A stretch of DNA of 64,000 nt from Octopus vulgaris. Taxonomy: Eukaryota. The DNA is taken from assembly GCA_951406725.2 (NCBI GenBank), contig OX597839.1, forward strand, positions 18,724,001 to 18,788,000, in the 5' to 3' direction. Position 1 is the first letter of the stretch. Each line of letters begins with the position of its first letter. The translations under genes were made by a program, and so were the position numbers. Of this stretch, positions 1 to 64,000 are shown piece by piece. The notes beneath the pieces are model-generated. The model saw nothing but the letters and a program-made list of their open reading frames with translations. It ran no database searches and was not told the DNA's origin.

Positions 1-9
1 CAAGCGAAA

Positions 10-70
<61 letters not shown>

Positions 71-749
71 TACATAGATATACACCCCCACATGATTCCC
101 CCTACACATATGTACATATATTTATATACACACATCTCTCTCTATCTCTCTCTCTCTATCTCTCTCTCTCTCTCTACATATATATAACACATGCCGTAAT
201 ACTTAGAAGAAATTGTGAACTTTGACCCTCATTATTTTGGGCGGGAGAACAACTGGTGTAAAACAACAGTGATAATACGAACAACACCAACAAAAGCAAT
301 AACAACAATAATGATAATAGTAATAAAGTTCGCGTGTCTGTAAGCCTTTATACGTAGACGCGTGTCTACATGTGTGTGAGTGTTTATATGTAAGTATGGT
401 AGAGGGGGAATTGTTTCCATTGTGACTACAGGCGTGTTATTTCTTACTGTTTTGTTATGTTATTTCTGTGTTTATTGTTTTTATTCGTGACAATAGTCAT
501 CACTTTCAAGAAGGAAATCAAGAAAGTGACAGAGTTAGACAGAAAGAAGGAAAGAAAGAAAGTAAGAAAGACACAGCCGGTGAAGAAGTGTAGTAGGATG
601 CGAGTGATAGGTTAGTAGGTGAAAGGGGGTAGATTAAGTAAAGCGTTAAAAGATAGGGTGGGCTTTGGAGCAAGAGAAAATGTTATCCAAATATCACTAG
701 GTAACGTGGAACTCGGAACTGCACCGAGAATAGAGATTTACTCTAGAAA

Positions 750-965
750 CTTTTAACCGTATGTGTGTATATACGTATACATCCATACCTATGTACATAT
801 ACGCTATACACTCTCTTTTAACCATATGTCTATATACGTGTACATATACACCTAAACACACTTTTAACCGTACGTCTATATACATATACATATACACATA
901 AACATACTTTTAACCGTACGTCTACATACACACCTAAACACACTTTTAACCGTACGTCTATATAC
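750..965. repeat. Minisatellite, about 5 units anchored on CTTTTAACCGTACGTCTA
   Basis: The motif cttttaaccgtac/atgtct recurs five times with 35-60 bp AC/AT-rich spacers. Confidence 0.75.
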
Positions 966-1182
966 ATGCGCATGCGTATACACTTATGCACATACAAAAC
1001 GCACCGCAGATGCAAGTATACACGCGTACGCATAGACGAAAATAAATTAAAATAAGCACATAAGCAGGTATGTATTGTCATTTGAAAGAAATGTCGAACA
1101 TGCAAGAGAGTTCACGTACATATTTGCTTGGTTGAATAAGAAAAAAAATCTGCGTGGGAGCGCATGCGTGCTTGAGTACATA

Positions 1183-1224
<42 letters not shown>

Positions 1225-1304
1225 AACATACATGTGCATTCGTATATATGTATATATGCACAAAATGTCTGTGTTTGTATTAATATACACGAGTGTTTGA
1301 ATGG

Positions 1305-1703
<399 letters not shown>

Positions 1704-2144
1704 AAGGTCTAGCTAACGGTGCTAACCGAGGTTGAGGAATGTCTTTATTCATACAACTCTGCCAAACAACGCCTGTTCGCGAAGGACAGGAATGTGAATT
1801 ATACGAAAGATTTTTAAAAAAAATATCCCCAGAAAACATAAAGATGATATAAGCATAACAACGACTTGATGACAACACCACCTTTGAAATAAGTGATTAA
1901 TATAATTGTTTATTTTGTTTATTTTCCTCGGGGGGCATCAGAAAGTGAAAACGAAACAAAGTTGCAAAGAATTTTCTTACCAAAACCAAAATAGGTTAAT
2001 AAAATTCTGGGGAAAATAGAATAGGTAAAGTCATTAAAAGGAGTGTAAGGCAAAACCCCTACCTAGGATAAAATTGTCCAGATCCCCACTAAAAGATATT
2101 TCTATTATTTTCATTATAATGCAAACATTTCTATTTGATTGCGT

Positions 2145-2643
2145 TATAGCCTATCTTCGTTTATCACCGATTCATTCAACAGTGATCCGGGATAACACGG
2201 TATGATCAACTGAGATCCATGTTACGCTTATCACGGATGGATCTGTATTAACACGGATCGGCAATCGGTCGAATATTCTGCATAGACTGCAATAAGGTGC
2301 CCCACCAATCACTCACAATGCTCGGCTGCCCAGAATACATTGGTTATCACTTACGTTTACAACACCGTGCTGCGAAACAGCATTTAAACCTATTTACATA
2401 CGCGTAACCTTCAGCATGAGACCATTGGATAGCAAAAATAGTTTCCAATGTTTTGTTTTTATTATATATCATGTTATTAAACCGTGCTCGAAATATTATT
2501 CCAAACATGAAACAGTATGATTATTTGTGTTTAAAAACTACCTGGAGGTGTCATTCCTTCATACGTTCAATTATTCCTTTATCCGATTCATTTAACACGG
2601 TGATTTTTGGAGCCAAACAGCCGTGATAAACGAGTATTGATGT
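2145..2643. mobile_element. Old pogo/Tigger-like MITE
   Basis: Degenerate TIRs: left tatagcctatcttcgtttatcac, right gtgataaacgagtattgatg. Repeated subterminal ACACGG/TCACGG motifs. Confidence 0.5.
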
Positions 2644-2673
2644 TCTAATTTATCAATTATCAAGAGGTCTCAC

Positions 2674-2775
2674 TTGCGACGGACCGGCTTCCCATCCAGG
2701 TGGAGAACCTTATACGCCAAGAAAACCGGGAAGCCAGCCCTTATGAGTCAGGCATGGCTCAAGAAGGAACAAACA
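2674..2775 (+). mobile_element. SINE-D 3' fragment
   Basis: Reverse complement of the tail of the full SINE-D copy at 40889-41190 (tatacgccaagaaaaccggg...cttatgagtcaggcatggctcaagaaggaacaaac). Confidence 0.75.
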
Positions 2776-2779
2776 ATAT

Positions 2780-3005
2780 TTGTTTTTTGTTTTTGTTTTT
2801 TGTTTTTCCAGTTTCAGCTCTTGAGCTGTGGCCATGCTGGGGCACCGCCATTGTGGTGAAAGAGTACAGCAGGGATCACCACCCCCTGCCGGAGCCTCGT
2901 AGAGCTTTTTAGGTGTTTTCGCTCAATAAACACACACAACGCCCAGTCTGAGAATCGAAACCGCGATCCTGCGACCGCGAGTCCGCTGCCCTAACCACTA
3001 GGCCA
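2780..3005 (-). mobile_element. tRNA-derived SINE with a SINE-D head and a SINE-B-type tail
   Basis: Minus strand shows A box TGGCCTAGTGG and B box GGTTTCGATTCTC, and ends ggcggtgccccagcatggccacagctcaagagctgaaac(A-rich), the same tail as SINE-B. Confidence 0.75.
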
Positions 3006-3014
3006 ATATATATA

Positions 3015-3309
3015 TCTTTATATATAAAAGTGAAGTTGTGTGTCTGTCTCCTACGATTTAGATTCCTAACTACTCCCACATTTTGCGGTGCAGTTTAACC
3101 AAAAGCGGGTATCTTATAGTCGTGATTCATATCGAGCCCTTCTGGGTATTAGCGCGCGTCTACAATGAGTCTACGATTAAAAAAAAATTTACCATAATTT
3201 TTTCCCATTTTTAATGCATTTTTTGCTATTATATAAGGGAAGTAACTCTCTAAAAATGCTTATATAGTTATTTCCCTTACAAATCCGACAAACGCCGGGC
3301 GATACTGAT
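3015..3309 (+). mobile_element. Non-autonomous Helitron
   Basis: Starts A|TCTTTATATATAAAAG followed by a GTGTGTCTGTCT tract. 3' GC-rich hairpin ccgacaaacgccgggcga, then a degenerate CTRR end. No TIR or TSD. Confidence 0.7.
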
Positions 3310-3316
3310 ATATATG

Positions 3317-3348
<32 letters not shown>

Positions 3349-3384
3349 TGTATGTATGTATGTATGTATGTATGTATGTATGTA

Positions 3385-3601
3385 TATAGTGGCCTAACAG
3401 TAGGTTTACAGTTATCATGTAGGCACTTTAAATTACTTTTAAAACATTTTATTACATTTAAAATTCTATCTTACAATTAACTAAATTAGCATAGAATAAG
3501 GGTTTCATATTTTTTTTATAATTAAGATCTAAACTGTTAATATATGAATGCGAAAGAGGTAGTTGAATAACTGTAAACCTACGTTTGGTCCACCCTCTAT
3601 A
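3385..3601. mobile_element. Tc1/mariner-type MITE in a TA microsatellite
   Basis: TIR pair gtggcctaacagtaggtttacagttat / ataactgtaaacctacgtttggtccac, TA-flanked. Confidence 0.75.
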
Positions 3602-4239
3602 TATATGAGTGTGTGTATGTGTGTCCCACCCCATCGTTTGACAACCGGTGTTGGTGTGGTTGCTTACCCATAATCTAGCGTTTCGAGAAAAGAAACCGAT
3701 ACACTAAATACCAGGTTAAAAAGAAAAAAAAATCAAATACTGGGATCGATTCATTCGACTCAAAAAATTCAAAGCGGTGCCCCAGCCTGGCCGCGGTCTA
3801 ATGACTGAAACAAATACAAGGTATGAGCCACACACACACACACACATCTGTGTATATATCCCAGTCTTTTGCCTAATTTTACTCTTTGTTTCCTGACACC
3901 TTTTGTTCCACCTCTCTCTCACATACACACACACACTCACCATTTATTTATACATACCTTTGAATACCGACACAGTTTCTTCCTACCTTTAATCGTTAAC
4001 ACCTGGGAGAGTCCACCCAAAGGTTTCGTATCCCCTCATCACCATCCGCAGCGTTTTCTACACCTATCTGCTATAATATTGCATTGTTTGTTTTTTCTTT
4101 CTGAGATGCTTGCTATTCTTCTTCCTCTTACTATTATTGTTATTTCTGTTTGGTTCCGCACATCTTTCTATATTGTCTCTTGTTTATGATAACATACGCA
4201 GAATACCTGTGTGTATGTATGTATGTATATCTATATATG

Positions 4240-4275
<36 letters not shown>

Positions 4276-4405
4276 ATCCAGAAACATATACATATATGTA
4301 TATATACAATATATGTGTGTGTGTATATATATATACGTATATATATATACACAAGCGTTTATATAAATACAGATTTAAACATTTATATGCATATCTATAC
4401 ACACA

Positions 4406-4470
<65 letters not shown>

Positions 4471-4733
4471 TTATATACATATGCTCATGCATATATACAT
4501 ATACAAAAATATACATATATATATATATATATACACATTTATATACATATGCTCACGCATATATACATATACAAAAATATATATAGACACACACATATAC
4601 CTACATAGACACACACACATACATACATACACTTATACATAAATATAATCATATATACATATATACACACATTATGTAGTTATATGTAAATATATATATA
4701 TACACACACACAAACACATATACACACACACAA

Positions 4734-4876
<143 letters not shown>

Positions 4877-5348
4877 CACATACACACGCGCGTGTGATTT
4901 GGCTACGCGTTTATGACCTGTGTGCTGTCTGTGTGTATGTTAAACAATAATGAATAATAATGAAGATGCAGATAATTAGATTGAAATTGAGAAAAGCAAA
5001 CATTTAAGTCTACAATAAGACAGAAACTGATAGAAAAGCAGACGACCGTGTGTATGTGTGTGTATACATATGTAGCATACACTCACATGCAAACGCGCGC
5101 GTGTTTCGGTGTGTGAATGAGTATGTGTATATATATATATATATAGAGAGAAAACAAATTGGATAGACATAGACAGACTTAGATTAGAATGCAAAAGATA
5201 CAAAATATAAATCGATAGATGAATATAAAAGATAAATAGATTCCACGACTGATTGATAGATATAACATAGATAAAGAGATTGATAGACTCCACACACACA
5301 CACACTATATATATATATATATATATATACACGTATGTATATGTATGT

Positions 5349-5743
5349 CTTTTACTCTTTTACTTGTTTCAGTCATTTGACTGCGGCCATGCTGGAGCAC
5401 CGCCTTTAGTCGAGCAAAGGCACCCCAGGAATTATTCTTTGTAAGCCTAGTACTCATTCTATCGGTTTCTTTTGCCGATCCGCTAAGTTACGGGGACGTA
5501 AACATACCAGCATCGGTTGTCAAGCAATGTTATGGGGACAAACACAGACACACAAACACACACATATATGTATACATATATACGACGGGCTTCTTTCAGT
5601 TTCCGTCTACAAAATCCACTCACAAGGATTTGGCCGGCCCGAGGCTATAGTAGAAGGCACTTGCCCAAGGTGCCATGTAGTGGGAATGAACCCGGAACCA
5701 TGTGGTTGGTAAGTAAGCTACTTACCTCACGGCCACTCCTGCG

Positions 5744-5746
<3 letters not shown>
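5349..5746 (-). mobile_element. SINE-B (tRNA-derived, about 400 bp), full length
   Basis: Head ggcgcaggagtggc.gtg.ggtaag with B-box-like GGTTC..TCCC, internal (TA)/(TG) tract, tail ...gactgaaacaagtaaaagagtaaaag. About 20 copies or fragments occur in the window. Confidence 0.92.
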
Positions 5747-5780
<34 letters not shown>

Positions 5781-5783
5781 TTT

Positions 5784-5825
<42 letters not shown>

Positions 5826-5998
5826 AACATATAAATAATATATACATATACACACATATATATATATTTAAATATATACATATACATGAACTGTATATAT
5901 ATTTAAATACATACACATACGTACACTGTATATATATTGAAATATATACATAGACACACGTTGTATATATATATTGAAATATATACATAGACACACGT

Positions 5999-6042
<44 letters not shown>

Positions 6043-6070
6043 AAAATATACATCTACACACACTGTGTGT

Positions 6071-6111
<41 letters not shown>

Positions 6112-6289
6112 TATGAATATCTACATATATACGCACACATTATATAGTATATTTAAATATATATATCTGTACACACACACACATATATATACAGACATAT
6201 ATAGACACATATATACACACATTATATATGCACACATATACGAATACATGCACATACATATATTATAGATACCGAGATAAAAACAGAGA

Positions 6290-6605
6290 GAGAGAGAGAG
6301 AGAGAGATAGAGAGATAGTTGGATAAAAAGGTAGATAAATGGATAGATTGGTAGATAGATGGATAGACAGACAAATAGACTGACAGCCACAGAGATAGGT
6401 AGATAAGTAGATAGATAGACAAGCACACAGATCGGTAGATGGATAGACAAACACATAGATCGATAAATAAACAAACACAAAGATCGATCGATCGATAGAT
6501 AGATAAACAGATAGATCGATCGATCGATAGATAGATAGATAGACAAACAAATAGATCGATCTATTAGATACATAAACACAGATCGATCGATAGATAGACA
6601 AACAC

Positions 6606-6682
<77 letters not shown>

Positions 6683-6975
6683 CAGATAGATGGATAGATA
6701 GATAGATAGACTGATGGATAGATAGACTGATGGATAGATAGACTGATGGATAGATAGATGGTTAGATATACAGACAGACAGATAGATAGATGGATAGATA
6801 GACAAACACAGATAGATCGATCAATCAATAGATAGATAGATAGACAGAATGATTGATCGATAGATAGAATGACAAACACATAAATAGGTCAATAGATAGA
6901 TAGAGAAGCATATAGATAGATCGATAGATAGATAGAGAAGCATATAGATAGATCGATAGATAGATAGACGAACTT

Positions 6976-7026
<51 letters not shown>

Positions 7027-7190
7027 TATCGATAGATAGATAGATCGATAGACAAACTTATAGATAGATCGATAGATGAACATAGATTGATGCATAGATA
7101 AACACATAGCTAGATAGATCGATAAACAGATAAACATATAGATCGATAGATAGATAAACATATAGATCGATGGACAGATAGATAAATAGA
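6290..7190. repeat. Degenerate (AGAT)n/(AGAC)n tetranucleotide array
   Basis: Directly visible; accounts for the SIYL ORFs. Confidence 0.95.
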
Positions 7191-7429
7191 TTCTTCCAGT
7201 ATTTTACGGTGATTTGCGTGAATTGACGCTAATCTGCTTGAATGGTTCGCTCGGTTTTGTCGACCATTTTTTTCTGTTTTAATTCTATTTATATTTACTA
7301 AGAACCATTTTTGTCCCTTCTGCCGTTTTTAAAAAAAATTGTTTTATATCAATGAATCTCGTAAATCTCTCTTGGACTTCTTTCTAAATCATTTACATTT
7401 CCAGCAACGGGACCTTACTTTCATTTTCA

Positions 7430-8110
7430 CTTTTGATCTCTCTCTCTCCCTCGCTCTTTCGTTCTCTTTTCCTACACTCTCTTCCTTTATTTCTCTCCCT
7501 CTCTCTCTCGCTATACGAATTGACAATTTTTTGTTCATATTTCTCTGCATGCTTTATCTTCATTTCTCTCCGTTCCCCCCTCTCTCTCTCTCTCCGTCTC
7601 CCCACTCTTTGTTGTCTCTCCTTCTCCCCCTCACTTTTTCTGCTTGCTCTCACATTCTTCTTCTCTCTCCCTCTCCCTCTTTTTCTGCTTTTATTCACTT
7701 TATTCTTCTCTCCCTCTCTCTTGTATGTTCTCCCTTTGTTTCTTTCTCCCTCTCTCTCCTTCAACTTTATCGCCCTTACCTCTCTCTCCTCTCTTTCTTT
7801 CTCTCTCTCCTCTCTTTCTTTCTCTCTCTCCTCTCTTTCTTTCTCTCTCTCCTCTCTTTCTTTCTCTCTCTCTCTCTCTGCATGCTCTCACTCTATTTCC
7901 CTCTCACTCATCATTCTTCCTTTCTTAATTCCTGCATGTTCTCCCTATATTTCTCCTCCTCCACACTCTCCCTCGACTTCTCATTCCTTACCATTCATTT
8001 CCTACTTGCTCTCCATTCCTCTCTTTCCGCTCCATACAATTTATTTCTCTTTTCTCTCAACATACTACCCCACCCCCTCTCTCTCTCTCCAACTATTCCC
8101 CCATTCGCTC
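7430..8110. repeat. Polypyrimidine (CT-rich) tract
   Basis: Almost purine-free + strand, containing a 21-bp unit (ctctctctcctctctttcttt) repeated about 4 times. Confidence 0.9.
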
Positions 8111-8369
8111 TTCCTCCGACTTTCTCGCTTTCGTGTGCCCGCCCGTTTTCTGCCTCTCTTTGCACAGTCTGCATCAACGAACGCAAAGCTTTTAAGGATT
8201 ACAGAACTTAATCATAATGGAGGAAACATCGAAAAACCCCTATTGGTCTTGAAAGCCTTTAAAAGCCCACGGAACGGGAATAGCGTGTAAGCAAACAGAT
8301 CCTGACTGCTTTTTACTTTTCTTCCAGCCGACTGTTAGCTATTACCTAATATAAATAAATATATATATA

Positions 8370-8488
8370 TGCGCAAGGTTCAGTGGCTAGAGTGCCAGGC
8401 TCACAATTATAAGGTAGTGAGTTCGATTCCTGAACTAAGCTGTGTCGGTCTTTGTCTTTCTCTTGGATAACATCGGTGGCGCGGAGAG
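8370..8488 (+). mobile_element. SINE-C, internally deleted
   Basis: Head gcgcaaggttcagtggctagag...gagttcgattcc joined to body gtctttgtctttctcttggataacatcggtggcgcggagag, which matches the copy at 49272-49607. Confidence 0.7.
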
Positions 8489-9262
8489 AACTTTCGGCCT
8501 GGGACCGATGGAAAATTTCCAAAAATCTATGGCCTGCCAGTGCTACCAGGGAGCTTTGCTTATTCGAGATAAACTTCAAAGGCACGGAAGTGCCACCAGC
8601 GGAGCATGTCCGAGATGCGTGTAGGACGACGAGACAGTCCTGCATGCACTCGTCCAGTATCCGAGCATTGCTAACCTGTGGATTGATGTCGAGCATCTGC
8701 TGTTGCGTGTATGACGGATCCGGTTATCAACTGAATCCATCGTGAAGATATCCCCGCTGCTTTCCTTTAATTAGGAAGGAAAGGCTGTGTTTATATGCCT
8801 GGTGGTCATGGCGAAAGAGGTTGTATGGACGAGGTTGAAGGGGCTGAAGACAAACACTTTTCTCTTTGGCCAATCCCTGATGAACTTCAAGTTTCACCTG
8901 AAAAGGGCAGAGAGGGAAATCGTGTCTTCTAGCCAGTTTGCTGAAAGGTGGATGAAAGTGGCGAGAATGGTGCCAGTGAATGGGCCTGCTCTGAGCAGAC
9001 GCCTGTAGTTGCAAAAAAGGAAAGGTAAAAAGCACTTGCCCTAAAAGTAAGGGTGGCCATGGCTTTTTATGGGGTTTTTCCATGAGCAGCCCTCGAACGT
9101 CTCCCCCCCCATTGAAGATCACACATTGTTGAATTTTTAAAGTTTTGTTAGTTTTATTTACACACAAAACCCTAACAGCAACACACACACACATTCTTTA
9201 TTTTCTCCTGTACTGTCCATAATGTTTTTCTTAATGTAAATCCTTGTGGTTAATAAAGAAGT
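8489..9262 (+). mobile_element. L1/Tx1-clade LINE, 3' end of ORF2 (zf-RVT/CCHC region) plus 3'UTR, pseudogenised
   Basis: One frame with in-frame stops: ...RDKLQRHGSATSGACPRCV*DDETVLHALVQY...AKEVVW...FAERW...RRL*. The CxxC..ET..H motif is typical of the L1/Tx1 C-terminus. UTR ends ccttgtggttAATAAAgaag, followed by (ACT)n. Confidence 0.8.
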
Positions 9263-9298
9263 CATTACTACTACTACTACTACTACTACTATACTACT

Positions 9299-9665
9299 AA
9301 GGCGGCGAGTAGGCAGTAACGTTAGCACGCCGGGCGAAATGCTTAGCGGTATTTCGTCTGCCGTTACGTTCTGAGTTCAAATTCTGCCGAGGTCGACTTT
9401 GCCTTTCATCCTTTCGGGGTCAATAAATTAAGTATCAGTTACGTACTGGGGTCGATGTAATCGACTTAATCTGTTTGTCTGTCTTTGTTTGTCCCCTCTG
9501 TGTTTAGTAAAGAAATAGGTATTTCGTCCGTGTCTACTTTCTGAGTTCAAATTTGCCTTTCATCCTTTCAGGGTCAATAAAATAAATACCAGCTGAACAC
9601 TGGGGTCGATGTAATCGACCTATCCCCTTCCACCAGAACTGGCCTTGTGCCAAAATTTGAAATCA
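9299..9665 (+). mobile_element. SINE-A dimer
   Basis: Head ggcggcgag..ggcag..cgttagcacgccgggcgaaatgc, B box gagttcaaattc, two body units joined at aaagaaata|ggtatttc. Confidence 0.9.
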
Positions 9666-10544
9666 TAACTGTTTACACATTTTTAAGTAAATCTCCACTC
9701 TCCTTTGTCTGTGTGTTGTCAAATGTTTCTTTTCGTCTCTTATAACTAAAACAGAATTATTTTTATCATTATTCTTACTTCTACTTCTATTATCGCTGTC
9801 TTCTTAAATGTGTGTGCTTTCGAATATTTCGCTCGATAATTATGCTCAAACTTCTTGATCCTAGATCCGTGTAACTAATCTCTGGGTTTTATTTTTACTA
9901 TTTTCTATTATATACGTAAGACATACACATTTTACTCAACAACAAGAACTTAACGTTTAATTCGGATTGGATTTCCGAAGCCAAATGAAAGCTTTCTTCG
10001 ACGATAAATCGATGAAACTAAACACCACCGTCACCAACTCCAACAACAACAACAACTGCGACAAAATCTTTAACCTTAAGCTACTTCTCTATCAAAATTG
10101 TTTGCTATGTAATGAAATAGCTTTAACTTAAACCTCCCATTTAAATGAAAATCTATTCCAATATTATCAAAAGCAGATGCCAAAATCACGAGAAAATCTT
10201 TCTATCGGCTCTATGAAGCTTACTACAAGGAAATCCAGGCGAATCTAAACCATTCCAGAAGTTAAGCAGCTTCGGCAGAGCAAAAGCGATATTTTCTCTT
10301 ATCCTGAAAATGGCTGTCTTAAACACCTACCGCCATTTTAAATCAAGTGATATCAGACGATTTTTCAACGGGCATTTAACACCAGTTTAAAAGCTACAAT
10401 AGAAGGAAGTGACGGCTATGTAATCTATGACACTACCATCACCATCATCATCAACAGCATCACGGGCTGATAAGAGGACTTTTACGTGGTTGGTTCAACC
10501 GCGTAGAAATAGCAGCCAAATCTTCGTTAAAATCATTAGCTCGG

Positions 10545-10688
10545 AGCCGCGAGCTTTTGATGATATGGTTGTTTATATTTAGAGTGACATTGTAGGGTAC
10601 GTGTGAGAGGCCATCTCTGGCTGGTTTGGGCCTTAAACAAATAGAATATTTGGGCCTGAAATAGTCGGTTTAAATGCTAAACTGTTAA
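10545..10688. mobile_element. Right part of a TTAA-type (piggyBac-like) MITE; probable left part at about 19418-19520
   Basis: Ends ...ggtttaaatgctaaactgTTAA. The segment at 19418 begins ttcaacctcttgtcattcagattactctgtc. Assigning both to one family rests on recall. Confidence 0.45.
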
Positions 10689-11224
10689 AGAAAGACATAT
10701 TGGACAATATAGTCCGGGGAAACTGTCGAATGACTGGACGATCAAGGCTTGAACGTGGAAAACACTCCTCTCTGTGTGTGTGTGTATGTGTGGGTGTGTG
10801 CGTGTGTGTGTGGGAGTGTGTGCCTATCTGTGAATGGATGTATGTATGTGGAAGTGTGTGTATGCGTGTGCATGTGGGAGTGCGTGTATGTGTGTGTATG
10901 TGGGAGTGTGTGTATGAGGGAGTGTATGTGTCTAGAAGTGTGTGTACGTGTTAGTGTGTATATGCGTGTGAGAGCGTGTGTGTACCTTCATCCACAACTT
11001 GACAACTATTGTTTGTTTACGTCCCTGTAACTTAGCGGTTCGGTAAAAAAGACCAATAGAATAAGTACCAGGATCGAAATACAAAAACAAAAAAAAAGTA
11101 CTGCGACTAAAACCCTTCAAAACCCTTCAAAGCGTTGCCCCAGCATGGCCGCAATCAAACGACTGAAACAAGATAAAAGACAGAAGTTTTAACCTTGATG
11201 CTTTTTTCAGTTAGTGACCCATGT

Positions 11225-12385
11225 CGGAACTCACTGAGCCGGGTTCCAACGTGGTCCGCAACAACAAAGTTTGCCTACCACACTCTTTGGTCCATCCTCA
11301 TTACCCTCGATGTCCTGGATACATTCCAGGTCAGCATCTGCAACCATGTCGATGAAAGTGTGGTGACGATGTTTTCATTTTCTTACATCATCAAGGAGTG
11401 GGTTCCACAAGACTAGTTTGGATGTTTGCAACCCAGGGCGGCGCACGCAATGACCAGATACTCGCAGCCGCCTTTACTTGATCTTCTCGCTAATATAGGC
11501 ATTCATATAAAGGCGGCGAGCTGGCAGAACCGTTAGCAGGCCGGGCGAAATGCTTAGCGGTATTTCATCTGTCTTTATGTTCTGAGTTCAAATTCCGCCG
11601 AGGTCGACTTTGCCTTTCATCCTTTCGGGGTCGATAAATTAAGTACCAGTTACGCACTGGGGTCGATGTAATCGACTTAATACCTGTCTGTCCTTGTTTG
11701 TCCCCTCTGTGTTTAGCCCCTTGTGGATAATAAAGAAATAGGTATTTCATCTGTCTTTATGTTCTGAGTTGAAATTCCGCCGAGGTCGACTTTGCCTTTC
11801 ATCCTTTCGGGGTCGATTAAATAAGTACCAGTTACGCACTGGGGTCGATATAATCGACTTAATCCGTTTGTCTGTCCTTGTTTGTCCCCTCTGTGTTTAG
11901 CCCCTTGTGGGTAGTAAAGAAATAGGTATTTCGCCTGTCTTTACGTTCTGAGTTCAAATTCCGCCGCGGTCGATTTTGCCTTTCATCCTTCCGGGGTCGA
12001 TTAAATAAGTACCAGTTACGCACTGGCGTCGATATAATCGACTTAATCCGTTTGTCTGGTCTGTCCTTGTTTGTCCCTTCTGTGTTTAGCCCCTTGTGGG
12101 TAGTAAAGAAATAGGTATTTCGCCTGTCTTTACGTTCTGAGTTCAAATTCCGCCGAGGTCGACATTGCCTTTCATCCTTTCGAGGTCGATAAATTAAGTA
12201 CGAGTTGCGTACTGAGGTCGATATAATCGGCTGACCTCCTCTCCCAAAATTTCGGGCCTTGTGCCTAGAGCAGAAAAGAACATAGGCATTCATTTGTCAT
12301 ATATTGCTGTCATTTCACATTTGGGACCATTCGTAGCATCCTTGTGTAACATCTATTCAGCTCGTGTGTGAGTGAGTTTAGCCTC
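11225..12385 (-). mobile_element. RTE-clade LINE 3' fragment interrupted by a SINE-A multimer
   Basis: Minus translation CYTRMLRMVPNVK*QQYMTNE / EKIK*RRLRVSGHCVRRPGLQTSKLVLWNP...TFID matches RTE C-terminal motifs (YTRMLR, RRLRxxGH, LVLW.P). Confidence 0.8.
11512..12281 (+). mobile_element. SINE-A tetramer (head + 3 internal units of about 184 bp + terminal unit) with a single TSD
   Basis: Junction aaagaaata|ggtatttc at about 11741, 11925 and 12114. Flanking direct repeat ataggcattcat at 11495-11506 and 12282-12293. Confidence 0.92.
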
Positions 12386-12695
12386 AAAGAAGCGGAGGTT
12401 TTAAGGTAGTGTTTGTCCTTCTTAGGCTGATGAGTTCCCTCTTCCTGAGGCATTGGTTTTTACGGCAGCAACTCCCGCTTTAATTACTTTTCTTCTCTTA
12501 TTAGTAACAGTTTCACCGAGTTAATAAGCTGGGTTACACACGGCAAGGAGCTGCACTTGGTTTTCAGATGCTGTTTGAAACGCTTGACATACGAAGCACT
12601 TAGTAGTGTGAGCTTGTTTCTACTTAGAAACTTCGGTTCGATTACCTTGATAGACAGAAAGACAGACATACAGTGAGATTGATGACAGTATACAC

Positions 12696-12741
<46 letters not shown>

Positions 12742-12789
12742 GTAGGTAGATAGATAGGTAGATAGGTAGATAGATAGATAGATAGATAG

Positions 12790-12839
<50 letters not shown>

Positions 12840-12885
12840 GTAGGTAGATAGATAGATAGATAGGTAGATAGATAGGTAGATAGAT

Positions 12886-12925
<40 letters not shown>

Positions 12926-12998
12926 ATAGACAGATAAATAGATAAATATATACGGAAGATAGACGGATATATCACTGACAAATAGATTCGTAGATAGA

Positions 12999-13075
<77 letters not shown>

Positions 13076-13454
13076 GGAGGGAGGGAGTGAGGTGGGGCAG
13101 GCAGGCAGGCAGGCAGAAAGGAAATTTGTGCAACAGGCGTAGAGAGATATTTTCTGCACAGTGTCACACACCGCGTCTCTAATTCTGTATGAAAGATTTA
13201 GTTACGCATGACACATACGCGATCACACGCTCATAAATAATATAACACGTATATATAAGGGAAAAAGGGAAACGTATATATGTTTGTGTGTGCATACAAA
13301 TGTTTTCGCACCAGTTCAGATGTCATTCACATTAAGCAAATCCATAATAATAATGAACTTCGATTCGTGGTGGCCGTTAGGGACAAAAATAAAATCCATG
13401 TTCAACAAAGTGTGCTATTATGTAATGAAAGGTCTGCTTATGCATGTAATAATG

Positions 13455-14066
13455 ATCCTTTCTGCTATAGGCTCAAGGCCTGAAATTTGGTGGGGGAGGA
13501 AGATAGTCGATCAGATCGACCCCAGTACTCAAATGGGACTTAATTTCTCGACCCCAGTACTCAAATGGGACTTAATTTCTCGACCCTGAAAGGATGAAAG
13601 GCAAAGCCGACCTCGGCGGAATTTGAACTCAGAACGTAACGGCAGACGAAATACTGCTAAGCATTTCGCCCGGCGAGCTAACGATTCTGCCAGCTCGCCG
13701 CCTTAATAATCGATTACATCTACCCCAGTACACAACTGGTACTTCATTTATCAACCCGGAAAGGATGAACGGCGAAGTCGATATCGGAGGAATTTGAACT
13801 CAGAACATAAAGACGGACGTAATACCCATTTCTTTACAACCCACAAGGGGCTAAACACATAGGGGACAAACAAAGACAGACAAACGGATTAAGTTGATTA
13901 TATCGACCCCAGTGCGTAACTGGTACTTATTTAATCGACCCCGAAAGGATGAAAGGCAAAGTCGACCTCGGCGGAATTTGAACTCAGAACGTAGCGGCAG
14001 ACGAAATACCGCTAAGCATTTCGCCCGGTGCGCTAACGATTCTGCCAGCTCTCCGCCTTAATAATG

Positions 14067-14156
<90 letters not shown>

Positions 14157-14795
14157 CTTTTCTACTGGAGGCACAAGTCCTCACATTTGGTGGGAGGGGG
14201 CTAGTCGATTACATCGACTCCAGTGTTCAACTGGTACTTAATTTATCGACCCCGAAAGGATGAAAGGCAAAGTCGACTTCAGCGGAATTTGAACTCAGAA
14301 AGTAAAGCCAGAAGAAATTCCGCTAAGCATTTTGCCCGCGAGTTAATGATTCTGTCCACTTGTTGCTTAAAAATAATAATAATTTTGGCGCCGGGAACTA
14401 GTCGATTACATCGATTCCAGAGTTCAATTAGCATTTATTTCATCGACCCCGAAACGATGAAAGGTACAACCGACTCCGGCGGAATTTGAACTCAGAACAT
14501 AAAGACAGAGCCGAATTCCCGCTAAGCACTTTTCCAACGTGCTAACGATTCTGCCAGCTCGTCGCCTTAAAAATATTCCTTTCTACTATGAGCACAAAGC
14601 CTGAAATCTTGTGGGAGGTGACTTGTCGATTACACGAAACCCAGTGCTGCACTGGCACTTATTTTATCGACCCTGAAAAGGTTGAAAGGCAGAGGGAACC
14701 TCGGCGGAATCGGGGCTTAGAACATAAAGACGGACGAAATGCCGTAAGACATTTTGTCCGGTGTGTTAACGATTCTACCTGTTCGCTGTCTTAAT
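13455..14795 (-). mobile_element. Cluster of at least 5 co-oriented SINE-A copies separated by (TAA)n
   Basis: Heads (...gccagctcgccgcctta) end at about 13703, 14059, 14365, 14568 and 14792; (TAA)n at 14060-14155. Confidence 0.88.
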
Positions 14796-14956
14796 AATAA
14801 TAAACTCTCGAAATACAAAAATCTGGAAATTGAGAAAATACAAATGAAAAAAATAAAAGAAACAAATGTAAAACTCGAAGACCTAAACAATCTCCATTAA
14901 AATAGGTTCCTGGATATGATAAAAAATATGCAAACAAATACACAAAAAAATAAACA

Positions 14957-15119
14957 GACGCAGGAGTGACTGTGTGGTAAGTAGCTTGCTTACCAACTGC
15001 ATGGTTCCGGGTTCAGTCCCACTGCGTGGCACCTTGGGCAAGTGTCTGCTACTATAGCCTCGGACCGACCAATGCCTTGTGAGTCGATCTGGTAGACGGA
15101 AACTGAAAGAAGCCCGTCG

Positions 15120-15163
<44 letters not shown>

Positions 15164-15372
15164 CGTGTGTGTGTTTGTTTGTTTGTCCCCAACATCGCTT
15201 GACAACCGATGCTGGTGTGTTTACGTCCCCGTAACTTAGCGGTTCGACAAAAGAGACCGATACTAGGCTCCCAAAGAATAAGCCCTGGGGTCGATTTGCT
15301 CGACTAAAGGCGGTGCTCCAGCATGGAGGCAGTCAAATGACTGAAACAAGTAAAAAGGGTAAAATAAAAGAG
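14957..15372 (+). mobile_element. SINE-B
   Basis: Full head-to-tail match to the other SINE-B copies. Confidence 0.9.
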
Positions 15373-15684
15373 ACAAATATCTAAGGTGCTGCGCAGAGAG
15401 ATTGATCCTGAAACAGCACGATTGCAAAGCGAACTTCTTAACCACACAACCAAGGGAAAATCTGAAGCTGAAGGCAGGCCAAAGTTGTTGTCAATATTCT
15501 GGTATCTTCTGCCGGACCACTGATGCTAATCAGTAGTGGCCTTCACACTTTCCTCGAGCAACATCATAGGCAGCAAGAGATAAAACTTGATGTATTGTGC
15601 TTCTACTGATCTGTTATAGTAACCCGGTTTAGACCTGCACCCTTGAGAAGATACTCTAGTATCGCCACCCAAAGTAGACCTCAC

Positions 15685-16614
15685 ACATGGTTCCTGCAAG
15701 ATGGGGCAACTACTCATATTGCAAGAGAAACAATACAGTTTCTACGGCTATGCTTTGGAAACATAATAATTTCCCACTACAGCAATGTCAATTGGCCTTC
15801 ATGTTCCCCAGACTTGACTTGATGGATTTTTTCTTGTGGGGATATCTGAAAGAGAGGGCTTACATCAACAAGCTGGAGACCCTGATGCAACTGAAGGAGA
15901 TCATCAATAGAGAAATCAGAGAAGTGGGGTCTGAAACTCTTGAGGGTGTTATGGTACAAGTTTTGGAAAGAGCACGGGTGTGTGAAGCTGAAAATAGCTG
16001 CCATTTAAGCAATGTAATTTTTCATATGTGATGTTGGGGTGTTGCAAAATTTGACTTGTGCATATTAATTTCCATAGTGGGATCTTTTCGGTTTGAACGG
16101 TAGTTTTTTCTAGCGGTGTCATATGAAATTGTCACCCATAATTATGACCCTAGTATCGATCTATTGCATTTCAATCTGTTTTAGGGTTAGGGTTGGTTAG
16201 GGTTAGTTAGGGTTAGGGGTGGGGGAAGGGTATATTTTTTTCCTCACAAATGTAAATAAACCAAATCTGTTTCTTAAACGAGGGACATATTCATACGGCA
16301 CATAATGTTTTTGACTTCAATGGACGTCATCGATTGGTTGAAATTGCAGAAATTGAAGAAAAAACAACAAATATCTTACAAACTATAGTATTTTCTCAAT
16401 AAAGCCAAGAGAAAAAGATGTTTTATAAACACATTCTACCAGTATACGAAGTTAAAATTTTTTAGTTATCTAGAAATTATGTTAAAAACTGCCGTTCAAA
16501 CCGAAAAGATCCCCATCGTGTCCTTTATGTTGTATCAAAATTTCATGCATTTATTTGTAAAGTTTAGGAAGTTATTAAAAGCTGGAAGTAATCAGTGACT
16601 TTTGGGACGCCCTG
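15685..16614 (+). pseudogene. Tc1/mariner transposase remnant of the DD41D (rosa) type, with right TIR
   Basis: TWFLQDGATTHIARET...NWPSCSPDLT / (1-bp frameshift) MDFFLWGYLKERAY...; 41 residues lie between the QD and DFF aspartates once the frame is restored. Right end ttttgggacgccctg at 16600-16614. Confidence 0.88.
16080..16512. mobile_element. MITE with GGATC-starting TIRs, 8-bp TSD and internal TTAGGG repeats (copy 1)
   Basis: TIR ggatcttttcggtttgaacggtagttttt / aaaaactgccgttcaaaccgaaaagatcc. TSD ccatagtg (16072-16079) / ccatcgtg (16513-16520). Confidence 0.92.
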
Positions 16615-17323
16615 TGTATATATATTTATATTGCCCGAATACTGGTGCGTGGTGTGCAAGTGGCTTCACATTGTGAATAAACTTTCAGTGAATTTTATTG
16701 CTGTCGTGTGCAAGCGCGAAAAGCGCGAACTAGCGTTACGTGAATTTCGTTGGGTGCACGCGTGCGTGTATCCACGCATGCAAACAAAAATACATGAGAT
16801 GTATAGCTGCGTACATATATATTCATACACACATATATGTTAAACGCAAGACATTTCGGTTGCTGTGTCGGGCTGGGCTGGGCTGGTTTGGTCTCTAGTG
16901 GTTCATGGATTTGTCTGTGCTTTCAGAATTCACATTCGTTTCGACCTTAATGTATTTGGGTACGTGTGTGTATTTATACTTGTATATACGGGTGGGGTGT
17001 ACATGTGCACCTGCTCGTGCGTGAAGATGCTAGCATTCGCGTGCAAGTGGCTGTGTGTGTTTGTGTATGGGGGGTATTTCGGTTATGTACGGTTTGACTT
17101 CGGAGAATACCAATGAAACATACCATAGTTTTGGTTAAGACGAAAACTATAGCTCAACTAATAATAGTAGTAACAGTAGTAGCGGTGGTAGTAGTAGAGG
17201 TGGTAGTGTTAGTTGTAACAGTGTTGGTGATACTGATCAGAATGATGTTGGCAATAATGATGATGATGATGACAAAATTAATAATAATATTGACAATAAT
17301 GATAATGGTGATGTCAAATTTGG

Positions 17324-17641
17324 AACTCCGTCGGTTTCGACGATGAGTGTTGCAATTGATCTGATCAACGGAAATTCGTGAAATTAACGTCCAAGTGGCT
17401 GAGTACTCCACAGACACGCACATTCCCATAACGTAGTTCAGAAAGAGATTCAGCGTGACGCAGTATATAATAAGGCCGGCCCTTTTGAAATACAAGTACT
17501 ACTCATTTTTGCCAGCTGAGCGGACTGGAGCAACGTGAAATAAAGTGCCTTGCTCAAGGACACAGCGCGCCGCTGGGAATCGAACCCGCGAACATACGAT
17601 CACGAACCGAATACCCTTGCCACTAAGCTACGTGCTTTCAC
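17324..17641 (-). mobile_element. SINE-E (SINE-C-like tRNA head, different body and tail)
   Basis: Minus strand: gtagcttagtggcaagg...ggttcgattccc...ccttgagcaaggcactttatttcacgttgctccag, tail ...cgtcgaaaccgacggag. A tail fragment also occurs at about 41385-41445. Confidence 0.8.
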
Positions 17642-18066
17642 TATGACACTGTCAGCGATGGTGATGACGATGTTGTAAATGACAACAACGATGTACCACT
17701 TCGCGCAATTTCTCAAATTTTCAGGAGAAATATTAGTAAAAGTAGTAAAAATAATCGATCGTAAAGATCGATAGTAAAAGTAATCGATCTCAAACACCTG
17801 ACTATTGTTTATCATTTAACCTTTGTACTTTTATTTATTTATTCTTCTTTTGTATCGTCTTCCCATTGGGAAGGCGGTGAAAAAGGAACAAAACATCGTT
17901 AAGATTTGCGCTTTTAAACATAATTTATGAAAACTAAATCTTCTAACCTCTAGACATGACCGTCTTGAGGCCCCAGGGCTCATAGGGCCGCTTACCTGGT
18001 TTCCATGGGGTATAACTGACCGAGATCACAGCACTAGTCTTGAGCAGGGTGGCGGGCCTTAAAGGT

Positions 18067-18463
18067 TACTCTTTTACTTGTTTTAGTCATTTGACTGCGG
18101 CCATGCTGGAGCACCGCCTTTAGTCGAGCAAATCGACCCCAGGACTTATTCTTTGCGAGCCTAGTACTTATTCTATCGGTTTCTTTTGCCGAACCACTAG
18201 GTTGCGGGGACGTAAACACACTAGCATCAGTTGACAAGCGATGTTGGGGGGACAAACACAGATAGAAACACACATACATATATATACGTATACATATATA
18301 CGACGGGCTTCTTCCAGTTTCCGTCTACCAAATCCACTCACAAGGCTATGGTCGGCCCGAGGCTATAGTAAAAAACACTTGCCCAAAGTGTCATGCAGTG
18401 GGACTGAACCCTGAACCATGTGGTTGGTAAGCCAGCTACTTACCACACAGCCACTCCTGTGCC
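18067..18463 (-). mobile_element. SINE-B
   Basis: Full-length match. Confidence 0.9.
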
Positions 18464-19733
18464 TCATTTACAGTTAAATGAACTGCAGCGTCATGAAGAG
18501 TCTTGCTCAAAAACAAAACGCACCGCTAAGTCCTGAAATCGAAACCGCGGTCGTGCGATCATGAGTGCAACGCCTTAAACACTAGGTTTCTCTTCTTCAC
18601 TAACTAAATAATCCAAACATTTAATCAGATCTTCAGCTTTCGTCTCTGTTCTTTTATTTTAATGGCATATGCTAAGAAAGAAAGGCTGTAACCACTGATT
18701 ATTTTAATGGCTTGGTGAAAAACAAGAGGGAAGTAGCAATTAATTTTTTAATGGGTTAGTAAGAAAACAAGACAGTGACCATTACTTTTTCTATGGGTTA
18801 TTCAAAAAGATGGCAATAACTGACTATTTTTGATGGATTATCCAGGGGTACGCGAGCAGTGCCCACGACATTTTTTTAAAGCGCTATTTAAAGGCAAAGT
18901 CGACCCCGGGGGAATTTGAATTCAGAGCGTAAGGAGGGACGAAATGCAGCTAAGCATTCTGCCTGGCGTACTAGGGATTCTTCCCGGTGATCCCCTTATT
19001 TAGCTTTTTGATATTGATTTCTAACATAGGAACAAGACCGCAAATTTAGAATAGGGGTGTGGTGAATTAAATGATCTCAAATTTTGGTATAGGGCCAGCA
19101 GTTTTTGAGGGGAGGGTAAGTAGAATACATCGATTGAGGTACTTGACTGCTTCTTATTTCATCGACATCGCAAAGATAAAATGGTAAAGTTGACCGCGGC
19201 GGAATTCGAACTCAGAACATAGAGACGGATGAAATGCTATTAAGCATTTTGCCTAGCTAACCATTCTAGCAATTCTGCCAGATTAACGCCTTAATGTACG
19301 GGCAATTAATGGACACCAATTCATGACTGGTACTTTATCAACCTCGGAAGGCTGGAAGGTGAAGTTACCCTTCGAAATGAGTACGTAGACTTTTATGTTT
19401 AAATACCCCAAGGTATATTCAACCTCTTGTCATTCAGATTACTCTGTCAAATGTGAGGCTTATTTATCCACATGGTTTTGAATTAATCACGCATTTTCTC
19501 GGAGCTTCGAGACTTCGATTACACATCATGGGCTTCTTTCAGTTTCCGTCAACCAAATCCACTCACAAAGCTTTGGTCAGGTCTACAATAGAATACACTT
19601 GGCCAAGGTGCCACGTCGTGGAACTGAACCCGGAACCATGTGGTTGGGAAGCAAACTTCTTACCACATAACCAAACTTTGCACCCGCGACGCGCGTGAGA
19701 GAGAGAGAGAAAGAAAGACAGAGAGAGTGTCAA

Positions 19734-19774
<41 letters not shown>

Positions 19775-20035
19775 TTCTACGATGTCTGGGGGAAATCTGA
19801 CGGAATTGCCGTGGTTGGAACATATTTGATGACATGTCTGTTCGACCACTCGACTCGGATGACCATTATGTTGATGACACGGAAGTAGATGAAGATAATA
19901 CCGTGGTGATTGTGGGGTGGAAGTTTACGAAGAAAAGAGATAAGGTTTCCAGTCTTTTATAGGAAACTATAAATCTGTCCGAAACTGGATTGATCTATGT
20001 TGGGACATTTCCGAAAATGGGGTAAATGATAGCCT

Positions 20036-20127
20036 CTACTCCATCGCTTGTGTTGACATCATATAGCTTTTAAGTATTTCTTGCACATCTGATTCCGATT
20101 TTAGATTATCTATATGCGTTTCTTTCT
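20036..20127 (-). CDS. Candidate terminal coding exon of an unidentified minus-strand gene
   Basis: gtgtAG acceptor after (TG)n, phase 1, encodes KETHIDNLKSESDVQEILKSYMMSTQAME*. Phase-compatible with exon 36943-37111. No homology recognised. Confidence 0.22.
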
Positions 20128-20146
20128 CTACACGCACTCACACACA

Positions 20147-20221
<75 letters not shown>

Positions 20222-20316
20222 CATTATATCTATATATATATCTCTCATTATATATACAAATCCTCTCATATCTCCCTGGATTTATATCCCTCTACATATC
20301 TATCAATATCCATATC

Positions 20317-20391
<75 letters not shown>

Positions 20392-20495
20392 CCCACCTAT
20401 CTATCTCTTCACCTATATCTATCTCTTTGTCTTCATCTATCTATTTATCTATCCATCTCTTTGTCTTCATCTATCTATCTATCTATTTTACCTTC

Positions 20496-20572
<77 letters not shown>

Positions 20573-20694
20573 CCTATCTTACCTTCGTCTATCTATCTAT
20601 CTATCCATGTATATCCTATATATGTCTAATCGTGTCTATTAATTTTTCTGTCTTAATTTTTCTATCTATCTATCTTTCTATACCATCATCACCA

Positions 20695-20935
20695 TGACTG
20701 TGCGGACGCAGCAACCTACAGAATACACTCACCGGGAGAACGTAGAAGACGCTCCACAGTGTGCTACAGATGCCTATGTGAGAACCGGTCTTGAGTGGAT
20801 GGCAAAGTGAAGACACAAGAGGTGAGGTAAATCTCATCAGGCCAGATTTAGAATTATGAAGGAAGACCTGATTGATTTGGGTCCGGTCTGGATGCAGGCC
20901 CAAAAGAAATCATGTGACCAGGATGAATAGAAATC
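20695..20935 (+). mobile_element. Degraded RTE-clade LINE 3' fragment
   Basis: RTGLEWMAK*RHKR*GKSHQARFRIMKEDLIDLGPVWMQAQKKSCDQDE resembles the RTE terminus AL.W.P.GKR.RGRP..TW...I.EDL...G..W..A...A.DR..W. Confidence 0.55.
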
Positions 20936-21932
20936 CAGCAATTTTGTGGGAGGGTTAAGTCGATTACATCGACCCCAGTACTCGACTGGTGTTTATATTT
21001 TATTCAGCCCTAAAGGTAAAGAGGTAATACTGCTCAAGTCACTCATAAAAAGGAAATGGCCCTAAGTATGGAAGTTTTGTCTGACCTTGCTCCACCTGAT
21101 TATCATTTGATTATCACCTGATTATCATTTAACGTCTTTACGTTCTGAGTTCAAATTCCGACGCCGAGGGCAACTTTGCATTTCAAACTGGGAGAGTTGT
21201 TTCTTCAAAACTAACTCCAATTATTTAGCAGCCATCCACAGGTCGACTGGTTTTACATTTTAACATCGGCAATTTGTATTTTCCTATTTAACACATCCAA
21301 TTTCCCCCCGCTTATAAATGGAATTACTTTGCGAAATAATAATAAATTTACAGTTACCTTCCAGGTAATCAACTTCATATATTTAGCAGCTCCGGGAATC
21401 TCACCCTCGTCGCCAAATTGTTTGGGACCAGCTGAAGGAAGGGGTTTTAGTAATGACGAACTACTCGGATTAAGAATTGTTTTATTATTACCCGCAAGGG
21501 GCGAACATAGAGGGGACAATACAACCTGATGTGGGGTCAGATTAACGGATGGGATTACAAAAGAGGTGAATTTAAAAATTTACAAAAAATGACAAAATAG
21601 CAAGAAATCGAATGAAGAACAGACCGGAAGACATTACGGATGGAGTGGGAGCGGGTTTAGCTCGGACCCTACGAGCCCCGCCTCCCCACTGATACTTTGG
21701 TTTCGTCTAGTTTTACATTTATGTGGTATCAAACACTCGCAACTTTCGTGCTACATCTTTCCATCGTTCTTCGTACACTCTCTTAGTCAGGCATATATAT
21801 ATATATATGTATATTTATATGTATATATATATATATATATCTATATATATACATATACGTATATATATATATATACATACATATATATATACACACATAT
21901 ATATACATACATTTCTATCTATCTATCTATAC

Positions 21933-21972
<40 letters not shown>

Positions 21973-22108
21973 GGGGGGGAGGGTAGACACATAGAGTTGT
22001 ACATATGTATTTAACTATTTAAAACGTAACTGTTCTTATAAACGCACATACACACGTATACACCCATATACTTATACATATATGTACATCTAAACGTATG
22101 TATGTATG

Positions 22109-22149
<41 letters not shown>

Positions 22150-22627
22150 TATGAATATATGTACGTAACCCATACACACACGTATATACAGACTGACATA
22201 ATTCGTGATGCAATTACATTTGCAACCGAAATTCCCGTGCAACGCTGCACATGTGTATGCATCTATGAATCAGCTCACTCCTACCTGAACGCTCGTGCAT
22301 TCAGTTAATGTGCTCAAGAGGTTGCAATAAAAGGGGACCCTGCCCCCCTTATATCTGCATCACATGACGTCACATTACCCATAAATCAATGTATTTGTGA
22401 CGGTCTGTGGAAGAGAGCAAAGGCAGTGCCCAAAACCAAAATAAGCAACGATAAAAACAAGAAGAAGAACAACGACAAGAAGAACATAGGGGCGACTTAA
22501 GAAGCTCATAGCGGAGCAGTAATAACAGCCAAGCCTTTATATTTCGGTATTAATAACAACAACGTGAAACAGCAATGACGAAATGTAATGATGGTGGTAA
22601 AAACAGTAACAATGACAAGCCTTCCTT

Positions 22628-22832
22628 TTTTAGGCACAAGGCCTGAAATTTGGGGAAAGTGACTTGTTGAATATATCGAACCCCAGTGCTCGAACTGGTG
22701 TTTATCTTATCAACCCCGAAAGCATGAAAGGCAAAGTCGACCTCAGCGGAATTTGAACTCAGAACGTAAAGACGGACGAAATGCCGCTAAGTATTTTGCT
22801 TGGCGTGCTAACGATTCTGCCAGCTCACCGTC
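22628..22832 (-). mobile_element. SINE-A monomer abutting (TAC)n
   Basis: Head-to-tail match to SINE-A; followed by a partial minus-strand SINE-B at 22898-23192. Confidence 0.85.
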
Positions 22833-22833
22833 T

Positions 22834-22884
<51 letters not shown>

Positions 22885-23319
22885 CACCATTACTATAGAT
22901 CTCTTTTGCCGAACCGCTAAGTTACGGGGACGTAAACACACCAGCATCGGTGATCAAGCGATGTTGGGGGGGGGGGGGGAGAGGACAAACACAGACACAC
23001 AAACATATACACACACACGTATATATATATATACATATATACGACGGGCTTCTTTCAGTTTCCGTCTACCAAATCCACTCACAAGGCTTTGGTCGGCCCG
23101 TGGCTATAGTAGAAGACACTTGCCCAAGGTGCCACGCAGTGGGACTGAACCCGGAACCATGTGGTTCATAAGCAAGCTACTTACCACACAAGCGGTTAGG
23201 AAAGAATACTATTGGCAGCTAGAGATGCTCCCGAATTTATTGTTGTAGTAGGTGAAATATGTAGCTGTGAAGAGGAGGAAGTTCATGGCTAGTTTATAGA
23301 ACATACCTTGGATATTTGA

Positions 23320-23945
23320 AGTAAATAAAGCTGGGTATGGATGACGGATGGAAAGTTGAAGTGAGAGACGGAAGCGTTAATTATAGCCGGCCAGGAAGAA
23401 GCCATTAGGTCGAATTTGAGAGCAAATGCAGAATCTACAAGAAAGGAGATGACAGTATTAATAGTATTTTGAGTGCAGTAAGGTAGCACGAAAAGAGTAT
23501 AAGTGCAGGCATGATTGTAGAAGCAAAAGAATGCATTGTGATATTGCTGTATGTATGGATTTAAAGTAGTAGCAAAGTGGTATGAATTATAGGATTTTAT
23601 GGGATTTCTCCATTAGGACTGACCACACAACTGAAGCAAGAAGACCAGATATGATTGTAGAGGATAAAATTAACAAACAGTGTATGATCATAGACCTATC
23701 AATACCATATGAAAATAAAAATTGTGAAAATTCAGGATCTAGACAGAGAGATGAGTTGGCTGTGGAAGTCGACAATTAATCAAGTGGTAATTGATGCACT
23801 TGGCACAAAACCCAAATTGATACCTCAGAGACTGAAGGATAATGGAAATGGGACTTGCAATGTCGACATGTAGAATGGTGCAACCCTGTATTCTGCAAGA
23901 ATCCTATGTAAGATCCTTGTGATTTGAGGAAACTTGCTGTCACCA
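23320..23945 (+). mobile_element. R4/Dong-clade LINE C-terminal restriction-like endonuclease (RLE) remnant
   Basis: Fragmented translation LK*ETEALIIAGQEEAIRSN..KCR..RKEYKCRHD..KWYE..RILWDFSIRTDHTTEARRPDMIVEDK..CMIIDLSIP..VVIDALG..SARILCKIL. RHD, ILWD, RRPD and IID.P are R4/Dong RLE motifs. Confidence 0.85.
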
Positions 23946-24002
23946 GGCTTCGAGACAACATCCCGGCTAAATGATGCAACATAATATTGTTTACCATATT
24001 CT

Positions 24003-24420
24003 AAGGCGGCGAGTCGGTAGAAGCGTTATTGCGCCGGACAAAATGCTTTTAGGCATTTCTTCCGTTTTAACATTCTGCGCTCAAATGCCACCAAGATCGA
24101 CTTTACCTTTCGGGGTCGGTAAAACAAATACCAGTTTAACACTGGGCTCGATATAATCAACTTAGCCGTTCCTCCGAAATTGTTGGCCCTGTACCAGAAT
24201 TTTAACCCAATATCTACGCAAAAATCTTAAGCAGCGAGCTGGGAGAATTGTTATCATGCAGGGAAAAATGCTTAGCAGTATTTCTTCCAACTGCGTTCAA
24301 ATGCTGTCGGGGTCGACTTTGCCTTTCATCGTTTCGGGGTCGGTAAGGCAATTACCGTTTGAACACTTGGGTCAACGCAACTGACTTATTCGCTCCCCTT
24401 GTGCAAATAATTGAATCTAA
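24003..24420 (+). mobile_element. Two old SINE-A copies in tandem
   Basis: Heads at about 24003 and 24229, diverged. Confidence 0.75.
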
Positions 24421-24429
24421 TATTTATAT

Positions 24430-25236
24430 AATAACCGTAATTCTAGCTTTAACCCTCAAACAAAGCCCAGCCTTAACTATCAGTCTATTCCCAAACCCAA
24501 TGCTTACCTTAACTTAAACGCTGACCTTAACAATCCAGAATCTAAAAATCTAACTCTTACGTCTTCTTCTTCTTCTTAATCCTTTTTGCCCCTTGTGGAG
24601 CATAGGGCCTCAACAGTTGTTTTCCACTTTTTGCGGTCATTGGCGTGTTTCTTGGTTGCCTTCCATGTCAGACCAGTGGTCCTGAGATCGTCCAAAATGC
24701 TCCGCTTCCATGTCTGCTTCGGGCGTCCTCACTTCCTTTTCTCCTGCGGGTTCCAGTCAAGTGCTTGTCGGGTCACCTTTGCAAACCTAACGAATTCGTA
24801 AACTCTTACGGAAAACTAACGAATTCGAACTCTTGCTCATCGTTAATCCTAAACCTGACTCTGACCCTAAGGTTAACCCTAACCCCACTCTTAATCGACA
24901 TCGTAGAGGAAAAGTCCAATAAGCACCAGTATTTTTCTTTGTAGGTTGTACTGTAATGACCCTAATTCTAACATTAACCATTACACAAACCCCAGCCCTA
25001 ACTACCACTCTCTTCCCCCAATGCTTACCCTAATTGAAACGCAGGCCTTAATCCAGAACCTGAAAATCGAACTCTTACCGTAAATATGAAAGTAACTCCC
25101 AACGACCTCGAACCCTTATGTTTCCCTAATCCTAAACCTAACTCTGACCCAAAGCTTAATCCTAACCCAGTCTTAATCCACATCGTGGAGGGAAAGTCCA
25201 ATAAACACCGGCATTTTTCTTAATAGGTGGCACTGT
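24430..25236. repeat. Diverged tandem duplication (units of about 280 bp) rich in degenerate CCCTAA-like motifs
   Basis: Shared landmarks cccagcc.taacta, ccaatgcttacc.taa, aatccagaa and tcttaatc.acatcgt.gagg.aaagtccaataa.cacc each occur twice. Confidence 0.75.
24562..24782 (-). mobile_element. 5'-truncated RTE-clade LINE with (AAG)n tail and 10-bp TSD
   Basis: Minus translation AKVTRQALDWNPQEKRK*GRPKQTWKRSILDDLRTTGLTWKATKKHANDRKKWKTTVEALCSTRGKKD*. TSD aactcttacg at 24552-24561 and 24801-24810. Confidence 0.9.
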
Positions 25237-25735
25237 CCATCTTAGATATTTTGATGAATTTATGGAGGAACTTGTAAATTTATTGCCCGCATTTTCACTT
25301 GTTGGGGAGCTATTAGTAGTTTTCATTATGCTGGCTAATAGCTCGATGCATGAATAGCGTTTGGCATTCAAGCAGATAAATTCACTGTTTGTGTTCTTGC
25401 TCGTTCGTTGAGGCCAAGGCTATTTAAAAACCAAATCGCTTCAAGACATTTCCAATCAATTCATCGTCGTAAACAAAACTGCTGTTCAATAATCCATTCT
25501 TGGCAAAAAAAAAAATAAATAAATAAAAACGGGCCAAATTCCTCAACTTGAAAATTTTTTAGTTTAAATATTTTTGCTTTCTTTTTTGTTTTGAAAAATT
25601 GTAAACGCATACCGAGAAACCAAGCTCATTTCTAAGGAATGGTTTTTAGAAAACAATTTGTTTTCGAAACGAGAATGAGAATCAAAACAAAAGAGAAAGA
25701 GTAGAGTTTTGTTTTTGTAATGAATTCAAGAAAGT

Positions 25736-25737
25736 TC

Positions 25738-25779
<42 letters not shown>

Positions 25780-25827
25780 GTAATAATAGTAATAATAATG
25801 ATAATAATGATAATACTAATAATAACG

Positions 25828-25870
<43 letters not shown>

Positions 25871-25982
25871 AAATAATAATAATAATAATAATAATAATAG
25901 TAATAATAATGATAATAATAATAATAGTAATAATAATGATAATAATGATAATACTAATAATAATGATAATAATAATAATGAA

Positions 25983-26060
<78 letters not shown>
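25736..26060. repeat. (AAT)n microsatellite (a complementary (ATT)n tract lies at 27745-27985)
   Basis: Directly visible. Confidence 0.97.
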
Positions 26061-26062
<2 letters not shown>

Positions 26063-26539
26063 CAACGACAGCAACATCAACGACTGTTCTATTCTATTTG
26101 GTGCACCGCAAAAATATAATTAATATCAGGTCGCTCATAGGTTTCACTAATTCTGAGCTAGAGAGGGAGTATTTGGGTGGTCACTCGGTTTGCTAGAAAT
26201 ACAAAGCAATCTCACTCATACCGCCTTTAAAAAAAGGTCGCAGATAACACTGTTTAAATTAAGAGCAGTTATAGTCATGGTTAGAGTGTCGATTAAGGTT
26301 ACTCAGGAGCTAAAAAACAACAGCATTGATCACCCAGAGCAGTGTTTCTCCATATTTTACATATGGACCCCTTTGATTTCTATTTTGCTCTATTGGACTT
26401 TCATAGCCATTCGATGTGTTTGAAAAAAAAACACATCTTACTGTATTTTTGTAATTAAATATTATTAGGACTTACTTTTGAAGACCACTGGGAGTAAGGC
26501 ATCCCTTAGCTTTTGTCAAAGACTGTCTCTAGAACACCC

Positions 26540-27170
26540 GCTTCAAACCTAGGCTACGTCTGCTCCAACACCAGCGGTGACTTAGCGAATCGTCTGCAAC
26601 GGTTGATGATCGACAGCAAGATGAGCTGTTAAGGATCACCTTATCCCAAAGTGTGCATGTATGTGACCAGGGACCACATGTAGACTTGTATTCCCACTAA
26701 AATTCTGAACTGGTGGAAGCTGGCTCAACCTTCCTTGAGTGAATACCACCATAAGTACAAGTGCTTCATTTTCCCCTTGTCTTAAGTTTATGACGAAGAT
26801 TATTTGTAAACCAATACGGAGTGGACTAAATGCAGACATTTTTTTCGACCAAGGCCTCATTACTTTCTTCAAGTTACACTTTGAGAGCAAGGTTAGGGTG
26901 GAAAAGGAAGGGCTGCTTCCACGGAATTTGCCAAAGGGAGGTAACAATGGAGAGTATGAAGCCGTGGGCCGAAGAAAACAGCTGCAAGAGGAAACCTCCT
27001 CTTACCAATTAGGGTTTCTTGATTACGTTGATGCCATTAGATTGGGACGTTTCATATACCTGTTGTTTTCTTATACCTGTTTCCCTTGCGCCATACAAGC
27101 CGTTACACTTTCCTAACTTGTTCTTATCATGTTCCGTTATCGAATTACCTGTGTCTCAAAAAATAGAATT
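26540..27170 (+). mobile_element. Second, older L1/Tx1-type 3' remnant
   Basis: DQGLITFFKLHFESKVRVEKEGLL..FAK aligns by eye with GQSLMNFKFHLKR..EREIVSSSQFAERW of the 8489-9262 element; ANRLQR resembles RDKLQR. Confidence 0.5.
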
Positions 27171-27224
27171 ATTACTACAACTATTACTACTACTACTACT
27201 GCTACTGCTACTACTACTACTACT

Positions 27225-27660
27225 AAGGCGGCGAGCTGGTAGAAACGTTTGCGCGCCGGGTTAAAAAAGCTTAGCAGTATTTCGTCTACCGCTACGTTCT
27301 GAGTTCAAATTCCGCCGAGGTCGACTTTGCCTTTCATCCTTTCGGGGTTGATTAAATAAATACCAGTTACGTACTGGGGTCGATATAATCGACTTGATTC
27401 GTATGTCTGTCCTTGTTTGGCCCCTCTGTTTGTAGCCCCTTGTAGGCAGTAAAGAAATAAGAATCGTTAGCATGCCTGGCGAAATGCTTAGCGGCATTTC
27501 GTCCGTCTTTACGGTCTGAATTCAAATTCCGCGGAGGTTGACTTTGCCTTTCATCCTTTCGGGGTCGATAAATTAAGTACCAGTGAAACACTGGGGTCGA
27601 TGTAGTCGATTAATCCCCTTCCCTCAAATTTCCGGCCTTGTGCCTTAAGTAGAAAAGATT
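27225..27660 (+). mobile_element. SINE-A dimer between (TAC)n and (ATT)n
   Basis: The second unit re-enters at aaagaaata|agaatcgttagc (about 27461). Confidence 0.9.
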
Positions 27661-27746
27661 ATTATTATTATTGTCCAGTATCGCTCCCAACGTTTTTCTT
27701 TTGTAAACCCTTAGAGCTAAATAACGAATTATTCTTCCTCTTCTTC

Positions 27747-27778
<32 letters not shown>

Positions 27779-28021
27779 CATTATTATTATTATCATATTA
27801 TTTTTATTACTATTATTATTATTATTATTATTATCATTATTATTATTATTATTATTATCATTATTATTATTATCATATTATTGTTATTATTATTTTTATT
27901 ATTATTATTATTATCATCATTATTATTATTATTGTTATTATTATTTTTATTACTATTATTATTATTGTTATTATTATTATTATTTTAAAACATACGACGA
28001 AGGAAGCGAAGAAGGAAAGTG

Positions 28022-28056
<35 letters not shown>

Positions 28057-28567
28057 AAATGGAGAGTAAATGAAGAGGAGAATTTGACTAATGAATGGAT
28101 AACTTTGGATAACCGATGCGTTCGTCATATGATTAATCACGTCTTCCTCCACACACCACCACCACCACCACTACTCAGCGTTATAATAGCATCGACTTCA
28201 TTACCAGAAGTATCCCCATTAGCTCCATCCTGTACGATTCTACTCTCACTGCTGCTGTCCATCAGGTCTTTTACTCCTGGCTACGGATTAGCATTCTTAG
28301 ATGGTCACCAGAGGTTAATTACCGAGTGAGATGTATGCACAGGGAAGAATAATAGACGGACAGACAGACACGCAGATATGTAGATAGATAAGATAGAAAG
28401 ATAGATTAGTGGACAAATAGAGTGCTCGATATTGATATATAGATAGATCAATACATATATATATATATTGATTGATTGATTGAGGTAGAAAGATATGGAT
28501 ATATAGGTAGATAAATAGGTAGATATATAGGTAGATAAATAGATTATAGATATGGATATATAGATAG

Positions 28568-28635
<68 letters not shown>

Positions 28636-28830
28636 TTGATGTAGATAGGTATGGACATTTAGATAAATACATTATATATATATATAGATTGATGTATATA
28701 GATATGGATATATAGATAAATAGATTATATATAAATAGATTATATATATTTATGTAATTTCAATACGGAGCAAATAATTTACGAGAAATTCACTTCAACG
28801 CGACGGTTTGGGGCTCTCCATCATGGTAAC

Positions 28831-28880
28831 GCGCGCTGAGGAGGGTGAGGTTATTATGCCAGTCCAGAAACCGGTCCAGG
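28831..28880 (+). ncRNA. Degenerate minimal hammerhead-like motif (Penelope type)
   Basis: CTGAGGA ...gg/cc... GAAA-CCGG-TC with a palindromic tetraloop; stems I and II are decayed. Confidence 0.35.
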
Positions 28881-29054
28881 TGAGTCTAAATACTTGAATG
28901 TATACTGAGAGATAGTCTTAGCGCGTTTGCCTTCGGACGGTTGATTTCTGTAGATATTTTCAGTGTATTTTGGCGATTTAAATAAGAGCTTTGACTGTTA
29001 TTTCCAGCAGGTAGACATACTTACTATGTCCTTTGATTAATTTTAATCTATCGG

Positions 29055-29087
<33 letters not shown>

Positions 29088-29115
29088 TAGATAGATGAAA
29101 GGAATAGAGATAGAG

Positions 29116-29159
<44 letters not shown>

Positions 29160-29236
29160 TGATTGATTGATGTAGATGGATAGATATAAGTAAATAGATA
29201 GATAGCTATATAGATAGGTTCATTGGTAGACAAGCG

Positions 29237-29521
29237 AGTAGATTGGCGGATTAAAAGATTAGCGAATAGGCAGGAATCTCACACAAGGCAGCCTTCAATT
29301 TTTTTCTATCCCAAAGTATTTTTAACCCAACTAGCCTGAAGGAGATCTCTATATCTAGAGGGACATTGTTCTGCACTAAGCCTCTGGAGCGACATCCTGC
29401 ACTGATTGAGCCAACGCAACCAGATGCACAATATCCTATGGGACAGATGTAGGATGTGACGAAACGATCGTAGTGCTGAATAAAGATTCGCACTAAATCA
29501 ATCTTCCGTTTCCTTAATCAA

Positions 29522-29526
<5 letters not shown>
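29237..29526 (+). mobile_element. Possible solo LTR
   Basis: Unique 290-bp island bounded by (a)gtag...ctaCA, with AATAAA about 40 bp before the CA end. No clear TSD. Confidence 0.3.
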
Positions 29527-29590
<64 letters not shown>

Positions 29591-30289
29591 GCTGTTGGGT
29601 ATCAGATCAAATTACGCATTCTATCAAGGAAATTTCGACAGACTGGTCAGCACGAAATCAAGGTAAATTTTCACAAGGCTTCGCAATTCGGAATCGAACG
29701 TAGAACCATTTTGGTTGCATATCAAACTTCTTAGTCACGTGCTCATGTCTAAAGTCACATTAATGAATCTTCTATAATCTCTATCACAAAGAAGTTTTGA
29801 TTCATTTTCCTTTTTATGGAAATCTTACTCACAAGGAAATACACTAAGGATATTCAATATCGCCACCTCTCCCTTGATATGCACGTATGTTTTAGTGCTA
29901 TTTAGGTGTATAATCAAATATGGCGTATTGAGATAGAACGGAAAATATGATATATACAAATGTGTGTGTGTGCGCGTGGTTATAAAGATATATATCTATT
30001 TATAAATATATATATATATAAAGATATATATATATATATATATATATATGTATTTATAAATATATATATATATATATATATATTTATAAATATATATATA
30101 TATAAAGATATATATATATATATTTATAAATATATATATATATAAAAGATATATATATATATATTTATAAATATATATATAAAGATATATATATATATGT
30201 ATTTATAAATATATATGTATTTATAAATATATATATATATATATAAAGATATATATATGTATTTATTTATAAATATATATATGTATTTA

Positions 30290-30324
<35 letters not shown>

Positions 30325-30354
30325 TTATTTATAAATATATATATGTATTTATGA

Positions 30355-30397
<43 letters not shown>

Positions 30398-32912
30398 AAG
30401 ATATATATATTTATATATGTATTTATAAATATATATATATACATATATATGCGTGCGTGTCTGTGTTTGTAAATGTATTATACGTGTGTGTTTATGTTTG
30501 TGTGTGTTTGAGTGTGTAATATGTTCCTGCATACAGACACACCCACACATACAATTATGTACAATTATATATATATATATATATATATATGCACATCTAT
30601 CAATGAATCTCTCTATCTATCTATACAAATATATGTTTATATATATATGTTTATATATATATATATATGTTTATATGTATATGTGTGTGTGTGTGTATGT
30701 TTGTTATATTCGCACGCATACGCTCAAACATTTATGCACGTCACACACCTCAGTACGGAAGGAAAAACAGAGCAACATTCACAAGTGCTAAAACAATGAA
30801 TGAAAGGGGCAGAAACGGAATTAGTTTGATGTCTAGACATATTGCACTTCCATATCATTTGTATTATTATTATTATTATTATTAGTAGTAGTAGTAGTAT
30901 TAGTAGTAGTAGTAGTAGTATTAGTAGTAGTAGTAGTAGTAGTAGGAGGAGGAGGAATAGTAGCGATGATGATATTGATGAATACGATAGCGGTGATGGT
31001 AACGGCCGCCGTGTCGACGAATATTTCGATATTTTCTACGGTCATTAAAAGGACGAAGCATATATACATATATATATATATAAACAAACAACTAAACAAA
31101 GAAAAAGAAAAGAGTTACAAAAATATAAAAAAAGGAGAAAAGAAAAAAGAAGAGAGAAAACTATATTGATAGCTGCTATATAAAATATATTATTAGGCAA
31201 ATAACTTTCTGAAAACGATGCTGGGGAGAATGAGAAATGAGCCATTTCTCATGAGAACGAAAACTAAAGCATCTAATTTGTCTGTCACGTAGAGAAATAA
31301 AGAAATCACAAAAGATATTGGTTCTGAAATTGCATCGTAAACGAGAGAATTGGAGAAAAGAATTGGAAGAGGGAAATTGTCTGGATCACGGATAATAATT
31401 CTCCTTCATATTTTTCTGCCTTTTCTAAAGAGAAATGTCAGACAACGAACGAACAAGTGAGCGAACGATTCAGGCTATTTTCATTGTGTTTTATTTGGCT
31501 TTGTTTTTGCTGTGCACTATAGTAGAGATATCTGTTTACTGTTAGCGTCTGCTTTTCAGACATTAATAAATTACTGCGTGCATTATTCATTATAAATATT
31601 ATTTATGCTATATTACTAATCAGATACATTCTTTCTTTGCGTCTCATTTCTTTCATTCATTCGTTCGTTTACCCATTCATTCATACGTTTTTCTTTCTTC
31701 CTGTCCTTTTCTTCTTTCTCCTTTCTCTCTTCTAACACCTTCACGGTCGCCACTGTTATTGTTCTCAGTTGATGATGTCGTCACCGTATTACAGGCAGGA
31801 AAAACGGTAGCAGCAGCAGAGACGGCGGCGGCGGCTTTCTTATCGCCGTCATCATCATCATCATCATTATCATCGTCGCCATCATCAACATCTTTATTAT
31901 CACGCATCATTATTAACATAAACATCACCATCATTATTTTAATTATTACTGATCACCATCATCGCATTTCCTATCTTCAATTATTATAACTTCTTCCTCC
32001 TCCTCCTCCTTTTCTACTACTACTACTATTACTACTACTACTACTACCACCACCACCACCACTACAACCACCACCATCTCTTCTCCTTCCTATTCTTCCT
32101 CCGCCTCTTCCTTTTCTTCTAGTTGTTTTTCTTCTTCCTCACCTTCCTCTTCTTCAATTTCACCTTCTTGCTCCCCTTCCTCTTCCTTCTCCTCCTCCTC
32201 CTCCTCTTCCTCACTATTTCTGCTGCAGTTACAATCGCTACAGTTATTCTCCGGAACCATCTGCACCCCTACCCGATTTATCGTTGGTCCTTCTGGGATA
32301 GACCTTGGGTCCAAACGCAGTAGATGTGTGAGTTTGACTTTGCATGTGTGTATGTGTGTATGTGTGTGACACTATGTGCGTATACGTGTATGTGTGTGTG
32401 AGTGATTGTCTGTGCGTGTATGTGTGCGTGAGAGACATTTTGTGTGTGTCCTCTTTCTCCACTGAGTGAGTGTGTGAGAGTGATATTATGCGCATGTGTG
32501 TGAGTGACATTGTGCCTTTGTATATGAGTGTGTGTGAGAGAGATATTATGTGTGTGTGTGCGAGAGAGAGAGAGAGAGAAAACGAGCGTAAAGAAGAGAT
32601 GCATGAGAATCATGTCTACTGAGTAGTGGCGGACTCTAAGAGGACAAAAAACTTTATGCTGTGCTCAACCTTTAAAGACTAAAAATGTATTCTATCCGGA
32701 CCCAAACACTGGTTTGTTTTCGACCTCTTTCATGCACGCATTCGTGCATACATGCACACACTGACATACGTACACGCCTTTATTAGACAGATTGATTTCT
32801 TAAATATTACAGAACCAATTAAATGTGTGTGTGTGTATGTGTGTAAATAAATAAATATATTCATAAAAATCATACACACACACACACACACACACGTCCA
32901 CATAAAGACTCA

Positions 32913-33205
32913 TACAGGGGTTGAACAAAATAGCAAAAGCACATTGTTAAATGGAAGCTTTATAGTTTGATAAGCAGTTGGTCCACCTTTGATATCAGCC
33001 ACAGCTTTAATACGCCGAAGAATTGACGCGTTCAGGTTCTGAACGATTGCTAGAGGAATTTCGAATCATTCTTCAAGTAATACCTGTTTTAGCTCTTTCA
33101 GCGACGATGGCAAAGGGCAACAACTACTCACTTGGTGCCCCGAAACGCAAAAATAAATCTATAATCATATTGAGATCCAATGGTAGTTGCGGGGCCAATT
33201 AAAGT
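32913..33205 (-). pseudogene. Tc1-type transposase C-terminal remnant with TIR
   Basis: Minus translation WPPQL..DLNMI...LPSSLKELKQVLLEE*FEIPLAIVQNLNASILRRIKAVADIKGGPTAY. End is TA|caggggttgaacaaaata. Confidence 0.85.
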
Positions 33206-33795
33206 TTATATTTACCTTTTTGATAGGCCGTTCTGTATATTTGTATTTTATGTGTATATATAATTTTACCTCCTGTGTTTTTATGTACATGCATAATATT
33301 TATATTTGTATATGATCAAATGTTTGAAGTATGGTGTTATATATAAAGTCGTTGATTCGAATTTTATGTTTGTTCTATGATCAATGTTTCTTTATCTTTG
33401 TCTCATTTACGTTTGAGCACCTCTTTTTTTGCAGTCCTATAAAACCCTTGTGTTTCCATAAAAAGAGACAAAAAATATTCTTGTCGTATATATATATATA
33501 TATATAAATAATTGAAAAAATTGTGTTCCAATTTTTATAATTATCTATTCACTCATGAAGGATGCCCCAAAACAAACGTGGAAGTATGTTTAATACTACC
33601 AGTGAATAGCACAGGGTGTAATCTGAAGGTGGATGAGCTTTACACTGTACTCTACTATGTTCTCAACAGAATATACCATAAGTATGTATGTATATATATA
33701 TATATATATATATATACGTGACATATAGTATAATTATTTATAGGGCAAATTTTAACCCTTTCTCCGCAGACTGAAAAAAATGATGAACAACCAAA

Positions 33796-34195
33796 GGCGT
33801 AGGAGTGGCTGTGTGGTAAATAACTTGCTAACGAACCACATGGTTCCGGGTTCAGTCCCACTGTGTGGCACCTTGGGCAAGTGTTTTCTACTATAGCCGC
33901 GGGTCGACCAAAGCCTTGTAAATGGATTTGGTAGACGGAAACTGAAAGAAGCCCATCGTATATATATATATATATGCGTGTGTGTGTGTGTCTCTGTGTT
34001 TGTCCTCCTAACATCACTTGACAACAAATACTGGTGTGTTTACGTCCACGTAACTTAGCGGTTCAGTAAAAGTGACCGATAGAATAAGTACTAGGCTTAC
34101 AAAGAATAAGTCCCGGGGTCGATTTGCTCGACTAAATGCGGTGCTCCAGTATGGCCACAGTCAAATGACTGAAACAAGTAAGAGAGTAAAGAGTA
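33796..34195 (+). mobile_element. SINE-B
   Basis: Full-length match. Confidence 0.9.
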
Positions 34196-34196
34196 A

Positions 34197-34237
34197 CCTT
34201 TATCGATTTTCGAACCTTATTGGGTTCTCATCAGAGG
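34197..34237 (-). ncRNA. Minimal type I hammerhead-ribozyme-like motif
   Basis: Minus strand CCT-CUGAUGA-GAACC-caauaa-GGUUC-GAAA-AUCGAU-aa-AGG: intact core, perfect 5-bp stem II, palindromic helix III, 3-bp stem I. One base deviates at the UH cleavage site. Confidence 0.6.
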
Positions 34238-34784
34238 CGTCTACATCATTCTGACAGTCTCCAGAGTAACAAGTAGCGAAACTCTTTATATACTCAACAA
34301 ATGCAGCAGATACTCTATGAAGGAGTCCCTAATTTGCATACCGAAAGTGTTTAACACTCTATAAATATATCTATATATTTTATATATAATTAATAATTTG
34401 CCTATACGGCTTTTACGCTCGCGGCCACTAACGTTATTATTAAAAAAAAAATAATAATGTTCTTTTATATTTGGATTTATGTATGTATGTATGTATGTAT
34501 GTATGTGTGTGTGTGTGTGTTTGTCTCTCACCACCGCTCCAAAACCAGTGTTGGTGTGATTATGTCCCCGTAAGCTAGTGGTTCGGCGAATGAGATCGAT
34601 AGAATGGGTACGATGCTTAAAAAACATTAGTACTGGGGTCGATTCGTTCGACCAAAAATTCTTCAAGGTGATGCCCCAGCATGGCCGCAGTCTAATGAAT
34701 GAAACAAGTAAGGAAATAAAAGTTGATTATATTTTCGACACAATCCAAACATTTGAAGATATACGAGTTGTTTTATTCGTTTAT

Positions 34785-34969
34785 ACTTTTACATGTTTAA
34801 CTGTGGCCATGCTGGAGCACCACCTTAAAGGGTTTTAGTTAAAGAAATAGACCCCAGGATTTATTATTTGTAAGCCTAGTACTTTATCGGTGTCTTTGCC
34901 GAACCGCTTGGTTACGAGGACATAAACACACCACAAACACACACTCAACTCTATACACACAAATACACA

Positions 34970-35004
<35 letters not shown>

Positions 35005-35155
35005 CGAGCTTCTTTCAGGTTCCGTCTATCAAAGCCACTCACAAGGCTTTGGTTGGCCCGAGGCTATAGCAAAAGACACTTGCCCAAGGTGCCACGCACT
35101 AGGACTGAACCCGGAAGCATGTGGCCGGGAAGAAAGCTTCTTACCACACAGCCAC
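34785..35155 (-). mobile_element. SINE-B (a 3' half on + also lies at 34520-34725)
   Basis: Matches the other SINE-B copies in the window. Confidence 0.85.
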
Positions 35156-35939
35156 AAATTAATCAAAAGCAGCGTTTACTGCAATACACTTACATACACT
35201 CATATTTAACAAGTTCGTGTTTATTCGAACATGGAAAGACAATACGTTGTACGATTTGGCTCGGGAGAGGAAATTCTCGTTATAGACGATAAAGGAGAAA
35301 GTACTGGCTCAAGTCTGCATTTCTGCATAGTTGCGCTCCATCAGTTATGTATACCAAGACTTTGTTCATGAACAATAAGAGCTGGTCGCTAAATAAGACT
35401 GTACATAACTATATTTCTTTCAACGCTGGTCATTGCGTTTTTAATTAATTTTTACTATAATTAGGCGCTTGATTTCTCCCACTAAGTTCTTGATGGCGAA
35501 GCATCAACATGGCTGCTTTACAATGAGTGAAAAGAGTAAAAGATACAGGCTATCCACGTGCGCGTGTGGGCGCGTTCTTGCACGTGTATTAAATACCAAT
35601 CTGTCCAGGTATATACACAGAACGAGTGAGAGAGAGGGAGAGAGAGAAGGAGAGAGTTAGGGAGAGCGATATGCAGAGAGAGTGAGGGAGAAACAAAGTA
35701 AGAGAGAAAGAATGTGAAAGAGAATTAGTGAGAAAAGTGAGCAAGAGAGAAAGAGAGAGAGAGAGTGATAGATAGAGAGAGACAGACAAATTTAACGATA
35801 AAGATTGAATATATGATAGATAGATAGATAAAGAGAGAAGATAGACAGACAGACAGATAGATAGATAGATAGGTAGGTAGATAGATAAAGAGATAAGACA
35901 GACAGACAGACAGACAGACAGGCAGACAGACAGACAGAC

Positions 35940-36010
<71 letters not shown>

Positions 36011-36374
36011 CAGGCAGACAACAGATAGACAAATGAATGAATGAAAGAGAGATATCTAGATAGATAAATAGATGGATAAATGAATAGACAGATAGATAAA
36101 TAGTTCGTTATATAGATATAGAAAGAAAGATGGAGAATAGATATCTAGATATCTATAAATAAATGAATAGATAAATAGGTAGATTAATAGATAGTTGGGT
36201 AGATAGACAGATAGATAGAAAGATGTGTTTGTGATAGATAGATAGATAGATATATAGATAGTGTGTGTGTGTATATATATATATACATATATAACGGGAA
36301 GGTTTATGAAAATAAATAAAAGACGAAGGCAGGTGGAGTACGAACAAACAAATGTATTTGTTTGTTTGTACACA

Positions 36375-36438
<64 letters not shown>

Positions 36439-36537
36439 TAGATAGATAAATAGATGGATGTGTTTGTGGATAGATAGGTATATAGATAGATAGTGTGTAT
36501 GTGTGTATGTGTGTGTGTATGTATGTATGTATGTATG

Positions 36538-36577
<40 letters not shown>

Positions 36578-36604
36578 AGATAGATAGATAGATTGATAGA
36601 TGTG

Positions 36605-36688
<84 letters not shown>

Positions 36689-36942
36689 CTGACAAATAGA
36701 TGTATGAATTGAAGGTAGACATCAAGATAGACAGATGACTAGAATGAGCGGACAGATAGGTATTTAGATGGGGAGAGATAAAGGGAGACAAGTAGATGGC
36801 TGAACTTTTGTCTGAATACGTAAGCTGATGAGTCGATGGGCAAATGGAATACATTATGTGTGGACAATTGCATAACTAGTTGAATAGTAATGATAAAATA
36901 TACAAATGAATGGATTGAAGGCTGTAGCCTACCCTTACATAC

Positions 36943-37111
36943 GATAATTTGCACTCTTGAGTAAGCGGGTAGAACTCAATCTACAATAATGAACCTCTTT
37001 GGTGACAAGAAGGTTTGAGATGACGTCATCGTTATTCAGGTTTGTCGCTTCCATAATGAAGGCAATCTTCTGCGGGTTCCCAAGGGTGTTGTATATATTC
37101 ATGCATGGAAT
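36943..37111 (-). CDS. Candidate internal exon (169 nt, phase 0 to 1), unidentified protein
   Basis: Acceptor catcttcctttcactggttccAG, donor GTATGT. Open frame IPCMNIYNTLGNPQKIAFIMEATNLNNDDVISNLLVTKEVHYCRLSSTRLLKSANY in a unique island between microsatellites. Confidence 0.4.
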
Positions 37112-37328
37112 CTGGAACCAGTGAAAGGAAGATGCCGGTCATTTTCTGTGAGGAACACATTGGCAGTAAGTGACACTTAAAGCATGAGGCACGCGTGTGT
37201 ATATGTGTGTGTGTGCGCGCGTATTTGCTCATATATGAGAGTGTGCTTATTTTCATATATATATATATAGCCACACCCCTCTCTCTCTCTCTCTATATAT
37301 ATATATACATATACACACGTAATACACA

Positions 37329-37394
<66 letters not shown>

Positions 37395-37399
37395 CATAT

Positions 37400-37438
<39 letters not shown>

Positions 37439-37565
37439 ATACACACATGTATGCATATATAGATTATACACACATATATGCATACATTCATTATTTATAG
37501 GCACATACACACACACACAGATATATACACACACTGACCATTATGCGACACTTGAAGTATGAGGC

Positions 37566-37610
<45 letters not shown>

Positions 37611-37656
37611 TATATTTATATATATGTGCATATATATATATATATTTATATATATA

Positions 37657-37700
<44 letters not shown>

Positions 37701-38099
37701 CGTACATATATGATGTGTGCATACAAATGTGTGTGTGTGTGTGTGTGTGTGCGTGTGTGTGTGCTTATGCCTAGGAACTGAAAGCAATGCGGAGGCATAA
37801 GTATGCGTTTTGTGTGTATCTGTGTGAGTAAACATGTGAATCTGCTTGTGTGTGTGTGTGTGTGTGTTTGTGTGGAATATGGTGTTATGAGGGTTTTGAA
37901 ACGGGGGAAAGATGGGAAAGTAGGCTGGACAGCGAGTGTCCTTTGTGTGGCTGTGTGGACACTTGACCATATGGGGAGAGAAACGGCCATGACAGTGATA
38001 AAACACATTACGTAACGTGATGGGAGTTGAGATGACAAGATAATAGCGTGGACGATTATGGCATGGTTAGTGTTGATAAGCGGACCTCTAGATTAATGT

Positions 38100-39610
38100 A
38101 TGGGCATGGTTGGATGGGCGGATGGTTGGATGGGCTGACGGCTGGATGGCTGGTTTGTTGGATGGCAGGTTTGTTGGATGGCAGGTTTGTTGGATGGTAG
38201 GTTTGTTGGATGGCTAGATGGTGGGATAATTGGATGTGTCGGTGTTCGGGTGGGTGAATGAGCTGGTGGATGGTTAGATGTTTAGATATTTGGATGACTG
38301 GATATGTTGGTGTTTGAATGGTTGGATGGTTGAAGCAGTTGGATGGTTAGATAGTTGGATGGTTAGATGGTCAGATAATTGGATGTGTCGGTGTTCGGGT
38401 GGGTGAATGAGCTGGTGGATGGTTAGATGTTTGGATGACTGGATATGTTGGTGTTTGAATGGTTGACGCAGTTGGATGGTTAGATAGTTGGATGGTTAGA
38501 TGGTCAGATAATTGGATGTGTCGGTGTTCGGGTGGGTGAATGAGCTGGTGGATGGTTAGATGTTTAGATATTTGGATGACTGGATATGTTGGCGTTTGAA
38601 TGGTTGGATGGTTGAAGCAGTTGGATGGCTGGTTACTTGGATGGTTAGATAGTTGGATGGTTAGATGGTCAGATAATTGGATGTGTAGATGTGCGGGTTG
38701 GTGGATGAAATAGTAGATGGTTAGCTATTTGGATGATTAGATGTGATAGTGTTTGAATGGTTAGATGGCTGAAGCAGTTGGATAGCTGGTTAGTTGGATC
38801 GTCAGATAACTGGATGTGTTGATGTTCGGGTTGGTGGATGGTTAGATGTTTAGATATTTGGATGATTGAATGTGTTGGCGTTTGAATGGTTGAAGAAGTT
38901 GGATGGTTAGATGGTCAGATAATTGGATGTGTTGATGTGCGGGTGGGTGGGTGGATGGAATGGTGGATGGTTAGATATTTGAAGATGTTGGATGGCTGGT
39001 TAGTTGGATGGTTAGGTGGTAGAATGTGCTGGTGGTTTGATGGCTAGATGATTGAAAGTGTTGGTGATTGGTGAGTAGGATGTTCGATTGTGTTGGTGTT
39101 TAAATGGTTGGAAGTGTTGGTGGCTGTTTAGTTGGATAGCTAGATGGTTACATGACTGGATGTGTTATCATTTAAATGGTTTGCTGGTTGGATGCGTTGG
39201 TGATTGGAAAATTAGATGGTTAAGTGGTTGGATGGTTAGATTGCTGGAAGTATTGGATGGCTGATTAGTTGTATGGTTAGATTGTTGGTGGTTGATTGGT
39301 TGGGTGTATTGGTGGATGGTTAGATGGTTTGATGATTGAATGCGTTGGTGGTTGGATGGTTGATTGGTATTGGTAGTTGGATGGCTTGTTTGTTGGGTGG
39401 ATGATTGGGTGTGTTGATGGTTGGATGGTTCGTTTGTTGGATGTATTGATGACTGGATATTCGGATGGTTGGATGTATCGGTGGTTAGATGGGTGGTTAG
39501 TTAGTTAGTTAGATGTATCGGTGGTTAGGTGGATGGTTAGGTGGATAAATGAATGACTGGATCTGTTAGCGGATGATTAGTTGGATACTTTGATGGTTGG
39601 ATGGTATTGC
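38100..39610. repeat. G/T-rich satellite built from GGAT/GGTT/AGAT words with higher-order units of about 115-165 bp
   Basis: Landmark gataattggatgtgt recurs at about 38226, 38374, 38506, 38672, 38805 and 38918; the + strand is nearly C-free. Confidence 0.9.
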
Positions 39611-39969
39611 ATTGGTATTTATCTTTTTCGTAGGGTACTTCTTCATACTGAGTACATCTGTAAGCAAGAGGCGCTCCAGTATGGCCTTCCCATCTGTCTT
39701 TGGATATTCTTTTTATAGACAGATCCCAACATTATCTAATATGGCCGTTCATTTCTTTTTCAAAATGGCTTGTCCAACAGAGAACGTTTCCAGTTATTTT
39801 TGGGTAAATTTTCGAAGGAAATCCACGGAGAAAAGAAAAATTCCCTTTTTTCATTTACGTAAGTTACAAACTTCGAGTAAACTATTGTGATATTTCTGTA
39901 CGTAAGATAATGATGGACATCCAGTACAACAGGAGTACGGTTAGAACATTATCCAGAAGTATCACAAGA

Positions 39970-40340
39970 CGGTAAGCTGGTAGAAAGAATCGTTAGCACG
40001 CCGGGCGAAATGTTTGGCAGTACGTTCTGAGTTCAAATTCCGCCGAGGTCGACCTTGTCTTTCATCCTTTCGGGGTCGATGAAATATGTACCAGTTACGC
40101 ACTGGGTCGATATAATCGACTTAATCCGTTTGTCTGTCCTTGTCTGTCCCCTCTGGGTTTAGCCCCTTGTAGGTAGTAAAGAAATAGGTACGTTCTGAGT
40201 TCAAATTATGCCGAGGTCGACTTTGCCTTTCATCCTCCCGGGGTCGATGAAATAAGAACCAGTTACGCACTGGGGTCGATATAATCGACTAGCCACCTCC
40301 CACCAAATTTTTCAACGCCTTGTGCCTAGAGTAGAAATAA
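39970..40340 (+). mobile_element. SINE-A dimer with a private head deletion
   Basis: Both units begin gtacgttctgagttcaaatt. Confidence 0.85.
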
Positions 40341-40888
40341 TTCTTAAAGAGTATCGACATAGGGGTTAGGAAAAGTAGTGAGACCCAAGTTATCAGAATT
40401 GGTAAATTTGGTGAGGGGATATTATGACAAAAAGACCTCTCAAGATAAGGAAAAAAACCCCTCAAATGAAGCTACATTACGATGACGCAAACAGGCCCCA
40501 CAAAGGCAAATAAAGCACACGCACATATACGTGGATTAGTGGACAGGGTATTAGTTCTCTCCTCTTAATCAGAATATTCACCCTCTCTGTGATCTCATAG
40601 TAGTAACTCCCCCTCTCTCTCTCTCATCCTCTCTTACTCCGTAAGCATTTATAAGCAGATCTAATTTCCAGTCAAGTAACAAAGTTTAAATATGCTATAG
40701 AATGTTTCTTTGCTTTGAAATCTGTTTCTGCTATAAAAACAGTGGACTCGGAGAAGAGTGAACGTGCAGCATCTTATAGGTTCTTTGGAGCTATTAAACT
40801 GAGGTGTATGTTTAGTTCGGAAAATATTTCGATACATAGAAATGATTACCTTCGGAACGACCGAGCGACCTACCTACATACATACATA

Positions 40889-41190
40889 GTTTGTTCCTTC
40901 TCAAGCCATCCCTGGCTCATAAGGGCCGGTTTCCCGGTTTCTTGGCGTATAGGTTCCCCACCTAGACGGGACGCCGGTCCGATTGAGGTGAGCTGCAAGA
41001 TGCAGGAGGAAAGAGGGAGAGAAAGTTGTGGCGAAAGAGTCAGCAGAAGTTTTGCCATTATCTTCTGCCGGAGCCGCGTGGAGCTTAGGTGTTTCGCTCA
41101 TCAACACACGCATCGCCCGGTCTGAGATTCGAACCCGCGATCTCTTGACCGCGAGTCCGTTGCTCTAACCACTAGGCCATGTACCTCCAC
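40889..41190 (-). mobile_element. SINE-D, full length
   Basis: Minus strand gtggaggtacaTGGCCTAGTGGttagagc...GGTTCGAATCtc, tail ...gaaaccgggaaaccggcccttatgagccagggatggcttgagaaggaacaaac. Confidence 0.85.
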
Positions 41191-41924
41191 TATGTTATGA
41201 ATAACGAGGGGAAAATATTTTGATTTGAATATATAAATTACGATCAAAGAAACACGTTTCTTTCTCATCTTGAAAGGCGACAAGATTTTCTTTTCGATCA
41301 AATACGAACCAAAAGGCCAACATCAAGCGCAAACTATACATGGAAGAAAGAAGAGACCAGAACACTTTTGGTTGCTCTGTCATTGACTGGCCCTACGTCG
41401 GTTGCGACGACGACGAGGGAGCTATTTGATCTCATCAACGGAACAGTGTGTGTGTGTGTGTGTGTGTGTGTATTTTAGTGTGTTTACGTAACTTAGCGAT
41501 TCGGCAAAAGAGACGAATAGAATAAGACCTAAAAAGAAAAAGAAAGAAAACAAGTTGTGGAGTGGATTTGTTCGACGAAAACCTTTCAAGGCAGTGCCTC
41601 AGCATGGCCGCAGTAGAAGTAAACCTGACCATTTTCCCTGTTCTCGACAACCGATTTGTACTCGTCAACTGCGCATTCCCCTCCTGGGACACAACGATGG
41701 AACAGCCTCTCAATATGCAGTCGGTTGACTTGCTAAAAGTAGCGACCAAATTCCTCTGAAATCCCGCCCTACTCTCTTAAATAAGGAAAGAAAATATTTG
41801 AAAATGAAATCTTAGAGACTACATTGAAAAAAAAAATAGACGTGATGGTCACGGCTGGAATGCTTTTGCTCATAGTTTTGCTTGGTTACTGTTATCTTAG
41901 AGATAAACAGCCACACTGAAAGCT

Positions 41925-42660
41925 ACTACTATTATCACTACCACTACGAGCATTCCCGATGCCAACACCGCCGTCACTACTACAACCGCCACAACCACCA
42001 CCACCACTACTACAACAGCAAGTACCAATGCAACTATCACCACCACAACAGCAAGTACCAATACAACCAACACCACCACCACCTCATCCACCACCACAAC
42101 ACCATCATCACTATCACCTCCAGTACCACCACCACTATCACCACTACCACCACCACCATGACAATAACCAGTGTAACCACAACTACCTCCAACAGCACAA
42201 CCACAACTACCACCACCAACTCCACAACTACCACCACCATCACTACTAATACCACCACCAAAACCACCACCACTATAACTACAACCGCAACCAACACTGA
42301 CACCACCACCACCACCATTGCCATAACCACTGCTAACAATACAACAGCAACAACCGCCACCACCACCACCACCACCACCACCATCATAGCTACGATCTCA
42401 GCTAACGCCAACACCGCCGCCATCACCATTAAGACTGTCACATCAACTATTACCAGCTACACAACTACCACAATAACCCCCGCCAACCACGACAACCACC
42501 ACCAACCGCCATCATCAATGTTATCGCAACCATCAGTGTTCACCACCGCCGCCACCACCATCAGTAGAAGTTCTGCCGATTCCGTCATCAACACTGAATG
42601 TTATCAACACCATTAAGAACCACCACCACCGCGAACATCATCACCATCATCATCCTCGTC
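41925..42660. repeat. Degenerate (ACC)n/(ACT)n trinucleotide tract
   Basis: Directly visible; yields the poly-T/H/V ORFs. Confidence 0.9.
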
Positions 42661-42978
42661 ACCGCCGTCGCCACAAGTGTCGAAGATCAGGAATATACAA
42701 TGACATTGGACATTTATAATGTTGGAAACGTCACTGGAGCATGTATACATGTACCTTGGATGACGAATACATTTGTGCGTGTATGCAAGTATTTGTGTAT
42801 ACATGCATATAATCTATAAATAATATATACATGTATAATATATATATACATATATATACATGCATATATATATATATATATATATGTAATGTATATAATA
42901 TATATGCATATATATATAATGGATACATATAAATACGCAAATCTTTATGTATGTTAATATGCATGTGTGAACGTATGC

Positions 42979-43031
<53 letters not shown>

Positions 43032-43042
43032 AAACTTACTTG

Positions 43043-43101
<59 letters not shown>

Positions 43102-43364
43102 GTATATAATATATATGCATACATGTAAACGCGCAAATCTTTATGTACGTTAATATGCATGTGTGAACGTATGTGCATGTATGTATATATACATTATTTG
43201 TATGTACATTTATATTTGTACATTTGTATAGAAACACACCCATATCCACATATACAGACATACATACAAATAGCACACACATATATATATATATATATAT
43301 AATTATAGAGATATATCCATACATATAACACACAAACACACACATATGGCTTCGTAACACACAC

Positions 43365-43509
43365 CGCCTCAGCACTTATCTGTGTGGTGTCAGATAGCTT
43401 CGGTGTATCAATCATCGGTTTGACAGTAACAACTAATCGATGCATGAAATCGGCCACAAAATGTCGTCAAGCTTCTCAAATGGAAACACTGGGTCGTTGT
43501 GCTCGGAAG
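43365..43509 (-). CDS. Candidate internal exon (145 nt), one base short of frame continuity
   Basis: Strong acceptor ctcatctctttctcccgtatcacttcAG, donor GTGTGT. Reads (A)SEHNDPVFPFEKLDDI and then, in the shifted frame, FVADFMHRLVVTVKPMIDTPKLSDTTQISAEA. Confidence 0.38.
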
Positions 43510-43537
43510 CTGAAGTGATACGGGAGAAAGAGATGAG

Positions 43538-43600
<63 letters not shown>

Positions 43601-43603
43601 CAG

Positions 43604-43644
<41 letters not shown>

Positions 43645-43739
43645 GTATACATACATACATACATATTATATATATATATATATATACATATACATACCTA
43701 TCAATCTATTTCGCGCACTCTATGCATCGCACTTCTTAT

Positions 43740-43771
<32 letters not shown>

Positions 43772-43914
43772 TTATATGTATATATTTATATATATATATA
43801 TATATATATATTTACACACAGATAAACACACATACACACATTTATATACATACATGCATGTTTCCTTATGTCGAACGAATAAGAGACCAGTGTTCGATAT
43901 ATGCTGTAAAGGTG

Positions 43915-44150
43915 GGCGGTGAGCTGGCAGAACCGTTAGCACGCCGGGCGAAATGCCCAGCGGTATTTCGTCTGCTGTTACGTTCTGAGTTCAAATTCCA
44001 CTGAGGTCGACTTTGCCTTTCATCCTTTCGGGGGTCGATTAAATATGTACTAGTTACGCACTGGAGTCGATATAATCGACTTAATCCGTTTATCTGTCCT
44101 TGTTTGTGCTCTCTGTGTTTAGCCCCTTGTGGGTAGTAAAGAAATAGGTA
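43915..44150 (+). mobile_element. SINE-A monomer ending in the Tx1-type tail; followed by a minus-strand SINE-C head (44150-44322)
   Basis: Ends gccccttgtgggtagtaaagaaataggta. Confidence 0.88.
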
Positions 44151-44329
44151 TACAGCTTGGCACCAGTGACTTCGAAACTCATTTCTGCAGCTGAGTGAAG
44201 TGGAGCAACGTGAAATAAAGTGACCTGCTCAAGAACACAACACGCAGCCCGGTCCGGGATTCGAACTCACAATCCTACCTTTGTAAGCCTGACGGTTTAA
44301 CCACTGAGCCATGCGTCTTCACCCACACA

Positions 44330-44684
44330 CAAATTTGAGGTTTGTTCATATATGTTTGTGATGTATTTTAACTTATAAAAGATATTTCACTGCAGTTCAA
44401 CTTGTAGAAAAAAATCTTGCTTATATTACAAGTGAAATTACGCCATTATCAGCTCGGTGGCGCCCACGAATCAGCCCAGGGTTACCTCTCTTTGATATCC
44501 TCTTCTGAGGAAGACATAACGAGACAGAAATGCATCTAGGGGACTAGAGAGGGCGCCACTGAGCTGATAACGATGTATTTACACCTTCACCAGAAGGGAG
44601 AACTTTTTCTTCAGGGAAACTGCGTTGAAATTGCGTCTAGAAGTTAAAATACATCACAAACGTATTTAAACTAACCAAACGTTT
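44330..44684. mobile_element. Palindromic element (MITE-like, imperfect arms of about 135 bp)
   Basis: Arm pairs tgtttgtgatgtattttaactt / aagttaaaatacatcacaaacg and ttatcagctcggtggcgccc / gggcgccactgagctgataa. Confidence 0.8.
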
Positions 44685-44862
44685 GTTTACTTCATATCAC
44701 CGCTTACTGTATGATAAGAAGCTAGCTTGCCAACCACATAGTTCCGGGTTCAGTCCCACTGTGTGGCATCTTGGGCAAGTGTCTCCTACTATAGCCTCGG
44801 GCCGATCAAAGCCCAGAGAGTGGGTTTGGTAGACGGAAACTGAAAGAAGCCAATCGTGTGTA

Positions 44863-44909
<47 letters not shown>

Positions 44910-44913
<4 letters not shown>

Positions 44914-45110
44914 GTAATCCAAACATGAAAACACAAAGAGAAAACACAATAACGCGAGGACGTGGAACAAGTATAGTATTATTGGACGCTCAGGAAAGGA
45001 AAGAAAGAAGGAGAATTTAACGTTTCGAGCGGAGCTCTTCGTCAGAAACATAGGAAAAGGAAAGATCCAAGAGAAGACGGAGGAAAAAAAATCGCCAACG
45101 ATACACACGC
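44910..45110 (-). mobile_element. Penelope-like terminal fragment carrying a hammerhead-like motif (45016-45048)
   Basis: Minus strand UUU-CUGACGA-a-GAGC-ucc-GCUC-GAAA-CG-UU-AAA. Confidence 0.55.
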
Positions 45111-45332
45111 GAAAGGATAAAAGGCAAAGTCGACCTCGGCGGAATTTGAACTCAGAACGTAACGGCAGACGAAATACCGCTAGGCATTTCGCCCGGCGTG
45201 CTAACGTTTCTGCCAGATCGCCGCCCTCGTGAAGTCCCATATTACCGTAGGTGTGTAGAATAGGGATTCTTGTTGATCCGGCAGTTTAAAGGATGTTACT
45301 CTCTCTCTCGAGAATTCTTTAGATATATAGCC

Positions 45333-45680
45333 TTTTATTCTTTTACATGTTTCAGTTATTTGACAGTGGCCATGCTGGAGCACCGCTTTGAAGGGTTTTA
45401 AGTTAAAGAAATCGAACTCTATTCTTTATAAGCCTAGTACTTATTGTATCAGTCTCTTCTGCCGAACCGCTAAGTTACGTGGACGTAAACACACCAGCAT
45501 CGGTTGTCAAGTGAGGGTGGGGAGGACAAACAGAGACACAAAGACAGACAGACACACGACAAGCGACGAGCTTCTTTCAGTTTCCATCTACCAGATCCAT
45601 TCACAAAGCTTTGGTGAGTCTGAGGTTACAGCAGAAGAAACTTACCCGATGTGTCACGCAGTGGGACTGAATCCGGAACT
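45333..45680 (-). mobile_element. SINE-B (diverged)
   Basis: Matches the SINE-B body and tail. Confidence 0.8.
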
Positions 45681-46124
45681 ACGTCATTGGGCTCCGTACG
45701 ACTTGCAGTTTCGCGGGCCTCTAACACAAATTAGTCTCTTTTAGACTGCATTCATCAGAATATTCTATGTATGTATGTATGTATGTATGTATGTATGTAT
45801 GTATGTATGTATGTGTATATGTATGTGTACGTATGCATGCACGTACGTATGCTTGCATGTACGTATGTGTACGTATGTATGTATGTGTATATGCATGTAT
45901 ATATGTTACGTATGTGTGTATGTATGAGTGTATGTATATACGTATGTGTGTGTGTGTGTGTGTAGGGATGTATGTGTGTGTGTGTATGTTTATGGATGTA
46001 TGTATGTGTGAATATATGTACGTATGTATGTACGTTACGTACATATGTGTGTGTGTCTGTATTTATGTATGTACGTACATGTGTGTCAGTCTGTATGTAT
46101 GTATATATATGTGTGTATGTGTGT

Positions 46125-46452
46125 CATTATTCAGTTTTATTTCAAGCTAGTTTCTAACCCAGATCCAAGACTCCTTCGCTGGAATTTCAACATCAACAGA
46201 GTATTCCTGCATGTGTGCATGTATGTGCAGTATTTGGAGTCCGTGCATGTGCAGATTTGGATCTATTGTTTGTATGTGTGTGTGTGTGTGTGTATTCTCT
46301 TGCATATAATTACAAGTCTAGACAAGTGCATACAAATTGATAAACTTCTGGAAAGCTCTACAATTTTTTTTACACTTCCAGCGATGGCTTCGGTCTGTAA
46401 TCGTCGAATCAACTTTCTCCTTTCTGGTTTTGAGAAACCGAATTTCTCAAAA
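46125..46452 (-). mobile_element. RLE-type (R4/Dong-like) LINE extreme 3' end
   Basis: Minus translation FEKFGFSKPERRKLIRRLQTEAIAGSVKKIV, then a UTR ending gaAATAAAactgaataat. Confidence 0.5.
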
Positions 46453-46605
46453 CTACTATTACTACTACTATTATTATTGCAGCTACAACTACTACTACTC
46501 CTACTACTACCGTTGCTACTACTACTACTACTAACATCACCGTTGCTACTACTACTGCCGCCACCACCGTTGCTACAACAACTACTACCACCACTACCAC
46601 CGATG

Positions 46606-46651
<46 letters not shown>

Positions 46652-46755
46652 CGTTGCTACTACCACTGCCGCCACCACCGTTGCTACAACAACTACTACC
46701 ACCACTACCACCGATGCTACTACTACTACCACCACCACCGTTGCTACTACTACTA

Positions 46756-46801
<46 letters not shown>

Positions 46802-47049
46802 AATTGTTGCTGTTGTTGGTCGATATTTTTGTAATGGGTGAATTTCCGTTTAGCAAGAACGATTCTTATCTTATCTAGTTTCCCCGAGAATGTTCTAATG
46901 GCTTCTATTTTATATAAATGATGTCTGTTGTTAATTTGTTCTGAAACGCCAACTGCGCATGCGCAGCTCACATTCAGAACAAACTTTTAACAAAGATGCT
47001 ATCACCAGATCATGCTGCTTGAAACATTGTTCTCCAGTCTCTTTTATTT

Positions 47050-47722
47050 ACATCATCATCATCATCATCATCATCATTATTATCGATACCATCATCATTA
47101 TTCATTATCTTTACCGTCGCCATCATCATCATCGTCGTCCTGTTTATGGTGATGATGATGTGTATCATCATCAGCAGGATACATCATCATCATCATCATT
47201 GCAATTTGCACCCCCCACCCAGTATGTACATTATTGTCAGTAGCAGCAGGTGGCATCATGATGACAATGACGCCGACGATGATGATGATGGTGATGACGA
47301 TGAAGATGATGATGATGATGATGATGATGATGATCGTGATGATTAGGATAATGATGATGACGACGACAACGAGTACATCGATGACTGCGACGGTGATATT
47401 GATGACGATGACAATGAAAGTGATGAGGATGATTATGACACTGAAGATGATGATAGTGAAGATGATGGTGATGATGATAATGGTAACTAGGAAGATGATG
47501 ATGATGAAGATGTTGAGGACGAAGACGAGGATGATGATGATGATGTTCATCCTCCTCTTCATCCACCTCATCGTCCACAATCATCACCAAAACCCATCAT
47601 CTTCACCATCAGCCTCTTTCGACCCACAAACACTATTGAGATTATCAAAAGTATCATGAGGATGATGGATACCATCACCATCATCATCATCAATACCACC
47701 ACCACCACCATTATCATCATCG
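47050..47722. repeat. (CAT)n/(GAT)n tracts in alternating orientation
   Basis: Directly visible. Confidence 0.9.
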
Positions 47723-47964
47723 TGTAGCAACATCGGTTGTCAAGTGATGGTGCTGGTCATAAATCAGAGACACGCTCACATAAATATATACACATATAGA
47801 GACACACACACACATATATACGACGGACTTCTTTCAGTTTTCGTCTACCAAATCCACCCACAAGGCTTTCGTCGGCCATGCATACCGTAGAAGACACTTG
47901 CCCACGCAGTGGGACTGAACCCGGAACCATGTGGTTCGTAAGCAAGCTACTTACCACTCCTACG

Positions 47965-47997
<33 letters not shown>

Positions 47998-47999
<2 letters not shown>

Positions 48000-48163
48000 C
48001 CCAATCGTCCTCCTGAAATCGTAACTCCACCGTCGTGGAGGTCTTCCGGGTTTGGGATCAAGTGGATGAGAAAGGCACGATCCAGAGAGGAGTGGACAGC
48101 GTGCTGTGACCAGCGGTGTCAAATGGACGCCTGACGGACTGGTCGGTCAAGGTGATCAAGGTG

Positions 48164-48165
<2 letters not shown>
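47998..48165 (+). mobile_element. RTE-clade LINE 3' end with an inverted 5' segment
   Basis: Minus part PKPGRPPRRWSYDFRRTIG joins plus part IKWMRKARSREEWTACCDQRCQMDA*. Tail (caaggtgat)2; inserted in (TA)n. Confidence 0.85.
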
Positions 48166-48194
<29 letters not shown>

Positions 48195-48195
<1 letters not shown>

Positions 48196-48382
48196 CAGCG
48201 TGGAAGGTGTTTCTAAGCCATGTAAAAACACACAAAAACCGTTAGATTCACGGAATCTTTCCAGTGAACAGGTCGCGGTATCAAAGCGACGAAAATATTT
48301 CGACAAATAAAATTTAAATGTTGAAGTGAATCTAACGGTTTTTGTGTGTTTTTACATGGCTTATAAACACCTTCCACACTGC
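48195..48382. mobile_element. Young fold-back element/MITE with 57-bp arms
   Basis: 48195-48251 and 48326-48382 are reverse complements with 2 mismatches. Confidence 0.88.
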
Positions 48383-48462
48383 CATTGTTTTTGTTTCTGC
48401 ATACGATCTCAGATCAGGCCACTTGCTATGCAAGTACAACTCCGTAACACACGCACACACAC

Positions 48463-48655
48463 ACGAGAAGTACTGAAAAGTTATCGCGAAAGGCCCAACT
48501 TTCTGAGTTCTTTTTCAGGGCTTAGAAAAACTTAAGGACCGCTGCATTAAGTGTGAAAATCTGAGAGGGGAATATATTGAGTAAAATCGTAATCAATTGA
48601 TCCTCCTGTATTTTCTTTTACCCAAAGCTAGGAACTTTTCAGCACCAGATCATGT
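48463..48655 (+). mobile_element. Internally deleted mariner (DD34D type)
   Basis: TIR-like ctgaaaagtt / aacttttcag; encodes the mariner C-terminus LEKLKDRCIKCENLRGEYIE*. Confidence 0.8.
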
Positions 48656-48684
48656 GTATACATGTGTGCGAGTCTGTCTGTCTG

Positions 48685-49200
<516 letters not shown>

Positions 49201-49208
49201 AAGAGAGA

Positions 49209-49267
<59 letters not shown>

Positions 49268-49271
49268 TATT

Positions 49272-49607
49272 CTGAGACCTCCTTCGGTCACGACACAGAC
49301 CATGGGATTGCACCCAGAAGGTAACCCTCCAAGGCACAAGTCCATAATCGTTGTTTACTGAAGACCAGCAGTCGCCCATGCATACCGGCCTCCCCTCTCC
49401 ACGCCACCAGTATTATCCAAGGGAAAGACAAAGGCCGATACGGCTTGGCACCTGTGACGTCGCAACTCATTTCTACAGCTGAGTGAACTGGAGCAACGTG
49501 AAATAAAGTGTCTTGCTGAAGAACACAACACGCAGCCCGGTCCGGGATTCTAGCTCACAACCTCACGATCGTAAGCTCGACGCTCTAACCACTGAGCCAT
49601 GCGCCTT
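49272..49607 (-). mobile_element. SINE-C, full length
   Basis: Minus strand aaggcgcaTGGCTCAGTGGttagagcg...gagctagaatccc...gcaagacactttatttcacgttgctccag...gaccgaaggaggtctca. Confidence 0.88.
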
Positions 49608-49613
49608 AACACT

Positions 49614-49649
<36 letters not shown>

Positions 49650-49708
49650 CATATATGTTTGTTTTCCACCTGCCTTCGTCTTTTGTCTATTTTCATAAAG
49701 CTTCCCGT

Positions 49709-49746
<38 letters not shown>

Positions 49747-49833
49747 GAAAGATAGGTATGTAAATGAAGAGATCGATAAACAAATATAGAATAGAGAAAA
49801 ATAGATAAACGGAGAGACAGACAGACAGACAGT

Positions 49834-49897
<64 letters not shown>

Positions 49898-50749
49898 CAG
49901 ACGGCGAGGTAAAGACACAGATAAAATATATAGATATGTGAAAAGAGAAGTAAAGAAACATAGAATAGAACAGGATAGGTAGGTAGATAAATAGAGAAAC
50001 AGAGAGCTAGAATATATCGATAGATTAATAGATAGGTAAATTGAGATATGAAATAGATAGAAAGTTTGGCAGACAGATAGATAGATGTCAAATATTTTGT
50101 CTCGGACATTCGGTTCTGTAAGAAATATGGACATGACAAAGCGTTAAGTCAAAAGAAAATTGTGCATGAAGATAGGAACGATGGCTGGAGAATGATGTAT
50201 ATAAGATGCACAGAAGTGAGTGTCTGTAAGAGACAACAAGAGAGGGGTAAAAGGAGGAAAAAGCGAAGTGAGAGGGAAGGATTGAGAGCGAAGAGTAAGG
50301 TGAGTCTTAAGGAGAGAAAGCGAGTGTTAAGAAGAAGTGGTGAGTTGACAGATGCTGGAAGAATAGAACAATAAAACAGTTATCATAGATGAAGAAACGG
50401 GAGAAGAGAAGATAAAAAGAGTTATGGCGTCCTGCCATGAACATGAAAGGAATATGAAGGAATATGAGAGAATGTTAGGAGGAATGATGAAATTGCGAAG
50501 TGGTATTGTAAATTATGGCAGGGAAAAACGAAAACAATGAAATGGAAGGAACATATTGTGACATTTTGCAAAACAAAATATGAGGTAAAACAACACCTGA
50601 AATAAGTAAATAAATAAATAAAGCCATTGGAATCGCCTTATGTACAAAATGGCTGCGAGGAAAAGGCATAAGGATGTAGTGTAATGTAAAGAGATAAATT
50701 TGACGAAAAGATTATGTTTAAGGGAAGTCACAAAATTTGTAGCAGACGA

Positions 50750-53110
<2,361 letters not shown>

Positions 53111-53135
53111 CTAGAATAAAAAAACGAAATGAAAC

Positions 53136-53338
53136 CCTGCGCATCGAAAATATATTGTGGAATAGGATAATGTCGTCTGGTTTGTTTGTCAGTGAAAATA
53201 TTGTCGGCTGTCACTAAAGATGTCGGCTGCATTCTCGGGAAAAACATTATAATGTCAATTGAAAGTATCGAGCTGTCGATGTGCAGCGGTGCAGAATTGA
53301 AATAGTCGCTCTTTCGCGTTCGCAGGACCTTTTTCAAC
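53136..53338 (-). CDS. Candidate internal exon (203 nt, phase 2 to 1), unidentified protein
   Basis: aatAG acceptor, weak donor GTTTCA. 67 open codons of normal complexity, LKKVLRTRKSDYFNSAPLHIDSSILSIDIIMFFPRMQPTSLVTADNIFTDKQTRRHYPIPQYIFDAQ, ending exactly where low-complexity DNA begins. Confidence 0.45.
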
Positions 53339-54528
53339 CTATTGTGTCACGGCTAATTTCATAAACTAAGTTGGTTACAAGAAGAAGAAAAATTATGAGA
53401 AAATAAAAAAAAGGAGAAAATGATAATAAAAGCAAACAAGAAACGACAAAAATGGTAACTCTAGAATTGAGAAATTGGTAATTGCTTGTTCATCATTATT
53501 TCCTGGTCTTGTATGAATGTGTGTACGTATATGTGTGTGTAAATGTATGGATGTGGATGTAATTATACATACACACATATGTAATTACATGTGTGTGTAT
53601 ATTATTCGTGTATCTCTCCCTATATTCTTGCGTATGTGTACATACACACACATATATGTAGGTATTTGTATATGTAATTATGCCTATCCTGATACACACA
53701 TGTGTGCGTATATATATATTTAAAAAGATTGCATATAGAGAAAGTGTATATACAGACACATATATTATAAACATACATTATAACTACACACACACGTATG
53801 TGAGTGTCTATATATATGTGAGTGTAAGTGTAAAATGAATATATATATATATAGAAAGCATAGATACATATGTATATTATGTCGATACAGATACACACAT
53901 ATGTGTATGTGTGTGTGCATATATATATATATATATGCAGATACATATATATTTTCATACTAAAACACGTAGGCGTGCACAAGTTTTATATATATACATA
54001 TGTGTGAGTCTGTGTGTGCATGTATGCAGATTTATACACACACACGCACACACATATGTATATATATATATATATATAAAATGAAGCTAACAAAACAACC
54101 AAACACAATATCACATAACTCATTGCGCCATAGATTCTCCTGCAAAAGAGAGGTGTCAGTAATACTGCAATATATTATACAGTCGGCCGGCTTTTGATTT
54201 TGAATATGTCGATATGGAGGATGCTTTTTTCTGTTTCATAGTCACACACAAAATCATAAACACACACACGTTTATACGAATCTGGGTGTATGTATGTGAG
54301 TATGCATGCGTGTTTTTGAAACAAATTTCTCCAAAACAAGCTCAATGGCGTTAAAATGTATAAATATATAAATAATATTAAATCAAAAAAAAAGAAAATA
54401 ATAATAATAATTGACCAGATACATATGATACCATAAGCATTGATTTTTTAGAATAAAAGCACAAGGCTACAAAAACATTTGATCTATCTGCCCATCCAGA
54501 CATCCATCCACCCATTCTATTAATCTAT

Positions 54529-54578
<50 letters not shown>

Positions 54579-54705
54579 CATTCACCCAAGCTCTATATTT
54601 GTATTTGTCCCCTGTGTTCAGCCCTGTGTGGCCAATAAAATTATCCATCCATCTATCTATCCATATCCCTGTCTGTCTATCTATCCATTCCCCTAAATAT
54701 CTATC

Positions 54706-54817
<112 letters not shown>

Positions 54818-54820
54818 CCC

Positions 54821-54906
<86 letters not shown>

Positions 54907-55188
54907 CCTTATCTATTCATCCATCCATCCATCCATCCATATCTCAAACACAGTTTCGAAATATTTATTTCTAGAAACAAAATAAAATGAACTGATGCAT
55001 CTAAACACTTAATCTATAATTTAGAAGAGATGCATTGTGCAGTTTTTAATAATTTAACTCATTTGTGCATCGTACTAATGAGTAGTGTCCACAAAAAAAA
55101 ATGGTTTAATGAGAAGTGTCTATTTACTTTGAAGGCATATGTGGTGTGTGACTATATGTGTGTGTGCGTATACAAATATATGTGTATA

Positions 55189-55242
<54 letters not shown>

Positions 55243-55392
55243 ATATATATATAAAAGGAAATGAAGAAAATGCTGACAAAATAATTTAAGTAATTTAAGT
55301 AATAATTTAAGCATTACTTAAATTATTTTGTCAGAATTTTTTTCATTTCCTTTTTATATATCACAACTCGTGTTCCACATCTCCTTTTTTAG

Positions 55393-55446
<54 letters not shown>

Positions 55447-56535
55447 AGAGAGAAAGAGTGTCATTAATATCCAGGAGAAATGAGCGACAAAGTACGATTT
55501 AATTCCATTTGTCTACAGCTGTTTCATAATCAGTAGGATGACGAATCCAAGATGTCCGGAAAAGGGTCAAATGTGTAATTCTCTTTGCTGCATCCTTATA
55601 TATGTATGTGCATATGTATGAAATGCATAAATGTATGTAATATAATATGTAGGTGAAGTGTATATACTGAATATGTTCCTACCAATCAGAATCGATAATG
55701 TAACCGAAAATGGATTATGAAACGGCTGTAATCACACGAAATTAAATTGAAGACGACGTATCACAGACGATTTGTTTATTTTGGTTAAATGTATGCTCCC
55801 TTCAGCAAACCAACATTGTCTGAACAGGTGGACGGTGTATCACGTGCAACGCAAGATGATAAAGTGTTTTGCTCAAGAACACAACGCGCCACCCGGTCTA
55901 GGGATTGAAACCAAAATCTCGTAATCGTGAATGTAATGTATGAAGTAGAAAGTCCTTGGTACAGTATTATATATTTGAAAAAAAAACCCAACTCATTGAA
56001 ATGGTTTTTCTCCATGTAATACAAAGTACATACATAGAAGCATTCATCTTTATGATATATAAGAGATTTCTAAGAATTTATAAATACATACATAAACGGA
56101 AATTTATAAATATATAAAAATTCATAGACATACAAAAAATTATAAACACATAAAAATTCATAAATATAAATATATAAAAGTACAAGTCCATAAATGCACT
56201 CGCGAAGTCTGGATGTTCCAATTTGCACTAATGAAGGGGATGATAAAGCGGATGTAGAATGATTCATAAAGCGTCTGGAACATGTATAAAGTATATGTAT
56301 AAAGTCTTATGGCCGTTACGAAAAGATATAGGTTGCTATGGGCGAGCTAGCTCCAACCATAAGCAATACTCTCTATTTCTTTTATCAGAGTTAATAGAAT
56401 CACAAAGTTAAAACTTTAAAAGAAATGGGCGAAATAATTTAATAAAAATCGAATGTAATGTTAAAGGCTAAAATGTAATACGATAGTAAATATCCTATAA
56501 AGTGTATATTACGACGCCGTATATATAATATGTGG

Positions 56536-56765
56536 AGGCGAGCTGGCAGAAACGTTAGCACGCTGGGCGAAATGCGTAGCCGTATTTCGTCTGTCGTTAC
56601 GCTGTGAGTTCAAATTCCGCCGAGGTCGACTTTGCCTTTCATCCTTTCGGGGTCGATAAATTAAGTACCAGTTACGCACTGGGGTCGATGTAATCGACTT
56701 AATACCTATGTCTGTCCTTGTTTGTCCCTTCTATGTTTAGCCCCTGGTGGGTAATAAAGAAACAG
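56536..56765 (+). mobile_element. SINE-A monomer with Tx1-type tail
   Basis: Ends gcccctggtgggtAATAAAgaaac. Confidence 0.88.
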
Positions 56766-56899
56766 GTTAGTATATATGTCGTATATATACGGCAGGCTTC
56801 TTTCAGTTTCCGTCTACCAAATCCACTCACAAGGCTTCGGTTGGCCCGAGGCTATAGTAGAAGACACTTGCCCAAGGTGCCACGCAGTGGGACTGAACC

Positions 56900-56940
<41 letters not shown>

Positions 56941-57488
56941 TATATGTATGTATACACACACACACATATATATATATAAGTAATGAAATGGCTTTGGCAT
57001 TGTGATATTAGTGACTAGGTGTTAGAACTCCTCCACAGACATACTGAATTGTGTTTGGATGCTTTCGGAAGTTATAAATAACACTCTTCATTTTAATTTC
57101 TCCGAAGAAGCTATAAGATGTTGCACAAGCGGATAGCTCTGGGTGCATTACTACTTGCAGCAGAAACACCCATAAAGTAATGAAGTTAATTAGGTTAAAC
57201 CCTGTTACCTTGTCATTAATTAATTAGTTTATTGATTAATTAATACACACACACATTAAAAAAATTATGGCCTTCGAAATCGCTATCATTATTATTTGCT
57301 AATGATGTGAGAGCCAGTGACAGCCATAGTTGCCGTGAAACAAAGAGGGAGGCTCTATCTCAGGGGTTAGCGAATCGGAGTAAAATACCCTATGTGGGGG
57401 TAAAAACGAAATTCTTGTGGGTAATGAGGATTTATCGGACATGAGTAAAAAACGTCTTCTCTTGTTACGACAATTTTTTTCTTCTGAA

Positions 57489-57910
57489 GGTGGCGAGCTG
57501 GCAGAAACGTTAGCACGCTGGGCAAAATGCTTAGCAGTATGTTGTCTGTATTTACGTTCTGAGTTCAAATACCGCCGAGGTCGACTTTGCCTAACATCCT
57601 TTCGGGGTCGACAAATTAAGTACGAGTTATGCACTGGGGTCGACTTAATCCCTTTGTCTGTCCTTGTTTGTCTCCTCTATGTTTAGCCCCTTGTGGGCAA
57701 CAAAGAAATAAGAAACGTTAGCAGGCCGGACGAAATGCTTAGCAGTATTTCGTCTGTCTTTACGTTCTTAGTTCAAATTCCGCCGAGGTCGACTTTGCCT
57801 TTCATCCTTTCGGGGTCGATGAATTTAGTACTAGTTGCGTAATGGGGTCGATCTAATCGACTGGCCCCCTCCCCCTAAATTTCGGGCCTTGTGCCTAGAG
57901 TTGCAAAGAA
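57489..57910 (+). mobile_element. SINE-A dimer
   Basis: The second unit re-enters at aaagaaata|agaaacgttagc (about 57711). Confidence 0.88.
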
Positions 57911-57984
57911 AATTTTCTTCTGGTAACACTGCATCTATCCAATGTAATGGGTGTGTAAATAGATTCTTTATCTTCTTTTTATCT

Positions 57985-58370
57985 TTTATCTTTTACTTGT
58001 TTCAGTCATTTGACTGCGGCCATGCTGGAGCACCGCCTTTAATCGAGCAACTCGACCCCGGGACTTATTCTTTTGTAAGCCCAGTACTTATTCTATCGGT
58101 CTCTTTTGCCGAACCGCTAAGTAACGGGGACATAAACACACCAGCATCGGTTGTCAAGCAATGCTAGGGGGACAAACACAGACACACAAACACACACACG
58201 CATACATAAATATACATATATACGACGGGCTTCTTTCAGTTTCCGTCTACCAAATCCACTCACAAGGCTTTGGTCGGCCCGAGGCTATAGTAGAAGACAC
58301 TTGCCGAAGGTGCCACGCAGTGGGACTGAACCTGGAACCATGTGGTTGGTAAATAAGCTTCTTACCACAC
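57985..58370 (-). mobile_element. SINE-B
   Basis: Near full-length match. Confidence 0.9.
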
Positions 58371-58611
58371 ATCCATTCCTATTTATTCGTATAAATAGAT
58401 TAAATAAATATTCTGCATTCAAGGTTTCTATGATATTTTTCATTTCAAGTCAGGGAGTAACGTCAGCGTAAATAAATATGTTTCGAAGTAATTGGTAAAA
58501 AACGTTCTCTGAATAAGAATGGGTTACTTGACCAGTAACAGTTGCAAGTCACCCACAAATAACAACCCACCTCTTCAAAATGAAAGTGATAACATTATGT
58601 ATAATTAACAT

Positions 58612-58970
58612 AGGCGCAGGAATGGCTGTGTGGTAAGTAGCTTGCTAACCAACCACATGGTTGCGGGTTCAGTCCCACTGCGTGGCATCTTGGGCAAGTG
58701 TCTTCTACTATAGCCTCGGGCCGATTAATGCCTTGTGAGTGGATTTGGTAGACGGAAACTGAAAGAAGCCTGTCGTATATATATATATATGTGTGTGTTT
58801 GTGTGTCTGTGTTTGTCCCCCTAGCATTGCTTGACAACCGATGCTGGTGTGTTTACGCCCCCGTCATTTAGCGGTTCGGCAAAAGAGACCGATAGAATAA
58901 GTACTGGGCTCGACTAAAAGGCGGTGCTCCAGCATGGCTGCAGTCAAATGACTGAAACAAGTAAAAGAGA
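58612..58970 (+). mobile_element. SINE-B
   Basis: Near full-length match; inverted relative to 57985-58370. Confidence 0.9.
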
Positions 58971-59502
58971 GAGAGAGAGAGAGTGTAGTCCAAAACACCA
59001 CCTCTAAATAGACACATTTAACCACAGGCCGGCCTGATGAAGCTTGATGTGGAGAGCTAATCAGCATCTTCAGCTACCATCAGCAGCTGCGGGAATGATA
59101 ATGCAATAGATGTTTTGCCAGAACACACCGGTTAACACCTTTGGTCTGTCGGCTAATAATTTAACAAAAACGATGACAAACAAACGAGAAATAAAAGAAA
59201 CAAATAACAATGAAGACGTGACGTCAAAGACATAGATCAAACTGAACAAGACAAAGAAGAGCTCCCAGGGGAGAGAACTATGTCAAATTTAATCCTAATG
59301 AGAATGAAGCGGTGACCGAACGGAATAATAGTCGCTTGGGTTTAAGTTTTGACGTTCTTAGAATGGATTGGAGTCAGACGAATACTTTAACACGTCTCAG
59401 CCTGAAACGGTTTGAGTAAACTAGCAACTTGACACCAAGACTAACCTGTCTTGTTCCCCTCGGCAATAGACCTTCCAAAACAAAATGTCCGTCCGTCCGT
59501 CC

Positions 59503-59603
<101 letters not shown>

Positions 59604-59648
59604 CCTACCTACCTACCTACCTACCTACCTACCTACCTACCTACCTAC

Positions 59649-59689
<41 letters not shown>

Positions 59690-59869
59690 CATTTGTCTAT
59701 CTATCTATCTAGATAGATACATATAAATACACCTATCTGTCTCTCTTCCTAGACATACAAATGCACACACACACACATATATATACATGGATAAATACAC
59801 ACACGCATCAATGTCAGTTTATTAGGCTCTCTCCCTATCTATCTATTTATCTATACACACACACACACG

Positions 59870-59903
<34 letters not shown>

Positions 59904-60041
59904 TACATGCATACATACATACATGTAAATACACATATCTGTTTCTCTTCCTCACTCACTACCTAGACAAACAAATGCCCACACACATATACACACATGC
60001 ATAAATACACACACACACATCAATGTCAGTTTATTAGACTC

Positions 60042-60099
<58 letters not shown>

Positions 60100-60349
60100 G
60101 ACCTTTCTGTCTATCTTCCTCTCTTTCGCTTCCCATTGTACTTGAAACAAGTTATATGATAACCGAAGAAGAACGGAAAGAAACGATGGACAAGGAAGGA
60201 ACCGGACGAGACGATCGCCTGGTAGTTAAGTTGTAACTCACACTTCCTCAGTCAGGTGACATTCAGTGTTAGGTCAAATGAATATGGCGGAGGTGTTTCG
60301 GGGTTGGCTTTAGTTAGATGGGGTGCATACATCTTGTATAATTCATCTT

Positions 60350-60777
60350 ATACTTGTTTCAGCCATTAGACTGCGGCCATGCTGGGGCATCGTCTAGAAG
60401 AATTTCATCTCAACGAATCGGATCCGGTAGTACTTTGCTTCTACTTGGTATCTTGATAGTTATTCTATCGGTCTGTTTTATCCAAACCACTAGGTTACGG
60501 GGATGTAAATACACCAACACCGGTCGTCAAATGGAGGACAAAGACACACAAACATTTAAGACTGGTTTCTTTCATACATTTTTTTTTTGCATATATATAT
60601 ATATACATATATACGACGGGCTTCTTTCAGTTTCCGTCTACCAAATCCACTCACAAGGCTTTGGTTGGCCCGAGGCTATAGTAGAAGACACTTGCCCAAG
60701 GTGCCACGCAGTGGGACTGAACCCGGAACCATGTGGTTGGTTAGCAAGCTACTTACCACACAGCCACTCCTGCACCT
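60350..60777 (-). mobile_element. SINE-B (young 5' half, older 3' half)
   Basis: Matches SINE-B. Confidence 0.82.
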
Positions 60778-61164
60778 ACATACATACATACATACATACG
60801 TACGTTTGCTTCCCAACCACATGGCTCTCGGTTCAGTCCTACTGCACGACACCTTCGTCATATGTTTCTATTATAGCCCCGCACCAACCAAAGACTTGTA
60901 AGTGGATGTGGGAGAGAGAAAGAAAGTGTGTGTGTATATTTGCTGCTAGTGTTAAAAAGTACTATCAGCCGCGCCAAGTCATCAGTATCCAAACAGCTGC
61001 GCCCATTCGTCTTATTTCGTTGTTACAGTACTACAAGTAGCCACTGTGACAGCGATAACAAAAGACATATAAGCAACAACAGCAACTGTGGAAAGAGAAA
61101 GAGTAGTAGTAGAAGTTGCCGTAGTAGTATTAGTAGCAGCAGTAGTAGTCGTAAAAATATGTGT

Positions 61165-61948
61165 TTCTTTATTACCCACAAGAGGCTAAACACAGAGGGG
61201 ACAAACAAGGACAGACAACCGGATTAAGTCGATTACATCGACCCCAGTGCGTAACTGGTACTTAATTTATCGACCCCCGAAAGGATGAAAGGCAAAGTCG
61301 ACCTCGGCGGAATTTGAACTCAGAACGTAACGGCAGACGAAATACCTATTTCTTTACTACCCACAAGAAGCTAAACACAGAGGGGACAAACAAGGACAGA
61401 CAAAGGTGTTAAGTCGATTACATCGACCCCAGTGCGTAACTGGTACCTAATTTATCGACCCCGAAAAGATGAAAGGCAAAGTCGACCTCGGCGGAATTTG
61501 AACTCAGAACGTAACGGCAGACGAAATACCTATTTCTTTACTACCCACAAGGAGCTAAACACAGAGGGGACAAACAAGGACAGACAAACATATTAAGTCG
61601 ATTACATCGACACCAGTGCGTAACTGGTACTTAATTTATCGACCCCCGAAAGGATGAAAGGCAAAGTCGACCTCGGCGGAATTTGAACTCAGAACGTAAC
61701 GGCAGACGAAATACCTATTTCTTTACTACCCACAAGGAGCTAAACACAGAGGGGACAAACAAGGACAGACAAACGGATTAAGTCGATTACATCGACCCCA
61801 TTGCGTAACTGGTACTTAATTTATCGACCCCGAAAAGATGAAAGGCAAAGTCGACCTCGGCGGAATTTGAACTCAGAACGTAACGGCAGACGAAAATACG
61901 GCTACGCATTTCGCCCGGCGTGCTAACGATTCTGCCAGCTCGCCGCCT
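61165..61948 (-). mobile_element. SINE-A tetramer, four near-identical units of about 184 bp
   Basis: Units start at about 61165, 61350, 61534 and 61719; head at 61900-61948. Confidence 0.95.
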
Positions 61949-62585
61949 TTAGCGGTAAAACTGGCAGCCGCAGAAGCAATAGCATTAATAAATACAGATA
62001 GCAATGTTTGCTAATTGATAAAGGTTTGTGTAGTTTTCTTTCAAGCGATCAAGCGTGCCGAACTTGTTGCTATTTAAGTGAACACCGAAGAAGAATTAAT
62101 TCAGAGAAGCATGTTGATAGAGAGACAAATAGGATTTAAGATAACAATATTGTGGTAGATTCTTTTAGGAGAAACAATCCCCCAAAATTCTCAAAAACTA
62201 GGGTTAATAAGAAAAATGAATTAATTCATCATATATACAAACACATCCCCATTTTTTTTTCACCCACCATTATAAGATGATATTTGGAAAGCTGTATATT
62301 ACACAAGACGTATGAAACAAGGGTCTATAGAATGTCTGAAAACAAGCATGGACATTTTGGATAAACTTATAAAAATCCTTTAGACAGGCAAGAGTTAAAT
62401 ATAAATGGATGTCTAACATTTTAATCGCAAATCATTGGTTCGTCTTCTTTTCTAGACTTTCATGAAAGAGAAAATATTAACCTCTGAAGTGTTTTCCAGG
62501 TCAAAAAGTAAATATATTTGTCTTTTCTGAAGTGTTTATCCGGGTTAAAAAGGGAAAGCTTAACGAATTTTTGTTAATACAAATC

Positions 62586-62966
62586 TCTTTTACTTGTTTC
62601 AGTCATTTGGCTGCGGCCATGCTGGAGCACCGCTTTTAGTCAAGCAAATCGATCCCAGAACTTATTCTTTGTAAGCCTAGTACTAATTCTATCGGTCTCT
62701 TTTTGCTGAACCGCTAAGTTACGGGGACGTAAACACACCAGCATCGGTTGTCAAGCGATGTTGGGGTGGGGGACAAGCACAGACGCACAAACACATATAT
62801 ACAACGGGCTTCTTTCAGTTTCCGTCTACCAAATCCACTCACAAGGCTTTGGTTTGCCTGAGTCTATAATAGAAGACACTTGCCCAAGGTGCCACGCAGT
62901 GGGACTGAACCTGGAACCATATGGTTCGTAAGCAAGCTACTTGCCACACAGCCACTCCTACGCCTA
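62586..62966 (-). mobile_element. SINE-B
   Basis: Full-length match. Confidence 0.9.
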
Positions 62967-63121
62967 TGTTTAACAAGGATAATATTATTTGATCCAATAT
63001 ATCAATAATAGTGATTCCACAATATAGACAACGAAACAAAAAATCCGCTAACTCATTCTAAAGAAAAAAACAAAAAAACTTAAAGTCATTTCTATATCGG
63101 ATAAAACAATTACAATCCCTC

Positions 63122-63717
63122 TTAACCTTTTGTGTGGAATACATTCATCATATCTGATACATATTTCGAATTTTTTTCAACCACCAAAGTAACGTAGGTC
63201 TTATGAGAGGAAAACTTTATATTACGCAGAACGTATGAAAATGTATGGACGTGTAGGAAACATTTATAAAAATGCTTTGATCTCTTCGGTTTGAACGGCA
63301 GTTTTTTCTAGCGGTGTCATATGAAACTGTCACCCATAATTATGACCCTAGTATCGATCTATTGTATTTCAATCTGTGTTAGGGTTAGGGGTGGGGGGAA
63401 GGGTATCTTTTTTCCTTCAGAAATGTAAATAAACTCAATCTGTTTCTTAATCGAGGGACATTTTCATACGGCACAATGTTTTTTTACCTCAATAGACGTC
63501 ATTGATTGGTTGAAATTGCATAAATTGAAGAAGAAAACAACAACAAATATCTTACAAACTATAGAATTTTCTCAATAAAGCCAAGAGAAAAAGATGTTTT
63601 ATAAACACATTCTACCAATATACGAAGTTTAAAAGTGTTTAGTTACGTGGAAATTATTTTAAAAAACTGCCGGTCAAACTGAAACGATCCAACTGCTTTG
63701 CTGAGGCAAAGGGTTAA
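63122..63717. mobile_element. TTAA-flanked (piggyBac-like) MITE hosting a nested MITE
   Basis: TTAAccttt...aaagggTTAA; a related right end without the insert lies at about 62300-62398. Confidence 0.55.
63278..63690. mobile_element. MITE with GGATC-type TIRs and TTAGGG repeats (copy 2)
   Basis: Colinear with 16080-16512; TSD aaatgctt (63270-63277) / aactgctt (63691-63698). Confidence 0.9.
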
Positions 63718-64000
63718 ACGGGGAATCGAAATCGGATTCCCTGTAGTATGAACACAAGCGAAAGCGAACATAAAATTATGGAAGAGAAGAAAAAGATGGA
63801 ATAATATTAACATTTGACTTGGAACCTCATCAATTTCGCTTCCTGGAAATTGTTTTAATGCTTTTAATGTTATGAATAAATTAAAAGGATTGTTGCAATG
63901 TTTCTGGTTAATATGTAATATTTTGTGGACAAAATATGTGGTGTAGTTGTTAACATATGTGGGTGAAGAGGGAGAAGTAGGGAGAGGGTGAGATACTGTG

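Follow-up and report, generated by a model that had tools for sequence, protein, structure and literature searches.

The window analysed here, a 64,000-nucleotide stretch of the Octopus vulgaris genome (contig OX597839.1, positions 18,724,001 to 18,788,000), carries at 11495-12293 a tetrameric SINE array that consists of one head, three units of body plus tail 2 and one unit of body plus tail 1, tails 1 and 2 being two alternative 3' ends of this SINE (Table 1). The array is flanked by a perfect 12-bp target-site duplication (TSD), ATAGGCATTCAT, at 11495-11506 and 12282-12293, a 12-mer with only 2 matches in the window against an expectation of 0.03. A first-pass annotation of the window had described such a tetramer within a single 12-bp TSD, and its head, its units and the TSD were all located. 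Each of the three junctions reads aaagaaata/ggtatttc (the slash marks the join), so that the joined unit re-enters the element at head base 48. As annotated, GAAATA at the end of tail 2 is the reverse complement of TATTTC just past the junction, and the joined units retain a B box while losing the A box; both boxes are motifs that we take to be promoter elements, judged by eye against the general consensus. ARAGORN and Rfam returned no match, and the central body presumably resembles the ~60-bp CORE domain of MIR and OR2.

The locus-specific bases of the tetramer are common to the first ~20 nt of units 1 and 2, and units 3 and 4 likewise have their first ~20 nt in common. Since the tetramer mixes tail-2 subfamilies (C in unit 1, A in units 2 and 3), at least two donors and hence more than one retrotransposition event must have contributed. 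Three successive insertions in place accompanied by short duplications, or assembly elsewhere followed by copying, fit this history equally. The pre-insertion allele was not seen in contigs of four runs over 8800-12690, a region swamped by paralogues. A contig from organism E joins 10611 to 12359 and thus lacks window positions 10612-12358, but the ends of this gap do not match the TSD and therefore carry no information on mechanism. The same segment also contains part of a second high-copy repeat, near 11010-11170.

Table 1. Features of the tetramer and of the other multimers and tail-2 copies in the window.
Feature	Position	Strand	Remarks
5' target-site duplication, 12 bp	11495-11506	+	sequence match
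Single tRNA-like head	11510-11558	+	
A-box-like motif in tetramer head	11522-11532	+	judged by eye
Predicted hairpin, 5' arm and loop	11542-11558	+	predicted fold
Unit 1: body + tail 2	11559-11740	+	subfamily C
B-box-like motif in unit 1 body	11586-11596	+	judged by eye
Unit 2: body + tail 2	11741-11924	+	subfamily A; head base-48 junction
Unit 3: body + tail 2	11925-12113	+	subfamily A; 5-nt insertion
Unit 4: body + tail 1	12114-12281	+	tail-1 subfamily; most diverged of the tetramer units
3' target-site duplication, 12 bp	12282-12293	+	
Dimer	9301-9665	+	young head + body + tail 2 joined at base 48 to old unit with older tail-1 type
Dimer	13710-14057	-	base-48 junction; second unit tailless, abuts monomer
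Dimer	27227-27660	+	head base-15 junction (27459)
Dimer	39986-40337	+	base 48; deletion common to both units (junction 40186)
Tail-2 monomer	43915-44150	+	3' end GGTAT, then unique DNA
Tail-2 monomer	56534-56768	+	3' end GGT, then unique DNA
Dimer	57489-57910	+	head base-15 junction (57710)
Tetramer	61164-61947	-	base-48 junctions; all four units end in tail 2

All seven multimers listed in the annotation (9299, 11512, 13709, 27225, 39970, 57489 and 61165) are present. The uniform layout ascribed to them holds for the internal units, which end in tail 2, but not throughout for the last unit, said usually to carry tail 1: the multimer at 61165 ends in tail 2, that at 9299 has a different, older type of tail 1, and that at 13709 lacks a terminal tail. 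Most junctions are indeed the same bases, as 7 of the 11 in these multimers are the exact 17-mer; one more has two mismatches, one carries the deletion shared by its units, and two re-enter at head base 15. Elsewhere in the window, three old full-length monomers stand head to tail via short AT-rich tails (14156-14800, minus strand), forming a second, conventional kind of multimer; a SINE body contains a perfect 32-bp tandem duplication (13516-13586), and a degenerate G-rich tandem repeat with periods of 141-157 bp occupies 38189-39475.

Self-joining across the genome

The genome that was searched comprises 2.8 Gb in 227 contigs. The base-48 junction has 52,829 exact matches in it (control 2) and the base-15 head junction 3,567 (control 0), so that the junctions are not scattered and the claim of directed rather than random joining is upheld genome-wide. 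An unselected sample of 60 stretches of 10 kb each (600 kb), taken at fixed positions on contigs C2-C29, contains 111 units in 86 elements, 16 of which are multimers; of its 25 junctions, 20 are base-48 joins and the remaining 5 fall at base 15 or close to it. All other statistics come from 1.3-1.75 Mb of loci that were largely enriched through junction searches, with duplicates and elements cut at locus ends excluded before counting, and array sizes were taken from fetched loci chosen among the matches listed. Dimers make up 174 of 255 multimers in this enriched sample. A tail-2 pattern has ~66,000 exact matches genome-wide, and matched 29-mers count 20,364 occupied base-48 sites and 14,072 intact heads. 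The family is dispersed, high in copy number, short and non-coding, as expected of a SINE, and variable-length TSDs of 8-22 bp flank 29 of 65 tail-2 monomers (control 4.6%).

Sequence rather than a hairpin as the probable determinant of the landing site

The annotation placed the junction in a head hairpin and offered insertion of tail-2 RNA into the hairpin of existing copies as one route to arrays. The junction is the first base 3' of the predicted loop, but by its folding the head does not stand out from shuffled sequence (z -0.89). Insertion into existing copies is documented by nested footprints at base 48 (see below), while the part assigned to the hairpin is not supported, since GGTA is used at unrelated sites and on the antisense strand, a second hot spot lies elsewhere, and a related LINE lands in TATC microsatellites. 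Past subfamily-A tail-2 ends at unrelated sites, G occupies position +1 in 43 and position +2 in 38 of 60 cases, T position +3 in 53 and A position +4 in 51. Because the TSDs of several such free-site copies (L183, L118, L057, L069, L149) begin with GGTA bases, the motif belongs to the target, and since GGTA is where most tail-2 copies end at unrelated sites too, sequence rather than a hairpin explains the site. An antisense GGTAC site in the body has received 417 exact tail-2 insertions and a GGTAG site within tail 2 accounts for 30 cases, indicating that the motif works without a hairpin, although joins at the antisense GGTAC site are some 50-fold fewer than those at base 48. Antisense tail-2 copies with TSDs were observed at GGTAC in the bodies of family members at L057 and L115.

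The tail variant predicts both the free-site motif and the position of the self-junction. In the enriched sample, variant A accounts for 260 junctions at base 48 versus 11 at base 15, and the older variant B for 7 versus 27; at free sites variant B prefers AGAA or AT-rich sequence, and it is responsible for most base-15 joins. At L070 (5397-5700) a tail-1 end is also joined near head base 15 via AGAA, so base 15 is not exclusive to tail 2; an internal base-48 join by tail 1 was not seen among the arrays examined. Three loci (L420, L421, L437) have a short extra repeat at the tail end before GGTATT, suggesting slippage during priming. The self-joining system is thus real, genome-wide and directed by sequence.

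A candidate partner LINE

The 3' end of one LINE copy, L129, aligns with tail 2 over 42 of 55 columns with a score of 65 (best of 1000 shuffles, 47), while tail 1 scores 26 in the LINE comparison, inside the shuffle range, and found no partner there. L129 contains a 455-aa ORF with a zf-RVT domain (E=1e-7) and an RVT_1 match (E=1e-5) below the cut-off, and its best PDB matches are human L1 ORF2p; judging from these domain and PDB matches it would be an L1/Tx1-type LINE. Its 3' end, as an exact 24-mer, has 9,033 genome-wide matches. Among 25 ends of this type that were read, T, A, T and C occupy positions 3-6 past the tail in 21-25, and TATC repeats adjoin most of them. Tx1 families aimed at microsatellites or at other elements have been described (PMC4494074). 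In the window, a short 3'-end fragment of a LINE related to tail 2 lies in a TATC tract (54604-54645), and another short fragment of this kind (9241-9265) is followed by a TAC tract and then by the 9299 dimer.

We infer that the L129 family or a relative moves the SINE. No LINE was found joined at base 48 among 598 body starts; five pattern matches for such a join all had SINE-type tails, and none occurred in 18 odd-junction loci. As the L129-type LINE does not itself land at base 48, it is a candidate for the mobilising family at most; a LINE that does land there may carry another tail or use another site. Patterns designed to catch a LINE that ends in the exact tail of the SINE retrieved SINE variants, judging by the matched letters, and of six loci that were read, five are SINE copies and one is a bare tail fragment.

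Insertion in place and elongation of arrays

A double-head pattern, the footprint of insertion into an existing copy, has 65 exact matches genome-wide. Among 28 distinct loci read, tail 2 rejoins at base 48 within 260 nt in 16, at least 11 nt are duplicated on both sides in 14, and in 5 of these 14 the duplication includes locus-specific bases, host deletions among them. The resulting layout is host head, a duplicated 11-17 nt and the full donor. Of 148 full-head arrays, 11 (~7%) have double heads; insertion in place is therefore real but minor. At four loci (L193, L199, L211, L219) the head and the first ~15 nt of the body are tandemly repeated with a 59-65 bp period before the donor body, which is likely a local duplication of double-head loci.

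Long arrays, by comparison, likely lengthen by ordinary local DNA duplication. As to how units within an array are related, of 48 arrays that have at least three units, 18 contain neighbours with at least two private bases in common (random pairs 1.2%), and of 94 arrays that have at least two tail-2 units, 39 mix tail-2 subfamilies. Middle units are often host-type at their start and donor-type at their end, as unequal crossover in a dimer would give. At L430 (at least 9 junctions) and L431 the units are near-identical, with two variants interspersed in L430; these two loci form homogeneous tandems, with a unit shorter than the SINE and at least 4 middle units, of the type seen in SINE-derived satellites, whereas the tetramer and most arrays do not. 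The annotation's view that arrays grow by a directed mechanism rather than by random slippage is borne out for the fixed junction, but long arrays show local DNA duplication.

Unit ages and the TSD as a clock

In 106 arrays that end in tail 1, private substitutions amount to 7.8% in the last unit versus 3.4% in the first, the last unit being the more diverged in 88 and the less diverged in 14; in the unselected arrays it is more diverged in 10 of 10. This excess of older last units departs from what an Alu-like dimeric SINE would show, namely halves of equal age and shared masters. The array heads, on the other hand, match young tail-2 monomers over their whole length. A host origin of the array head was considered and is rejected for the population; the supposed diagnostic variant occurs in all classes.

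TSDs are detectable in only about half of the arrays, and where present they are young. One-headed arrays have 17 TSD mismatches in 360 positions versus 26 in 230 for tail-1 monomers (p=0.003) and 17 in 444 for tail-2 monomers (p=0.6), and among units more than 7% diverged the counts are 8 of 181 in arrays versus 20 of 166 in tail-1 monomers. In a threshold-free rerun, perfect TSD 11-mers were found in 16 of 44 arrays, 3 of 43 tail-1 monomers and 18 of 59 tail-2 monomers, while rank tests on the TSD score were weaker (p=0.04 overall, 0.48 for old hosts). An old unit that had stayed in place would have a TSD of its own age; since the observed TSDs are young, most arrays likely came as one fused RNA. 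Old tail-1 monomers keep old TSDs, indicating that an old copy had to stand fused behind a young head in order to move. Sibling groups were not found among 61 last units, which share at most 3 private bases, as monomers do, and T4 runs, which can stop RNA polymerase III, are not depleted in them (26/61 versus 59/138 monomers).

The last unit of the 9299 dimer is 10.8% diverged. In organism E (three runs, two samples), alignment of the orthologous contig begins only at 9675, leaving the old tail uncovered, while at this one locus a contig of organism B continues into the tail; the missing old tail in organism E could be a deletion there.

A proposed cycle and its alternatives

We propose, with confidence that is evenly balanced, a ratchet in which insertion at base 48, transcription through the fused locus and retrotransposition of the fused RNA as one piece have together produced the joins to other, mostly older members of the family at more than 50,000 places. 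It would begin when a young tail-2 copy enters GGTAT at base 48 of a resident copy, a step for which the footprint is seen directly, and would leave host head, an 11-17-nt duplication, full donor and host body. A transcript started by RNA polymerase III at the donor head may then extend past tail 2 to take in the body and tail of the old host. If its reverse transcription began at the terminal tail, a dimer or multimer with a single head and a fresh TSD would result, in keeping with the age pattern, and old copies would be re-mobilised. Priming just behind the internal tail 2 would instead yield monomers whose 3' end can pair to GGTA(T) and which would feed new insertions at base 48, with a TAT[C/T] preference of the LINE enzyme as a likely contributor. 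Further units would be added by local duplication, as observed for long arrays. A more ambitious version is a self-reinforcing cycle in which insertion places a young promoter before dead copies, read-through resurrects thousands of them, and the extended RNA 3' end writes the next landing address, seeding arrays genome-wide; this we regard as tentative and somewhat short of an even chance. If such a read-through cycle operates, old SINE copies are not an evolutionary terminus, the 3' tail can determine where an element lands, and tandem repeats of a retrotransposon are seeded by the element itself.

In template jumping, reverse transcriptase would copy the RNA of an old element as far as base 48 (or 15) and there switch, guided by 4-5 nt of microhomology, to a young tail-2 RNA at its 3' end, producing the chimera in one event. 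The product would combine a young head and TSD with an old tail, as the product of read-through does, so that these traits do not separate the two. Template jumping also accounts for unique old last units, for the absence of siblings and for undepleted T4 runs, and template switching is reported for several LINE clades in the available text of PMC4476161. Read-through, for its part, would need thousands of source loci, given that the last units form no sibling groups, and the undepleted T4 runs speak against it. However, old tail-1 monomers include no class with young TSDs, so that nearly every event would have to jump, and neither the double-head loci nor the middle units with host-type 5' and donor-type 3' parts are explained. 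Because double-head loci exist and old monomers lack a class with young TSDs, read-through is favoured, and jumping we consider unlikely. Seamless insertion in place as the main route, in which the donor primes at base 48 and the cDNA end anneals to the homologous host head and replaces it, appears improbable. It agrees with last units that are old and unique, with the excess of occupied over intact sites in matched patterns and with the duplication of the first ~20 nt in a few dimers and the tetramer (5/79 identical), and it has a precedent in R2 cDNA annealing to the upstream rDNA target (available text of PMC13580325); yet it predicts host-aged TSDs where donor-aged ones are observed, array heads are donor-type up to the 5' end, and host-type bases at positions 57-63 of the first unit occur in 13 of 79 dimers versus 8 of 81 monomers.

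Amplification of a dimeric SINE from a single ancestral master dimer or a few of them, with unequal crossover as the only source of longer arrays, is very improbable. The identical junction, the private bases shared by neighbours and the near-identical units of L430 and L431 would all follow from it, but the last units fall into several subfamilies, have no private bases in common and exceed the first units in age, nested footprints exist, and there are two junction types. As sole origin this ancestry is contradicted, and it survives only as an elongation step. The annotation had further named RNA-level routes, by template jumps or by read-around of a circular RNA. Young TSDs around old last units do speak for an RNA-level route for most arrays, but a circular 184-nt RNA read around by reverse transcriptase is the least probable source: a circle would explain the fixed junction and the one TSD per array, whereas the mixing of subfamilies in so many arrays, the tetramer included, and the prevalence of dimers with an older last unit speak against it. 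Of the readings weighed here, the ratchet of insertion, read-through and co-retrotransposition thus remains the one that we prefer.

Comparison with known systems

The array architecture itself is already published for clam and reptile SINEs, which we compare here on the basis of the available portions of the respective reports. In the blood clam Scapharca broughtonii, 64 elements of the form TSD1-(SINE)n-TSD1 comprise arrays of 4-15 units with truncated internal tails, for which unequal recombination was suggested (PMC11481361). Like these, the octopus arrays have a first unit with a complete head, head-truncated repeats, a last unit with a complete tail and one TSD pair; unlike the clam arrays, they have a second LINE-type tail in complete form on each internal unit, a junction that recurs more than 50,000 times, and units of differing age and subfamily. 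The SINE-derived satellites (sSats) of squamates, with hundreds of units in subtelomeric positions, were ascribed to duplication and homogenisation (PMC10702118). The octopus unit resembles that of snake sSat3 in starting in the head and keeping box B, in alternating unit variants and in loci with both SINE termini, but the octopus arrays are dispersed, mostly of 2-5 units, and start by retrotransposition.

In crocodilians, SINEU and Tx1-Mar target Mariner-N4_AMi, and tandem copies sandwich a TSD (PMC4494074). There too Tx1-clade machinery steers a SINE to a site in a repeated element and tandem insertions result, but the octopus SINE targets its own family and most joins are one-headed. The octopus arrays share with U6/L1 chimeras (PMC4476161) the presence of two RNAs of different origin within one TSD pair; the chimeras are rare and have variable truncation points, while the octopus joins lie at one fixed base and number tens of thousands. 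As with the B2, Dip and Ves multimers (PMC8466645), whose origin was left open between nesting and dimeric templates, many copies are in multimers, but those are whole copies head to tail and the octopus units are joined inside the head.

Among octopus elements, the CORE-SINEs OR1 and OR2 are named in PMC4758252, PMC4824008 and PMC5804259, the available portions of which do not mention multimers. By description, OR1 and OR2 probably share with the SINE studied here a tRNA-type head and a CORE-like central body, and this SINE likely belongs to the same family. The main text of PMC13282606, as far as it was available, does not mention nested or tandem SINEs, and no account of such self-joining in octopus SINEs was found in the open-access literature searched. 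The TSD-age result appears to be new. Composite elements make up a substantial part of the young copies, which bears on how repeats in the octopus genome are annotated and dated.

In the available text of the papers on SINE multimers, the origin of arrays is left open between nesting, dimeric templates and DNA recombination (PMC8466645, PMC10702118, PMC11481361). In the octopus arrays the age differences between units, with the TSD serving as a clock, allow these routes to be told apart and counted; nesting, co-integration and DNA duplication all contribute, in proportions that can be measured.
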